A stretch of 52,357 bases of DNA from NCBI GenBank assembly GCA_039630055.1, contig JBCNVN010000005.1, forward strand, positions 1-52,357, given 5' to 3'. The stretch is from Candidatus Caldarchaeales archaeon (GTDB lineage: Archaea; Thermoproteota; Nitrososphaeria_A; Caldarchaeales; Wolframiiraptoraceae). Positions 1 to 52,357 of the stretch are shown here, piece by piece (position 1 is the stretch's first letter; each line of letters begins with the position of its first letter). A program made the translations under genes and the position numbers. The notes beneath the pieces are model-generated. The model worked only from the letters and a program-made list of their open reading frames with translations, did no database searches and was not told the DNA's origin.

Positions 1-2
1 AT

Positions 3-788
3 GAGAAGGCTCAAGATAGGATCCTAACCAGTATCGATAGGAAGAGGTTTGATGATGCTTTCCAGATGATGATGGAAAGAGATATAGAGGTTGAAGCGGT
101 CGAGTCTATTAAAAAGTTAACAGGCTCTCCACCGATAATATATAGGTCTGATGGTGTAGATAGAAACATGATCGAGAAGACTAGGGATATACTTTCACCA
201 TGGAGTAGTGCTTCTAGATCTTTTGAGAACCTGCTAGAGATAGTCGAGCTAGCGGTTATCGGTGGTGTAAAAGCCGACATATACATAATGCCTGGAATGT
301 CTAGAGGGCTAGAATACTATACAGGCTTCATATTCGAGCAGAGCCTCCCAGAAGTAGATATATCATTCAATGGTGGAGGTAGATATGATAAGCTTGTAGA
401 ATTATTTGGTGGAAAGCCCACCCCGGCGGTTGGATGCGCTATAGGAATATCTAGGATACTACAGTACTTGACCGATAAGAAGAATATAAAGATGGCTCCT
501 GAGAGACCGAGAACACTCTTAACATTTCTCCCAGAAGTTGAAAAGAAGTATGTGGCAAGAGTGTTAGGGGTTCTTAGGTCTGAGAATATTCCCGTAGAGG
601 TAGACGTGGTAGAGAGGAAGATAGCATCAGCTATAGATTATGCGTTAAAGAATGGATTCCGCTTCCTATTGATAGTCGGAAAGTCTGAGGAGGTAGCGGG
701 AGAGATAAGCATAAGAGATTTGGAGAAGATGGTTCAAGTGAGGTATAGTTTAAATGAAGTTGAGGCTATTAGGAAGATGATAGGATAA
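3..788 (+). CDS. hisS: Histidyl-tRNA synthetase, 5'-truncated by window edge
   Basis: Frame is open from position 3. Motifs RGLEYYTG, GGGRYDKL and AVGCAIGISRI, plus a C-terminal anticodon-binding domain. Confidence 0.93.
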   Translation, partial: EKAQDRILTSIDRKRFDDAFQMMMERDIEVEAVESIKKLTGSPPIIYRSDGVDRNMIEKTRDILSPWSSASRSFENLLEIVELAVIGGVKADIYIMPGMSRGLEYYTGFIFEQSLPEVDISFNGGGRYDKLVELFGGKPTPAVGCAIGISRILQYLTDKKNIKMAPERPRTLLTFLPEVEKKYVARVLGVLRSENIPVEVDVVERKIASAIDYALKNGFRFLLIVGKSEEVAGEISIRDLEKMVQVRYSLNEVEAIRKMIG

Positions 789-798
789 GTGGGTTGAA

Positions 799-1605
799 TT
801 GACCTATCTAGACATATCCACCCATCTGGAAGCATCGATAATATTACTAGCGATATTCATAGTCTCTCTAAGATTCAGGTTTGTAGATCTTGGAGGGATA
901 GTCACCTCCTTCATAGTCGGATACCTAGTATATGTCTTCGGTGGAAGAGAATATTTTCTAGTATTGATCATATTCTTCCTCGTCTCAGTAGTCTTAACAA
1001 AGATAAGGGTAAGAAGGGTGAGAAACTTACAGAATAAGGAGGATGGGGTGAGAGGTTGGAGAAATGTTATCGCAAATGGATGCACGGCGACGGTTGCAGC
1101 AGTTATGGCCGGTCTATCCAATGATGAAAAAGTATTCTTTGCAGCATATCTTGGAGCTATATCATCTGCCTTCGCTGACACTCTCGGAACAGAGGTCGGT
1201 CTACTATATCCGAGAATGCCTAGGCTCATAACAAGTATGAAGAAGGTTAATCCTGGGACACCTGGGGGCATAACGCCACTAGGCTATCTAGGTGGCTTCG
1301 CTGGACTAACGATATTAACTATAGTTATCTCTCTAGTGGATAGGAGGCTTCTAATAGACGAGCTTGCAGCAATAATCTATCCTTCAGGTCTAGTCGGTAT
1401 GACAATGGACAGTCTTATAGGAGCGGGAATACAGGCAAAGTATAGATGTATAGTCTGCGGTAAGCTTACAGAGTCTCCAATTCATTGTGGACAACATGCA
1501 GAGCATGTTGAAGGCTTCAAACTCATAAACACCCATACAGTAAACTTTATAGCAACAGTGATAGGGACCATAACTGCCCTCACAATATTTAGATACCTAT
1601 ATTAA
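799..1605 (+). CDS. DUF92/TMEM19-family membrane protein
   Basis: RGWRNVIANG, ADTLGTEVG, PGTPGGITPLG and DSLIGA motifs, CxxC...HC near the C-terminus, multiple TM segments. Confidence 0.88.
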   Translation: MTYLDISTHLEASIILLAIFIVSLRFRFVDLGGIVTSFIVGYLVYVFGGREYFLVLIIFFLVSVVLTKIRVRRVRNLQNKEDGVRGWRNVIANGCTATVAAVMAGLSNDEKVFFAAYLGAISSAFADTLGTEVGLLYPRMPRLITSMKKVNPGTPGGITPLGYLGGFAGLTILTIVISLVDRRLLIDELAAIIYPSGLVGMTMDSLIGAGIQAKYRCIVCGKLTESPIHCGQHAEHVEGFKLINTHTVNFIATVIGTITALTIFRYLY

Positions 1606-1933
1606 ATTAAGAAGTTAAAACAAGATATAATCTTCTAAATATTCTCTTATCCCACATATTCGTCAAGATCGGTAGAATATGGTCTTAAGCATAACTTGAT
1701 AAACCTTCTAAACTATTATGTTTTATCGGGTAAACCATCCTATAGAGACTGTTATCCTTATCCATACATCCAGATTTATATAAGTTATCTAAAGAGATAT
1801 GGAGGAGACCTCTATCCCAGACCAGTCCCAGAGACAAGCCTCTCAAATCTCTGAAACCACTAAAATAGTTCAAGATCTCTCAGAATATTCGAATTAGAGA
1901 AATATTTTAAAAAAGGTTTTCAGAACTTCTAGT

Positions 1934-2027
1934 GGGCCCGTGGCCTAGCACGGATATGGCGCCGGCCTCCTATAGTTCTACTCCTTGAGAGAGCCGGGGG
2001 TCGTGGGTTCGAGTCCCACCGGGCCCG
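1934..2027 (+). tRNA. tRNA-Arg(CCT) with 19-nt intron (1973-1991) at position 37/38
   Basis: Acceptor stem GGGCCCG/CGGGCCC, anticodon stem CCGGC/GCCGG, T-arm GTGGG-TTCGAGT-CCCAC. Removing 1973-1991 gives loop CT-CCT-AA. TTTTAAA TATA-like box about 28 nt upstream. Confidence 0.9.
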
Positions 2028-2168
2028 CATTTATCTAGTGTAACCTCGATCAACGGATAAACATATCAAGGGAAATTATGTACTCATAAAATATCTTGAA
2101 GTCCTCCGACATATTATAAGACAGATATGTTTTGTAGATAGATTTAGATGAAGACTAGAACTCTCTTA

Positions 2169-2459
2169 TTATAGTTGTTTACATCCTCCGAAGACTACGG
2201 GCAATATTGCAACCTCATCTCCAGGTTTAACCTTTATATCTCTAATATCGCTAAATCTATATACGGTTAAACCATTGATTATTAGAATAAAAGTACCTTT
2301 TATGATCCTATCCGATAGTTTCTGGATAGTGTCTCCCCAATCTTTCAAAGCCTCCCTTAGAACATCGTACAAAGATATCTCTGAATCAACAGTATGAACT
2401 CTCTCTATAATATGATCCGTTAAACCAATTATCCTCAGCTTAACTAAATTATCTGGCAC
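2169..2459 (-). CDS. MoaD/ThiS/SAMP-type ubiquitin-like protein with 4-aa extension after GG
   Basis: Beta-grasp signature ILIING...VKPGDEVAILPVVFGG followed by CKQL. Lies next to the AOR cluster. Confidence 0.85.
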   Translation of the reverse strand: MPDNLVKLRIIGLTDHIIERVHTVDSEISLYDVLREALKDWGDTIQKLSDRIIKGTFILIINGLTVYRFSDIRDIKVKPGDEVAILPVVFGGCKQL

Positions 2460-2597
2460 AGATTAAACATCTTAATTCTAGCTTATAACTCTTATCAAAC
2501 ACTAGATATAGACACTGCTACTCTTAGGTCTCTGTAGATCATCCAACATATATCAGTAATCCTTATCTCTGAATTAATATAATTCTCTAAATGTAAA

Positions 2598-3878
2598 ATG
2601 AGGACACAATATGATATAGTGATTATCGGTAGTGGTCCAGCAGGTGTGAGGGCTGCAACAATCATTAAAGAACATGATAGAGATCGTTCAGTCTCGATAA
2701 TTACAAAAGATCCATTTATATATACTAAGATGGCTATACATCATGTATTAAAGAAAGAGTTACCGATAGACTTCTTTAAAATATATCCAGACCTCGATAA
2801 TCTAAAAATAAGCCTTACACCATCTACTGAAGTTAGTAAGATAGATCTTACACGCAAGGTTATTAAAGTTAAGTCTCCTCACAAAGATTCAGAGTATACT
2901 TTCAACAAGTTAATCTTAGCAGTAGGTAGTAGACCTATCATACCTAACATAGAGGGGGTTGATAAGATAGGGATCTTCACATTCAACGAGTATAGTGATG
3001 TTACATCAATAAATAAATATATTAAAGTAGGAATGAGAGCCATCATCGCTGGTGCTGGATTAGTCGGTCTACTATTATCTGAAGCATTAAGAGCAAGAGG
3101 ATTAGATGTAACATTGATAGATAAACTATCTGGAGTAGGATTGACGATATTTGAAGAAGAAATATCTAGTTATCTTATACGTAAACTGGTAAGTAGAGGG
3201 GTGAAAGTAGTAACAAGATCGAGTGTTGAGAAGATTATTGGAGATAGAAAGAATAGAAAGATTGTTAAGAAAGCAGTCATTAATGGAGAAAATTATTCGG
3301 CAGATATAGTATTCTTCACACTTGGCGTTAAGCCTGAGAATAGTTTAGCGGTAAGAACAGATTTAAAGCTAGGTGTTAAGAGAGCTATAAAAACAGATGA
3401 GAGACTCGAGACCTCGATCCCAGATGTTTACGCAGTTGGAGATTGTGCAACATCCATAGACTACTTTACCAGAAAAGAAACATATAGGCCGTTAGGCACG
3501 CTCGCCGTCTCCATGGCTGAGATTGCCGGTAAAAACTGTATAAATATTAGTACAACATATGATGGATTTATTCCAATGCAGTATATCGAAGTATTTAATA
3601 CATCGATTGTTAAGATTGGATTGAATACTAAAGAAGCTAGAGAACTTGGTTTAAAAACTAGCAAGAGAATGATTAGATATAAGGTTCCAGGGATAGGAAG
3701 CCATCCTGTAAGTTTACTAATCTGTAAAGATAATCGTCGAGAAGATATTATTGGATGGCAGACCGTGAGCCCATGGTTAGCATCATACAAATCAACGATA
3801 TTCATCAATGCAATAAAAGAAAAGATTGGGTTGAGCGAGTTCCTAGATAAAGAAAAAAACATAGAGGTAGTTGGATAG
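2598..3878 (+). CDS. FAD/NAD(P)-dependent oxidoreductase (pyridine nucleotide-disulfide family; AorC/rubredoxin-reductase-like)
   Basis: GSGPAG FAD motif, GAGLVG NAD motif, TSIPDVYAVGD. No Cys at the NADH oxidase/CoA-disulfide reductase redox position (FIYTKMA). Confidence 0.85.
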   Translation: MRTQYDIVIIGSGPAGVRAATIIKEHDRDRSVSIITKDPFIYTKMAIHHVLKKELPIDFFKIYPDLDNLKISLTPSTEVSKIDLTRKVIKVKSPHKDSEYTFNKLILAVGSRPIIPNIEGVDKIGIFTFNEYSDVTSINKYIKVGMRAIIAGAGLVGLLLSEALRARGLDVTLIDKLSGVGLTIFEEEISSYLIRKLVSRGVKVVTRSSVEKIIGDRKNRKIVKKAVINGENYSADIVFFTLGVKPENSLAVRTDLKLGVKRAIKTDERLETSIPDVYAVGDCATSIDYFTRKETYRPLGTLAVSMAEIAGKNCINISTTYDGFIPMQYIEVFNTSIVKIGLNTKEARELGLKTSKRMIRYKVPGIGSHPVSLLICKDNRREDIIGWQTVSPWLASYKSTIFINAIKEKIGLSEFLDKEKNIEVVG

Positions 3879-3883
3879 TTATC

Positions 3884-4399
3884 TTAAGGTCTTATAGGTG
3901 CTGAGGGGCCTCTACTTACCCCCGCGGCTTTTAAAGACTTTACATATTCAACGACCAGTTTATCAACGGCTTTTACAGGCTTCTCAAACCTTAATGCATT
4001 GAAAGAACATGCCTCAACACATGCTGGCTTCCCATCACATAGGTCGCATTTCACAACTCTTCCTTGGGCATCGATGCTTATCGCTCCATATGGGCATGCA
4101 AACATACATGCTTTACAGTTGATACATGTCTTGTAGTCTATGTAGACCGCTCCCACTCTTCCATCTCTATGAATTGCACCAACGCCACAAGCTTCTTGAC
4201 ATGGTGCTGGATTACAGTGGAGGCATGTTGCTGGAATAAAGTCGCCCGTCTCTTTCCATGAAAATACTCTTATCCTACTATCTGTTCTATTAAATCTTCC
4301 AACTTTCTTGAAGCTACATGCTAGAGTACATCTTTCACATCCAGTACATCTATCCAAATCTATTACTAAGATCTTTTCAGGCATAAATGCAAGACCCAT
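3884..4399 (-). CDS. 4x[4Fe-4S] electron-transfer subunit (DmsB/AorA-like)
   Basis: CTGCERC, CLHC..APC, CINCKAC..CP and KCDLC..PAC clusters. GGAGGTGA SD upstream; 4 nt downstream of the AOR stop. Confidence 0.92.
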   Translation of the reverse strand: MGLAFMPEKILVIDLDRCTGCERCTLACSFKKVGRFNRTDSRIRVFSWKETGDFIPATCLHCNPAPCQEACGVGAIHRDGRVGAVYIDYKTCINCKACMFACPYGAISIDAQGRVVKCDLCDGKPACVEACSFNALRFEKPVKAVDKLVVEYVKSLKAAGVSRGPSAPIRP

Positions 4400-4403
4400 C
4401 CTC

Positions 4404-6275
4404 TCACCTCCATGTTACATATCCCAAAACATCATTCATTCCCAGTTCTTTCAACTTCTCTACGGTAGGCTTTCCATCCTCATCCCATCCACGAATCTTG
4501 TAGTAATCTCTCTTCATATATTCAAAATCTTCCTCTTTCAAGACCCTACCAGCAGCGGGCCCTGTCTTAAGTGGATCTTGGTGTATTCTGGGTGGAAGCT
4601 TATCATCTTTTGCAGTAACACCGAATCTTACATTTAATAATCTTATCAAGTTGATTATTCTCTCTCCTGCGAGTTCAAAGTTTCTAACATCCTTATACTC
4701 ATCAAATCCTGTTACAGTCCATAGAATATTTGCTAATCTCTGATTATCCCAGCAGCAGAAGTCGCATATTCCCGTTGCGAATTTTGCCGCATACTGATGC
4801 TCTTGCTGAACGACGACGATAGCTTTATTCTCAGGGCTCCATCGATCTAATTTTATCGGTGAAGCTCCAAGCCAGTAAGCATTTAAACATTCTGGGCCTA
4901 TAGGCCAAGATCTCAAATGGCATCCACCTCTATCCGCTACTGAATACGATAAACCCATAGCTGGTGAAGCTCTCGGCTCATAGGCTGGGATCTCCAATCC
5001 CTTAACATGGACAGCGAATCGCTCACTATTCTTTCCAATCTTCTGACTTGCAATCCTAGTTCCTTCTGCTAAAATATCTCCCAGTCCTTCTCTATTAGCA
5101 ATCTTCTCTATTAATGAGACTAGTTCTTCTGCATTACCAAATCTAAGCTCCAGCCCCCCTGTCTCATCAGATGTGATCAGATTTCTTTCAAACAACTCCA
5201 TAGCCCATGCTACTACAGAGCCGGTTGTGATAGTATCTAGACCATACTCATCGCAGAGTTTATTCGCTTTAACGATTGCATCGAATCTAGATGTTCCTGT
5301 ATTGGCCCCTATCAGGTCTGCAGTCTCATACTCTGGTCCTTCGACAAGTGTTCCAGCCCATGGACCATAATCTATCAAGACATAGTTGTGACAACCGATT
5401 GGACAAGAGAAGCATGCACCTCTCTTAATAGAATGTTTTAAGAGAACATTTGCATCAATGTTTGAAGAATACTCGAACCTTCCATCAGTATAGTTTCTAG
5501 TAGGCAGTGCGCCGACTTCTTGAATAGGCCACATCAAGGCTATTGAACCCCATTTGATCCCAAATTGTGCTTCAGGATTCTCGAAGATATCCAATCTATT
5601 CATCTCTTCACAAGCTTTCATAAATTCTTCTGGATATGCAACCTCAACCGATCCTGTACCTCTTACAGCTATGGCCTTGATATTCTTAGAGCCTAGTACA
5701 GCTCCACCTCCACCTCTACCATGCTGTCTACCTTCAGAGTCAACATTTGCAAACCTTATCATCTTCTCACCTGCAGGCCCTATCGCTAATACTTTAACAG
5801 AGGGATCTCCAAGCTCTTCCTTGATCGCTTCTCTCGTCTCACTGATCTTCTTGCCCCAAAGATGTTTAGCTTTTTTAATACTAACATAGTTGTCGTCAAT
5901 ATATATGTATGATGGTTCTCTTGCTCTACCTGTAATCATGATGCCATCGAACCCTGCATATTTTAGTTCGGCGCCTACAGCACCACCAGAATGAGAATCT
6001 AACCATATATTCGTGAGAGGTGACTTGGTTATTATCGGATACTTACCAGAGGCTGGAGCATTAGTTCCATTTGCTGGACAAGTCCAGACCATAAATATAT
6101 TCTCTGGACTCAAAGGGTCTACCTTAGGATCTATATGGTCGAGTAAGTATCTTGCTCCAACACCCTTACCACCTATGTAAGTTCTTGCATAAGCCATGTT
6201 GAGAGGCTCTGTAAGAATCTTCTCCTTATCTAGATCTATTATTAATATCTTGCCTACATATCCACCTATCTTCAT
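4404..6275 (-). CDS. aor: Aldehyde:ferredoxin oxidoreductase family (tungstopterin) catalytic subunit
   Basis: KSPLT, IGPAGE, GRGGGGAVLGSKNIKAI, CFSCPIGC, GPEYET, DEYGLDTI, RGGCH, YY..RGWDEDGKP. Start placed at MKIGGY (ORF is open to 6317). Confidence 0.95.
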   Translation of the reverse strand: MKIGGYVGKILIIDLDKEKILTEPLNMAYARTYIGGKGVGARYLLDHIDPKVDPLSPENIFMVWTCPANGTNAPASGKYPIITKSPLTNIWLDSHSGGAVGAELKYAGFDGIMITGRAREPSYIYIDDNYVSIKKAKHLWGKKISETREAIKEELGDPSVKVLAIGPAGEKMIRFANVDSEGRQHGRGGGGAVLGSKNIKAIAVRGTGSVEVAYPEEFMKACEEMNRLDIFENPEAQFGIKWGSIALMWPIQEVGALPTRNYTDGRFEYSSNIDANVLLKHSIKRGACFSCPIGCHNYVLIDYGPWAGTLVEGPEYETADLIGANTGTSRFDAIVKANKLCDEYGLDTITTGSVVAWAMELFERNLITSDETGGLELRFGNAEELVSLIEKIANREGLGDILAEGTRIASQKIGKNSERFAVHVKGLEIPAYEPRASPAMGLSYSVADRGGCHLRSWPIGPECLNAYWLGASPIKLDRWSPENKAIVVVQQEHQYAAKFATGICDFCCWDNQRLANILWTVTGFDEYKDVRNFELAGERIINLIRLLNVRFGVTAKDDKLPPRIHQDPLKTGPAAGRVLKEEDFEYMKRDYYKIRGWDEDGKPTVEKLKELGMNDVLGYVTWR

Positions 6276-6635
6276 ACGTAGAATATATTCTCCTAACATG
6301 AAGATATGTTTTTTCATTATGCTATTCTATAGGAGTCTTCTCGGCTGAGTTAAAGTCTGTATTAGCCCGTGAATGTTGCCTCCATATATTGGAGATTGAG
6401 GCTTCACCTCTAGAAATCCCTCTTACCTCGAACAAAACATTATATTCTCATCAGATGATAAACTAGATTAAAAAACTTTTAAAAACTAGTTCTACTGTAA
6501 GCGGTGAAGACTGTCATAAACTTTAAACATCCTTAAACAGGTCTCCATCAAGCTAATACTAAAAATATTTATCCTGTGCCCCTTTTGATAAGACTCATAA
6601 GATATCTGAGGAAACCGTTAGAGATTATAAGAGAG

Positions 6636-7736
6636 CTAAACCCTTGAAACTATCTTGACTATCTTATCATCGTCGGGAGCCGGCTGCCCTCTCCCATCCC
6701 AATTGCTTGTTAAAATATAGAGGCATCCGTCAGGACCTTGAACAACATCTCGGAGCCTACCATACTGAGACTGTAAAATCTTTTCATGGAAGATTACTTT
6801 AGAATTATCAAGTTCAACCCTATGTAGATGTGCTCCTCTAAGAGCTGCGAAGAATAAACTACCACTCCAGTCTCCGAGCTCCGTCCCATAATAGAAGGAG
6901 CATCCAGAGGGAGCCCAAGTCTCCAGACCGCTATGGAGTATTGGAGGAATATACTGTTCTCTCTTCTCATCTCCTATCGCATCGGGCCATCCATAGTTTC
7001 CACCTGCAGTGATTAGGTTGACCTCGTCATGGGCGAACCTTCCACCCTCACCACTCGGTCCATGCTCGGTGGAGTAGAGAAGCCCTGTCTCCCTCTGCCA
7101 ATCCAAGCCTTGAGGATTTCTATGACCTAGAGAGTATACTGGGGATTCTCTGAAAGGGTTGTCGGCAGGTATCCTGCCATCATGCTCCAATCTAAGTATC
7201 TTTCCGCCTAGAGACTGGATATCTTGAGAGATCCACGGAGAACCTGCCTCCCCAATCGTTATGTAGAGCTTTCCATCTGGTCCAAACCTAATCCTCCCCC
7301 CATTATGTATCCTGCCTCCGGGTATTCTATCGATGATTGTAACCTCGTCGGTCAGCCCTTCCTCATCACTGTAAGCAGATACTTTATTGAATAGGTTGGA
7401 GCCAGACCTATAAGTATAGTATAGGTATATCTTTGAGCATCTTTTAGCTATGCCTAGAAGCCCTCCTTCTCCTACAGCGGCCACATCGACCCTTCCCCAG
7501 ACATCGACTCTACCCGAATCTAGGTCGAGAAGCTTAACAATCCCCCCTCTCTCAGTGAATAGAGCCTCACTAGGGTTGAGGAAGATTATAGACCATGGTA
7601 CTCTGAGATTTGAAGCGATTACCTCGGTCTTCACCTGTCTAGGAGGAGTCTCAAAACCTCTTCCAAACATCATGTATATGAGAACCGATACACCTATACC
7701 AGCCAACCCATACAATGCGGCCCTTCTAGTGATCAT
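6636..7736 (-). CDS. PQQ-dependent aldose sugar dehydrogenase (GSDH/Asd beta-propeller), twin-arginine-like N-terminus
   Basis: GEGGLLG, HNGGRIRFGPDGKLY, GHRNPQG, GRLRDV motifs. N-terminus TRRAAL plus hydrophobic stretch. Confidence 0.92.
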   Translation of the reverse strand: MITRRAALYGLAGIGVSVLIYMMFGRGFETPPRQVKTEVIASNLRVPWSIIFLNPSEALFTERGGIVKLLDLDSGRVDVWGRVDVAAVGEGGLLGIAKRCSKIYLYYTYRSGSNLFNKVSAYSDEEGLTDEVTIIDRIPGGRIHNGGRIRFGPDGKLYITIGEAGSPWISQDIQSLGGKILRLEHDGRIPADNPFRESPVYSLGHRNPQGLDWQRETGLLYSTEHGPSGEGGRFAHDEVNLITAGGNYGWPDAIGDEKREQYIPPILHSGLETWAPSGCSFYYGTELGDWSGSLFFAALRGAHLHRVELDNSKVIFHEKILQSQYGRLRDVVQGPDGCLYILTSNWDGRGQPAPDDDKIVKIVSRV

Positions 7737-8292
7737 TAAGACATGATGGGTTTGACAGTATAAAATCTTTCACTGGAGACTCAAAATCTTAATACATTTG
7801 GTGAAAAATCTTCTAGAAACCCTAAGATACATTCATTATATTACGGTTAGCGGCGTATTCAAGAAACCATCGAGTCTACATCGATCATATCTTCTGAAGA
7901 TTCTTCTTCAGACTTCCCAGCATCCCCATCCTATAAATCCCAGTGTCTTCTAAGATCACTAGAAGATTTTAAACTATGGGAAATGATAGATAAACAAATT
8001 TATCGTGGTAGCTAGAGCCAGCATGAAGTCCACTTCAGAATATGTTGAAGTTATGAGTGTAATCTCTTCAAGCCTACTCATCGAGACTTCTATCATAGAT
8101 CGCTCCAGTATCATCTCGCTACCCCCATCCATTTGCTCCCTGAACTGATCAAGCCTCTCCAACCTCTTCGAGATCCAGAAAGATGAAAAAGATAAAAACA
8201 GCTACAACCATTATAAGTCTAGACCATAATTAGTAGGCTTCTATAGTATCTCTTCCTCGGAATAGTTTATTAACATCTTAGTCTATTCCCCT

Positions 8293-8589
8293 ATGTGGTC
8301 TATCTTGTCGAAGACAAGCAAGAAGAAGGCGGCGAGAAAAGAAGAGACGCCAAAGTTCTCCATCCTTGAACATGAGCTAGTCCCACCTCACAGAGTCTTA
8401 ACCCCAGAAGAAGCGAGGAAGATACTAGAAAAATATGGGATACAGCCACAGCAGCTACCATATATACTGGCCTCAGATCCTGTGGTTAGGGAGATCGGAG
8501 CTAGACCGGGAGATATAATAGAGATTAGGAGGAAGTCTCCAACGGCTGGAGAAGCAGTCTACTATCGTCTCGTAGTCGTGGAAGAGTAA
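8293..8589 (+). CDS. rpoH: DNA-directed RNA polymerase subunit H (Rpo5)
   Basis: [10 protein letters not shown]...[11 protein letters not shown]...[22 protein letters not shown]. Start may be TTG at 8305. Confidence 0.96.
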
Positions 8590-8610
8590 TCCTCTAAGGC
8601 TGATAACCTA

Positions 8611-8844
8611 TTATCGATGGTATCCTGTAGTTTCAGCTATATATGTAGCGGATGGTACAGTGATCATAATATATCCAATCCATGCTATTATGAAGCATGC
8701 TCCTAGAACTATGAATAGGACAGGTATCTTGACAGCCAGTTCAGGGTCTAACGGTAGAAAGCCGAAGAACCATAATAGATAGAATATGCTGAAGGCTATT
8801 GCCAGCGTAAATATTACTCCTCCAACAATCTTTGCAACCTTCAT
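8611..8844 (-). CDS. Small two-TM membrane protein (DPM2-like pattern)
   Basis: 77 aa with two hydrophobic helices and an AWIGYIM motif. Fills the gap between rpoH and a divergent regulator. Confidence 0.7.
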   Translation of the reverse strand: MKVAKIVGGVIFTLAIAFSIFYLLWFFGFLPLDPELAVKIPVLFIVLGACFIIAWIGYIMITVPSATYIAETTGYHR

Positions 8845-8908
8845 ATCTTAAGAATACCAATGAATTTACATTTATTTAATAATAATCATATGAAATCTAA
8901 GGTGTTAG

Positions 8909-9331
8909 ATGGATAGGGAGAGCCTCTACGACTTAAGAGGAAAGACTCTCAGAGTATACTTGTTGTTGTTGAAGAAGGGTAAACCTCTAGGCGTAAGAGA
9001 GGTTCAGAGAGAGCTAGGGTTCTCTAGCCCTAGCATCGCCCACCATCATTTAGAGAAGCTGAAGGACATGAAGATAGTGGTTAAAGATGAGCTCGGTAGA
9101 TATTCTGCCTCAGAGAAGGTAGATGTAGGAATATTAAAGATGTTTATAATCGTTGGTGGAAGATTCTTCCCCCGCTTCTTCTTCTACGCAGTATTCTTCA
9201 CATCCCTTACACTACTCTATATCTTAAACAATTACGCAGATCTAGACATCTATGCATTAACCTTCTCAGTAGTTTCTACTATAGTCACATGGTATGAGAC
9301 TGTAAAAGTCTGGAGGCATAAGGAATGGTAG
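8909..9331 (+). CDS. Winged-helix transcriptional regulator with two C-terminal TM helices
   Basis: GVREVQRELGFSSPSIAHHHLEKL HTH followed by two hydrophobic segments. Confidence 0.82.
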   Translation: MDRESLYDLRGKTLRVYLLLLKKGKPLGVREVQRELGFSSPSIAHHHLEKLKDMKIVVKDELGRYSASEKVDVGILKMFIIVGGRFFPRFFFYAVFFTSLTLLYILNNYADLDIYALTFSVVSTIVTWYETVKVWRHKEW

Positions 9332-9381
9332 AAGAAATGCTGTTCCAAAATCTAGACTTATTGGTAAGGTGATCGATATAT

Positions 9382-9708
9382 GTGGTGGTTGAAGTGAGGC
9401 TGATAAAGTTAATCGTCTTCGCAGTTATTCTATCTATAGTAGTGTATTATGCTCCAGCAGTACTAACTACATTCACTATCACCAGTCCAGCTGTTGAATA
9501 TGAAGCAGCTAACGTGACTAGGTTAGGCCCTATGGTGGAATCGGATGAAAATGTTACAGTTCAATCTACACCGTTATTACAAGTATATCGGGAAGAGTCG
9601 GGGAATGCTGAATATATGCAAATATATTTTTACAACTTGATGTTATCTCTAGCCGTAACGCTTGCGGTATTCATAGTGGTTAGAAGAATTAGAAGAGCTT
9701 TCTCTTAA
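9382..9708 (+). CDS. Hypothetical membrane protein (N- and C-terminal TM)
   Basis: Hydrophobic ends with a polar middle, basic tail RRIRR, GGTGA SD upstream. Confidence 0.65.
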   Translation: MVVEVRLIKLIVFAVILSIVVYYAPAVLTTFTITSPAVEYEAANVTRLGPMVESDENVTVQSTPLLQVYREESGNAEYMQIYFYNLMLSLAVTLAVFIVVRRIRRAFS

Positions 9709-9801
9709 AAGTGATTAACTTTCTCCATGTAAAGCCATAGAATCTTTATATGCGACTGTATCAAGTTAGTTCTGAGATGTTTTATAGAAGCATCTTAGAA
9801 G

Positions 9802-10743
9802 GTGTTTATAATGGATTTACTTAGTTTCTTTATCCCTGGAAGACTAGTTCAATCGATCCTATCTAGTAGTAGTGAGCTTAAGAAGAGGCTTATAATCGGG
9901 ATATCTTTTTCAGCTGTATTAATCTTGTCGTTAAGCATGTTATCTTCATACTTTATCGAAGAGAAGATAGAAGTAAGGTTTGAATTGAAGGGTTTTGAAG
10001 AAGTTCAGCCACAGTTCCCTACATTCTACCAGATGCTTATCTCTAGAACTATATCTATAGGCTTGACTATAATGATAATATTCCTAGTCTTGAGGCTTGC
10101 TCTATACTTTATCAAAAGAGTTGATGCAAAGAGTTTCGCTCTTATTACAGCGGTCCTAAGCTCCTTCATAATCTTATTGATGGCCACGGCGGTTACAACC
10201 CCACTAATAATGGCTCAACCTAAAGCACCCTACATTATAGTAGACGTAGAGCTACAGGATGTTACAGTATTCAATGGATCTTTTACAGGATATACAAAGC
10301 AAGGGATTGTAAGTTTTAATTCACCTGAGATAAGTATAGGTTACCTTAGAGCTTACAGGGTTTCTCCCGATATGAAGACGGTTGACTGGAGTTTTGAGAG
10401 CTTAGAAGATATTCAGAGATTAATCTTCGAGTCTAAGACCGTAGTTAACATGAGTAATATCAAGTGGATTGAAGATGGGGTGGAGAAAACTTTAGATGAG
10501 TTGAGCTTGGCAGACTTTAGATGGACATCAATAAAATACAATCTCTACCTAAATGCTTTATGGATTAATGTTGGATCCTCTACAGTGACCCAAATATTCT
10601 CTCTATTCCTACCTATAAGCTGGGGGATAGCGATACTCTTCACGGTAAGATGCTTCATGAAGCTCTATGAAACCTCTACTTCTACAGCATTGATACTCTG
10701 GATCGTGATATACTTTTTACTCTTCTTGATGGGTCTACTCTAA
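9802..10743 (+). CDS. Five-TM membrane protein, Yip1-like topology with large extracellular insertion
   Basis: Three N-terminal TMs, about 120-aa beta-rich loop, two C-terminal TMs. Family call is tentative. Confidence 0.6.
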   Translation: MFIMDLLSFFIPGRLVQSILSSSSELKKRLIIGISFSAVLILSLSMLSSYFIEEKIEVRFELKGFEEVQPQFPTFYQMLISRTISIGLTIMIIFLVLRLALYFIKRVDAKSFALITAVLSSFIILLMATAVTTPLIMAQPKAPYIIVDVELQDVTVFNGSFTGYTKQGIVSFNSPEISIGYLRAYRVSPDMKTVDWSFESLEDIQRLIFESKTVVNMSNIKWIEDGVEKTLDELSLADFRWTSIKYNLYLNALWINVGSSTVTQIFSLFLPISWGIAILFTVRCFMKLYETSTSTALILWIVIYFLLFLMGLL

Positions 10744-10771
10744 AAATAGCTAAACCCGGCGCCTAAACTCT

Positions 10772-11548
10772 TTAGTCTTTCTTGATTACTCTACCAGTGG
10801 GATCGATCTCGCCGAGGATTATTCTCGTACTAGATATAGTCTTACCATCCTCCGCGACGACTAGTGGACATACTATAACCTCTAGATTTTTCAAGCCCTT
10901 CCTAACCCTAACCTCGTTTATCTCTATAGCTCTATAATATGTCATGGGGCTTACTACGAGAAGCTCTAACTCTGGATCTTCTACGGTTGGTCCATAAGGA
11001 TCATTCAATAAAACTATCTCGCATCTTTCCAACCAGCCATTGGATGAGAGCATAGATTTAAGATTTCTAACTCTCTCATCAAAACTTTTAGCCATGTATC
11101 TCTTCCCCAGAGTCTTCACGAACTCATCTCCAGTAACCCCGATCAGCACTTTCTCACTATTTTTTAGAGCTGTATAGATCAGAGTTAAATGTCCATAGTG
11201 TGGCTCATTGAAAGTGCCGCCGACCGCCGCTTTCTTGTATCTTGGTTTAGGAAAACTTTTCTTAATCTCTTCTTCTACATCTTCTCTCCACATCCTAAGC
11301 TCATCAAGGATCACTATGGATTCTCCAAGCGGCATTCTCAGCAAGACCGATAACTCTCCAAAAGATACTCCAGGATTCTCTACTAGCACCACATCTCTAA
11401 CATATGATTTATGTTCATTGTATAGTGGCATGCTCTTGGCAAGCTCAACCACTATATCCCATAGAGGATGGTCTTTATACTCTCTAGGAACACTCTTCAA
11501 TCTGGCGAGGGGGCTATACGTTTCCATCTTTATATGATTAATCAACAA
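10772..11548 (-). CDS. coaD: Archaeal phosphopantetheine adenylyltransferase with about 100-aa N-terminal extension
   Basis: AVGGTF..HYGH, DPYGP, LVVS and ISSTRI motifs. Confidence 0.88.
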   Translation of the reverse strand: MLINHIKMETYSPLARLKSVPREYKDHPLWDIVVELAKSMPLYNEHKSYVRDVVLVENPGVSFGELSVLLRMPLGESIVILDELRMWREDVEEEIKKSFPKPRYKKAAVGGTFNEPHYGHLTLIYTALKNSEKVLIGVTGDEFVKTLGKRYMAKSFDERVRNLKSMLSSNGWLERCEIVLLNDPYGPTVEDPELELLVVSPMTYYRAIEINEVRVRKGLKNLEVIVCPLVVAEDGKTISSTRIILGEIDPTGRVIKKD

Positions 11549-11720
11549 GCTTTATTATATTCTTCCAAATTATTAAGATAAACTCTATGGAAGTAATCAT
11601 TTTTTAACCATGACCATCATAGCAAACTTGTAGAGGTTGTATTGAGATAAGATTAAAGGTTAGAATAGGGTGATAGAAGCGAGGTGTAAAAATTATGTTT
11701 ACTGGATGTGTTAATATTGT

Positions 11721-11733
11721 AAAGCTTTATATA
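11721..11733 (+). promoter_or_regulatory. BRE-TATA promoter of the 11.76-18.45 kb operon (probably leaderless)
   Basis: AAAGC-TTTATATA ending about 25 nt before the ATG at 11759. Confidence 0.6.
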
Positions 11734-11758
11734 GTAGGATTTAGCTCGAGAGTTAGCC

Positions 11759-12304
11759 ATGATTATGGGCTTGGCAGAAATCGTACCCCCTCAACCTCCT
11801 CCATGGCTCGACCCAACGGTATACCTCTCAAACCTTGGCTGGGTATTATTGAGAACCTTCCTGACCTTTCTCCTAATATTCTTTATCGGTCTAGGCTCTC
11901 TACGTCTACTCGACCATATTACTCCAGGGATTAGCGAGGTCTCGAAGATAAGAGGCAACCCAATAGCGGTAGGAATGTTCGCTGCAGGCTTCTTCATCTA
12001 TCTCTCCTTCGCCTATATCGCTTCTATGATCTCTCCTCTACCTATCGGCACTACCACTGGCATCGTAGCAGGAGTAAGCCCACTAGTATTGATAGCGTAT
12101 AAACTGCTAACACTATTCTTCGGGATACTCATCTCACTTCTCTTCGCATTCGTCTACTATAGGATCCTCGCAAAACTAGAACCATATGGAGTAGATTTAG
12201 ATGATGTTGATAAGGAGCCGATTGCAGTCGGCATCTATTTGATGGGTTACCTAATATTCTTAGGCGCAATAGTCTACGTTTCACTGCTTCTACCTGTAGT
12301 GTGA
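11759..12304 (+). CDS. DUF350-like membrane protein (two repeats)
   Basis: Internal repeat KIRGNPIAVG / DVDKEPIAVG, each between TM helices. Matches my recollection of the DUF350 (YjfL) GN.AVG pattern. Confidence 0.65.
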   Translation: MIMGLAEIVPPQPPPWLDPTVYLSNLGWVLLRTFLTFLLIFFIGLGSLRLLDHITPGISEVSKIRGNPIAVGMFAAGFFIYLSFAYIASMISPLPIGTTTGIVAGVSPLVLIAYKLLTLFFGILISLLFAFVYYRILAKLEPYGVDLDDVDKEPIAVGIYLMGYLIFLGAIVYVSLLLPVV

Positions 12305-12310
12305 TTTTAT

Positions 12311-13195
12311 ATGTCTAAGAGGAATAGAATTTGGTACGAAAGCTTTACGACAGTGTTTATCAAACCGGAGCCAATAATATCACCAACTGAAGAAGTCTAT
12401 CGAGAGAGTGAGATACGTTCTCTAAAGAGGTCTGCATCAATATTCATAGGTAGTGGATTAATAGTCGTGGTTAGCTTACTCATCATCTTCTTCCCATTTT
12501 TAATGAATATACTTGGAGCTTTAGCTTTCTCAATAATACCCGTAGCTACACTTCTCGCATGGGTTATTAAAACCGATAAGTATGAACCTGAACCAAAATC
12601 TCTGATACTCGCTGTAATAGGTATAGGTGGATGCATCGCTGCGATCTTCTCAGTTATTAATTTTCCAAGCGGGTTAACATACTACTTAGCTAAGATAGCT
12701 TTGATAGAGGTACTTTTCTTCTTGATATTGTTTGGACTTGACTCAAATAGAGTTACGGGAAGAGAGTTTAATGATCATCTAGACGGAGCTGTCTACGGGC
12801 TATCATTAGGGCTAGGATACATACTATACGACAACTTTATCAAAGTATACATGATGCCACCTATTATCAATCCATTAATGCTAATCTTACTAGCAGTTGA
12901 AGATATATTCATCTCGGTCTTCCCTGCTCTCACGGGGTGGTGGATAGGTTACGTTAAAGCAAAGTATGCATCAGTAAGGTTCATAGACCTTCTCGCAGGA
13001 TTTATTCCAATCATCTTGATCCGAGTTCTTTACGAAGCTTTTACGATCGTTATCTCCTCAATTAATCTACCACTTAGATTAGCCGCCGTAATACTAGTAG
13101 GCGTGATTATTTTATCTATTCTTCTGAGGAGGGTTAGATGGGCTTTAGAAGATGAGAGATTATGGAGATACCACATCGGGAGGGCTCCAGTATAG
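12311..13195 (+). CDS. PrsW-family intramembrane protease homolog, catalytic motifs degenerate
   Basis: DKYEPEP and DGAVYGLSLGLG family motifs are present; EExxK, FxxxEN and the conserved His are not. Confidence 0.72.
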   Translation: MSKRNRIWYESFTTVFIKPEPIISPTEEVYRESEIRSLKRSASIFIGSGLIVVVSLLIIFFPFLMNILGALAFSIIPVATLLAWVIKTDKYEPEPKSLILAVIGIGGCIAAIFSVINFPSGLTYYLAKIALIEVLFFLILFGLDSNRVTGREFNDHLDGAVYGLSLGLGYILYDNFIKVYMMPPIINPLMLILLAVEDIFISVFPALTGWWIGYVKAKYASVRFIDLLAGFIPIILIRVLYEAFTIVISSINLPLRLAAVILVGVIILSILLRRVRWALEDERLWRYHIGRAPV

Positions 13196-13207
13196 AGGGG
13201 GTAGTGG

Positions 13208-14275
13208 ATGAAGGTATCTATGAACTCATTATCCTTAACCTCAATATCAACGATATTCTTGATATTGTCGATTTTACTTCCAATTACTTTAGCTGGAACT
13301 CCACCTTACATTAAAGCTGGATTAAAATTCGTATACCAGATTTATGATGGAAAGACCCAGCAACCTGAAAACGTCTTCCACAACTATATCATTGAATTTG
13401 CTACTACTCAAAGAATACTTATCCGGATAGAGTCAGATGTAGTTAAATCTCAATCTATTGAAGCTGATGGAGATGGAAACATACTTGGAGGGGGAGGTCG
13501 TATCGATCTATGGATACCCATCGATCTTCAAGTTGGTTCTAAAATAAAATTAATGGAATATGATGCGATCGTAGCGATGAAAAACTATGACTTAGATAAG
13601 AGTGGAAGATTAACGTTCACAGTTATTTCGAGTACAGACCAGAAGATAATGTGGCTCTATGTTGATGGAGGAAGCATACCTGAAGCCAATCAGCTACTAG
13701 GACTTCTCTTCGGAGTGGTCTTTACAAGTGCGAATAAATTCATGGTCTTCACCAAAGTAGAACAAGCAGAAGTTAAAACGGTTGTTACAACAAAAACTAC
13801 CCAGACAATAACATCTAAAACATTAACTACACCCTTAAAGACGACAGTAACAGCTAGAAGTACCGTAACAGTAGGAGGAGAGACCACGTTAACAACATAT
13901 ATTACAACTACCGTTATTCAAACTACTGTAACACAAGTTTCCACGATCACTACCCATAGCTTAGAGACACATGCAACAACTATTACTACTGTAAGTACTG
14001 TTACACCAGATACTCAGATTACAGAAGCTGGCTCCTCATTTATAATCCCTCTACCTGTAGCTGTTGTAGTAGCATTGGTAATAGTTGGAGGAGGGTTCTT
14101 CTATGTAAGAAGTTGGAAGAAGCCACTTCCACCAAAATATCCATACCCATCATATCCAATTCCTCCACCACTCCCCGCACATCCACCACAGATGGTTGGA
14201 TACTGTCCAGCATGTAGATATCCAATATATAGTGGAGATGTATTCTGTAGGAGGTGTGGATACCGTGTATCATAA
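13208..14275 (+). CDS. Type I membrane protein: signal peptide, beta-rich ectodomain, Thr-rich stalk, TM, Pro-rich tail, zinc ribbon
   Basis: Thr-rich residues about 190-275, TM ending in RSWKK, C-terminal CPAC...CRRC. Confidence 0.82.
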   Translation: MKVSMNSLSLTSISTIFLILSILLPITLAGTPPYIKAGLKFVYQIYDGKTQQPENVFHNYIIEFATTQRILIRIESDVVKSQSIEADGDGNILGGGGRIDLWIPIDLQVGSKIKLMEYDAIVAMKNYDLDKSGRLTFTVISSTDQKIMWLYVDGGSIPEANQLLGLLFGVVFTSANKFMVFTKVEQAEVKTVVTTKTTQTITSKTLTTPLKTTVTARSTVTVGGETTLTTYITTTVIQTTVTQVSTITTHSLETHATTITTVSTVTPDTQITEAGSSFIIPLPVAVVVALVIVGGGFFYVRSWKKPLPPKYPYPSYPIPPPLPAHPPQMVGYCPACRYPIYSGDVFCRRCGYRVS

Positions 14276-15890
14276 GATTGCTACAATAATTTTCATCTTT
14301 CTTTTAACTCTATCGAGTTTATCAATTCTTTCAGTGGGCGATGCTCAAGAAGATGAAATAAAGATCGAGTGGAATAGACCGATACATTTTCTTGGCCCCC
14401 AGAGGACCCTAGTACTTATTGTTGAGTTTTCAGATGTTAGATTTAGATCTTCAATACAGAAAGTTGAGGAGATAGTGGATATAGTTAACAGATTCATCAA
14501 GTCTAGCTCATATGGGAAGACGTGGTTAGACTACTACATATACCCCAAAATCATAACCTTGCCGAAGAACATGGCCTACTATGGTGGACCAAGTCCTGGA
14601 GCACAGAGAGGAGATGATAATGCGAGATCTTTAGAGTTCAAGTATCTGGCGATAAAGTTCTTTAAAGAAAGATCTGGGAAAGACATAACCGAGTTCAAGC
14701 ACGTTATAATAGTTCATGCAGGTGGAGATGAAGCAGCAAGTGGTTCACCTAACGATATATGGAGCCACTGTATGATGTCTAAACCTATATATCTTCTTGG
14801 AGAGGAATATGGACTCGACGCAATCTACGAAATGCTTATGAGTCAAGGCCCTGAATACCAGATGGTCGCAGATATTTTAATGCATAAGAAGCCTGATGGA
14901 GAATGGCATCTAATCGCTGGGGTAGAGACTGTGGCCGAGGAAGATATGCCCTCGGTCATGATGCACGAGTTCACCCACAGTATGTGGATATACGACCACT
15001 ACGTTTATTCTAAGGATGGCTACAGTGCGGGGTCTGAAGTAGGAGTATGGACGAACATGGATGCGGGACCAATGCTAGACCCTCCTGTCGACATCGATGG
15101 ATGGTCAAAGTATCTTCTAGGATGGGTGGAGGCTGTCGAAGTTAAAGAGGATGGAGAGTACATAATTCATACCTTAGATAAACCTGATGAACCACATGGG
15201 ATAATAATCCCCATAAATGAAGAAGAATACTACTTCATACATGCTAGAAGACCAGTAGGTCAAGATGCTGCTCTACCAGGTCCAGGAGTATTATTATTCA
15301 AGATCAATAAGTATAGGTCTCGGAATATTGAGGGAGAACCATATATGGTCAGTCTATCTGATGCGAATCCTGATACGCCTCCTGAGTGTAGAGACCTCGA
15401 TAAGAGAAAGGTTAGGCTCTGCGAGACACTTGATGCACCCTACTATGAAGATGAACAATATAGAGGACTGTGGGGGCGGTTTGCTATAAACCTCTTAACC
15501 GAAGAAGTAACAACAGAAGAAGGTTTCTATATAAAGGTTACAGAGTTCGATGAATCAGAAGGTTTTGCTAAAGTGTACATAAGCCTCCAAGGAAAACCGG
15601 CTGATGAAGTTGTCGAAGATGCTGAGAAGGATGAGGAGGTTACAACCGTAACAAAGACTATTACAGGAACATATACTGAAACAATATACACAACCATAAC
15701 TACTTTTGGAACGGTTACGAAGAGTATTGTGGTAACCGTTACCGTTGCTCCTCCACCACGGATGGAAAACTGGACAGACTACCTCTCAATCATCATAATA
15801 TTTGCAGCCGTGGTAGCCGTCTTCGCAATAATAATCTTGAGGAAGAGGGCACCTCCACCGCCTCCACCTCCACAATATCCACCATGGTAG
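14265..15890 (+). CDS. Membrane-anchored M6-family (immune inhibitor A-like) zinc metalloprotease
   Basis: IIVHAGGDEA, DIWSH, HEFTH...DHY and KYLLGW motifs; Thr stalk, TM, poly-Pro tail. Start placed at GTG 14265, just before the signal peptide (ORF track gives 14196). Confidence 0.88.
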   Translation: MYHKIATIIFIFLLTLSSLSILSVGDAQEDEIKIEWNRPIHFLGPQRTLVLIVEFSDVRFRSSIQKVEEIVDIVNRFIKSSSYGKTWLDYYIYPKIITLPKNMAYYGGPSPGAQRGDDNARSLEFKYLAIKFFKERSGKDITEFKHVIIVHAGGDEAASGSPNDIWSHCMMSKPIYLLGEEYGLDAIYEMLMSQGPEYQMVADILMHKKPDGEWHLIAGVETVAEEDMPSVMMHEFTHSMWIYDHYVYSKDGYSAGSEVGVWTNMDAGPMLDPPVDIDGWSKYLLGWVEAVEVKEDGEYIIHTLDKPDEPHGIIIPINEEEYYFIHARRPVGQDAALPGPGVLLFKINKYRSRNIEGEPYMVSLSDANPDTPPECRDLDKRKVRLCETLDAPYYEDEQYRGLWGRFAINLLTEEVTTEEGFYIKVTEFDESEGFAKVYISLQGKPADEVVEDAEKDEEVTTVTKTITGTYTETIYTTITTFGTVTKSIVVTVTVAPPPRMENWTDYLSIIIIFAAVVAVFAIIILRKRAPPPPPPPQYPPW

Positions 15891-15899
15891 AATCTTGAA

Positions 15900-17285
15900 A
15901 TGACTATCGTAAAAAAGACTTGGATCATCTCGATTATCACGCTAACAGTATTCGTATATCTCCAGCCAAGCATGGTGAGCAGTTTAGAGCAAGATTCTCT
16001 AGAATTATCTGTAGAAAATTATCTCAAGAATATGCTCGAATACGTTAAATCTAATATAGACAAAGATGGGGTTGTATTGAGATATGGTGAGAGGCATATC
16101 ATAAGGGCCACCGCTAGGCTAGGTCTTCTAGCAGGATACATACATCTAGGACTCGGAGATAGTGAATCACTAAGCATCTTCAATGAAATTGCTAGAGCCC
16201 TATACCTACGTCTAAATAGTGGAGAGATAGGATTAGAGGAAATAAGTGAGGCTCTCTTGACACATCAAGCTCTGCTAGAATTTGCCGTACTACATTATGG
16301 GTTAACCGGGTCTGAAGAGTCTAGAGAAATAATGATGAGGTCATGTGAATCTCTCATGGAAGAGTTTGGATGGACCCCGACCACATCATGCTCTACGTAT
16401 CTATTATACTCTGCACATGTCTCCTTTATGGCGGGTGGAAGACCGGAGAAGCAAGATATAGAGATAGCTTTAAAAGAGATATCGGAAAAATATGTAGAGT
16501 TCATAAATTATACTTCTAGACATGGGGGAAACCTTGCAGTAGGTCTCAACATTCTATCGATAGCTATCAAAGTAGCTCAATCTTCTAAGACCCAGCTACC
16601 GTTAGAGATACCTGCAATGTGGGAGGTACATCTCAACTATAGTCTGAAATATGTTAGGGATTCAGGTGAAGAGTTAGATTATGAAAATTATGAGCTTTTC
16701 TTGGATAGTTTCCTCTCAGCTCTTGAAACAGGTTACGCTACACCTCTTAGAGAAGATGTTTTAAGAGAATCTGAAAAGATTACAGTAGAGATTATGGAAG
16801 ACTGGATGTCGGGAGGTAGATTGATACTTTTAGAGAAAGACTCTTTCAACTATCTACTATATGATCCCTCTCTAGATTTTAAACAGCTTATAGAGATCTA
16901 TAGTAAGAATCCAAGGATAAGAGTATACGACCTTAACCTACCGATCCTTCTTCAAAGATTATCAAAGATTGGTGAAATCGAGAAGATTGATGAGTTTCGG
17001 GAAGGATCAACTTTGGCCGTCAAGATCGTATCATCAAGTCAACCATACTTCAAGTTGGCTAGAGATGAGATATCTCCACATCAAGAGATAATTGATAGGA
17101 TAATCTCTACACGTTTTCTCTCTACATGGTATATTATTGAGAAGGCTGTAATGAGGCCTCCAGAAGATATAGAATTAGCCTATACTGGGCCGTCATACTA
17201 TACGTTGATATCATCCTCAACTCTACTGATTATCCTCTTAATCCTATACAGACTCGGTATACTGATGAAGGTTGAAAGAGGATGA
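15900..17285 (+). CDS. Hypothetical secreted, C-terminally anchored protein (largely helical, acidic)
   Basis: N-terminal signal peptide and C-terminal TM; 9 nt after the preceding stop. Confidence 0.75.
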   Translation: MTIVKKTWIISIITLTVFVYLQPSMVSSLEQDSLELSVENYLKNMLEYVKSNIDKDGVVLRYGERHIIRATARLGLLAGYIHLGLGDSESLSIFNEIARALYLRLNSGEIGLEEISEALLTHQALLEFAVLHYGLTGSEESREIMMRSCESLMEEFGWTPTTSCSTYLLYSAHVSFMAGGRPEKQDIEIALKEISEKYVEFINYTSRHGGNLAVGLNILSIAIKVAQSSKTQLPLEIPAMWEVHLNYSLKYVRDSGEELDYENYELFLDSFLSALETGYATPLREDVLRESEKITVEIMEDWMSGGRLILLEKDSFNYLLYDPSLDFKQLIEIYSKNPRIRVYDLNLPILLQRLSKIGEIEKIDEFREGSTLAVKIVSSSQPYFKLARDEISPHQEIIDRIISTRFLSTWYIIEKAVMRPPEDIELAYTGPSYYTLISSSTLLIILLILYRLGILMKVERG

Positions 17286-18454
17286 GGTCGGAGCCATCTA
17301 CTAAGACAGGATTAACCTTCTTATTGATAGGTGTAACAGTAACATTATCGGGAATAGTTTTAGAACGGGTTCAGCTAGATATGTTGAGGCTCCAAGAACA
17401 GTATCTGGCACTCTCAACAACACTCTATGTCGATATCGGTCCAGGTTTGACTGCAGCAGGTTTAGCATGGATAGTTTCAAGCATTAATCCTATCAGGAAA
17501 TCCTATCTTATACCGATATCCATCGGGATCGTTCTGCCTACACTCGTATTATCCCTTGGGTCAATAATCTTAGAGATAGGCTACTTGGGAGCCATAATAT
17601 GGCATTTAACTTTATTCACTATACCTCCCGCCTTCATCGCTTCCAGTGTTGTAGCTGGGGTCATAGTGGAAAGGCATAGGAGAAGGGATAAGGTTCCAGA
17701 TATCAAGGTAAGGTTTGAAAAACATTTATTGTATCTGATCGCTATAGCTCTATTCTTAATATTCTCGAGAGAACCGTTAGCTCTATTGAGATTAGTTATC
17801 CTGGCTTTGACCACATGGATACTATGGCATTTCATCAGTCCGAGACTTGCATGCTATCTAATAGCGAGAAAAATGAGAAGAGGGATGAGAAGATACGAGT
17901 TGGTTTCTCATAAGAGAAATATAGAAGAGTTGACCTTGATTAACGTATTCTCAAAGTCTTATTATCCTCTTGCTTTTGGTCTAGGCCTCTCTCTTACACT
18001 ATTCAATATAGTAGAGATATTCCCAATCCCTGAAGGTCTTGTGCCATCTGAACCGATGTCAAAGGTAGTTCAACTAGTCATGTTCTCTATTCTAGCGATC
18101 GTTGTAGGCTCAGCATATGTAGGTCCCGTAGTTTGGCTCTATAGAGATTCGGGAATAAGGGTTAAGGATAATGTTTCAATGGTTGTCGAGGAACCAAAGA
18201 TACATTCTTTCGCAAATAATCTCGTAGAGGTTTATGGTTTCATTCAAGCTCCTATCAGCTTCACCATAGCGGCAACTGGAGGAGACTATCTATATGCGAT
18301 CACATTGCTAGCACTTCTAATAGTAACCATACTGACGGTCTCCCTCTCGGTAGTGATCTTGTATGTAAGATTTTCCTCAGAGAGCAATCTACGCTATCTT
18401 ATCAATAGGTTGGTTAAAGAAGGATACATCCAGCCTTCAACCGGAGTTCACTAG
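17282..18454 (+). CDS. Hypothetical polytopic membrane protein (about 9-10 TM)
   Basis: ATGA overlap with the upstream gene; many hydrophobic segments with basic loops. Confidence 0.75.
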   Translation: MRSEPSTKTGLTFLLIGVTVTLSGIVLERVQLDMLRLQEQYLALSTTLYVDIGPGLTAAGLAWIVSSINPIRKSYLIPISIGIVLPTLVLSLGSIILEIGYLGAIIWHLTLFTIPPAFIASSVVAGVIVERHRRRDKVPDIKVRFEKHLLYLIAIALFLIFSREPLALLRLVILALTTWILWHFISPRLACYLIARKMRRGMRRYELVSHKRNIEELTLINVFSKSYYPLAFGLGLSLTLFNIVEIFPIPEGLVPSEPMSKVVQLVMFSILAIVVGSAYVGPVVWLYRDSGIRVKDNVSMVVEEPKIHSFANNLVEVYGFIQAPISFTIAATGGDYLYAITLLALLIVTILTVSLSVVILYVRFSSESNLRYLINRLVKEGYIQPSTGVH

Positions 18455-18545
18455 TATATTTTTATAATCTTTCTAGATGTTCCATACATTGATCGGAAGA
18501 TTTATTAGAGACTGGAGACAGTAAAAACTAGATAGGTGGTTAAAT

Positions 18546-18956
18546 TTGTCTATGATACCTAGGGGTAAGTTGATTGGAATGCAGGTATACAATCCGAATG
18601 GAACATTTATTGGAACTGTGCAAGATATAGCTTTACCTATCGGAGGAGGAGAGATGGGGATCCAGATATTGACGAGAGCTCAGACAACCCATACCATCGA
18701 GTGGAGCAAGATAGCGGCTGTAGGCGATATTATAATCTTAAAAGAAAATATTGAGCTACCTGTATCTGCTCCTGCAACAGCATCTATCGTATCACCAACA
18801 ATGACGCCAGTCAAGGAAGAGAAGAGAGGACTGGAAGTGATTACCAGTGTATTTAGGAGGAGAGAGAAGCCGGCTTGCCCAACATGTGGGAAACCCTTAA
18901 CATATATTGAACAGTATAAGAGATGGTACTGTTATAACTGTAGTCGCTATGTCTAG
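18546..18956 (+). CDS. PRC-barrel protein with C-terminal zinc ribbon
   Basis: LIGMQVYNPNGTFIGTVQDI...IEWSKIAAVGDIIIL (PRC barrel) and CPTCGKPLTYIEQYKRWYCYNC. GGTGG SD upstream. Confidence 0.85.
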   Translation: MSMIPRGKLIGMQVYNPNGTFIGTVQDIALPIGGGEMGIQILTRAQTTHTIEWSKIAAVGDIIILKENIELPVSAPATASIVSPTMTPVKEEKRGLEVITSVFRRREKPACPTCGKPLTYIEQYKRWYCYNCSRYV

Positions 18957-19360
18957 AATCATTAGGTACGACCAAGTATAGGATATCTAGAAAGTTTCAA
19001 ACCATTATACTTATCCTCGAGTCCTAATGTAAGGATAGAGGTTACGGGCCACACCCCAGGATCAATCCCTTACCATCATCCTAGAATCTTGAGAAGGCTA
19101 ATATTTCTAGACCGCTGGGCCACGAATATTAGGATGTGGCCCATTTTCAAACCTCCAAAATCATTCTCTAATTCCAGTTTACTTCTCGTTTCAAATCTAG
19201 TCTTTACCTCTCCAATAGCATTCACTGTCCACCGATAATACTACGCATAGTATTTTGAGATCGGCTGAGACCGCATCATATCTGAGAGGATTAGAGGGAT
19301 CCAAAAAGATTTTCAGATCGTCGAAAAATCTTTAACCAAGCTAATAGGATATCTCTGTAG

Positions 19361-19416
19361 ATGATGTGAGCGGGTAAATCGGACTTTCAAGGGATGAAGA
19401 ATGATACCCGGTCTGA
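19361..19416 (+). ncRNA. Box C/D sRNA candidate
   Basis: C-like ATGATGT (19361-67), 12-nt guide, D' CGGA (19380-83), C' ATGAAGA (19394-400), 12-nt guide, D CTGA (19413-16). AAAAATC-TTTAA promoter-like element about 25-30 nt upstream. Confidence 0.65.
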
Positions 19417-19449
19417 TCCATATAAACCAAAAACTCTTCTATACTGTCA

Positions 19450-20403
19450 TCATAATGGTATAATCACATCCCTCAGATCATTCCCCAAGAATACTCTAAA
19501 GCTCCGGCCACTCTCCAATATTACTTCTTCAACCCTTCCCTCCACCATCACCCTATCCCCAATCTCTGCAATCTCTGCGAACCTACTCCTCATAGACATG
19601 GCCGAGGAAACCTTCCAAGCAACTTCATCACCATACAATACTTTTAGAACTTCTAGATCATACATGTTTGGAGTTGTCTTGCTGAATCTTGAACCCGTCA
19701 CCTTACAGACTAGACCCGACCTACCAACCTCTACAACCTTCTGAGATATGTCTTCCCAATACTCGCTGGGTAATGGTACGATCTTCAATGTGTACAATCT
19801 ATCTCTAAAGGTTCCAGTTAACAGTTTTCTAGACTCGATCTCCAGCCACCTCTCTGGAGATAAAGATGAATCCCTTCTAGTTTCGATTATCCAGTCATAC
19901 GTTCTCGCCGGTTTTACAATCCCTCTAATCCTCAGCTCTCTCAACTCATCAATGAGGCTTCTACCATCCTCCAACCCATATACCACTAGGTCTATATCAG
20001 AACTTGGGCTATCTAATCCTAGAAGTATCGATCCAGATACTCCAACCTCTATGCCTATCGATGACTCTATCATCTTCTTGAAGTCTAGAGCGTCTCTACC
20101 AGCTTCAGTAGATGCAGTATAGAACTCTAGAGGATCATATATTCTCTCAACATCTTCTACAGGTACAACTGGTGTAACCTGACCGGTAAAATCAAGCCTC
20201 TCCAAATACTTTGGCTTACTCAATTCTAGATATCTCATAGCCTCTCTAAAACTTCTAATTCTAAGATATCCTCCACTAGATTTTATGTAGACTGGGAGCG
20301 CTATTATCTTATCTCGGGGATGTAGAACACCTTTGACAGCATATATATCTCCATCTACCCTAATATAAGATCCTTCTAGGATCCTATGCCTTCCCGAGCC
20401 CAT
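19450..20403 (-). CDS. Pol-beta-superfamily nucleotidyltransferase (COG1665-like), paralog 1
   Basis: GVSGSILLG...SDIDLVVYG; N-terminal VKGVLHP; OB-like C-terminus. Confidence 0.82.
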   Translation of the reverse strand: MGSGRHRILEGSYIRVDGDIYAVKGVLHPRDKIIALPVYIKSSGGYLRIRSFREAMRYLELSKPKYLERLDFTGQVTPVVPVEDVERIYDPLEFYTASTEAGRDALDFKKMIESSIGIEVGVSGSILLGLDSPSSDIDLVVYGLEDGRSLIDELRELRIRGIVKPARTYDWIIETRRDSSLSPERWLEIESRKLLTGTFRDRLYTLKIVPLPSEYWEDISQKVVEVGRSGLVCKVTGSRFSKTTPNMYDLEVLKVLYGDEVAWKVSSAMSMRSRFAEIAEIGDRVMVEGRVEEVILESGRSFRVFLGNDLRDVIIPL

Positions 20404-20417
20404 TAAACATACTGCCT

Positions 20418-22943
20418 CTAAGCCTTCTTACTCCTCCTCTTAAACACTCTGCTAACAATCACAACGATCGCTACTATAGTTATTATCGGGATCAAATTCG
20501 ATGTGATAGTAAATATGTCGGAGAGATTTATGACCACCCCAGCTATATCGATATACTCTAATCTAACTTCATTCAGTCCGCCGGGCCCCGTCCTTATAGA
20601 GCTCGACAACCCTCTACTCTTCACCTCTACATCGTAAAAAGGTAGCATTATCACATCTTTAAAGAATGCTATACCATTCATATCCGTCTTCTGCTTGGAT
20701 AAAGGTACTCCAAGATAGCTTAGAGAGACGTCTGCTCCCTTTACTGGGTTCTCAAAAAAGTCTACCACCTTGACCGTTAAATTAGTTCTCAAAAGAGTAT
20801 AGTTGAATGTTTGTCCTTTAAAATCTACCTCCATGCTTGATGCAGCGATCCTAGTATACGGATAGAAGATAGTTATCGAGTATTTTGAGAAGAATGATTT
20901 CTTGAATAAGGCTACCCCATTGGAGTCTGTGAAGACTCTTCTTCTCTCTCCACCTTGTTCTACTGCTTCAACCTCTGCATCCTCAACCGGTTTACCATCA
21001 ATCCACTTAACCTCTATCCTCATATCTGCAACTGGAAGCTTTATCTCAGTCCTGCCGTAGAGTTCCTCAGTCCTCAAAGTTTCATTGAATAGTTCTCTAC
21101 CTGTTAAGAAGTCTCTTATAACTATCTTGCATAATCCTTCTGGAACATAATCTATCTTTATCAAATTTGTCGCTCTCTCCTCGAATATTCTACCTGCAGG
21201 GTCTATGAGAGAGTAGTTCACCGTATATTCTTCACCATCAAAGTCGATCAACCTGATGTCCAGATCGTAGACATCCGATCTTAAGACATCTACTATAGAG
21301 CCCTCAACAACTATCTCGCCTCTATATATCTCTGTTCGAAGCCACTCTACCGAGACATCATATTCATCTCTAGGCACACCTGAGAAGATCACAACCCCTA
21401 TTTCATCTGTCTCGGAATATATAGGACCAAACCTTACAATAGCATCTTCTATAGGTTTCCCAGTAGCGCTCACGATCATAAGCTTTACAGAATGTATCGG
21501 TAACTGCATTAGGCTTCTCTCGCCAGGTTTGAAAACTCCACTATGCTCGACGATGTTCTTGAAGACCTTCGAGTAGTTGACAGCTCTAACACTATACTCT
21601 AGTATTGGCAACTGGGTAATGTTGAGCAGTCCGCTTCTAGAGTATATGTTTCCAAAGCTTGTCTCAAGGTTGGGCCCCATGACAGTGAAGTTTGCTCCAA
21701 CCATGTTTCCACCAGTATCGATTGCTTGAACAATCAGATCTCCTACGGGAAGCTTCAAGACGTGCTCCACCGCCGGCTTCGTTATCCAAGGATATATTGT
21801 TGGATGGTATCCGGTCCAGAGCCACCCATCAAATATCTTGAGACCCTTCCAGAAGACCTGGGCTGTATGATTCCCTTGAGGTACCATTAGATAGGTAGTC
21901 TCTCCACCTTTAGCGATCTTTTCAAACCCGTCAAACGCTACTAGTGCTCCATTCAATGGTCTTCCATAAATATCTCTAAGCTTGATCTTCAAGGTAAATA
22001 AACCAGTCTTAAGATTTTTCGATCTAGCGAGATCAAGTGCCCAATGCTGTTCAAAATGTATGAATGGATACATCTGTCTATAGCTACTATTCCAGTATAC
22101 TTCCACCTCATATTTATCATCGTAGAGTCTATGTATTTTTATCGTCCCATTCTCAGGGGTAACATACACTCTTCTCTCATAGTAGTACATCAATCTAGTT
22201 ATAACTACTTTGGCATAGGGTATTGGATTCAACCCATCAAAATCTGTAATGGTTAGGTTGAAGGTTCTATAAGGCTGTATCTCTACATGGTTCTCTGCTA
22301 TCGGATATTCTTCAAGAGTATACTCAAGCCATCCAGGGAAGATCAATCTAACATCTATTGATGGTTTAGTCTTTATCTCTTCACTGGGAATGTCTTCCGG
22401 AATATATACTTTGAAGCTTAAGATCGTGCTAGATCTAGGGTCTCGACCATCAAGTATATAGTTCATCGGATTGAAAGCTTCAAGAGTCCTCCTAGAACTA
22501 TTCCAGAAGATCATGCCTCTACCTATTTCCTTGAATGGAAACCATAATCCTACGGAGACTATATCAGTCTTTTCTCCAACACATGAATCTATCACCGTTA
22601 GACTATAGTCTCCATATATCTCTCCATCTCTACCCCATAGATTCCTAACCCTCAAATCATATCTTCTAATCCATTCATCTCTCTTCATCTCTTCAGCTCT
22701 CTTGATAATCTCCTCGATAAAACTCTCGTTAACTGAGTTGAACTCTACGAGGTAGCTCCTCCTATCACTACAGTCTAAGTTGGTAATATTGACATATACG
22801 CTGCCCCACTCTCCCATGTAGAGCCAGCTTGGAAGTATAACTATCCTCAAACTCCACATGGGTTGGGCTGAGCCCTCAAAAACCATATTAGAGGCTAAGA
22901 CTAATAGTATAAGCAGAGTGGCTGAGAATATCTTAACCTTCAA
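20418..22943 (-). CDS. Large surface protein with tandem carboxypeptidase-regulatory-like beta-sandwich repeats
   Basis: Signal peptide; repeated D..G.P...A.V...TD..G...F units; C-terminal TM and FKRRSKKA. Confidence 0.8.
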   Translation of the reverse strand: MKVKIFSATLLILLVLASNMVFEGSAQPMWSLRIVILPSWLYMGEWGSVYVNITNLDCSDRRSYLVEFNSVNESFIEEIIKRAEEMKRDEWIRRYDLRVRNLWGRDGEIYGDYSLTVIDSCVGEKTDIVSVGLWFPFKEIGRGMIFWNSSRRTLEAFNPMNYILDGRDPRSSTILSFKVYIPEDIPSEEIKTKPSIDVRLIFPGWLEYTLEEYPIAENHVEIQPYRTFNLTITDFDGLNPIPYAKVVITRLMYYYERRVYVTPENGTIKIHRLYDDKYEVEVYWNSSYRQMYPFIHFEQHWALDLARSKNLKTGLFTLKIKLRDIYGRPLNGALVAFDGFEKIAKGGETTYLMVPQGNHTAQVFWKGLKIFDGWLWTGYHPTIYPWITKPAVEHVLKLPVGDLIVQAIDTGGNMVGANFTVMGPNLETSFGNIYSRSGLLNITQLPILEYSVRAVNYSKVFKNIVEHSGVFKPGERSLMQLPIHSVKLMIVSATGKPIEDAIVRFGPIYSETDEIGVVIFSGVPRDEYDVSVEWLRTEIYRGEIVVEGSIVDVLRSDVYDLDIRLIDFDGEEYTVNYSLIDPAGRIFEERATNLIKIDYVPEGLCKIVIRDFLTGRELFNETLRTEELYGRTEIKLPVADMRIEVKWIDGKPVEDAEVEAVEQGGERRRVFTDSNGVALFKKSFFSKYSITIFYPYTRIAASSMEVDFKGQTFNYTLLRTNLTVKVVDFFENPVKGADVSLSYLGVPLSKQKTDMNGIAFFKDVIMLPFYDVEVKSRGLSSSIRTGPGGLNEVRLEYIDIAGVVINLSDIFTITSNLIPIITIVAIVVIVSRVFKRRSKKA

Positions 22944-23213
22944 GTATCTCCCTCCAGACTATTTCTGTGAAGAGACATCTATGAAGAGTTGGTCTAAGAT
23001 GATGAATAAAGCTTTCTAAGACTTTTCTCTCCATACGATCCACCTTACTAGAATAGAAATACTTCTCTATCTCCAATCCTTATACAAATATTGTACATTG
23101 ATAATTATAAGAATTAATAGATCTATGCTTGAGCTCATAAAGTTTCTAAACAGTAATATACATTATCTAGACCATATTAGAGTTTACATAGAGGCTTTTG
23201 GGAAAGATTATAT

Positions 23214-23930
23214 TTGCGAGATCCTAGATCAACTTGTTTGAAGAATATTAGGAGACTCCATATTAAAAGTTTTGAGATAATGATCTTAATAGATTCCAAA
23301 GTATATAGACCATCATTTACAAGTATTTTGATAGCTAAGAATATCCCAGATCTAGATGGTTTAGATGTACTCGATATCGGCACAGGCTCAGGTATACTCA
23401 CGATCGTTGCCTCAAAACTTAAAGCACGGAAGATTATCGCTACCGACATCTCGACTAGAGCTTTAAAAAACGCTTATGAAAACTTCAAGATAAATAATGT
23501 GTGGAACGCTGAGCTAAGGCTTGGAAGCATCTACCAGCCATTAAAAGATGAGAAGTTCAACCTTATCATCTCTAACCCACCTATGACGCCTTCAGATAAG
23601 CCAGCTCCTAGATATACTTGGGGCGGCCACGATGGTAGGAGAATATTGGATGAGGTTATAAGGGGTGCTCCCAAATATCTAAAAAATGGTGGAAGATTAA
23701 TTATTCCAACCATCTCTATTATCGGTATCGGGAAGACTTATAGAACCTTGCTGGATCATGGTTTCAAGGTCAAAGTACTTGATTATGGTTATCATCCGTT
23801 CAGTAGGAGGCTCCTAAGCCTGAAGAAGCATATCGATAGTCTTGAAGATGCTGACTACTTCTACGATCTTCATGGAAGACCATGTTGGAGGATAGTATTG
23901 TTTGAAGCTATCTTGACAGAGCATCAATAA
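23214..23930 (+). CDS. HemK/PrmC-like SAM-dependent methyltransferase
   Basis: VYRP, VLDIGTGSG, NPPM and WGGHDGR motifs. True start may be ATG 23280. Confidence 0.82.
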   Translation: MRDPRSTCLKNIRRLHIKSFEIMILIDSKVYRPSFTSILIAKNIPDLDGLDVLDIGTGSGILTIVASKLKARKIIATDISTRALKNAYENFKINNVWNAELRLGSIYQPLKDEKFNLIISNPPMTPSDKPAPRYTWGGHDGRRILDEVIRGAPKYLKNGGRLIIPTISIIGIGKTYRTLLDHGFKVKVLDYGYHPFSRRLLSLKKHIDSLEDADYFYDLHGRPCWRIVLFEAILTEHQ

Positions 23931-25107
23931 CAGCTTGTCCAAGCCTTCTAATACCCTTTCTTATATTCTCTACAGAGTTTGCGAAACACATCCTAATGTA
24001 TCCTTCACCATATGTTCCCATGGCAGTTCCATGGAGGAAGGCTACACCATAATTCTCGATCAGGTCGAGTACAAACTCTTCAGAATTCATCTTTTTATGA
24101 TTCAAGATATGGCTTACATCTATAAATGCATAGAAAGCTCCAGAAGGCTTCGTAAACCTTATCCCATCAATCTTTGATAACTCTTCAACCACTACGTTTC
24201 TCCTCTTCTCATACTCTCTAATCATACTGTATACGGGTTCTTGAGACCCTCTTAAAGCTGATATCGCTGCATACTGAACAAAGGATGCAGGGCATGAAGT
24301 CATGATATTTAATAGTTTGACCACATACTGATGTAACTCTTTAGAGACCGCTAGATATCCAATCCTCCATCCAGTCATAGCATACCTCTTAGAGAAACCA
24401 TCTATCAAGATTATCTTATCTATATCTGAGGCATAGTTGAGTGGTGAATAGTGTTTTAAGTTATCGAAGAGTATCGGTCTATATATCTCATCGGATAAGA
24501 TGTAGAATTCATGATCTTCTGCAAGTTCGACCACCCCCTTGACATCTTCACTAGACATAGTAGAACCACATGGATTATTTGGAGAGTTCAAGACAACTAT
24601 CTTCGTCTTATGGGTTAACATCTCAGCCAACTTCTCCGGCTTAATAGAGAAACCATCTTCCGGTACCAGTTTATATGGGATCGCTTTTGCACCTGCATAT
24701 TCTGCTGCAGAACTATATGCTGGATAGCCTGGATTGGGATAGATTACTTCATCTCCTTCATCTAGGATAGCGAGCATCGCTGCAAATATTCCCTGTTTAG
24801 CACCAACCGTTACAGCTATATTACTTCTCCAATCATAATCTACCCTATAAACTTCTTTGAGATGGTCCACTATAGCCTCTCTAAGCTCAGGTATACCTGG
24901 AGTTGGAGTATAGTGGGTCTCACCTCTTCTTAAAGCTTCTATCCCTGCCTCTTTAATATGTTGGGGTGTATCAAAGTCAGGCTCACCTATCTCTAGATGG
25001 ACAACATCTACACCTTTCCTCTCAACCATCTTCGCCTTCTCAAGAACAACAAAAGCGGCCTCTGCTTTTAGACCAATTACACGACTTGACATCTTCATAT
25101 ATGTCAT
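23908..25107 (-). CDS. PLP-dependent class I/II aminotransferase (aspartate aminotransferase-like)
   Basis: IGEPDF, NSPNNP, SDEIY and GFSKRYAMTGWRIG motifs. Confidence 0.95.
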   Translation of the reverse strand: MTYMKMSSRVIGLKAEAAFVVLEKAKMVERKGVDVVHLEIGEPDFDTPQHIKEAGIEALRRGETHYTPTPGIPELREAIVDHLKEVYRVDYDWRSNIAVTVGAKQGIFAAMLAILDEGDEVIYPNPGYPAYSSAAEYAGAKAIPYKLVPEDGFSIKPEKLAEMLTHKTKIVVLNSPNNPCGSTMSSEDVKGVVELAEDHEFYILSDEIYRPILFDNLKHYSPLNYASDIDKIILIDGFSKRYAMTGWRIGYLAVSKELHQYVVKLLNIMTSCPASFVQYAAISALRGSQEPVYSMIREYEKRRNVVVEELSKIDGIRFTKPSGAFYAFIDVSHILNHKKMNSEEFVLDLIENYGVAFLHGTAMGTYGEGYIRMCFANSVENIRKGIRRLGQAVIDALSR

Positions 25108-25196
25108 ATCATATATGTGTGATGCAATAATTAAATCTACTGTCTCATTAAATGTTTGTCTAATGGTTAATACTATTATTTGAGATAGAGATGCTT

Positions 25197-26114
25197 TTAT
25201 GGTTTAGGTAACTGTGATGAGCTTGTAGCAATCCTAGCAGAGGTCAAGCCATCCATAATATATCCAATGGACATTTTTGGAGTGTTGTGAGCGAACCCTA
25301 TACGGTAGAACTTATCAGCTGCGATAGCTCCTAGTGGGCATTTGTTAAAACGGTTGTTAACTATCTGCATCAGTCTATCTACAGCTTCTTGAGCTGAGTA
25401 TCCCATCTCCATACTGAAACAAACATAACGTGCAGCTGTAATTCTTATCGCAATCTCACCTATTCCAGTAATAGCTGCTCCACCAGAACTATTATCAGCA
25501 TATATCCCTGCACCGATAACAGCTGTATCACTTATTCTTCCTGGAGATTTAAGTGGTAGGCCTCCTGTGCTACTGGCTGAGGCCACATTTCCATCCTTAT
25601 CTATAGCTACTGCTCCCACAGTCTCGAGCAGAATATTCTGTCCTCTCCCATTTCTACCATCAATATTCGATTGGAGGGCTTTAATCCACATCGCTCTTCT
25701 CTCTTCAGTTAGAGGGTCTGCAACTTCTAATCCATCTAGAATTCCCCTCTTCTCTATCTCCCATCCTGCATAGAAGAGATGTCTATCTTTCTCCATTATG
25801 AGCCGTGCCAATCTTATGGGATTCTTGATTATAGTTAACTGTGCAACAGCTCCAGCCTTTAGAGTCTTGCCATCCATTATCGATGAATCCATCTCTATGT
25901 AACCTTTCATGTTTGGAACAGATCCTAATCCAGCATTGAACATCTTGGAATCTTCTAATCTCTTAACTGTCACCTCTACAGAATCGATAGCGTTTCCATT
26001 CTTTAATGCTCTCACCCCTTCCCATAAAGCATCTTCTAGTTCTCTCTTCTTCGGCTCATCTAGTTCTCTAGACCAGTCTCCACATCCTCCATGAGCTATC
26101 AGAAGCCAAGTCAT
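25197..26114 (-). CDS. Isoaspartyl peptidase/L-asparaginase (Ntn-hydrolase)
   Basis: HGG, FNAGLGS, autoprocessing site E/TVGAVA, STGG, PGRISDT, TGIGE. Confidence 0.92.
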   Translation of the reverse strand: MTWLLIAHGGCGDWSRELDEPKKRELEDALWEGVRALKNGNAIDSVEVTVKRLEDSKMFNAGLGSVPNMKGYIEMDSSIMDGKTLKAGAVAQLTIIKNPIRLARLIMEKDRHLFYAGWEIEKRGILDGLEVADPLTEERRAMWIKALQSNIDGRNGRGQNILLETVGAVAIDKDGNVASASSTGGLPLKSPGRISDTAVIGAGIYADNSSGGAAITGIGEIAIRITAARYVCFSMEMGYSAQEAVDRLMQIVNNRFNKCPLGAIAADKFYRIGFAHNTPKMSIGYIMDGLTSARIATSSSQLPKP

Positions 26115-26302
26115 CTACTGTTAGACATCCCGAAACTAGATATAACTATTATCCGAAATAGAATAGAGAGGAGCCTTGTGTAAATCTTCAGTCTTTGAGA
26201 TGGGGGTTGATAGGTCATTGACCAATGTGCTGGTTAGAATTTCAGTAAAATGACTAAACTTCATGTTTAAACACGTCTTTCTATCAGCTTTCACAGAGAG
26301 AT

Positions 26303-26319
26303 GGAAAAAATATTTATAA
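26303..26319 (+). promoter_or_regulatory. BRE-TATA of puuE (leaderless)
   Basis: GGAAAAAATA-TTTATAA centred about 27 nt before the ATG at 26343. Confidence 0.55.
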
Positions 26320-26342
26320 CGACTAGGTTAAGCTAATATCGT

Positions 26343-27281
26343 ATGCCCAAGAGTGAGCTCGGAATCTTCAAGAGAGATTTTATCGGATATGGTGAGCATC
26401 CACCCAAGATAGCCTGGCCCAATAATGCTAGGATAGCCGTCCAGATAGTTGTAAATTATGAAGCTGGGAGTGAGAGGCATGTCTTAGAAGGAGATGAATC
26501 ACCTGAAACATATGGTGAGTTCGCAGCCTATGGTGCTCCCACTAAGAGAGATTTAGCCATGGACTCTATATTCGAGTATGGGAGTAGGGTTGGAGTATGG
26601 AGATTTCTGAGGATCTTTAAGAAGCATGATGTTAAGGTTACTTTCTTCGCTACGGCCAGAGCTTTGGAGAAGAATCCTGTACTGGCTAGACGGATAGTTG
26701 AAGAAGGACATGAGGTGTGTAGTCATGGATATCGCTGGATCGAACACTATACTCTAACAGTAGATGAGGAGAGGGAAGTAATAAGAAAGGCTGTTGAGAC
26801 GATCGAGAAGCTTACAGGTCAGAGACCTCTTGGATGGTACTGTCGAGAACCAAGCGTCAATACAATAAAACTACTGATTGAAGAGGGAGGATTCCTCTAC
26901 AACTCAGATATATACAATGATGATCTACCATATTACTGTGAGTATAATGGGAGACAGATCTTACTGATTCCGTATACCCCAGATGCTAACGACTTCCACT
27001 TCTTCTCCAATAGATTTACAACTGCCGAGGACTTCTTTACATATCTAAAAGATACTTTTGACTTACTCTATGAGGAAGGTAGAGAAAACCCTAAGATGAT
27101 GTCGATAGGCCTACATGATAGAATATCGAGCAGACCTGGAAGAGCGATTGGAATAGATAAATTTCTATCCTATATTAAATCTTATAGAGATGTGTGGATA
27201 GCTAGAAGAATCGATATCGCTCGATGGTGGTGGGAAAATTATCCACCCTCAAAGATCCCTTATAGGCTAATTATAGATTGA
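26343..27281 (+). CDS. puuE: PuuE-type allantoinase / polysaccharide deacetylase-fold protein
   Basis: RDFIGYG..PP...WP, VNYEAG, EYGSRVG, HGYRW, PKMMSIGLH.R..RPGR and DIARWW motifs. Confidence 0.85.
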   Translation: MPKSELGIFKRDFIGYGEHPPKIAWPNNARIAVQIVVNYEAGSERHVLEGDESPETYGEFAAYGAPTKRDLAMDSIFEYGSRVGVWRFLRIFKKHDVKVTFFATARALEKNPVLARRIVEEGHEVCSHGYRWIEHYTLTVDEEREVIRKAVETIEKLTGQRPLGWYCREPSVNTIKLLIEEGGFLYNSDIYNDDLPYYCEYNGRQILLIPYTPDANDFHFFSNRFTTAEDFFTYLKDTFDLLYEEGRENPKMMSIGLHDRISSRPGRAIGIDKFLSYIKSYRDVWIARRIDIARWWWENYPPSKIPYRLIID

Positions 27282-27380
27282 AAATGATAAAAATTGGAAA
27301 TGATAAAATAGAAAAACTATATATATGTTAAACTTCTAAGGATTACCAAGGAAAAGGAGGGAGTTCAACTGGAAGATAAG

Positions 27381-28727
27381 ATCGAGAAATTACTTTACAA
27401 GAAGATTAGCAGGAGACAGGCGGTAAGTAAAGCTGCTACTTTAGGGGCAGTAGTCGGGGTGGGAGTAGTAGCAGGCGTGGCAGGATATTTTGCTGGTACA
27501 TCTACGGCACCCGTGCAAACTGTTACCCAGACCGTTGCAGGTGCAGAGAGAACAGTTACAACTACCATAACCCAGGCTATCACTAAAACCGTTACCGCTG
27601 AGCTACCTAGAGGGCCGATAAAGATTGGAACTGTCCAGAACTTAACTGGAGGCATGGCCTTCATAGATGCTCCAGCCTTGAATGGAATAAATCTTGCTGC
27701 CAAACAGTGGAATGAACAGGGTGGAGTTCTAAATAGAGAGATACAGATACTTGCTGTAGATACTAAGACTGATCAAGCGGAGGCTGCGGCCGGCGCGAAG
27801 AGATTAGTAGAACAAGGCGTCTCAGCCATTATAGGTTATGGTGATACAACCTTCGCTCTAGCGGCTGCACCTGCTGCACAACAAGCTAAAGTGGTCTTCG
27901 TAACTCAGGGAGCTACGCATCCCAGACTTCCAGAGTTTATAGGCGACTACTTCTTCATGACGCCCTTCGGCGACAATGATCAAGCAGCGGCCATGGCGGA
28001 GTATGCTGTCAAGACACTAGGTTACAAGACCGCGGTCATATGGGTTGATTATGCCATGGACTTTAGCGTAGCCGTCTGCAGCTACTTCTTAGATGCTTTC
28101 CAATATTGGGGTGGAAAGGTATTATATGTAGACCGATTTAAGACCGATGATACAGACTTCTCCGCCCAGATCTCCAGATTCCTCGCCAGCTCACCTAAAC
28201 CAGACTTTCTATATCTAGGCTCAACACCAGGAAATGTTGGGATAATGGTTAAACAGATTAGAGAGGCTGGGATAACTACGCCGATAATCGGTCAAGATGG
28301 TTTCGATACACCTGAAGGGCTTGTAGGTGTAGCCAAAGAAGCTGCTGAAGGCATAATATTCACAACACATGTCTCATTGTTTGATCCAGATTCTAGAGTC
28401 ACTAGATTCGTTGAAGCATATAGGAAAGAGTATGGAAAAGATCCTGAGAATGCCTTTGCAGCACTTGGATACGATGCATTGAACCTGATTCTCAACGCTA
28501 TTTCGAGAGCTGGGTCAGATCGGCCGTCTGATATAAAGGCGGCGTTGGAGAAGACTAAGAACTTTCCGGGAGTAACTGGGGATATCACGCTCTCACCTGA
28601 GAGACATGTACCATTCAAGAGCGTAGCAATATTGAAGGTTGAAGGTGGAAAGTTTATGCCACTGGCAAAGCTGGTCTCCTCCTATACACCCGACCCCAAG
28701 AAGGATAAGATAATCCTAGAATTCTAG
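27381..28727 (+). CDS. Branched-chain amino acid-type ABC substrate-binding protein with Tat leader; start codon unresolved
   Basis: LivJ/K-like domain. In-frame upstream KKISRRQAVSKAATLGAVVGVG Tat leader, bounded by TAA at 27375. First canonical start is GTG 27459. Confidence 0.88.
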   Translation: MEKLLYKKISRRQAVSKAATLGAVVGVGVVAGVAGYFAGTSTAPVQTVTQTVAGAERTVTTTITQAITKTVTAELPRGPIKIGTVQNLTGGMAFIDAPALNGINLAAKQWNEQGGVLNREIQILAVDTKTDQAEAAAGAKRLVEQGVSAIIGYGDTTFALAAAPAAQQAKVVFVTQGATHPRLPEFIGDYFFMTPFGDNDQAAAMAEYAVKTLGYKTAVIWVDYAMDFSVAVCSYFLDAFQYWGGKVLYVDRFKTDDTDFSAQISRFLASSPKPDFLYLGSTPGNVGIMVKQIREAGITTPIIGQDGFDTPEGLVGVAKEAAEGIIFTTHVSLFDPDSRVTRFVEAYRKEYGKDPENAFAALGYDALNLILNAISRAGSDRPSDIKAALEKTKNFPGVTGDITLSPERHVPFKSVAILKVEGGKFMPLAKLVSSYTPDPKKDKIILEF

Positions 28728-28791
28728 ATCGACCCATATTAGAGAAAATCTATATACCTAGTTTTTCCACCCCTTTTTATGGAGATAAGAA

Positions 28792-29556
28792 TTGCTACTC
28801 CAAGCCGAGAAACTCTCTAAAAGATTCGGCGGACTGGTCGCTGTTAGAAATTATAATCTAAACCTTCCAGAAAAGAGTATATATGGGCTGATCGGGCCGA
28901 ATGGTGCAGGTAAGACAACTATAATAAATATCTTGACAGGTGTGATCAAGCCTGACACTGGAAGAGTATTATTCGATGGAGTAGATATAACCGGTAAGAG
29001 GCCTGATGAAGTAGCTGGGTTTGGAATAGCTAGAACTTTCCAGAATCTTAGACTCTTCAAGAAGATGACGGTTGAAGAAAACATCCAGGTATCCGCCCAG
29101 TTTAAACATAGTTACTCTATGCATCACTCGATCCTAGGGCTTAGAAGATATCGTGAAGCTGAAGATAATATCTTTGAAGAATCGAGAAGATTGATGGAGC
29201 TGCTCGGTATAGAGAGGTTTGGAAAATATCTTCCAACCGAGCTTCCCTACGGGATCCAGAAGAGAGTAGAGATAGGGAGAGCTCTAGCTCTTAAGCCCCG
29301 GATACTGTTACTAGATGAGCCTGCATCAGGTATGACGAATCAAGAAGCAAGAGAATTGTCGGAGACACTGAAAGAGATCCGTAGAGAAAGAGGTATCTCG
29401 ATGCTAATAGTAGAACATAGAGTTCCACTGGTGATGGATTTATGCAACTATATCCAAGTGATGAATCAAGGAGAGATCATTGCTGAAGGACTACCTGAAG
29501 AGATTAGAATAAATGAGGAAGTTATAAGAGTATATCTGAGAAGTGGTATATCTTGA
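28792..29556 (+). CDS. livG: Liv-type ABC ATP-binding protein
   Basis: GPNGAGKTT, ARTFQNLRLF, LPYG.QKRVEI, LLLDEP. Confidence 0.92.
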   Translation: MLLQAEKLSKRFGGLVAVRNYNLNLPEKSIYGLIGPNGAGKTTIINILTGVIKPDTGRVLFDGVDITGKRPDEVAGFGIARTFQNLRLFKKMTVEENIQVSAQFKHSYSMHHSILGLRRYREAEDNIFEESRRLMELLGIERFGKYLPTELPYGIQKRVEIGRALALKPRILLLDEPASGMTNQEARELSETLKEIRRERGISMLIVEHRVPLVMDLCNYIQVMNQGEIIAEGLPEEIRINEEVIRVYLRSGIS

Positions 29557-30254
29557 AGCTCTTAGTATTAGAGAATGTTCAGGTTTCATATGATGATATC
29601 CCAGTAGTGAGAAATGTCTCGATCGAGGTTGATGAGGGTCAGATAATAGGAATCGTAGGCCCAAATGGCGCAGGTAAAACGACATTGTTAAAGACGATAA
29701 TGGGTGTCTTGAGACCGCGTTCAGGGAGAATAATCTTCAAGGGTAGAGATATAACAGATCTTAAACCATATGAAAGGGTTAAACTCGGAGTCTGCATGGT
29801 TCCCGAGGGTCGACAGCTCTTCAATACTCTAACGGTAAGAGAAAACCTGATTCTCGGAGGATATACAAGTGGAAAGAATTTGAAGAATAGGTTGGAGTGG
29901 GTTTATAAATTGTTTCCAGTTCTAGAAGAGAGAAGTAACCAGTATGCAGGGACTCTTAGTGGTGGAGAACAACAGATGTTAGCGATCGCTAGAGGGCTGA
30001 TGGCAGAGCTCAAAATATTATTGTTAGATGAGCCTTCTCTAGGTCTCGCACCAATAATCGTCGAGAAGCTGTATGAGACCATCCGTACAATAAACAAGGA
30101 AGGCATCTCTATACTTCTAGTAGAACAGCATGTAGATATAGTGCTTAAGACAGCTGATTATGTCTATGTTATGGGGATGGGAGAGATTATAACTCATGGT
30201 AAATGTCAAGAACTGGCTTCAAGCGAAGAGATTAGAAGAGTGTATCTAGGATGA
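29553..30254 (+). CDS. livF: Liv-type ABC ATP-binding protein
   Basis: GPNGAGKTT, VPEGR, LSGGEQQMLAIAR, LDEPSLGLAP. Confidence 0.93.
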   Translation: MKLLVLENVQVSYDDIPVVRNVSIEVDEGQIIGIVGPNGAGKTTLLKTIMGVLRPRSGRIIFKGRDITDLKPYERVKLGVCMVPEGRQLFNTLTVRENLILGGYTSGKNLKNRLEWVYKLFPVLEERSNQYAGTLSGGEQQMLAIARGLMAELKILLLDEPSLGLAPIIVEKLYETIRTINKEGISILLVEQHVDIVLKTADYVYVMGMGEIITHGKCQELASSEEIRRVYLG

Positions 30255-31153
30255 GTATAACGGCCCAGTACATACTAATACAGGTGATCAATGGGCTTGC
30301 GATCGGAAGCATATACGCTCTCCTCGCCATAGGTATGAATATAATATATGGAATGCTTAGATTGATAAACTTCGCTCACGGAGCAGTGATAATGGTTGGA
30401 TCATATGTTTTCTTGATATCGGTTATGGGTCTAGGTATAGCCAGCTACCTAGCTCTTCCACTAGCTATAGGTGTAGGAGCATTGATCGGGATCTTGCTAG
30501 AATTGACTGCATACAGATTTTTAAGAGGAAAACCTGAAGTCTCAATGCTGATAACCTCTTTAGGAGCATACATCTTTATCGAGAACCTGGTCAGAGTTCT
30601 CTTGACTTCTCAGCCTAGACCATTCCCAGTAATCCCCCAACTTAACATACTATACAATATAGGTGGAACGATTGTGAGGGTTGTAGACCTCTTAACAATA
30701 TCGTCGGGAATATTCATAACTCTTGGATTGATAGCTCTTACAAAGAAGACTCGTGTAGGCATAGCGATAAAGGCAACCGCTGAGAATGTTCACGCAGCTA
30801 GCATGATAGGGATAAACGTGGACCGCATAATAACGTTATCTTTTATGCTGGCCTCAGCTATAGCAGCCTACACAGGCTTCATATGGGGTGTTAAGTTTGG
30901 ACAGATCGATCCAGGGATGGGTTTCCTGATAGGTGTAAAAGCCTTTGTAGCGATAGTTGTAGGCGGTATAGGAAGTATCGCTGGAGCGGTCTTGGGAGGC
31001 TACATTGTAGGCCTATCGGAGACACTGAGTATAGGTCTCCTACCGCCTGCCTACAGTGGTTATAGAGATGGGATAGTCTTCTTGATACTGATATTAGCGC
31101 TACTTGTTAGACCGTATGGTATACTTGGAAGAAGGGAGGAGATAAGAGCATGA
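30251..31153 (+). CDS. livH: Liv-type ABC permease
   Basis: GSIYALLAIG...INFAHG and KAFVAIVVGGIGS motifs. Confidence 0.92.
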   Translation: MSITAQYILIQVINGLAIGSIYALLAIGMNIIYGMLRLINFAHGAVIMVGSYVFLISVMGLGIASYLALPLAIGVGALIGILLELTAYRFLRGKPEVSMLITSLGAYIFIENLVRVLLTSQPRPFPVIPQLNILYNIGGTIVRVVDLLTISSGIFITLGLIALTKKTRVGIAIKATAENVHAASMIGINVDRIITLSFMLASAIAAYTGFIWGVKFGQIDPGMGFLIGVKAFVAIVVGGIGSIAGAVLGGYIVGLSETLSIGLLPPAYSGYRDGIVFLILILALLVRPYGILGRREEIRA

Positions 31154-32175
31154 AGAGAAGCTTGACTTTAAGATACATAACAGCTATAATATCTACTTTT
31201 CTTATCCTCTACATATTCAATAGTCTACTAAGCCCTTACGCTATCTTCATAGTAAACCTGATCGGGGTATTTATTATCGCAACACTTAGCTTGAACTTGA
31301 CCAACGGGTATGCTGGATTATTCTCTCTCGGTCACGCCGGTTTCATGGCCGTCGGAGGATACATCTCAACAATCTTATCTTTTCCAGTTAGCCGTAAACG
31401 TCTACTCTTATCTGATCTCCCATCCCCATTAATAGATCTAGAGATACCTTTCACAGTCTCAGTGATTATAGGTGGACTAGCATCTGCGGTCTTGGCCCTG
31501 CTTGTAGGTTTACCAGTTCTCAGGTTGAGGGGACACTATCTAGCCGTGGCCACGTTAGGGATGATGGTTATAATCACGGCCTTGACAACCAATCTCATCC
31601 AGTTCACACGTGGCCCTCTCGGAATAAATGGGATACCACCCTACGCTGACAGCTACACTATCTATGGATGGGTTCTCATAACAGTCTTCTTCATACACAG
31701 GATCATAAATTCCAGGTATGGTAGAAGTCTTAAAGCTATAAGGGAAGATGAACTGGCAGCCTCCTCCATCGGGATCAATGTCACCCTTATGAAGTTGATG
31801 AGCTTCGTGGTTGGAGGATTCTTCGCGGGGATTGCGGGAGCCCTATACGCCCATCTACTGACAGCGATAGTCCCATGGACCTTCTCATTCACATTAACAT
31901 TCGATATAGTGATAATGTTGATAGTTGGTGGATTGGGGAGTATATCAGGCTCCATCCTTGGGGCCACAGCTATAACCTTACTGAAACAGACTCTCAAGCC
32001 GATAGAAGAGAGTATGCGAGTATATGGAATAGTACAGCTAATATTATCGGTGATATTGATCTTGACTGTTATAAAGAGGTCTGAGGGGATACTGGGTAAT
32101 CGAGAGATATCTTTTCCAAAGAAGCTGAGAATCCAGCACATGATAAAGAAGGTAATGTTTTTAGCATCTACATAA
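31150..32175 (+). CDS. livM: Liv-type ABC permease
   Basis: GYAGLFSLGHAGF, LRLRGHYLA and AIREDE motifs. Confidence 0.92.
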   Translation: MKRSLTLRYITAIISTFLILYIFNSLLSPYAIFIVNLIGVFIIATLSLNLTNGYAGLFSLGHAGFMAVGGYISTILSFPVSRKRLLLSDLPSPLIDLEIPFTVSVIIGGLASAVLALLVGLPVLRLRGHYLAVATLGMMVIITALTTNLIQFTRGPLGINGIPPYADSYTIYGWVLITVFFIHRIINSRYGRSLKAIREDELAASSIGINVTLMKLMSFVVGGFFAGIAGALYAHLLTAIVPWTFSFTLTFDIVIMLIVGGLGSISGSILGATAITLLKQTLKPIEESMRVYGIVQLILSVILILTVIKRSEGILGNREISFPKKLRIQHMIKKVMFLAST

Positions 32176-32198
32176 TATCGGTAACATGGTAGCCGGAT

Positions 32199-33011
32199 AT
32201 GAGTAAACAGGAGAAGAAGCTTCAACGTAGACTATTCGAGTATGATAAGGAGCAGAGATATCTAAGAAAGAGGTCTGAGCTGGATGAGGTGTTAGAAGAG
32301 GTCTTCGACAAGCTGACACTTATGACGATCTATGATTTGATGAATAAAGGGTTGATAAAAGATTTTTATGGTGTTGTAAGTGCAGGGAAAGAATCGAGGA
32401 TATATCTTGCTAGAGATCGGGAAATGAACTATCTAGCGGTAAAGATATATCTAGTAACAAGTGCAGAATTCAAGAAGAATAGGGTGATGTATGTCTCAGA
32501 AGATCCTAGGTTTAAACGTATCCCAAGCGATTTTAGAAGCTTCATATATCTATGGGCTAGGAGAGAGTTCAAGAACCTTGAGGTAGCATATAGTGTAGGT
32601 GTACCAGTTCCTAAACCAATATTTGTTAAAAATAATGTTTTAGGTATGAGCTTTATTGGAGAAGATGGTAGAAGATATCCAACCTTGGCAGAGACAAAGC
32701 TTTCTCTAGAAGATCTTGAGAAGATCTATCCAAAAGTGATCGAAGTAGTGAAGAAGATGTATAATGAGGCCGAGCTAGTTCATGGAGATTTAAGCGAGTA
32801 CAACATCTTCATACTCTCCGACAACAGCATAACACTTATTGACCTGTCTCAAGCGGTTCATGTAAAGCAACCCCAATCCGAACAACTACTCTTAAGAGAT
32901 TTAAAGAATGTTACGAGATTTTTCAAGAAGAATGGACTTGATGTTAGAGACCATGAAGAGATATTTGAAGAGATAACTGGAAGATCACCTAAATATATTT
33001 CAGATATTTAG
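32199..33011 (+). CDS. rio1: RIO1 atypical protein kinase
   Basis: SAGKESRIY, AVKIY, WARREFKNL, VHGDLSEYN, IDLSQAV. Confidence 0.95.
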   Translation: MSKQEKKLQRRLFEYDKEQRYLRKRSELDEVLEEVFDKLTLMTIYDLMNKGLIKDFYGVVSAGKESRIYLARDREMNYLAVKIYLVTSAEFKKNRVMYVSEDPRFKRIPSDFRSFIYLWARREFKNLEVAYSVGVPVPKPIFVKNNVLGMSFIGEDGRRYPTLAETKLSLEDLEKIYPKVIEVVKKMYNEAELVHGDLSEYNIFILSDNSITLIDLSQAVHVKQPQSEQLLLRDLKNVTRFFKKNGLDVRDHEEIFEEITGRSPKYISDI

Positions 33012-33037
33012 ATGTAGATCGGGAAGGTGGAGGAAAA

Positions 33038-33604
33038 TTGGAGACAAACTACTTTATCGTAAATATTCCTCAAGAGAGGATCGGTGTCTTAATAGGTCAG
33101 AAGGGTTCTGTAAAGAAGACTATCGAAGAGAGGCTGAATGTAAAATTAGAGATAGATAGTCTCTCTGGATCTGTAAAGATAGAACTAGATAGATCAGCGG
33201 GAGGGATAGGTGACCCTATATCTCTCTTCAAGGCTAAGGATATAGTCGAGGCGATTGGTCGAGGATTCTCTCCTGAGAAGGCTTTTAGACTATTCTCCGA
33301 GAACGGCATCCTCAGCATAATAAATATCGATGATTATGTAAAGCATAGTAGAAGTAATCTTATAAGGATTAGAGCAAGATTGATCGGTCAAGAAGGAAAG
33401 ACTAGAAGAATAGTCGAGGAGACGACCGATACATATATCTCGATATATGGGGATACTGTAGCTATAATAGGTGAATCTGAAGAAGATGTAAGATCTGCAG
33501 AAGAAGCGATAATCTCTCTGATAAGAGGTGCACCTCACACCTCCGTCTACAGATTTCTCAACAACTATGCACGGACCAGAAAACTTAGAATAGTTAGAAA
33601 ATGA
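33038..33604 (+). CDS. KH-domain RNA-processing protein Dim2/Pno1
   Basis: RIGVLIG..G, AIGRGFSPEKA, RLIG..GKT and GAPH..VY motifs; directly follows rio1. Confidence 0.93.
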   Translation: METNYFIVNIPQERIGVLIGQKGSVKKTIEERLNVKLEIDSLSGSVKIELDRSAGGIGDPISLFKAKDIVEAIGRGFSPEKAFRLFSENGILSIINIDDYVKHSRSNLIRIRARLIGQEGKTRRIVEETTDTYISIYGDTVAIIGESEEDVRSAEEAIISLIRGAPHTSVYRFLNNYARTRKLRIVRK

Positions 33605-33625
33605 AACCTAATCTTATCGATAAGA

Positions 33626-33958
33626 TTATTCTGAGATCTTTGTTTTTATGAAGTCTGGTAAAACACCTGATTCAGCTAGTTTTAATGCCTGCCCCTTAGT
33701 AAACCTCCACCATATATCTCCACGTTTATCCGTCTGAAAATCCCAAGGACTAACAAGGACCAAGTCCCCCTCTTTTATCCATATCTTCCGTTTAAGCTGT
33801 CCTCTTATTCTACAAAGTCTCGACTTACCATCACTACAATCAACCAGCACCCTATCATAGCCATACATCTTCACTACTACGCCGTATACATCTCCCGGCC
33901 CAGGCTCCATCATCTGTTCTAGTTCTTCAGGCTCTGAGACGACTTTACGTTTACCCAA
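33626..33958 (-). CDS. eif1a: Translation initiation factor aIF-1A
   Basis: C.DGKSRLCRIRG..KRKIWIKEGDLVLVSPWDFQ..RGDI. Confidence 0.95.
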   Translation of the reverse strand: MGKRKVVSEPEELEQMMEPGPGDVYGVVVKMYGYDRVLVDCSDGKSRLCRIRGQLKRKIWIKEGDLVLVSPWDFQTDKRGDIWWRFTKGQALKLAESGVLPDFIKTKISE

Positions 33959-34351
33959 GTATTACACCCAGCTAACTAGCTCTCTATAACGGGATAAACC
34001 TCAACCTACTATTTTAATATTAGTCTCATCCCCATTCATTGCTCTATATCTTAAGATCTTCACAATATTCTAGATGATCTATGATGATTATAGGCTATGG
34101 GATTCTCGATATAAAGAAGATGTGGCTCGACTTCAAGATACTTGATGACCGGTTGACTGGAGAGAATATAGGATCGATCTATCCATCAGATAAATAGTGG
34201 AAGCATTGGAGGTCTCTTATCCTATTGGATAATCTCTTTAAATAATTCTACGGCTCCATATAATCCAATTTAATCATTATCAAGCTGTTAAAAATCTGTG
34301 AAGAAGAAAAAATAGTTTAATATCGTGGCCACATCTTTGGGATAGAGATTA

Positions 34352-35023
34352 TTGAAGCTTGGAGCATTGTTTAGTGGGGGAAAAGATTCGACATATGCTA
34401 TCTACTGTGCTGAGAGGATGGGCCACAAAGTTGAAGTCCTATTAACAGTCTACCCCATCTCTACAGAGTCTCTCTACTTCCACTATCCAAACATTCAGTT
34501 AACATCATTACAGGCTGAGGCTATGGAGAAAGAACAGATTATAGAGAAGGTTGTAGATAATGAGCTAAAGACCTTGAAGAACTTGATAAGGAAGGCTTCC
34601 AAGAAGGTTGATGGAGTAGTCCTAGGCGTGATCTCAAGCAATTTCCAGAGAAAGGCTATAGAAGAGATCTGTAGAGAAAACGATCTTCAATTGATCACAC
34701 CATTATGGCTTAGAGATCCATCGAGCCTCATCAGAGAGATAATACAATCCAATTTCAAGGTTATGGTTACAGGTGTCGCAGCATGGGGTCTTGGAAGAGA
34801 ATGGTTAGGAAAGATCCTCAAAATGGAGGATGTTGAAGCAATGGAAATTATTAGTGGAAGATTTGGGATAAATTTATGTGGTGAAGGTGGAGAGATGGAG
34901 ACCCTGGTAATAGATTGCCCATTATTTTCTAAGAAGCTGGAAGTCTTAAATTATGAGGTTGACTGGATGGGTGATAGGGGATTCTTAAACATAATCGAGG
35001 CTAGACTGGTCGAGAAGATCTAA
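34352..35023 (+). CDS. dph6: Diphthine--ammonia ligase family PP-loop ATPase
   Basis: LFSGGKDS, S..FH.PN, PLW and GEGGEMETLV motifs. Confidence 0.88.
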   Translation: MKLGALFSGGKDSTYAIYCAERMGHKVEVLLTVYPISTESLYFHYPNIQLTSLQAEAMEKEQIIEKVVDNELKTLKNLIRKASKKVDGVVLGVISSNFQRKAIEEICRENDLQLITPLWLRDPSSLIREIIQSNFKVMVTGVAAWGLGREWLGKILKMEDVEAMEIISGRFGINLCGEGGEMETLVIDCPLFSKKLEVLNYEVDWMGDRGFLNIIEARLVEKI

Positions 35024-35415
35024 GATTCTCTAACATGAGTAATCATGCTTCGCCCCATTATCTTCCAGTATTCTACAGTTTTTCCAGGTTCGATCTTAGC
35101 TTTAAGCGTCTCATCAGAAGGTATCGGTACTTCAATTATCTCTAAAGTCTCATTATCCATTAGACTGATAGTATCTGTTACTGAGACTATCTGGCCAGTT
35201 CTCTTCTCTACTATCGGTACCTCGACTTTTGTATCTGCTGGACCCACCATCGTTCTCTTAACCTCATCGAATATACCTATAGCGACGAGGCGAACCTTCG
35301 CTGAACCATGCTTCCCAGGCTTCGACTTCTCTAACTCTACGATCCTACATGGTTCCCCATCGATAACTATGTTGTTCCCAATCTTCAGCGAGCCTAGATC
35401 TACCGGTTTACTCAT
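35020..35415 (-). CDS. eif5a: Translation factor aIF-5A
   Basis: Hypusine loop SKPGKHGSAK. Confidence 0.96.
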   Translation of the reverse strand: MSKPVDLGSLKIGNNIVIDGEPCRIVELEKSKPGKHGSAKVRLVAIGIFDEVKRTMVGPADTKVEVPIVEKRTGQIVSVTDTISLMDNETLEIIEVPIPSDETLKAKIEPGKTVEYWKIMGRSMITHVRES

Positions 35416-35502
35416 AGACCTCTCAATAGAATATGGTTAACCTAGATTTAAAGCTTGATCTATAAAATCTTAGAACTCTTACCACTGTAGAGTTGTATAC
35501 CT

Positions 35503-35751
35503 CTATGGTGAAGACTTGTTTTTAGTCTCTTCCTCATTGAGGGATATAAGTGTTGATGCTCTATGATAAAGTATCCTCACTCTCTCTTCTAAATCATCTA
35601 AAGGAATATTCTTCTTCTTTGCCTCATCTATCTCGTCTATGAGCTCTTCTAAGATCCTTAAGACAAGATCTAGTCTCACCTCTCTCTTCAAGTATTCTTC
35701 ACAGATGTTTATATCCTCAGTAAGCTTATTTATCAGTTGAACCTTCTCCAA
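35503..35751 (-). CDS. Small acidic helical hypothetical protein
   Basis: 82-aa ORF with native-like codon use and amphipathic helices, upstream of and co-oriented with aIF-5A. Confidence 0.55.
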   Translation of the reverse strand: MEKVQLINKLTEDINICEEYLKREVRLDLVLRILEELIDEIDEAKKKNIPLDDLEERVRILYHRASTLISLNEEETKNKSSP

Positions 35752-36255
35752 TCTTATCCTAGATAAATCTCAGAACTCCTACAATAAAAATCTATGCTGA
35801 AAAAATCCTAAAGTAGTATTAAGAGTTTCAAGATACTTATCAGACAACCCATTCCAGAGAATATATAATGAGATTCAAGAATGTCTATAAAGATTTGGAT
35901 TGGAGTCTCTCAACAGAGAGCTCTCTTGTCTCGTAGTTTTCGGAAGAGAGAATTAGAAAATATTCTCAACAATAGAGACATCATCTAAAGAAGAAACTAT
36001 ATGAGAAGAGATCGGGAGTAATGTTATAATACTTGTAGAGAGGTCTCAAAATAGAAATCCTAGAAGAATCTAAATGAAGTACACAGATTATGAAGCCTAG
36101 AGGATCAATAGCGGGAAGATAATATTATATTGAGACCAGTCATCTATTATTGGTCAGCCTAATTCTGATAGCTTAAAAGTTTCAACAAACTAGAAACAAG
36201 TTTGAAGATAATATCTAATAGAAGTGAGGTCTATTTTTTTGGCGGTAATCTGTAG

Positions 36256-37263
36256 ATGTCTGTTAAGCCGAGGGACCACGATTTTCTTGAGACCCATGAC
36301 AGCTGGATCTTCTGCATAGTTGGAGAAGTCCATCCACCAGAAGGATTCTTCGCTTACCCAAAATATGCTTTAGGTAGCGGTCCATGGAGGAGAAGCGGTC
36401 AATCTTTCAACAGAGTCCTCAAGAATTATAGTACAGGTGAGCTGAAGAAGGTCTTAGAGTATCTTAAAAAGTTTAAGCCTAACTATGTTAGATATGATTG
36501 GACTATAGATACAGAGATGTCCTTCGTCCCCGCATCTGAGATATCAAGACATTATAGCTGTCTAACCGGTTTGAGAAAATTACTGGAGAAGAGTAGAAGA
36601 GATCGTTTAGAACAGTTGCTGGTAGACCTAGTATATGACCTGCGAGATTATAGTGGAGTAGATTTAGAGTCTTTCGGGTTAACAGGGTCGATACTCCTAG
36701 GAATACATCACGACCGATCAGACCTAGACATAATAGTCTATGGTAGAAGAAATTTTATGGAAGTACTCAGAACAATAGAAGAACTCAAGCTCTACGACCA
36801 TAAAGATTCTCTAGAAAGATTTAGTAGATTTTATCCTATCAGTAGGAGTGATGCTGAAAAGCTTGCAGCGAGGGTGAGGCATAAAGGATACTATCGAGGA
36901 GTAGGGTTCTCAGTACATGGGGTTAGAGGAGAAGATGAGATAGGTGAAAAATATGGGGACATGGTCTATAGGATGGTAGGGGTCTCAAAAGCGAGACTGG
37001 AAGTGGTTGACTCGATAGACTCTGGCTTCACACCATCCATATACTCTGTGAGAGGGTATGCAGAGATCGGTGGAGAACCCTGTACGATAGAAAGGTTAAC
37101 ATGCTACGACCTATCTTTTACAGCACTCTTCCATCCTGGTGATAGATTAGAGGCTTATGGAAAAATTGAGATAGTTGAAGATAGAAATAATAATAGAAGG
37201 TTCTACAATGTCTTGATCGGCTCTATGGAGGTAGCTGGAGAAGAATATATAAGATTGATATAG
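36256..37263 (+). CDS. Pol-beta-superfamily nucleotidyltransferase (COG1665-like), paralog 2
   Basis: RDHDF, F...G..HP, GLTGSILLG...SDLDIIVYG; OB-like C-terminus. Confidence 0.85.
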   Translation: MSVKPRDHDFLETHDSWIFCIVGEVHPPEGFFAYPKYALGSGPWRRSGQSFNRVLKNYSTGELKKVLEYLKKFKPNYVRYDWTIDTEMSFVPASEISRHYSCLTGLRKLLEKSRRDRLEQLLVDLVYDLRDYSGVDLESFGLTGSILLGIHHDRSDLDIIVYGRRNFMEVLRTIEELKLYDHKDSLERFSRFYPISRSDAEKLAARVRHKGYYRGVGFSVHGVRGEDEIGEKYGDMVYRMVGVSKARLEVVDSIDSGFTPSIYSVRGYAEIGGEPCTIERLTCYDLSFTALFHPGDRLEAYGKIEIVEDRNNNRRFYNVLIGSMEVAGEEYIRLI

Positions 37264-37330
37264 TTGGTTGAGTCTCCAAGTGTAAGTAGATAGATTAGAG
37301 TTATCTTAACGTTAGGTTAGCGACTTATAC

Positions 37331-37552
37331 ATGGCTAGAGTAATCATCCATACTGCGAAGAGACCGTTAGAACATAAGACACCCTCAGGGGATAGCGTCC
37401 ATATATGTATGTGTGGTCTAAGCAGCTCATATCCATTATGTGATGGAAGCCATAAGATGACAGCGGATGAAGACCCCAACACGATATACATCTACGATAC
37501 TGAGAAGAAGAGGTTGGCGAAGCTCAGCATAGAAGGTCTTAGAAAAGTCTAA
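37331..37552 (+). CDS. CDGSH iron-sulfur (2Fe-2S) protein
   Basis: ICMCGLSSSYPLCDGSH. Confidence 0.92.
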   Translation: MARVIIHTAKRPLEHKTPSGDSVHICMCGLSSSYPLCDGSHKMTADEDPNTIYIYDTEKKRLAKLSIEGLRKV

Positions 37553-37584
37553 AACCATCCTCTAAACTAGATTAGATCTCTTTC

Positions 37585-39207
37585 TCATCTACTTCTTTTT
37601 TCAGAGATCGCTCTTATAATCCCCTTAACTGCTTTTGACTGAACCCATATAGGAGTTAGAGGGGTGAGGAGTCTAGTATACTTCTGTTCTGTAGATTCTC
37701 TTAGATCTTCTATCTGGCCACCATTCTCCAGATAGCCTCTCGATAACATGTATGCAAACTCTTCAACCCTACTATCTGGTAGATAATGTGTAGTATAGAA
37801 GATGAGCTCTGTTATATCCCATGGTTTCAAACCTTTAAGAGAACATTGTTCCAAGTCTGTTAGATAGATCTCTCCATCTCTAGTGAATAGGAAGCTGAAG
37901 GGGTTACAGTCTCCCATAGTTATATCATTCTGATGGAGTTCTGCTATCAGCTTACCAAGTCTAACAGCCACCTCTCCCACTCTATCCAACCCCAAACTCT
38001 TAATGAACTGGATAGTATTCTCTCCCTCGATAAATTTTTGAAAGAGCATCTTTCTCTTCCAGTTTATATGGAGAACCTCGGCAGTGTTAAATCCTAGCTC
38101 TGCAAGCTTATTTATGAAGAATATTTCATTGCTCATTCTAGTCGAGGCCAAGACTGAAAAGTTCTTTACTCCAAGCGCCCACAACCATGCGGCAACCCAC
38201 TTGAAATCAGACCAATTAAGATACTTCTTGATGAATATCTTCTCAGCCCTCCCATCCTTAAGGAACTCCGCAGTGTATGTTGCATTCAATATTCCTCCAA
38301 ACCTCTTCACCATTACATTGTCGTCATCAACTCCTATCAGATTCTTGACAAAATCCTCTATAGTTAATCTTGTTGAGAGAGGTTGAAGACCGAGACGAGT
38401 CTTAGTGTATAGGTAGTCTTCTACATCAGGAATCTTCAGATTAGTTAATGTTGAGAGATTGATATTTACATTTTTAATAAAGTCGAGGAGGATATTATGC
38501 TTTGTGGAGACATATAATCTAAAGATGTGTTCAAGTTCTTCCGCGGTCTTGATAAAGGTCTTCCCCGTGAGGATATTTTCTACAAGCTTTCTAGACGGCG
38601 AGTATCCGGAACCATGCCTATCCAGTAAACCCTCATAGACTAAGGAATCTAAAACCTTCTCTAACTTCTTAGATATCGATTCTATCCCCTCATCGGTCAG
38701 ATATCTAATGTGGGCTCTAGATGGAGGATAGATCATAGAGATCCTCTTCAACTTATCATACAATATATATTTAGAGGTAAATACTATCAGGATTGATGAA
38801 AGCCTATAGTCTAAAACAAGGTTTCTGAGAGATTCTGTAATTATATGTCTAAAGTAGTTTAACTCCATCGTCTTTAAGTAATCTTCTCCTATCAATGGAT
38901 TGTATGGTATGAGGAGTAGATGGGATGTGGCCCCTCCAAGCTCTTCATCTAGACAATCTCTTCTAAATAGAGATTCCTCAACGATAGTAGTAGAGACCCG
39001 TAAATCTTTAACCCTCCTATTAACCATCCTCATCTTTACATCTTTTCCACGTAAGACTACCAAGAGTTTAAGGTAGTTTAACGTGGCCCCGAGACTGGGC
39101 GGTGGTGAACCATGTATACTCATAGAGACTATCCTATCAGGATTTACGCCGATTAGGGATGAAAGATCTTCAACGCTGAGACCAGTAGACACAGTCTTCT
39201 CCACCAT
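37585..39207 (-). CDS. Fusion of degenerate nucleotidyltransferase-like N-domain and Bud32/RIO/Kdo-like kinase domain
   Basis: C-terminal IFIKKY, RMSNE, LH...MGDCNP and LTDLEQ. N-terminal SIHGS with no downstream DxD. Confidence 0.65.
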   Translation of the reverse strand: MVEKTVSTGLSVEDLSSLIGVNPDRIVSMSIHGSPPPSLGATLNYLKLLVVLRGKDVKMRMVNRRVKDLRVSTTIVEESLFRRDCLDEELGGATSHLLLIPYNPLIGEDYLKTMELNYFRHIITESLRNLVLDYRLSSILIVFTSKYILYDKLKRISMIYPPSRAHIRYLTDEGIESISKKLEKVLDSLVYEGLLDRHGSGYSPSRKLVENILTGKTFIKTAEELEHIFRLYVSTKHNILLDFIKNVNINLSTLTNLKIPDVEDYLYTKTRLGLQPLSTRLTIEDFVKNLIGVDDDNVMVKRFGGILNATYTAEFLKDGRAEKIFIKKYLNWSDFKWVAAWLWALGVKNFSVLASTRMSNEIFFINKLAELGFNTAEVLHINWKRKMLFQKFIEGENTIQFIKSLGLDRVGEVAVRLGKLIAELHQNDITMGDCNPFSFLFTRDGEIYLTDLEQCSLKGLKPWDITELIFYTTHYLPDSRVEEFAYMLSRGYLENGGQIEDLRESTEQKYTRLLTPLTPIWVQSKAVKGIIRAISEKRSR

Positions 39208-39304
39208 ATATGCTATAGGCGGGATTTAAAAAGATTGAATAAAATGGAGGATCCAATCCTTAAAGCTGAAATCTTTTTATTGAGATAGTTACCTACTTAT
39301 CCCG

Positions 39305-40630
39305 ATGGATTATATCGATAGACTGATCTCCATGGCCCTAGAACTAGGAGGGACAGATGCGGTTATTGAAGTCTATAAAGGGTTGACCAAGATGATAAGA
39401 TTCTCAAACAATGAGGTAACCGTCGTTAAAGAGATGGTGGAGGAGAAGGCGGCGGTCTATGTTGCGATAAGGGAGAAGAGGGCCATACTTGAGGTAAACG
39501 ATACTTCGAGACCGGTGTTAAAGAAAGCGATTAGAGATGTGGTAGAGATGGCGGAGAGGAGTCAGCCTTCCGACACTTATGCACCATTACCTAGAGGACC
39601 ATTCAGATACGATCCAGAACTTTTAAAGAGTGGTAAGATCGAAGGTTCCCCCGAGAAACTTGTAGAATATATTGAATCGGCTATAAACTCTGCTCTCAGT
39701 GAAGGTGCGATCAGAGTTTCAGGAACACTAACCTATACCAACGGTAAAAGAATGCTTAAGACGAGCGGTGGAGCTGAGGCCACGTCTAAATCCTCTAGCA
39801 TATCCATCTCGGTAAGAGCTTTCGCATCGGATGATGCATCAGGTCACTTTGTCTCCATAGCATCTGATGAAGCCATGTTTAACCCTGAGATAGCTGGAAA
39901 GAAAGCTGGAGAGATAGCAAAGCTTGCTGTAAATCCAATAGAGTGCGAGCCAGGCGTCTACGAAGCACTACTCGGCCCTATGTTCTTCGCAGACATATTA
40001 GAGAATGTTGGAGAAGCTGCCTCCGCATTCTATGTAGATGCCGGGACATCCTTTCTATCCGATAATATAGGCAAAGAGGTAGCCTCAAAGGTTTTGACCC
40101 TGGTAGATGATCCAACTATTCCGAGAACAGTTGGGTCTGAAGCCTTCGACGATGAAGGTCTACCCACTAGAAGAAATATTATAATAGATTCGGGAGTATT
40201 GAAGACATATCTCCACAACTCCACCACCGCTAAAAAGTTCGGGGTAGAGTCTACCGCTAACGCAGGGTTGATAGTTCCTAGACCGTTCAATCTGGTAGTT
40301 GAAGGTGATGGAAAGACCTTGGATAGCTTAATCTCTGGAATAGATAATGGAATTTATGTTACCAACAACTGGTATCTCAGATATCAGAATTATAGAACTG
40401 GAGACTTCTCAACCCTTCCAAGAGACGGAATGTTCAGAGTGAAGAAGGGGGGCATTGAGTATCCTATTAAAAATCTCAGGATAAGTGATAACATGCTCAG
40501 CCTACTAAAGAGTATTAGAGATGTCGGAAAGGAGAGGTACTGGATTACATGGTGGGAGGTTGAAAGACCCGTATACTCTACCTATGCTGTTCTGGACCAG
40601 CTAACATTCACCAAACCCTTCATTAGATAA
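39305..40630 (+). CDS. TldD/PmbA family protein (PmbA/TldE-like)
   Basis: IRFSNN, FDDEGLPT, GVLKTYLH and GDFS motifs; no HExxxH. Confidence 0.9.
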   Translation: MDYIDRLISMALELGGTDAVIEVYKGLTKMIRFSNNEVTVVKEMVEEKAAVYVAIREKRAILEVNDTSRPVLKKAIRDVVEMAERSQPSDTYAPLPRGPFRYDPELLKSGKIEGSPEKLVEYIESAINSALSEGAIRVSGTLTYTNGKRMLKTSGGAEATSKSSSISISVRAFASDDASGHFVSIASDEAMFNPEIAGKKAGEIAKLAVNPIECEPGVYEALLGPMFFADILENVGEAASAFYVDAGTSFLSDNIGKEVASKVLTLVDDPTIPRTVGSEAFDDEGLPTRRNIIIDSGVLKTYLHNSTTAKKFGVESTANAGLIVPRPFNLVVEGDGKTLDSLISGIDNGIYVTNNWYLRYQNYRTGDFSTLPRDGMFRVKKGGIEYPIKNLRISDNMLSLLKSIRDVGKERYWITWWEVERPVYSTYAVLDQLTFTKPFIR

Positions 40631-40686
40631 TCTGATATCATATTCGAGATCGTCATCGTATAGTAAGGTTTTGATAAGGATCTGGC

Positions 40687-40827
40687 TTACTCGAGACTTC
40701 TTCTAGAAGCTTCTCTAACCTCTCTCTTCAACTCTTCCAGCTTCTTCTCTACTTCTTTCTTCAACCTTATCTCTAATTCTCTAAACTCTTTCTCTATCTT
40801 TTCCTCAGCTCTAGACTTTAAGTTCAG
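40687..40827 (-). CDS. 46-aa charged coiled-coil ORF overlapping the atpD end; possible small A-ATPase stalk subunit (CTG start)
   Basis: LNLKSRAEEKIEKEFRELEIRLKKEVEKKLEELKREVREASRRSLE; GGAGGAGG SD a few nt before the CTG. Confidence 0.5.
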   Translation of the reverse strand: MNLKSRAEEKIEKEFRELEIRLKKEVEKKLEELKREVREASRRSLE

Positions 40828-41479
40828 CCCTCTCCTCCTCCATAAACTTTCTCAACTCAAGTACATTCTTTACATGTTTTAGTTTCACGAATTCTTCTCT
40901 CTCCCTCTCCTCGATGGTCATAGAGATGAATTTTATCGCTTCCTCATATCTAGGAATAACAATATGTTCAAGAGCATTTAATAGTCTCTGAGTCTTCTTT
41001 AATTCTTCTGCTAGTCTAAATATCGTGTTCTCTATCTCAGCCGCCTCACATATACTCGATATCAGATCTCTAAACCTCTTTGAAGCATCATCAAGATTCA
41101 CATCAGTATCTTTGAATCCGTATATTAGTTGTGGCTCAGCCAGTTTCGCCTCTAGCGATGGTATCCTTATCCCCAGGATCGTCTTCAAATGTATGTCTGC
41201 CTCGATCGTCTCAGGAACCATGGCAGCGATAGAGTCTACCGTTGAGATCCCGAGGCTCATATAAGCTTTTGAGAGGCTTATGAATGCTTCTCTGAGAGGT
41301 TGATATAATCTAACCCTCGCTTGCTCCGCCCTCTCGATCATCTCATTCAACTTATTTATCAAGACATCCCTCTTATCTTCAAGAATTCTATGAACATTTC
41401 TAGCAACAGCGAGTGAACGTCTAATCTTGATCAACTCCAACTTTGTTGGAAGAAATTTTCCACCAAAACTAACAGACAT
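40811..41479 (-). CDS. atpD: A/V-type ATP synthase subunit D
   Basis: PTKLELI, LEDKRD.L and KTQRLLNALE..VIP...EEREREEF..LK motifs. Confidence 0.95.
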   Translation of the reverse strand: MSVSFGGKFLPTKLELIKIRRSLAVARNVHRILEDKRDVLINKLNEMIERAEQARVRLYQPLREAFISLSKAYMSLGISTVDSIAAMVPETIEADIHLKTILGIRIPSLEAKLAEPQLIYGFKDTDVNLDDASKRFRDLISSICEAAEIENTIFRLAEELKKTQRLLNALEHIVIPRYEEAIKFISMTIEEREREEFVKLKHVKNVLELRKFMEEERAELKV

Positions 41480-41729
41480 TATCTTCTAATATCCCAGAGT
41501 ATAGACTATCACATAAAGATATTCTTTACAAGATTACATCTGGAGAGTCTTAGAAGGCTTAGCATCGGATAAGACCTCAGTCAAAAAGAAATATTCTACT
41601 GAGAGATCTATATCGACCAATCGATCTAGTATTTAATCGACCGTAGATCTCCTCTTCTATGAATTTACTCGAGTAATATTTCCAAAAGTATAATAGGAGA
41701 AGATGCGTTGTTCTTTTTGGTGGTGGAGA

Positions 41730-41822
41730 ATGGGTGGAAGACAGGTTAATCCCTATCTACCGACAGGTCAAAGTGGTGGAGAAGAGAAGAAAAAGAAGCA
41801 GAAGAAGAAAGAGAAAGAGTAA
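41730..41822 (+). CDS. Putative 30-aa basic microprotein (alternative start 41703)
   Basis: MGGRQVNPYLPTGQSGGEEKKKKQKKKEKE with GGTGGTGG SD. Stop lies 17 nt from the convergent atpB stop. Confidence 0.4.
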   Translation: MGGRQVNPYLPTGQSGGEEKKKKQKKKEKE

Positions 41823-41839
41823 GCATCTAAGATCTATGG

Positions 41840-43234
41840 TTAGGACCCCGCTCTCCTATAATATTTCTTCAAAGTCTCTTCTTTAATTTTCGTCAATTCA
41901 GATTCTGGAAATATGGAAAATATATTCCATGCGATGTCTAGCGTCTCATCTAGAGACCTATTCTCTTCATATCCCTGGTTGAGGAACTTCCACTCGAATA
42001 GATCTCCAAACTCTAAATATTTTAAGTCTATATCGCTCAGCCCAGATTTTCCAACTATCTCTGAGAGAGCTCTTAGCTGGACAGCTCTAGCATAGCTGGC
42101 ATATAACTGGTTGCTTACCTCTCCATGGTCTATCCTAGTCCTCTTCTCCGCTATGATTCCAGGCCCCATCAACCTTGATAAACTCATCAATACATTTATC
42201 GGTGGATAGATGCCCTTCCTATATAGGTCTCTGCTAAGAACAAGCTGACCCTCCGTAATATATCCAGTCAAGTCTGGTATGGGATGGGTGATATCATCGC
42301 TCGGCATGGTTAAGATCGGCATCTGGGTTAGAGAGCCTCTCCTACCCTTAATCCTACCAGCTCTCTCATGGATAGTAGCAAGGTCTGTGTACATGTAGCC
42401 TGGATAACCCTTTCTACCTGGAACCTCTTCTCTTGCAGAGCTTATCTCTCGTAGACTCTCACAATAATTTGTCATATCCGTGATTATAACCAGGACATGG
42501 TAATCTTTCTCGAATGCAAGATATTCTGCTAATGTTAAAGCCGCTCTAGGGGTTATGATCCTCTCGACAGCAGGGTCATCCGCCAAGTTCAAGAAGAGAG
42601 CGCTACGGGAGATCGCTCCACTATCCTCTAGGCTCCTTCTAAAGAATCTGGCCTCATCGTTCTGTACACCTACAGCAGCAAAGATCACTGCGAACTCTTC
42701 TTCCTTGCCTGGAACAGTTGCCTGTCTAGCTATCTGAGCGGCTAGGAGGTTGTGGGGTAACCCTGCTCCGCTGAATATTGGAAGCTTCTGCCCTCTTACT
42801 AAGCTATTCATACCGTCTATAGCTGAGATCCCAGTCTGGATGAAATCGCTTGGATAATCTCTCTCATTCGGATTTATTGGGTCGCCGTTGATATCTCTGT
42901 ACTCTTCTGCCACCGGGTCTGGTAAACCGTCGATAGGTCTTCCAAGTCCATCGAATATTCTTCCAAGCATATCTTCTGAGACTCCTAGCATCATGGGTTT
43001 TCCAAGAAATCTAGCTCTAGTCTCAGATATAGAGAGACCAAGAGTTCCCTCGAAGACTTGAACTACGGCTCTACCCATACCCACCTCTATAACCTTTCCA
43101 AGCCTCTTCTCTCCACTTGTAGTCTCCACTTCTACTAGCTCATCATATGATACTCCGCTGACATTGTCGATGACGATCAGTGGCCCTCTTATCTCTCTTA
43201 CGGTCGAGTATTCTACCCCAGCGGTTCTAGCCAC
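41840..43234 (-). CDS. atpB: A/V-type ATP synthase subunit B
   Basis: [28 protein letters not shown] and [15 protein letters not shown] motifs. Confidence 0.97.
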
Positions 43235-43236
43235 TT

Positions 43237-45054
43237 CTATCTCCCTCCTATGGTGGCCGTAGGACTTACCGAGACCATCAAATTTCTAAATTCTTCTTCC
43301 ATCCTCTTCTCTAACTCCTCGAATAGTTCAAGCCTGTCATTATGTATAGTCGATTTAGATCTTATTATGTCAGCGATTAACTTCATAGCTCTAATATCTT
43401 TAAGCGGTATGCCTCTTTCCAGTGAATGGGATGCAAGCTTATAGAACTTCACGAATACTTTAAGCATCTTCAACTGTTTCTCAGGTCTACAGAAAGAGTC
43501 TACTTCATCATATGCAGACTGCTGTAGGAAGCCTTCTCTAATCATCCTGGCCACGTCTAAGATCAGCTTCTCATCATCTGGCAAGGCCTCTGGACCTAGA
43601 AGCCTTACTATCTCCAGTAGCTCATCTTCACGTCTAAGTATCTGATATAACTCTTGCCTCAGCCTACTCCAATCCTTATCCACTTTCTCCTCCCACCATC
43701 TTGAAACAGCCTCAACATATGCACTGTAAGATTGTATCCAGTTTATAGCTGGATAGTGTCTAGAGTATGCAAGATTTGGATCTAGAGCCCAGAAAACTCT
43801 AATAAATCTTAGAGTATGGGTTGTGACAGGCTCTGTAAAGTCTCCTCCAGGAGGCGATACCGCTCCAACTATCGTTACTGAGCCTATCCTCTCAGGGTTG
43901 CCGAGTGCTTTAACCCTTCCAGCCCTCTCATAAAACTCTGCAAGTCTAGAGCTGAGATAGCTTGGATATCCTTCTTCTGCGGGTAGCTCTTCCAGCCTTC
44001 CACTAATCTCTCTCAAAGCCTCTGCCCATCGACTGGTAGAATCAGCTACTAGTAGAACATCATAACCCATATCTCTATAATACTCGGCGATCGTTATACC
44101 AGTGTATATGCTTGCTTCTCTCGCAGCAACAGGCATATTGCTGGTATTAGCTATCAGTATAGTCCTCTCCATCAAGGGCTTGCCAGAGTATGGATCGATC
44201 ATCTCAGGAAACTTTGTAAGTATCTCGGACTCCTCGTTACCCCTCTCACCACAACCTATATGGAGTATGACCTTGGCATCACTCCACTTAGCAAGCTGGT
44301 GAAGGGTCACCGTCTTTCCAGTTCCGAATGCTCCAGGTATACATCCAGCTCCACCCTTCGCCATTGGAAATAATGTATCTAAAACTCTCTGACCGGTTAT
44401 CAATGGGATAATCGGGTCGAATCTCTCATCGAATGGTCTAGGCTGACGTACAGGCCATCTATGATACATCTTTAATAGTTCTTCTCCTGAATCTCTTTTT
44501 ATCGTAGCTATCGGTTCTTCAACTGAATATTCTCCTTCTTTAACTATTTCTACTATCTCTCCACCTCTGCTTGTCGGTGGAACCATTATCTTGTGTTGGA
44601 TTAATGATGTTTCTTCAACTACTCCAACAAGATCTCCTGGCTTAACCTTATCACCCTTCTTGACTATTGGGATGAACCTCCACTTCTTATCTAATGGTAT
44701 CGGTGGAACATGTACACCACGTTTAATAAATGAGCCTACTGCTCTCGCTATACCGATAAGTGGACGTTGGACACCATCATAGATGCTTCCCATCAATCCT
44801 GGACCTAGTGTTACAGTCAGCGGCTGACCCGTACCATGCACTGGCTCACCAGGTCTTAAACCACTAGTATTCTCATATACTTGTATGAAAGCTACATCTC
44901 CTGTAAGTTTTATAATCTCTCCGATAAGCCTTTCTTCACCGACATATACCGTCTCATACATTTTTGCTCCAAGCATACCCTCGGCACGGACAGCAGGCCC
45001 CGCAACCCATATTATCCTGCCCTTAACAGACATACCAGATATCTTCTTCTCCAT
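43237..45054 (-). CDS. atpA: A/V-type ATP synthase subunit A (no intein)
   Basis: GAFGTGKT Walker [21 protein letters not shown] and PAEEGYP motifs. Confidence 0.97.
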
Positions 45055-46107
45055 CCCTTTATATATATTATAAAGTCATAAAAAATAGTAAAATCCAGGC
45101 CTGGCTTTCATTATATATATCAAGGAAGCATCAATACTTTCTCTAATGTTTCTCATGAAAGTTAGAGCCTTCATCATCTTACATAAAAAACTATCAATCT
45201 ATTTTCTATCAAGACTGGTCCAAGAACATCCATCCTATCTTTTTAAATGAATTATTTTCGAAGATTTACACCTATCAAACTCAATTACATACGATAGTCG
45301 GAGAATCGGTATTTCTCTTCAAGTTAAGATATTAACGGTATAAGCCTTTTTTAGACTTCTTCATCGGCTTACATCATTTCATTTATAGCTATCAATGTCG
45401 CATGGCAACTACTATCAGTCTCCGAGATAGTTCTAGTATTCATCTATGAGAACGAATTTTCGGGAAATGGTAGGATAACGTTTTAAGCTCTTTAAATGTA
45501 GTGTTAGCATCCCACTGTGACCAAATTGGAAGGTTTTCTCAATACCTCTAACTAATGCTTATGCATGATTTGGATGAATGACTTGGTGAGCATAGAGTAA
45601 TAGATGATCCTTTTAAGTACATGTGTGAAATCTTAAGAGAAGCTGAAACATGTATACACATGTTTAACTAAGATACTATGATGATGGTGTCGAGCGTAAG
45701 ATTATCAGGCTCCATATCATCGGAAGCGATTTCGATACCGTAGATCACTAGATTATCTTAAACATGGATGATGTGAAGCTATCTGAATTTACAAGTGGTG
45801 AAGCCTCAATGATCTTGTTAAGCTATATAACTCCTACACAATTTGCTATCTATATCTCAACTTGTTTTAAGAATATCTATAAGACCTCGAGAAGATTTGC
45901 TATCGGTATCTGGATAATAATCTTTGTAATCGTTTTTGCATTATGTTGTTTACTGGAGTTGCATGATTTTTACAGAATTTATCAGGAAAATTAGGGGAGC
46001 AAGTGATGATCAAAGAATATTAGAGATCGATTAAATAATGAGTATGTATAGTTAATTTAGAACTAGACTGGGCTGGTAATCTAAAGAGAAGGAGGTAATG
46101 TTTTATC

Positions 46108-47244
46108 ATGCATGATATTCGTCGAGATAAGCTCTCATTAGAGATGAAGTTGAATATTTCAGGATTTATAATTGGTTTAGGTCTTTCTACACATGCCTAT
46201 TTTATTCCCATCTTTCTTCAAGATCTTGGAGCTAATTATACTGTCATCGGACTGATAGGCAGCTTAAGATCGTTGCCTTATGCTATTATACCGATCTTCA
46301 CCGGTTTGATGATCGCTAGATATGATATGCGGAAGCTCTATCTTCTCGGCTCAATCTTATCTACCTTAGGGTTAATACTTCTATCAATCTCGCAGAATTT
46401 TATAGAGGTTGGGATAGCTAATCTTCTCCTAGGAATCTCAATGGTCTTCTATTGGCCTATGGCGGAATCTATAATAGCCGAGCTCTTCCCAGAAGAATCT
46501 AGGCAAAAGGTATACTCAAGCTTCTCCGCTTCATGGTCTATCGCATACTTCATAGGACCTATACTGGGTGGAGTTTTATCTGAATTAGTCGATCTTAGAA
46601 TATTGTTCACCGTTTCTGCAGTTATCTGTGGAGCAGCAGCCCCCTTCATCTATCTTATGGGTGAACAAAGGCTGAATGGCGAAGAGATGAAGTATAAGGA
46701 ATTGAAGAATATTATATACATCTGGCCAGTATACGTTGTAGTACTATTGTTCACATATGGTATGGCCTGCCTAATACTTCTTGCCCCATCATTTTTCTAT
46801 CAGAGAGGATGGAGTAGTCTGATGGTTGGGGCTGTCTTCACTGTGTTCGGGGTTGCAAGAACTATCTCATACATAATTGCAAGCAAGATTAGGAAGATGA
46901 ATGAAGTAAAAGTAATGTTCTTATCGATAGTGATACAGTCTTTAGCGATATTTATGCTAGCCTATACTTATCCTGAGATCGTCTTTCCAGCATTAGCTCT
47001 AGCCGGAGCGGTCAATGGTATGTACTTTGTAGCATCATTCAACATAATAAGCAGACGGGTCAAGACAGGATATAGAGGAGCATCGATAGGATTTATTGAA
47101 GGGATACTTGGAGCAGGATTTATCGTAGGACCTGGTTTAACAGGGTTCTTAATAGATTATGTAGGTGGAGAAGCTGCATTCACGATTACTTCAGTAATAA
47201 TTTTATCATCGATACCCTTTATACTGATTGTTAGGAAGATTTAA
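46108..47244 (+). CDS. MFS transporter
   Basis: About 12 TM helices in two halves with MFS-like GP..GG motifs. Start may be 46144. Confidence 0.88.
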   Translation: MHDIRRDKLSLEMKLNISGFIIGLGLSTHAYFIPIFLQDLGANYTVIGLIGSLRSLPYAIIPIFTGLMIARYDMRKLYLLGSILSTLGLILLSISQNFIEVGIANLLLGISMVFYWPMAESIIAELFPEESRQKVYSSFSASWSIAYFIGPILGGVLSELVDLRILFTVSAVICGAAAPFIYLMGEQRLNGEEMKYKELKNIIYIWPVYVVVLLFTYGMACLILLAPSFFYQRGWSSLMVGAVFTVFGVARTISYIIASKIRKMNEVKVMFLSIVIQSLAIFMLAYTYPEIVFPALALAGAVNGMYFVASFNIISRRVKTGYRGASIGFIEGILGAGFIVGPGLTGFLIDYVGGEAAFTITSVIILSSIPFILIVRKI

Positions 47245-47252
47245 GAAGATTA

Positions 47253-48320
47253 TTAGGTAGTCTCGGTGCTTAGACTACACATTGAAGAACTTTCTCTCAC
47301 AAATCTATTAAACACGGTCTCTGATATTACCTTGCACTCGTTAGCGATATATTCCAGAGACCATGAGACATATCTTGCTGATGGAAGAATTCTCGGGTCA
47401 CCTGATAATTCAAGACCAGTTCTACTCATCTTGATTCTTTCATCTACTTCTTTAATAACCTCATCTGCAAGCGTGATGTCTAAGCTGAAGAAAGCTTTCA
47501 TACATTTATCAAATATCTCTAATACTCTTTCAGCGGTCTTCTGAAGTTCTAAAGATACGTTCTTCTCAAACCATAATCCTCTCCTCTTCAAGTTTAAGCA
47601 TTCTAGAGAGATATCTTGAATATAGTCAGCGATCTCTTCAAGAGATTTAACTACTATCCTTGTTCCGACGACATAGAGTGGGCTATCTATCCCGAGGGCT
47701 TTACCAAGTTCTCTCCTTCTAAGATATGTGAAGAGAAGTCTTACTATCAGAAAGTATAATTCATCTATTCTCTCTTCTTGCTTACTAATGTTCTTAATAA
47801 TCGTCTCATCTCCTCTAGCTACCAGGTCGGCGACTTGACCTAGCATGGATGAAACCATTACTTGAACTCTCTTTAAAAGACCCTCAACAGGGAACTTACC
47901 AGGCTCTATAAAACTCTGTATAACTATACTCTGAGGATTGTGTTCTACTATCTCGAATGCAGGAAGCTTATCAACAGTCTTGGTTATCTCGGTGATCTGA
48001 TCTTCTGTAAATCCTGCCATTGACTGGATCTTAACCACACTATATCCTTGTATATAGCATCCTATCAACACTCTGCTAAGCTGGACAGATGAAGTACTCA
48101 GCTCAGCATTAATAGTCGCAGTTATTTCTCTCGGGATCTTTTTAGGGAGCTGGATCCTTAAAGATCCGTCTGGCTCTTCGATTATGGCCACTAGTTCACC
48201 TCTTTTTAACCCTTTCTCTATAACCCACTGCTTAGGCAATGTTATACTATAGGTCCCCTCACCAACCCTCTGTATTTTCCTAAACTGCTCGCTCACAGTC
48301 ATATCTATCCCTATATACAC
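47253..48320 (-). CDS. Archaeal AbrB-PhoU phosphate uptake regulator
   Basis: RKIQRVG..TY.ITLPK.W AbrB domain followed by PhoU repeats (E..IDELY, LEEIADY). Confidence 0.9.
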   Translation of the reverse strand: MYIGIDMTVSEQFRKIQRVGEGTYSITLPKQWVIEKGLKRGELVAIIEEPDGSLRIQLPKKIPREITATINAELSTSSVQLSRVLIGCYIQGYSVVKIQSMAGFTEDQITEITKTVDKLPAFEIVEHNPQSIVIQSFIEPGKFPVEGLLKRVQVMVSSMLGQVADLVARGDETIIKNISKQEERIDELYFLIVRLLFTYLRRRELGKALGIDSPLYVVGTRIVVKSLEEIADYIQDISLECLNLKRRGLWFEKNVSLELQKTAERVLEIFDKCMKAFFSLDITLADEVIKEVDERIKMSRTGLELSGDPRILPSARYVSWSLEYIANECKVISETVFNRFVRESSSMCSLSTETT

Positions 48321-48390
48321 ATATTTACACCTATTAGATAAGATTTATGAGGGGCTGATAATAAGGTAGTATAGGAGGTAGAGAGAAGGA

Positions 48391-48627
48391 ATGTTAATCG
48401 AGCAGCCTAAGATGTCTTTGAGGAGGAGTTATGCAAACGGGTATAAGTATTGTTCCAGGTGTAGAGTGTACTATTTAACGGAGAGCGTTCGATGCCCATA
48501 CTGTGGAATACTCTTGAGGAATTCTCCTAGAAAGAAGAAGTCTTTAAGGAATACTAAGACTGTCAAGGTTACGCCAGAGCTAGAGAAGGAGACGGCTAGA
48601 CTAGAGGTAACTATTAAGTCTAGTTGA
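48391..48627 (+). CDS. Small basic zinc-ribbon protein
   Basis: KYCSRC...RCPYCG.LLR..PR; GGAGG SD upstream. Confidence 0.7.
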   Translation: MLIEQPKMSLRRSYANGYKYCSRCRVYYLTESVRCPYCGILLRNSPRKKKSLRNTKTVKVTPELEKETARLEVTIKSS

Positions 48628-48713
48628 TAATCTATATATAGACTTTTCTCTATACAGTATTATCGTATCTTAATAGAGCCATCAGGTTAACTCTTAAGAA
48701 TCAGTAGAATATT

Positions 48714-49862
48714 ATGGAGAACGTGGCCTACATCGAGGAATATGTTACAAATATTGCTAGAACGCTGGTAAGAATAAATACGGAAAACCCCCCTGGAAGA
48801 GAGATAGAAGCCGCTAGTTTCATAGCTGAAGAATTATCCAAGATAGGGGTAAAAACAAAGATTGATAGATTCGAAGAGAATAGAGCAAACGTAATCGGCA
48901 TAATCGATAAATATGATGAGCCATCTATACTCTTGAACAGCCATCTAGATACGGTTCCAGCTGGAGATAGAGAGCTGTGGTCTACTCCACCATTCAATGG
49001 AGAGGTAAGAGATGGAAGAATACATGGTCGAGGATCTGTCGATGCAAAGGGGATTCTAGCCTCGATGATTGGAGCACTGAAGATCTTAGCTGATAAAGAC
49101 TGGCCAATAAGAGGTAAGATAGTGTTTGCAGCCGTGGCCGATGAGGAAGTTGAAGGGAAAGGTATAAGGAAGCTGATTAGTAGTGGTTTGAGGGTTGATT
49201 ATGCAGTAGTCGGTGAGCCGACTTCGCTCAGAGTCTGCATAGCCCATAAAGGTAGACTGGTGATTGAAGTAGACCTTCTAGGTAGGTCTGCACATGCAAG
49301 TATACCCAGCAAAGGTAGCAATGCAATCTACTATGCTTCTAAATTCATCGAGAAAGTTCAGAGAATAAGGTTTATGGAGAGACATCGGTTGCTGGGATAT
49401 CCAACATGCAGTCCAACCATCATTAGAGGTGGAGTAAAGGATAACGTTATACCAGATAAATGCACCGTAACTTTAGATATAAGAACATTGCCCACTATGA
49501 GAGTAGAAGAAATAGTTAGTAAGCTCAAGAAATTATTGGAGAAGATAATACTAGGGAAAAGCTATCTTCTCAGAATTGTAAATTACATCCCTCCTGCCGA
49601 GACATCTCCTGATAACATCTTGGTGAAGAAGGCTTTAGAATCAGTTTACGAGGTAACGATGAAGAAGAGTAGGCCTGGAGGGCTCCAGGCTACGTGTGAT
49701 ATGAGCTTTCTAGTAAATCGAGCAAGAATACCTACGATCATCTTAGGGCCTGGAAAGATAGAGGATGCTCATATTGTAGATGAATCTATAGAGGTTAGTG
49801 AGCTGGTGAAAGCCTCCATTATATACACCAAGATCTTAGAGAAGCTATTAGGGATGAAATAA
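48714..49862 (+). CDS. M20 family metallopeptidase/deacylase (ArgE/DapE-like)
   Basis: SHLDTV, GRGSVDAKG, DEE, GEPT, G.SAHAS and AH..DE motifs. Confidence 0.93.
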   Translation: MENVAYIEEYVTNIARTLVRINTENPPGREIEAASFIAEELSKIGVKTKIDRFEENRANVIGIIDKYDEPSILLNSHLDTVPAGDRELWSTPPFNGEVRDGRIHGRGSVDAKGILASMIGALKILADKDWPIRGKIVFAAVADEEVEGKGIRKLISSGLRVDYAVVGEPTSLRVCIAHKGRLVIEVDLLGRSAHASIPSKGSNAIYYASKFIEKVQRIRFMERHRLLGYPTCSPTIIRGGVKDNVIPDKCTVTLDIRTLPTMRVEEIVSKLKKLLEKIILGKSYLLRIVNYIPPAETSPDNILVKKALESVYEVTMKKSRPGGLQATCDMSFLVNRARIPTIILGPGKIEDAHIVDESIEVSELVKASIIYTKILEKLLGMK

Positions 49863-49945
49863 TAATATAACGAGTTAGATCCTGAATTGGAGGAGAATAG
49901 GTTTAAAGTTAGGTATTGGTGTCAGGAAATCGTTGTATATCATCT

Positions 49946-50905
49946 CTACCCTTTGAGAACATCTACTGCTTTTCTGATGTCTCCCGCCCTAGTACTGAAG
50001 AAGATGGTGAAAAGAATATTTCCAATTGTGATCGTAGATATGAAGGCTAACTGGTCTATTGTTCCAGCCTCGATCACTCTAACAAGTGATAATACTGGCA
50101 TCAGCATCGAGGAGAATGCTCCAGACATATACATCACCGCCATCCTATTCCTTGTCCTCTTCCCTCTACTTCTATCAACACGTATCCCCAAAGTAATCAT
50201 ATAACATGCAAGTCTTCTAAACTTATCAACTCTATAAAGATTTGATAATCCAATAAAATATGATTTGAAATATATCCCTAGTGATCTTCCTACTATATAG
50301 TGGGCTAGACAGTGGCTAAAATACCAGAATATAATCCAAGATAGCAAGAGTATCATATAGTTTATGATAAGGTATTCGGTAGGATAAACGAACCATAATA
50401 TTATAACTCCAGCGGATAGGGCGGCCAATTGTAGAATTGAGCCAACTGGTATAGAGAGGGTGAACAAGTCGAACTCCTTGGGGGAAGGCTTATTGTCTAG
50501 ATAACTTCTAACAGCATCTTCTCTATACTGAAGAATTCTTGTGAAGGTCTTAACGATCAGAGGTCTAAGTAAAAAGTTCGAGAATATCGGCCCGATCGAT
50601 AGCTCCATCTCATCTTTTATCTCGACAGTTTCACTTTTCTGTCTGAACTCTGTTCTTATCGTAAACATGGATATCGGTGAACAATCGATAGACCTAGCCC
50701 TGAGCACTATCGAGATGTTCTCTTTATATTCTGGCTCTACAAGATATCTTATATCTTGATTGAAGAGTTTCAGGGTTAAAATGTTCTCGATGATCCTAGG
50801 TTTAAGACTTTTAGGGATAATCTTTTGAAGCATCTCCAATGTATACAATCTGTAAACTTGACCTATATGATCTCTAAGCACATATTCTCTTCTAATCTTT
50901 AACAT
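49946..50905 (-). CDS. Hypothetical: SRPBCC/START-like N-domain fused to a membrane domain with an M50-like HCxxH motif
   Basis: Start placed at ATG 50905, overlapping the GGR gene end. FSHCLAHY in a TM, SG motif, C-terminal GD. Confidence 0.6.
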   Translation of the reverse strand: MLKIRREYVLRDHIGQVYRLYTLEMLQKIIPKSLKPRIIENILTLKLFNQDIRYLVEPEYKENISIVLRARSIDCSPISMFTIRTEFRQKSETVEIKDEMELSIGPIFSNFLLRPLIVKTFTRILQYREDAVRSYLDNKPSPKEFDLFTLSIPVGSILQLAALSAGVIILWFVYPTEYLIINYMILLLSWIIFWYFSHCLAHYIVGRSLGIYFKSYFIGLSNLYRVDKFRRLACYMITLGIRVDRSRGKRTRNRMAVMYMSGAFSSMLMPVLSLVRVIEAGTIDQLAFISTITIGNILFTIFFSTRAGDIRKAVDVLKG

Positions 50906-51923
50906 TATCCTTTTTTCCCCTATAGAAGACTTCGCCCAACTTGATGAAATCTTTAACTCTAGATTGAATACCATATCTCTCTTCTCTAAACCTCATATGG
51001 AGATATATTTTGAATAATAGTATCCAGTCTCTTTTTAGATCTAGTTTGCCTTTTAATGCCTTCTTGATGAATTCGAAGACGGTACTATATGGTTTAAAGA
51101 TCTTTAGAATCGTCTTCCTATAGTTCTCAAAATCTTCCAGGTTCTCTACTAATGCCTCTGCAGAATATATGCTGGGTATTATGCCCTCGCCTTGTAGTGG
51201 ATAGACAGTACCAATAGATTCGCCTACTCCAACAATATTCCCCACGTAGAATGGCTGACAGTATTCTGGAGGATTAATCCTAACAGGTCTACCGATCTTC
51301 ATCAATACTTCTCCACGATTCTCCTCGACGAACTTCTTAGCAGCTTCAACATGTCTTCTATCGTAGTCTCCAGACCCTACATGGTATAGGCTGTCTCCAA
51401 GTGGAAAGTACCAGAGATATCCTTTTCTCCCGTCAAGAGGCTTGATATAGAAATCGTCATAAGGTGGTTCTCTAAACTTCACCCTATACTCTATCGTTGG
51501 GATAAAATAGTCTCTTCCGATCTTGGGTAGAAGAGACCTGTTGAAGCCTGATGCATCTATCACTATATCATAGCCTGAGGGTGGAGAACGTACATCTACC
51601 CCAAACTTTACCCTTGAACCTTTGATCAAGTCTTCTTCAAATCTCAGCTTATCGAATGTACAGAGTCCTCGGAGTTTTATGGGATAGATCTCTCTACCAA
51701 GGTCTAGATACAATTCTTTACCAACGTAAAGTACGTAGTCGTCAAAGTTTAGACCTACCTTTCTACATAGATCACGCATAGTATTTATGCTTGTACCCCA
51801 TGCACAGATAGGAAAATATCTAGATCTCTCCTGCTTCTCGAAACCTTCTACCAAGTATTCTCCACTGAGTCTAGCTAGAATGTATGAGCCGGCAACACCA
51901 GCGCCGACAACAGCGATCTTCAT
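50892..51923 (-). CDS. Geranylgeranyl reductase-family FAD oxidoreductase
   Basis: VVGAGVAG, IDASG, GYLWYFP and VGESIG.V.P..GEGI motifs. Confidence 0.85.
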   Translation of the reverse strand: MKIAVVGAGVAGSYILARLSGEYLVEGFEKQERSRYFPICAWGTSINTMRDLCRKVGLNFDDYVLYVGKELYLDLGREIYPIKLRGLCTFDKLRFEEDLIKGSRVKFGVDVRSPPSGYDIVIDASGFNRSLLPKIGRDYFIPTIEYRVKFREPPYDDFYIKPLDGRKGYLWYFPLGDSLYHVGSGDYDRRHVEAAKKFVEENRGEVLMKIGRPVRINPPEYCQPFYVGNIVGVGESIGTVYPLQGEGIIPSIYSAEALVENLEDFENYRKTILKIFKPYSTVFEFIKKALKGKLDLKRDWILLFKIYLHMRFREERYGIQSRVKDFIKLGEVFYRGKKDNVKD

Positions 51924-52045
51924 AGCTAGATATTCAAGAAGTTGAGACCTAATTTAAACATAAAATTGATGAAAGAATCTGTGAAGATGAAGCCTTCTAG
52001 AAATATCCATAAGAATTAAATTTAACCTTTAGATATCTAGGATCG

Positions 52046-52119
52046 GGGCCCGTAGCTCAGCCTGGTAGAGCAGCGGGCTCATAACCCGTTGGTCGTGGGT
52101 TCGAATCCCACCGGGCCCA
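52046..52119 (+). tRNA. tRNA with CAT anticodon, most likely tRNA-Ile2 (agmatidine-modified, reads ATA)
   Basis: Cloverleaf GGGCCCG/CGGGCCC with discriminator A and anticodon CAT at 52080-82. The GGGCCC acceptor is Ile-like, not initiator (A1-U72) or elongator Met (GCC...). Confidence 0.88.
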
Positions 52120-52227
52120 ACCCTAGTCCACAACATCTTCCAATATCTCCTTTCAAGGTTTTATTCTACAATATAATCATATCTATAAGCCTTCTCAAGA
52201 TCTAGTTCTTGACAAAGATATTAGAGG

Positions 52228-52276
52228 TCAGTTTATGTGGCCACATCATCTATTCAGCGTACCTCGACATCATCAT
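52228..52276 (-). ncRNA. Box C/D methylation-guide sRNA
   Basis: Minus strand reads C ATGATGA, guide TGTCGAGGTACG, D' CTGA, ATAG, C' ATGATGT, guide GGCCACATAAA, D CTGA. Confidence 0.85.
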
Positions 52277-52357
52277 CTATCCTTAAAATATAAAAACCAA
52301 GATTTTAGACTTTCCAAGATAAACAATCTTATGAGGATAAATCGATCCAGAATAGAT

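Follow-up and report, generated by a model that had tools for sequence, protein, structure and literature searches.

We analysed a stretch of 52,357 nucleotides (the window) from a Caldarchaeales ("Aigarchaeota") genome that is close to Ca. Geocrenenecus. Three DNA sequencing runs, from one hot-spring study, contain this stretch; a look-up for RNA runs with it listed none. An ORF listing revealed a cluster of seven plus-strand genes, here called A to G, at 11759-18956 (Table 1). From A to G, the intergenic distances were 6 nt, 12 nt, an overlap (C/D), 9 nt, a 4-nt ATGA overlap (E/F) and 91 nt, exactly the gaps that an earlier note on this DNA had described for seven co-oriented genes. By hydropathy analysis, each of A to F has transmembrane (TM) segments and G lacks them, which bears out the proposal that the first six products are membrane-bound. 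All seven domain and topology calls of the note were also reproduced, with the PrsW and M6 scores falling under the curated cut-offs.

The distance between the TATA-box-like element and the ATG of A implies that the first gene would be leaderless. The motif class of this element was not enriched in the window, with 103 matches in a motif scan against 130 expected. The spacer between F and G may contain a candidate terminator, together with a separate promoter and leader for G. The listed start of D is a TTG, and an alternative ATG at 14238 may be the true start. PADLOC returned no matches among 10 proteins and so did not point to a known defence system. Elsewhere in the window, ARAGORN called a 'tRNA-Pyl' at 1934-2028; this is not a pyrrolysine tRNA and, by eye, is an intron-containing tRNA.

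Table 1. Genes and candidate control elements of the cluster (positions in the window)
Feature	Position	Strand	Details
TATA-box-like element	11726..11733	+	exact TTTATATA, 26 nt 5' of the ATG of A
A, DUF350 protein	11759..12304	+	181 aa; PF03994
B, polytopic divergent PrsW-like membrane protein	12311..13195	+	294 aa; NF033739, below cut-off
C, type I membrane protein, C-terminal Zn ribbon	13208..14275	+	355 aa; PF13240, AF2 model
D, M6-like zinc metalloprotease, membrane-anchored	14196..15890	+	564 aa from TTG; TIGR03296
E, anchored extracellular alpha/alpha-toroid protein	15900..17285	+	461 aa; AF2 model
F, polytopic membrane protein, rare unnamed family	17282..18454	+	390 aa; no Pfam/NCBIfam match
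Spacer F-G, 91 nt	18455..18545	+	T-run and TTTTTATA directly after the stop of F; GGTGG 6 nt before the TTG of G
G, soluble PRC-barrel protein with C-terminal Zn ribbon	18546..18956	+	136 aa; PF05239

Conservation and modules of the cluster

We determined the phyletic profile of the genes across 41 related Caldarchaeales genomes. Orthologs of D were present in 15 genomes, A in 14, B and C in 10, E and F in 12, and G in 22. All 14 A-bearing genomes also carried D. B and C occurred in an identical set of 10 genomes, always sited between A and D, while E and F shared an identical set of 12, every one of which had A and D. G adjoined E-F in 10 of these 12 genomes and was also found in 10 genomes lacking A, D, E and F.

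Complete A-B-C-D-E-F-G colinearity was seen in three genomes of the same genus and in three metagenome contigs (L106-L108). At least four arrangements retained the linkage: one is colinear, one has A-D converging on E-F, one places E-F-G-D opposite A, and one has A-D-E-F-G but lacks B-C. In three Caldarchaeum genomes, E-F-G lay on a separate contig or ~81 kb from A-B-C-D. Bathyarchaeia carried A-D alone, and a search of five Bathyarchaeia genomes with A-D did not detect F, save for one weak partial match. Decayed copies consisted of a broken D (G016), a truncated B accompanied by loss of C (G003) and a remnant (L111).

Recurrence of the arrangement, both in further genomes and in metagenome contigs, takes it beyond a chance neighbourhood. 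The earlier note would have abandoned its proposal had the orthologs been scattered in sister genomes; instead, the cluster is conserved and its genes co-occur. The interpretation in the note thus holds in part: the cluster stands as a conserved entity, but it is not one obligate seven-gene unit. It consists of three separable modules, an A-D core, a B-C insert and E-F(-G), and G can be present by itself. We consider it very improbable that the genes have no common function, with synteny simply inherited and the apparent operon a compaction artefact of one genus. Although modules lie apart in some lineages and G is alone in 10 genomes, linkage survives the different arrangements, B and C agree exactly in presence and absence, as do E and F, the genomes with E/F form a subset of those with A/D, and A-D adjacency extends to a second class (Bathyarchaeia).

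The A-D core and the B-C insert

A matched PF03994 (E 4.8e-9) over profile positions 6-132 of 133, and its 36.8 bits exceed the cut-off of 26. The protein has four TM helices (hydropathy peaks at ~29-47, 69-87, 109-127 and 163-181) and a conserved PPxPPxWxDP motif at its N-terminus, which is probably extracellular. An alignment of 16 orthologs contained 36 invariant columns. In Bathyarchaeia, A was directly upstream of D in 6/6 genome loci. Metagenome contigs provided 41 loci with at least 300 nt downstream of A, and in 40 of them D, or B(-C-D), came next. For more distant DUF350 genes (~35% identity), which belong to an Aerophobetes-labelled clade, an anchored transglutaminase-like protein came next in all 30 loci with room. 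These partners carry a signal peptide and a C-terminal anchor, and PF01841 was detected in 7/7 scanned; no such partner was present in the 41 Caldarchaeales and five Bathyarchaeia genomes searched. Thus, DUF350, followed by either M6-like D or a transglutaminase-like protein, pairs with two unrelated protease folds. Complex prediction for A with residues 47-564 of D gave an ipSAE of 0.00 in two runs, a value that says nothing on binding either way.

D aligned with nearly all of TIGR03296 (E 2.8e-21, positions 3-284 of 286) at 76.7 bits, under the cut-off of 110.8, as did its orthologs (88.8-106 bits). The match to PF05547 reached only E 0.021, and the D profile had no matches in a PDB sequence search. 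The HExxH zinc site (H257, E258 and H261) and D267 were invariant in all nine aligned orthologs; we take D267, an Asp six residues past the second His, to be the third zinc ligand of an M6-type site. The ectodomain is followed by a Thr-rich stalk, a C-terminal TM helix and a predicted cytoplasmic poly-Pro tail, of which P555-P559 (PPPPP) are invariant in the D alignment. In Benthortus-like genomes, where B and C are missing, a C-type Zn ribbon is part of D, while Bathyarchaeia D is anchored by CFI-box-CTERM. D is duplicated in tandem in G027 and, as noted, broken in G016.

These data bear on a nutritional role, in which tethered D would digest environmental protein for a peptide-fermenting archaeon, and A, B, C, E and F would anchor, mature or protect D or handle its products, with no cytoplasmic signal. 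We view this as possible, though doubtful. Peptide transporter genes are absent from the conserved neighbourhood, the invariant poly-Pro tail of D and the conserved Zn-ribbon tails would be superfluous for feeding, and B and C strictly co-occur, inserted within the A-D pair. In its favor are the patchy, dispensable distribution with pseudogenised copies (15/41 genomes; G016, G003, L111), the tandem D of G027, the occurrence of A-D alone in Bathyarchaeia and a stalk on D that suits reach past a surface layer. The patchy spread and decayed copies fit a dispensable accessory role, such as feeding, equally as well as they fit signalling.

B matched NF033739 at E 1.8e-5 (model positions 4-185 of 210); its 24.5 bits lie far under the cut-off of 225. 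The B of this window had no PF13367 match at E <= 0.1; 5 of 12 B orthologs matched this family weakly (best E 3.2e-4), and the B of G027 scored 21.5 bits against a cut-off of 23.5 in a genome search. Comparison of the B profile with a canonical PF13367 protein from G035, the only one found, gave an hhalign probability of 0.3, and a PDB sequence search with the profile returned no matches. Residues D89, Y91, E92, E94, E133, N154-D155-H156, E197, K216 and K218 are invariant. Of these, E92, E94, E133, H156 and E197 are candidates for the catalytic Glu pair and His that PrsW proteases carry in their TM helices. Since B falls far under the PrsW cut-offs and its profile does not match canonical PrsW, it is possibly not a protease.

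C, which belongs to a family of only 22 clusters, consists of a signal peptide, an open beta-barrel ectodomain of ~160 aa, a Thr-rich stalk, a TM helix and a predicted cytoplasmic tail. In this tail, a Pro-rich segment (PLPPxYPYP) precedes a C-terminal Zn ribbon of 25 aa (PF13240, E 1.7e-4). The Pro-rich Zn-ribbon part is conserved, and Pfam/NCBIfam profile searches recognised no effector domain in the tail. AF2 modelled the ectodomain blocks with pLDDT 84-92. The closest structural match was LmcA (7n3v; Z 12.0, rmsd 2.9, 134 aligned), a half-barrel of the lipid-binding type, and BDI_3050 was also matched (Z 9.2). We also compared C with the N-terminal domain of protein P0046, and hhalign showed no relation. 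The strict pairing of B and C nominates C as a candidate substrate or sensor.

The E-F-G module

The AF2 model of E (pLDDT 86.7, pTM 0.81) matched the LanC-like cyclase domains CuvL, MadC, GCR2 and NisC in VIA-align (Z 20.2-17.1), with GH47, GH76, GH88 and sugar epimerases as further structural neighbours (Z 12-16; GH47 and epimerases came next after the cyclases, at Z 14-16). Foldseek found nothing at E <= 0.001. Of the columns in the E alignment, 17 were invariant and 10 nearly so, none of them Cys or His. The zinc ligands of the LanC toroid are presumably Cys/Cys/His, a site that E does not conserve.

F had no match in Pfam or NCBIfam, and its family comprised 45 representatives among 1.84 billion proteins. 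A search of the ESM Atlas gave no usable lead, and the model of F itself reached a pTM of 0.35. In 16 of 30 distant F relatives, a Zn ribbon was fused. E and F were fused in a Bathyarchaeota protein (P0078), for which a metagenome scan yielded no confirmed relative. G matched PF05239 over residues 6-67 with 27.2 bits, above the cut-off of 21.2 (E 3.9e-6). The C-terminal part of G also matched Zn-ribbon profiles, and all four Cys are among the 48 invariant columns of the G alignment. E-F are the only neighbours of G that are conserved across genera; away from E-F, its neighbours vary from genus to genus.

The folds of E and C raise another explanation, in which the locus would serve biogenesis and maintenance of a surface layer or its glycoproteins: E-F would handle a glycan or lipid-linked precursor, C would bind lipid, and D and B would trim surface proteins with Thr-rich stalks or set them free. 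The toroid fold of E is common to many carbohydrate-active enzymes (although GH47, GH76, GH88 and the epimerases ranked after the LanC-like cyclases), LmcA, the top match of C, is a putative lipid binder of lipoglycan biosynthesis, and both C and D have Thr-rich stalks. However, 26 of the 41 related genomes do without the system, which would be unexpected of core biogenesis. Moreover, E has no assignable conserved acidic pair and no CAZy-type family match by sequence, and its fold matches are of a kind common to alpha/alpha toroids in general. We therefore judge this explanation improbable.

Proposed function and comparison with known systems

The analysis shows which genes are present, to which families and folds they belong, and that they are linked and co-occur across genomes. 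We propose, with moderate confidence, that the locus encodes a modular system of Caldarchaeales for proteolysis at the cell surface. Its ancient core would be the four-TM DUF350 protein A and the zinc metalloprotease D, with D held outside the membrane by its Thr-rich stalk and C-terminal anchor. A would be the dedicated membrane partner of D, acting as a regulator, sensor or docking site. Caldarchaeales would have gained a second pair, B-C, inserted between A and D. B, a divergent PrsW-like intramembrane protein, and C, a single-pass protein whose ectodomain is of the lipid- or hydrophobic-ligand-binding type and whose tail on the inner side carries the Pro-rich segment and Zn ribbon, may act as protease and substrate or sensor, after the manner of regulated intramembrane proteolysis. 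The third module, associated with the core and often within the same putative transcription unit, would consist of the toroid E and its polytopic partner F, with G, its usual further member, as a putative cytoplasmic PRC-barrel/Zn-ribbon adaptor. The proteins may associate physically, and, as the earlier note suggested, such a membrane complex could couple extracellular proteolysis to a cytoplasmic response.

A broader and rather unlikely version of this proposal joins two claims. DUF350 proteins of Archaea and Bacteria alike would be dedicated membrane partners, sensing or regulatory, of extracellular proteases with a C-terminal anchor (M6-like enzymes in Caldarchaeales and Bathyarchaeia, transglutaminase-like ones in the Aerophobetes-labelled clade). 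Caldarchaeales would have built this pair up into a regulated intramembrane proteolysis pathway in which B and/or D cleave C, freeing its Pro-rich Zn-ribbon tail to cytoplasmic readers such as G. If the signalling reading is true, the locus would be a candidate case of a TACK archaeon using proteolysis to signal across its membrane. The DUF350 family occurs widely and has no assigned function, and the cluster offers it a first testable job: its tight adjacency to membrane-anchored proteases outside the cell, with two unrelated folds, provides a concrete hypothesis for the bench. A functional context also emerges for E-F and for G.

Our literature searches found no description of such a system, in agreement with the earlier view that the combination is undescribed. 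Individual components resemble known proteins. G shares a PRC barrel with the archaeal adaptors CdpB1-3 and CdvA. PRC-barrel proteins are proposed to be recruiters or adaptors in the main text of a preprint (bioRxiv 10.1101/2023.03.28.534520), in which the terms 'zinc' and 'Zn-ribbon' do not occur. G differs in its highly conserved C-terminal Zn ribbon, and its conserved neighbours are E-F, not division or translation genes. The likeness of E to LanC-like cyclases and six-hairpin glycosidase-type toroids, and that of C to LmcA/LolA-type half-barrels, is at the level of fold. In both cases identity is 8-12% and no sequence family matches; unlike LanC, E also lacks invariant Cys or His for zinc.

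Archaea are not known to have sigma factors. B-C resembles the PrsW-RsiW pair of the sigma-W pathway of Bacillus subtilis (MEROPS M82), in that a polytopic PrsW-like gene adjoins one for a single-pass protein with a zinc-binding cytoplasmic tail, and in that proteolysis would occur on the outer side of the membrane. A review describes PrsW as the site-1 protease of this pathway and gives the function of archaeal PrsW-like proteins as unknown. Unlike PrsW-RsiW, however, B is a remote relative only, the type I protein C carries a generic Zn ribbon and no anti-sigma domain, and the cluster adds an extracellular metalloprotease and a DUF350 protein and has no linked site-2 protease.

D resembles immune inhibitor A/M6 proteases (TIGR03296, PF05547) in its near full-domain alignment and in the invariant HExxH with an Asp six residues on. 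It differs in its sub-cut-off scores, in having no solved structure detectable by sequence, and in its C-terminal TM anchor with a poly-Pro tail, or CFI-box-CTERM in Bathyarchaeia. D invariably has a DUF350 gene as its partner, while 0/56 distant bacterial M6 loci had one. Lastly, A belongs to the same Pfam family as the DUF350/YjfL proteins of PspA-linked envelope-stress operons and likewise has four TM helices; the DUF350 protein of PspA operons is described in a passage of PMC11237479 as an uncharacterised membrane partner. Unlike those operons, none of the loci examined here contains a PspA/Snf7 gene, and the partner of DUF350 is instead an anchored extracellular protease, M6-like or, in the distant clade, transglutaminase-like.

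Layout and surroundings of the gene cluster

The earlier note had proposed an envelope proteolysis and signalling operon of seven co-oriented genes, here called A to G. The ORF listing confirmed the cluster, as it contains seven plus-strand ORFs with the claimed spacings (6 nt between A and B, 12 nt between B and C, an overlap of C and D, 9 nt between D and E, a 4-nt ATGA overlap of E and F, and 91 nt before G). Hydropathy analysis also bore out that A to F are membrane-bound, revealing TM segments in each of them and none in G. The longest frame of D begins at a TTG and overlaps C by 80 nt, with an ATG at 14238 as the alternative start. Because the overlap encodes the zinc ribbon of C, conservation of the first residues of D does not settle which start is used.

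An exact TTTATATA lies 26 nt upstream of the ATG of A, a position compatible with a leaderless first gene. Motifs of this type are not enriched across the window (103 observed versus 130 expected). The F stop is followed by a T-run and TTTTTATA, and a GGTGG precedes the TTG of G by 6 nt. From these signals, G may have its own promoter and leader.

The surroundings of the cluster contain several further features (see table). A phosphopantetheine adenylyltransferase gene adjoins A divergently, and such genes also lie ~4.5-5 kb upstream of A at two Bathyarchaeia loci. The ~490 nt downstream of G (18957-19449) lack both a convincing ORF and an Rfam match at gathering thresholds. Just beyond is a gene for a nucleotidyltransferase-domain protein, homologs of which occur as two tandem copies just upstream of A at two Caldarchaeum loci. 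The next listed gene encodes a surface protein with a signal peptide, a C-terminal TM anchor, and CarboxypepD_reg-like and Ig-like (Big_1, macroglobulin-like) domain matches. ARAGORN called a 95-nt tRNA-Pyl (CTA) near the start of the window (Rfam tRNA score 52 bits). We rejected this assignment, as inspection by eye attributed the extra length to an intron that follows the anticodon loop. The likely anticodon is CCT (Arg), and the gene is thus not evidence for pyrrolysine use.

Features of the window and of related loci (A to G from the ORF listing)
Feature	Location	Strand	Description
tRNA	window 1934-2028		intron-containing
Phosphopantetheine adenylyltransferase	window 10772-11548	-	
A	window 11759-12304	+	181 aa, DUF350
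B	window 12311-13195	+	294 aa, PrsW-like
C	window 13208-14275	+	355 aa, stalked, zinc ribbon
D	window 14196-15890	+	564 aa, M6-like protease
E	window 15900-17285	+	461 aa, predicted alpha/alpha toroid
F	window 17282-18454	+	390 aa, polytopic
G	window 18546-18956	+	136 aa, PRC barrel, zinc ribbon
Nucleotidyltransferase-domain protein	window 19450-20403	-	317 aa
Surface protein	window 20418-22943	-	841 aa
Tandem nucleotidyltransferase-domain homologs	L017 4831-6775		Caldarchaeum
Tandem nucleotidyltransferase-domain homologs	L036 5637-7581		Caldarchaeum
Phosphopantetheine adenylyltransferase	L044 4211-4762		Bathyarchaeia
Phosphopantetheine adenylyltransferase	L045 3773-4288		Bathyarchaeia
Tandem D paralogs	L022 8566-11913		genome G027, Caldarchaeum
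Decayed D	L026 8912-10749		genome G016, three pieces
Decayed copy	L014 8877-9335		genome G003
Split E	L016 7664-8773		genome G006
Canonical PrsW-family protein	L197 1363-2034		genome G035

Distribution and modularity of the system

The window belongs to Caldarchaeales ("Aigarchaeota"), with Ca. Geocrenenecus huangii as its closest relative among named taxa (genus names follow PMC9246946). We profiled all seven proteins over the genome of the window and 40 relatives. Since the genomes are kin, the counts overstate independence: D orthologs occur in 15 of the 41 genomes (one broken, in G016) and A in 14, all with D; B and C share an identical set of 10, and E and F an identical set of 12, each with A and D; and G is present in 22, comprising the 12 with E and F and 10 lacking A, D, E, and F. 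Presence of D varies inside genera, from 5/7 in the genus of the window (its own genome excluded) to 1/5 in another.

Gene order varies by blocks. The order A-B-C-D-E-F-G is colinear in three same-genus genomes. A-B-C-D is convergent with E-F in G031, where G lies beside E, and with F-E in G033. Two Benthortus-like genomes lack B and C and carry A opposite an E-F-G-D operon; their D proteins end in PPPPPPP and a zinc ribbon resembling that of C. In three Caldarchaeum genomes, A-B-C-D stands alone and E-F-G is on another contig or distant (~81 kb away round the circle in single-contig G030). One Caldarchaeum genome (G027) has two tandem D paralogs 3′ of A-B-C. E-F has G as a direct neighbour in 10 of 12 genomes, with three relative orientations represented. 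In the other settings, where G is separate from E-F or E-F is missing from the genome, we saw no neighbour of G common to different genera.

Decayed copies mark repeated loss of the system: D is in three pieces in G016, G003 retains A-B′-D with B truncated and C lost, E is split in G006, and metagenome locus L111 is a remnant in which a truncated A adjoins a truncated F. Together with the patchy distribution, these copies show that the system is dispensable.

Outside the order, Bathyarchaeia encode D orthologs of ~40% identity, with A immediately upstream in 6/6 genome loci and a CFI-box-CTERM in place of the TM/poly-Pro tail. None of B, C, E, F, or G was present in the flanks of these loci, and F was not found in five Bathyarchaeia genomes with A-D, except for one weak partial match. 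At 56 distant bacterial M6 loci, there were no partner genes.

Scanning metagenomes with the alignment of A as query returned 80 loci. A was at least 48% identical in 46, of which 41 had a recognisable A with 300 nt or more of downstream sequence. Among these 41, 40 have D (30) or B (10) as the gene right after A, with C and D following B until the contig ends, and the sole exception is the remnant L111. New arrangements are present, among them A-D-E-F-G without B and C (L109). The other 34 carry DUF350 genes ~35% identical to A, and none has D. Instead, a ~275-aa protein is encoded directly 3′ of these distant DUF350 genes (L152-L185) in 30/30 loci with room. This partner combines a signal peptide with a transglutaminase-like core (PF01841 in 7/7 scanned, 6 above cut-off) and, at the C-terminus, a TM helix with an Arg-rich end. 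Its family is large (1794 clusters), and the named members that we looked up were mostly labelled Ca. Aerophobetes bacterium. The two pairings, with M6-like D and with the transglutaminase-like protein, indicate that the DUF350 lineage of A is coupled to proteases with two unrelated folds, both predicted to be extracellular and anchored at the C-terminus.

Predicted features of the encoded proteins

D matches the M6 model TIGR03296 over its full length, with a score below the cut-off (E 2.8e-21). Residues H257, E258, H261, and D267 are invariant, and the protein continues through a Thr-rich stalk into a C-terminal TM helix and a tail of PPPPP, likewise invariant. A scores above the Pfam cut-off for DUF350, and the positive-inside rule predicts that its N-terminus, with the conserved PPxPPxWxDP motif, faces outward.

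B is, on profile evidence, a remote PrsW relative, as it matches NF033739 over most of the model (E 1.8e-5; 24.5 bits against a cut-off of 225), with weak PF13367 matches in 5/12 orthologs. Invariant acidic and His residues lie in DxYEPEPK, E133, NDHxDG, and E197. The sole canonical PF13367 PrsW-family protein in the 41 genomes (G035, 38.8 bits) contains an EEFAK motif, which is absent from B, and profile comparison between the two gave no match.

C begins with a signal peptide and a conserved ~160-aa ectodomain, which a Thr-rich stalk links to a TM helix; an invariant PLPPxYPYP segment and a zinc ribbon (CPAC...CRRC) follow. Its family is tiny (22 clusters, each E <= 1e-122 by profile search), and the three organism-named clusters are all Ca. 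Caldarchaeum. The AF2 model of the ectodomain is confident (block pLDDT 84-92). Its top structural match is the barrel of LmcA (7n3v; Z 12.0, rmsd 2.9, 134 aligned), for which lipid binding has been proposed, followed by BDI_3050 (Z 9.2) and, at Z 4-7, LolA, RseB/MucB, ependymin, and lipovitellin-type half-barrels. The RseB/MucB likeness is weak (Z 4-6) and carries no weight in our interpretation.

E is confidently modelled by AF2 as an alpha/alpha toroid (pLDDT 86.7, pTM 0.81). The nearest folds are LanC-like cyclase domains (CuvL, Z 20.2; MadC, 19.2; GCR2, 18.2; NisC, 17.1), followed by GH47 mannosidases and sugar epimerases (Z 14-16); the E alignment has no invariant Cys or His. F matched nothing in the family libraries, and its own family is rare, with 45 representatives in a set of 1.84 billion proteins. 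In two Bathyarchaeota proteins (P0078 and P0083), an E-like toroid and an F-like polytopic domain form one polypeptide. P0078 (730 aa, N-terminally incomplete) matches E residues 172-426 (28% identity, E 1e-28) and, beyond a TM stretch, F residues 4-387 (30% identity, E 2e-52). This natural fusion argues that E and F act as one unit.

G combines a PRC barrel (score above cut-off) with a zinc ribbon, both very strongly conserved (48 invariant columns in 8 orthologs). Zinc ribbons also occur in C, in D of one lineage, and, N- or C-terminally, in 16/30 distant F-family representatives (E <= 0.01; E < 1e-4 in 11 of the 16). The ribbon thus appears to be a recurrent cytoplasmic handle of the membrane proteins of the system.

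Possible working and comparison with known systems

Together, our comparisons show that the gene system is conserved and modular, with one invariant element: a stalked extracellular zinc protease, apparently active, encoded with a DUF350 protein. Beyond this pairing, we infer the mechanism. A would be the membrane partner of D. By analogy with PrsW and RsiW, B and C, added in Caldarchaeales, could be a protease and its substrate (or sensor). E-F, with G docked inside, would provide a further membrane function; since E and F never occur without A and D in the 41 genomes, this function would depend on A-D. Live alternatives are a protease cassette for feeding and a system that maintains surface glycoproteins. 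The earlier interpretation is partly supported: the envelope-protease system is real and modular, and proteolysis may be coupled to signalling.

The system is apparently undescribed. In titles and abstract starts retrieved for DUF350 with archaea or protease, and for PrsW, archaea, metalloprotease, and zinc ribbon, the combination was not described; parts of it may be mentioned in gene-neighbourhood tables that supplement the PRC-barrel and PSP papers. In the parts of the sources consulted, PRC-barrel proteins are proposed to act as adaptors in archaeal division (bioRxiv preprint 10.1101/2023.03.28.534520), archaeal PrsW-like proteins are of unknown function (PMC9263693), and nothing more is said of DUF350/YjfL than that it is an uncharacterised membrane component in operons linked to PspA (PMC11237479). 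The firmest new point, from gene neighbourhoods, is that DUF350 is paired with a predicted anchored protease.
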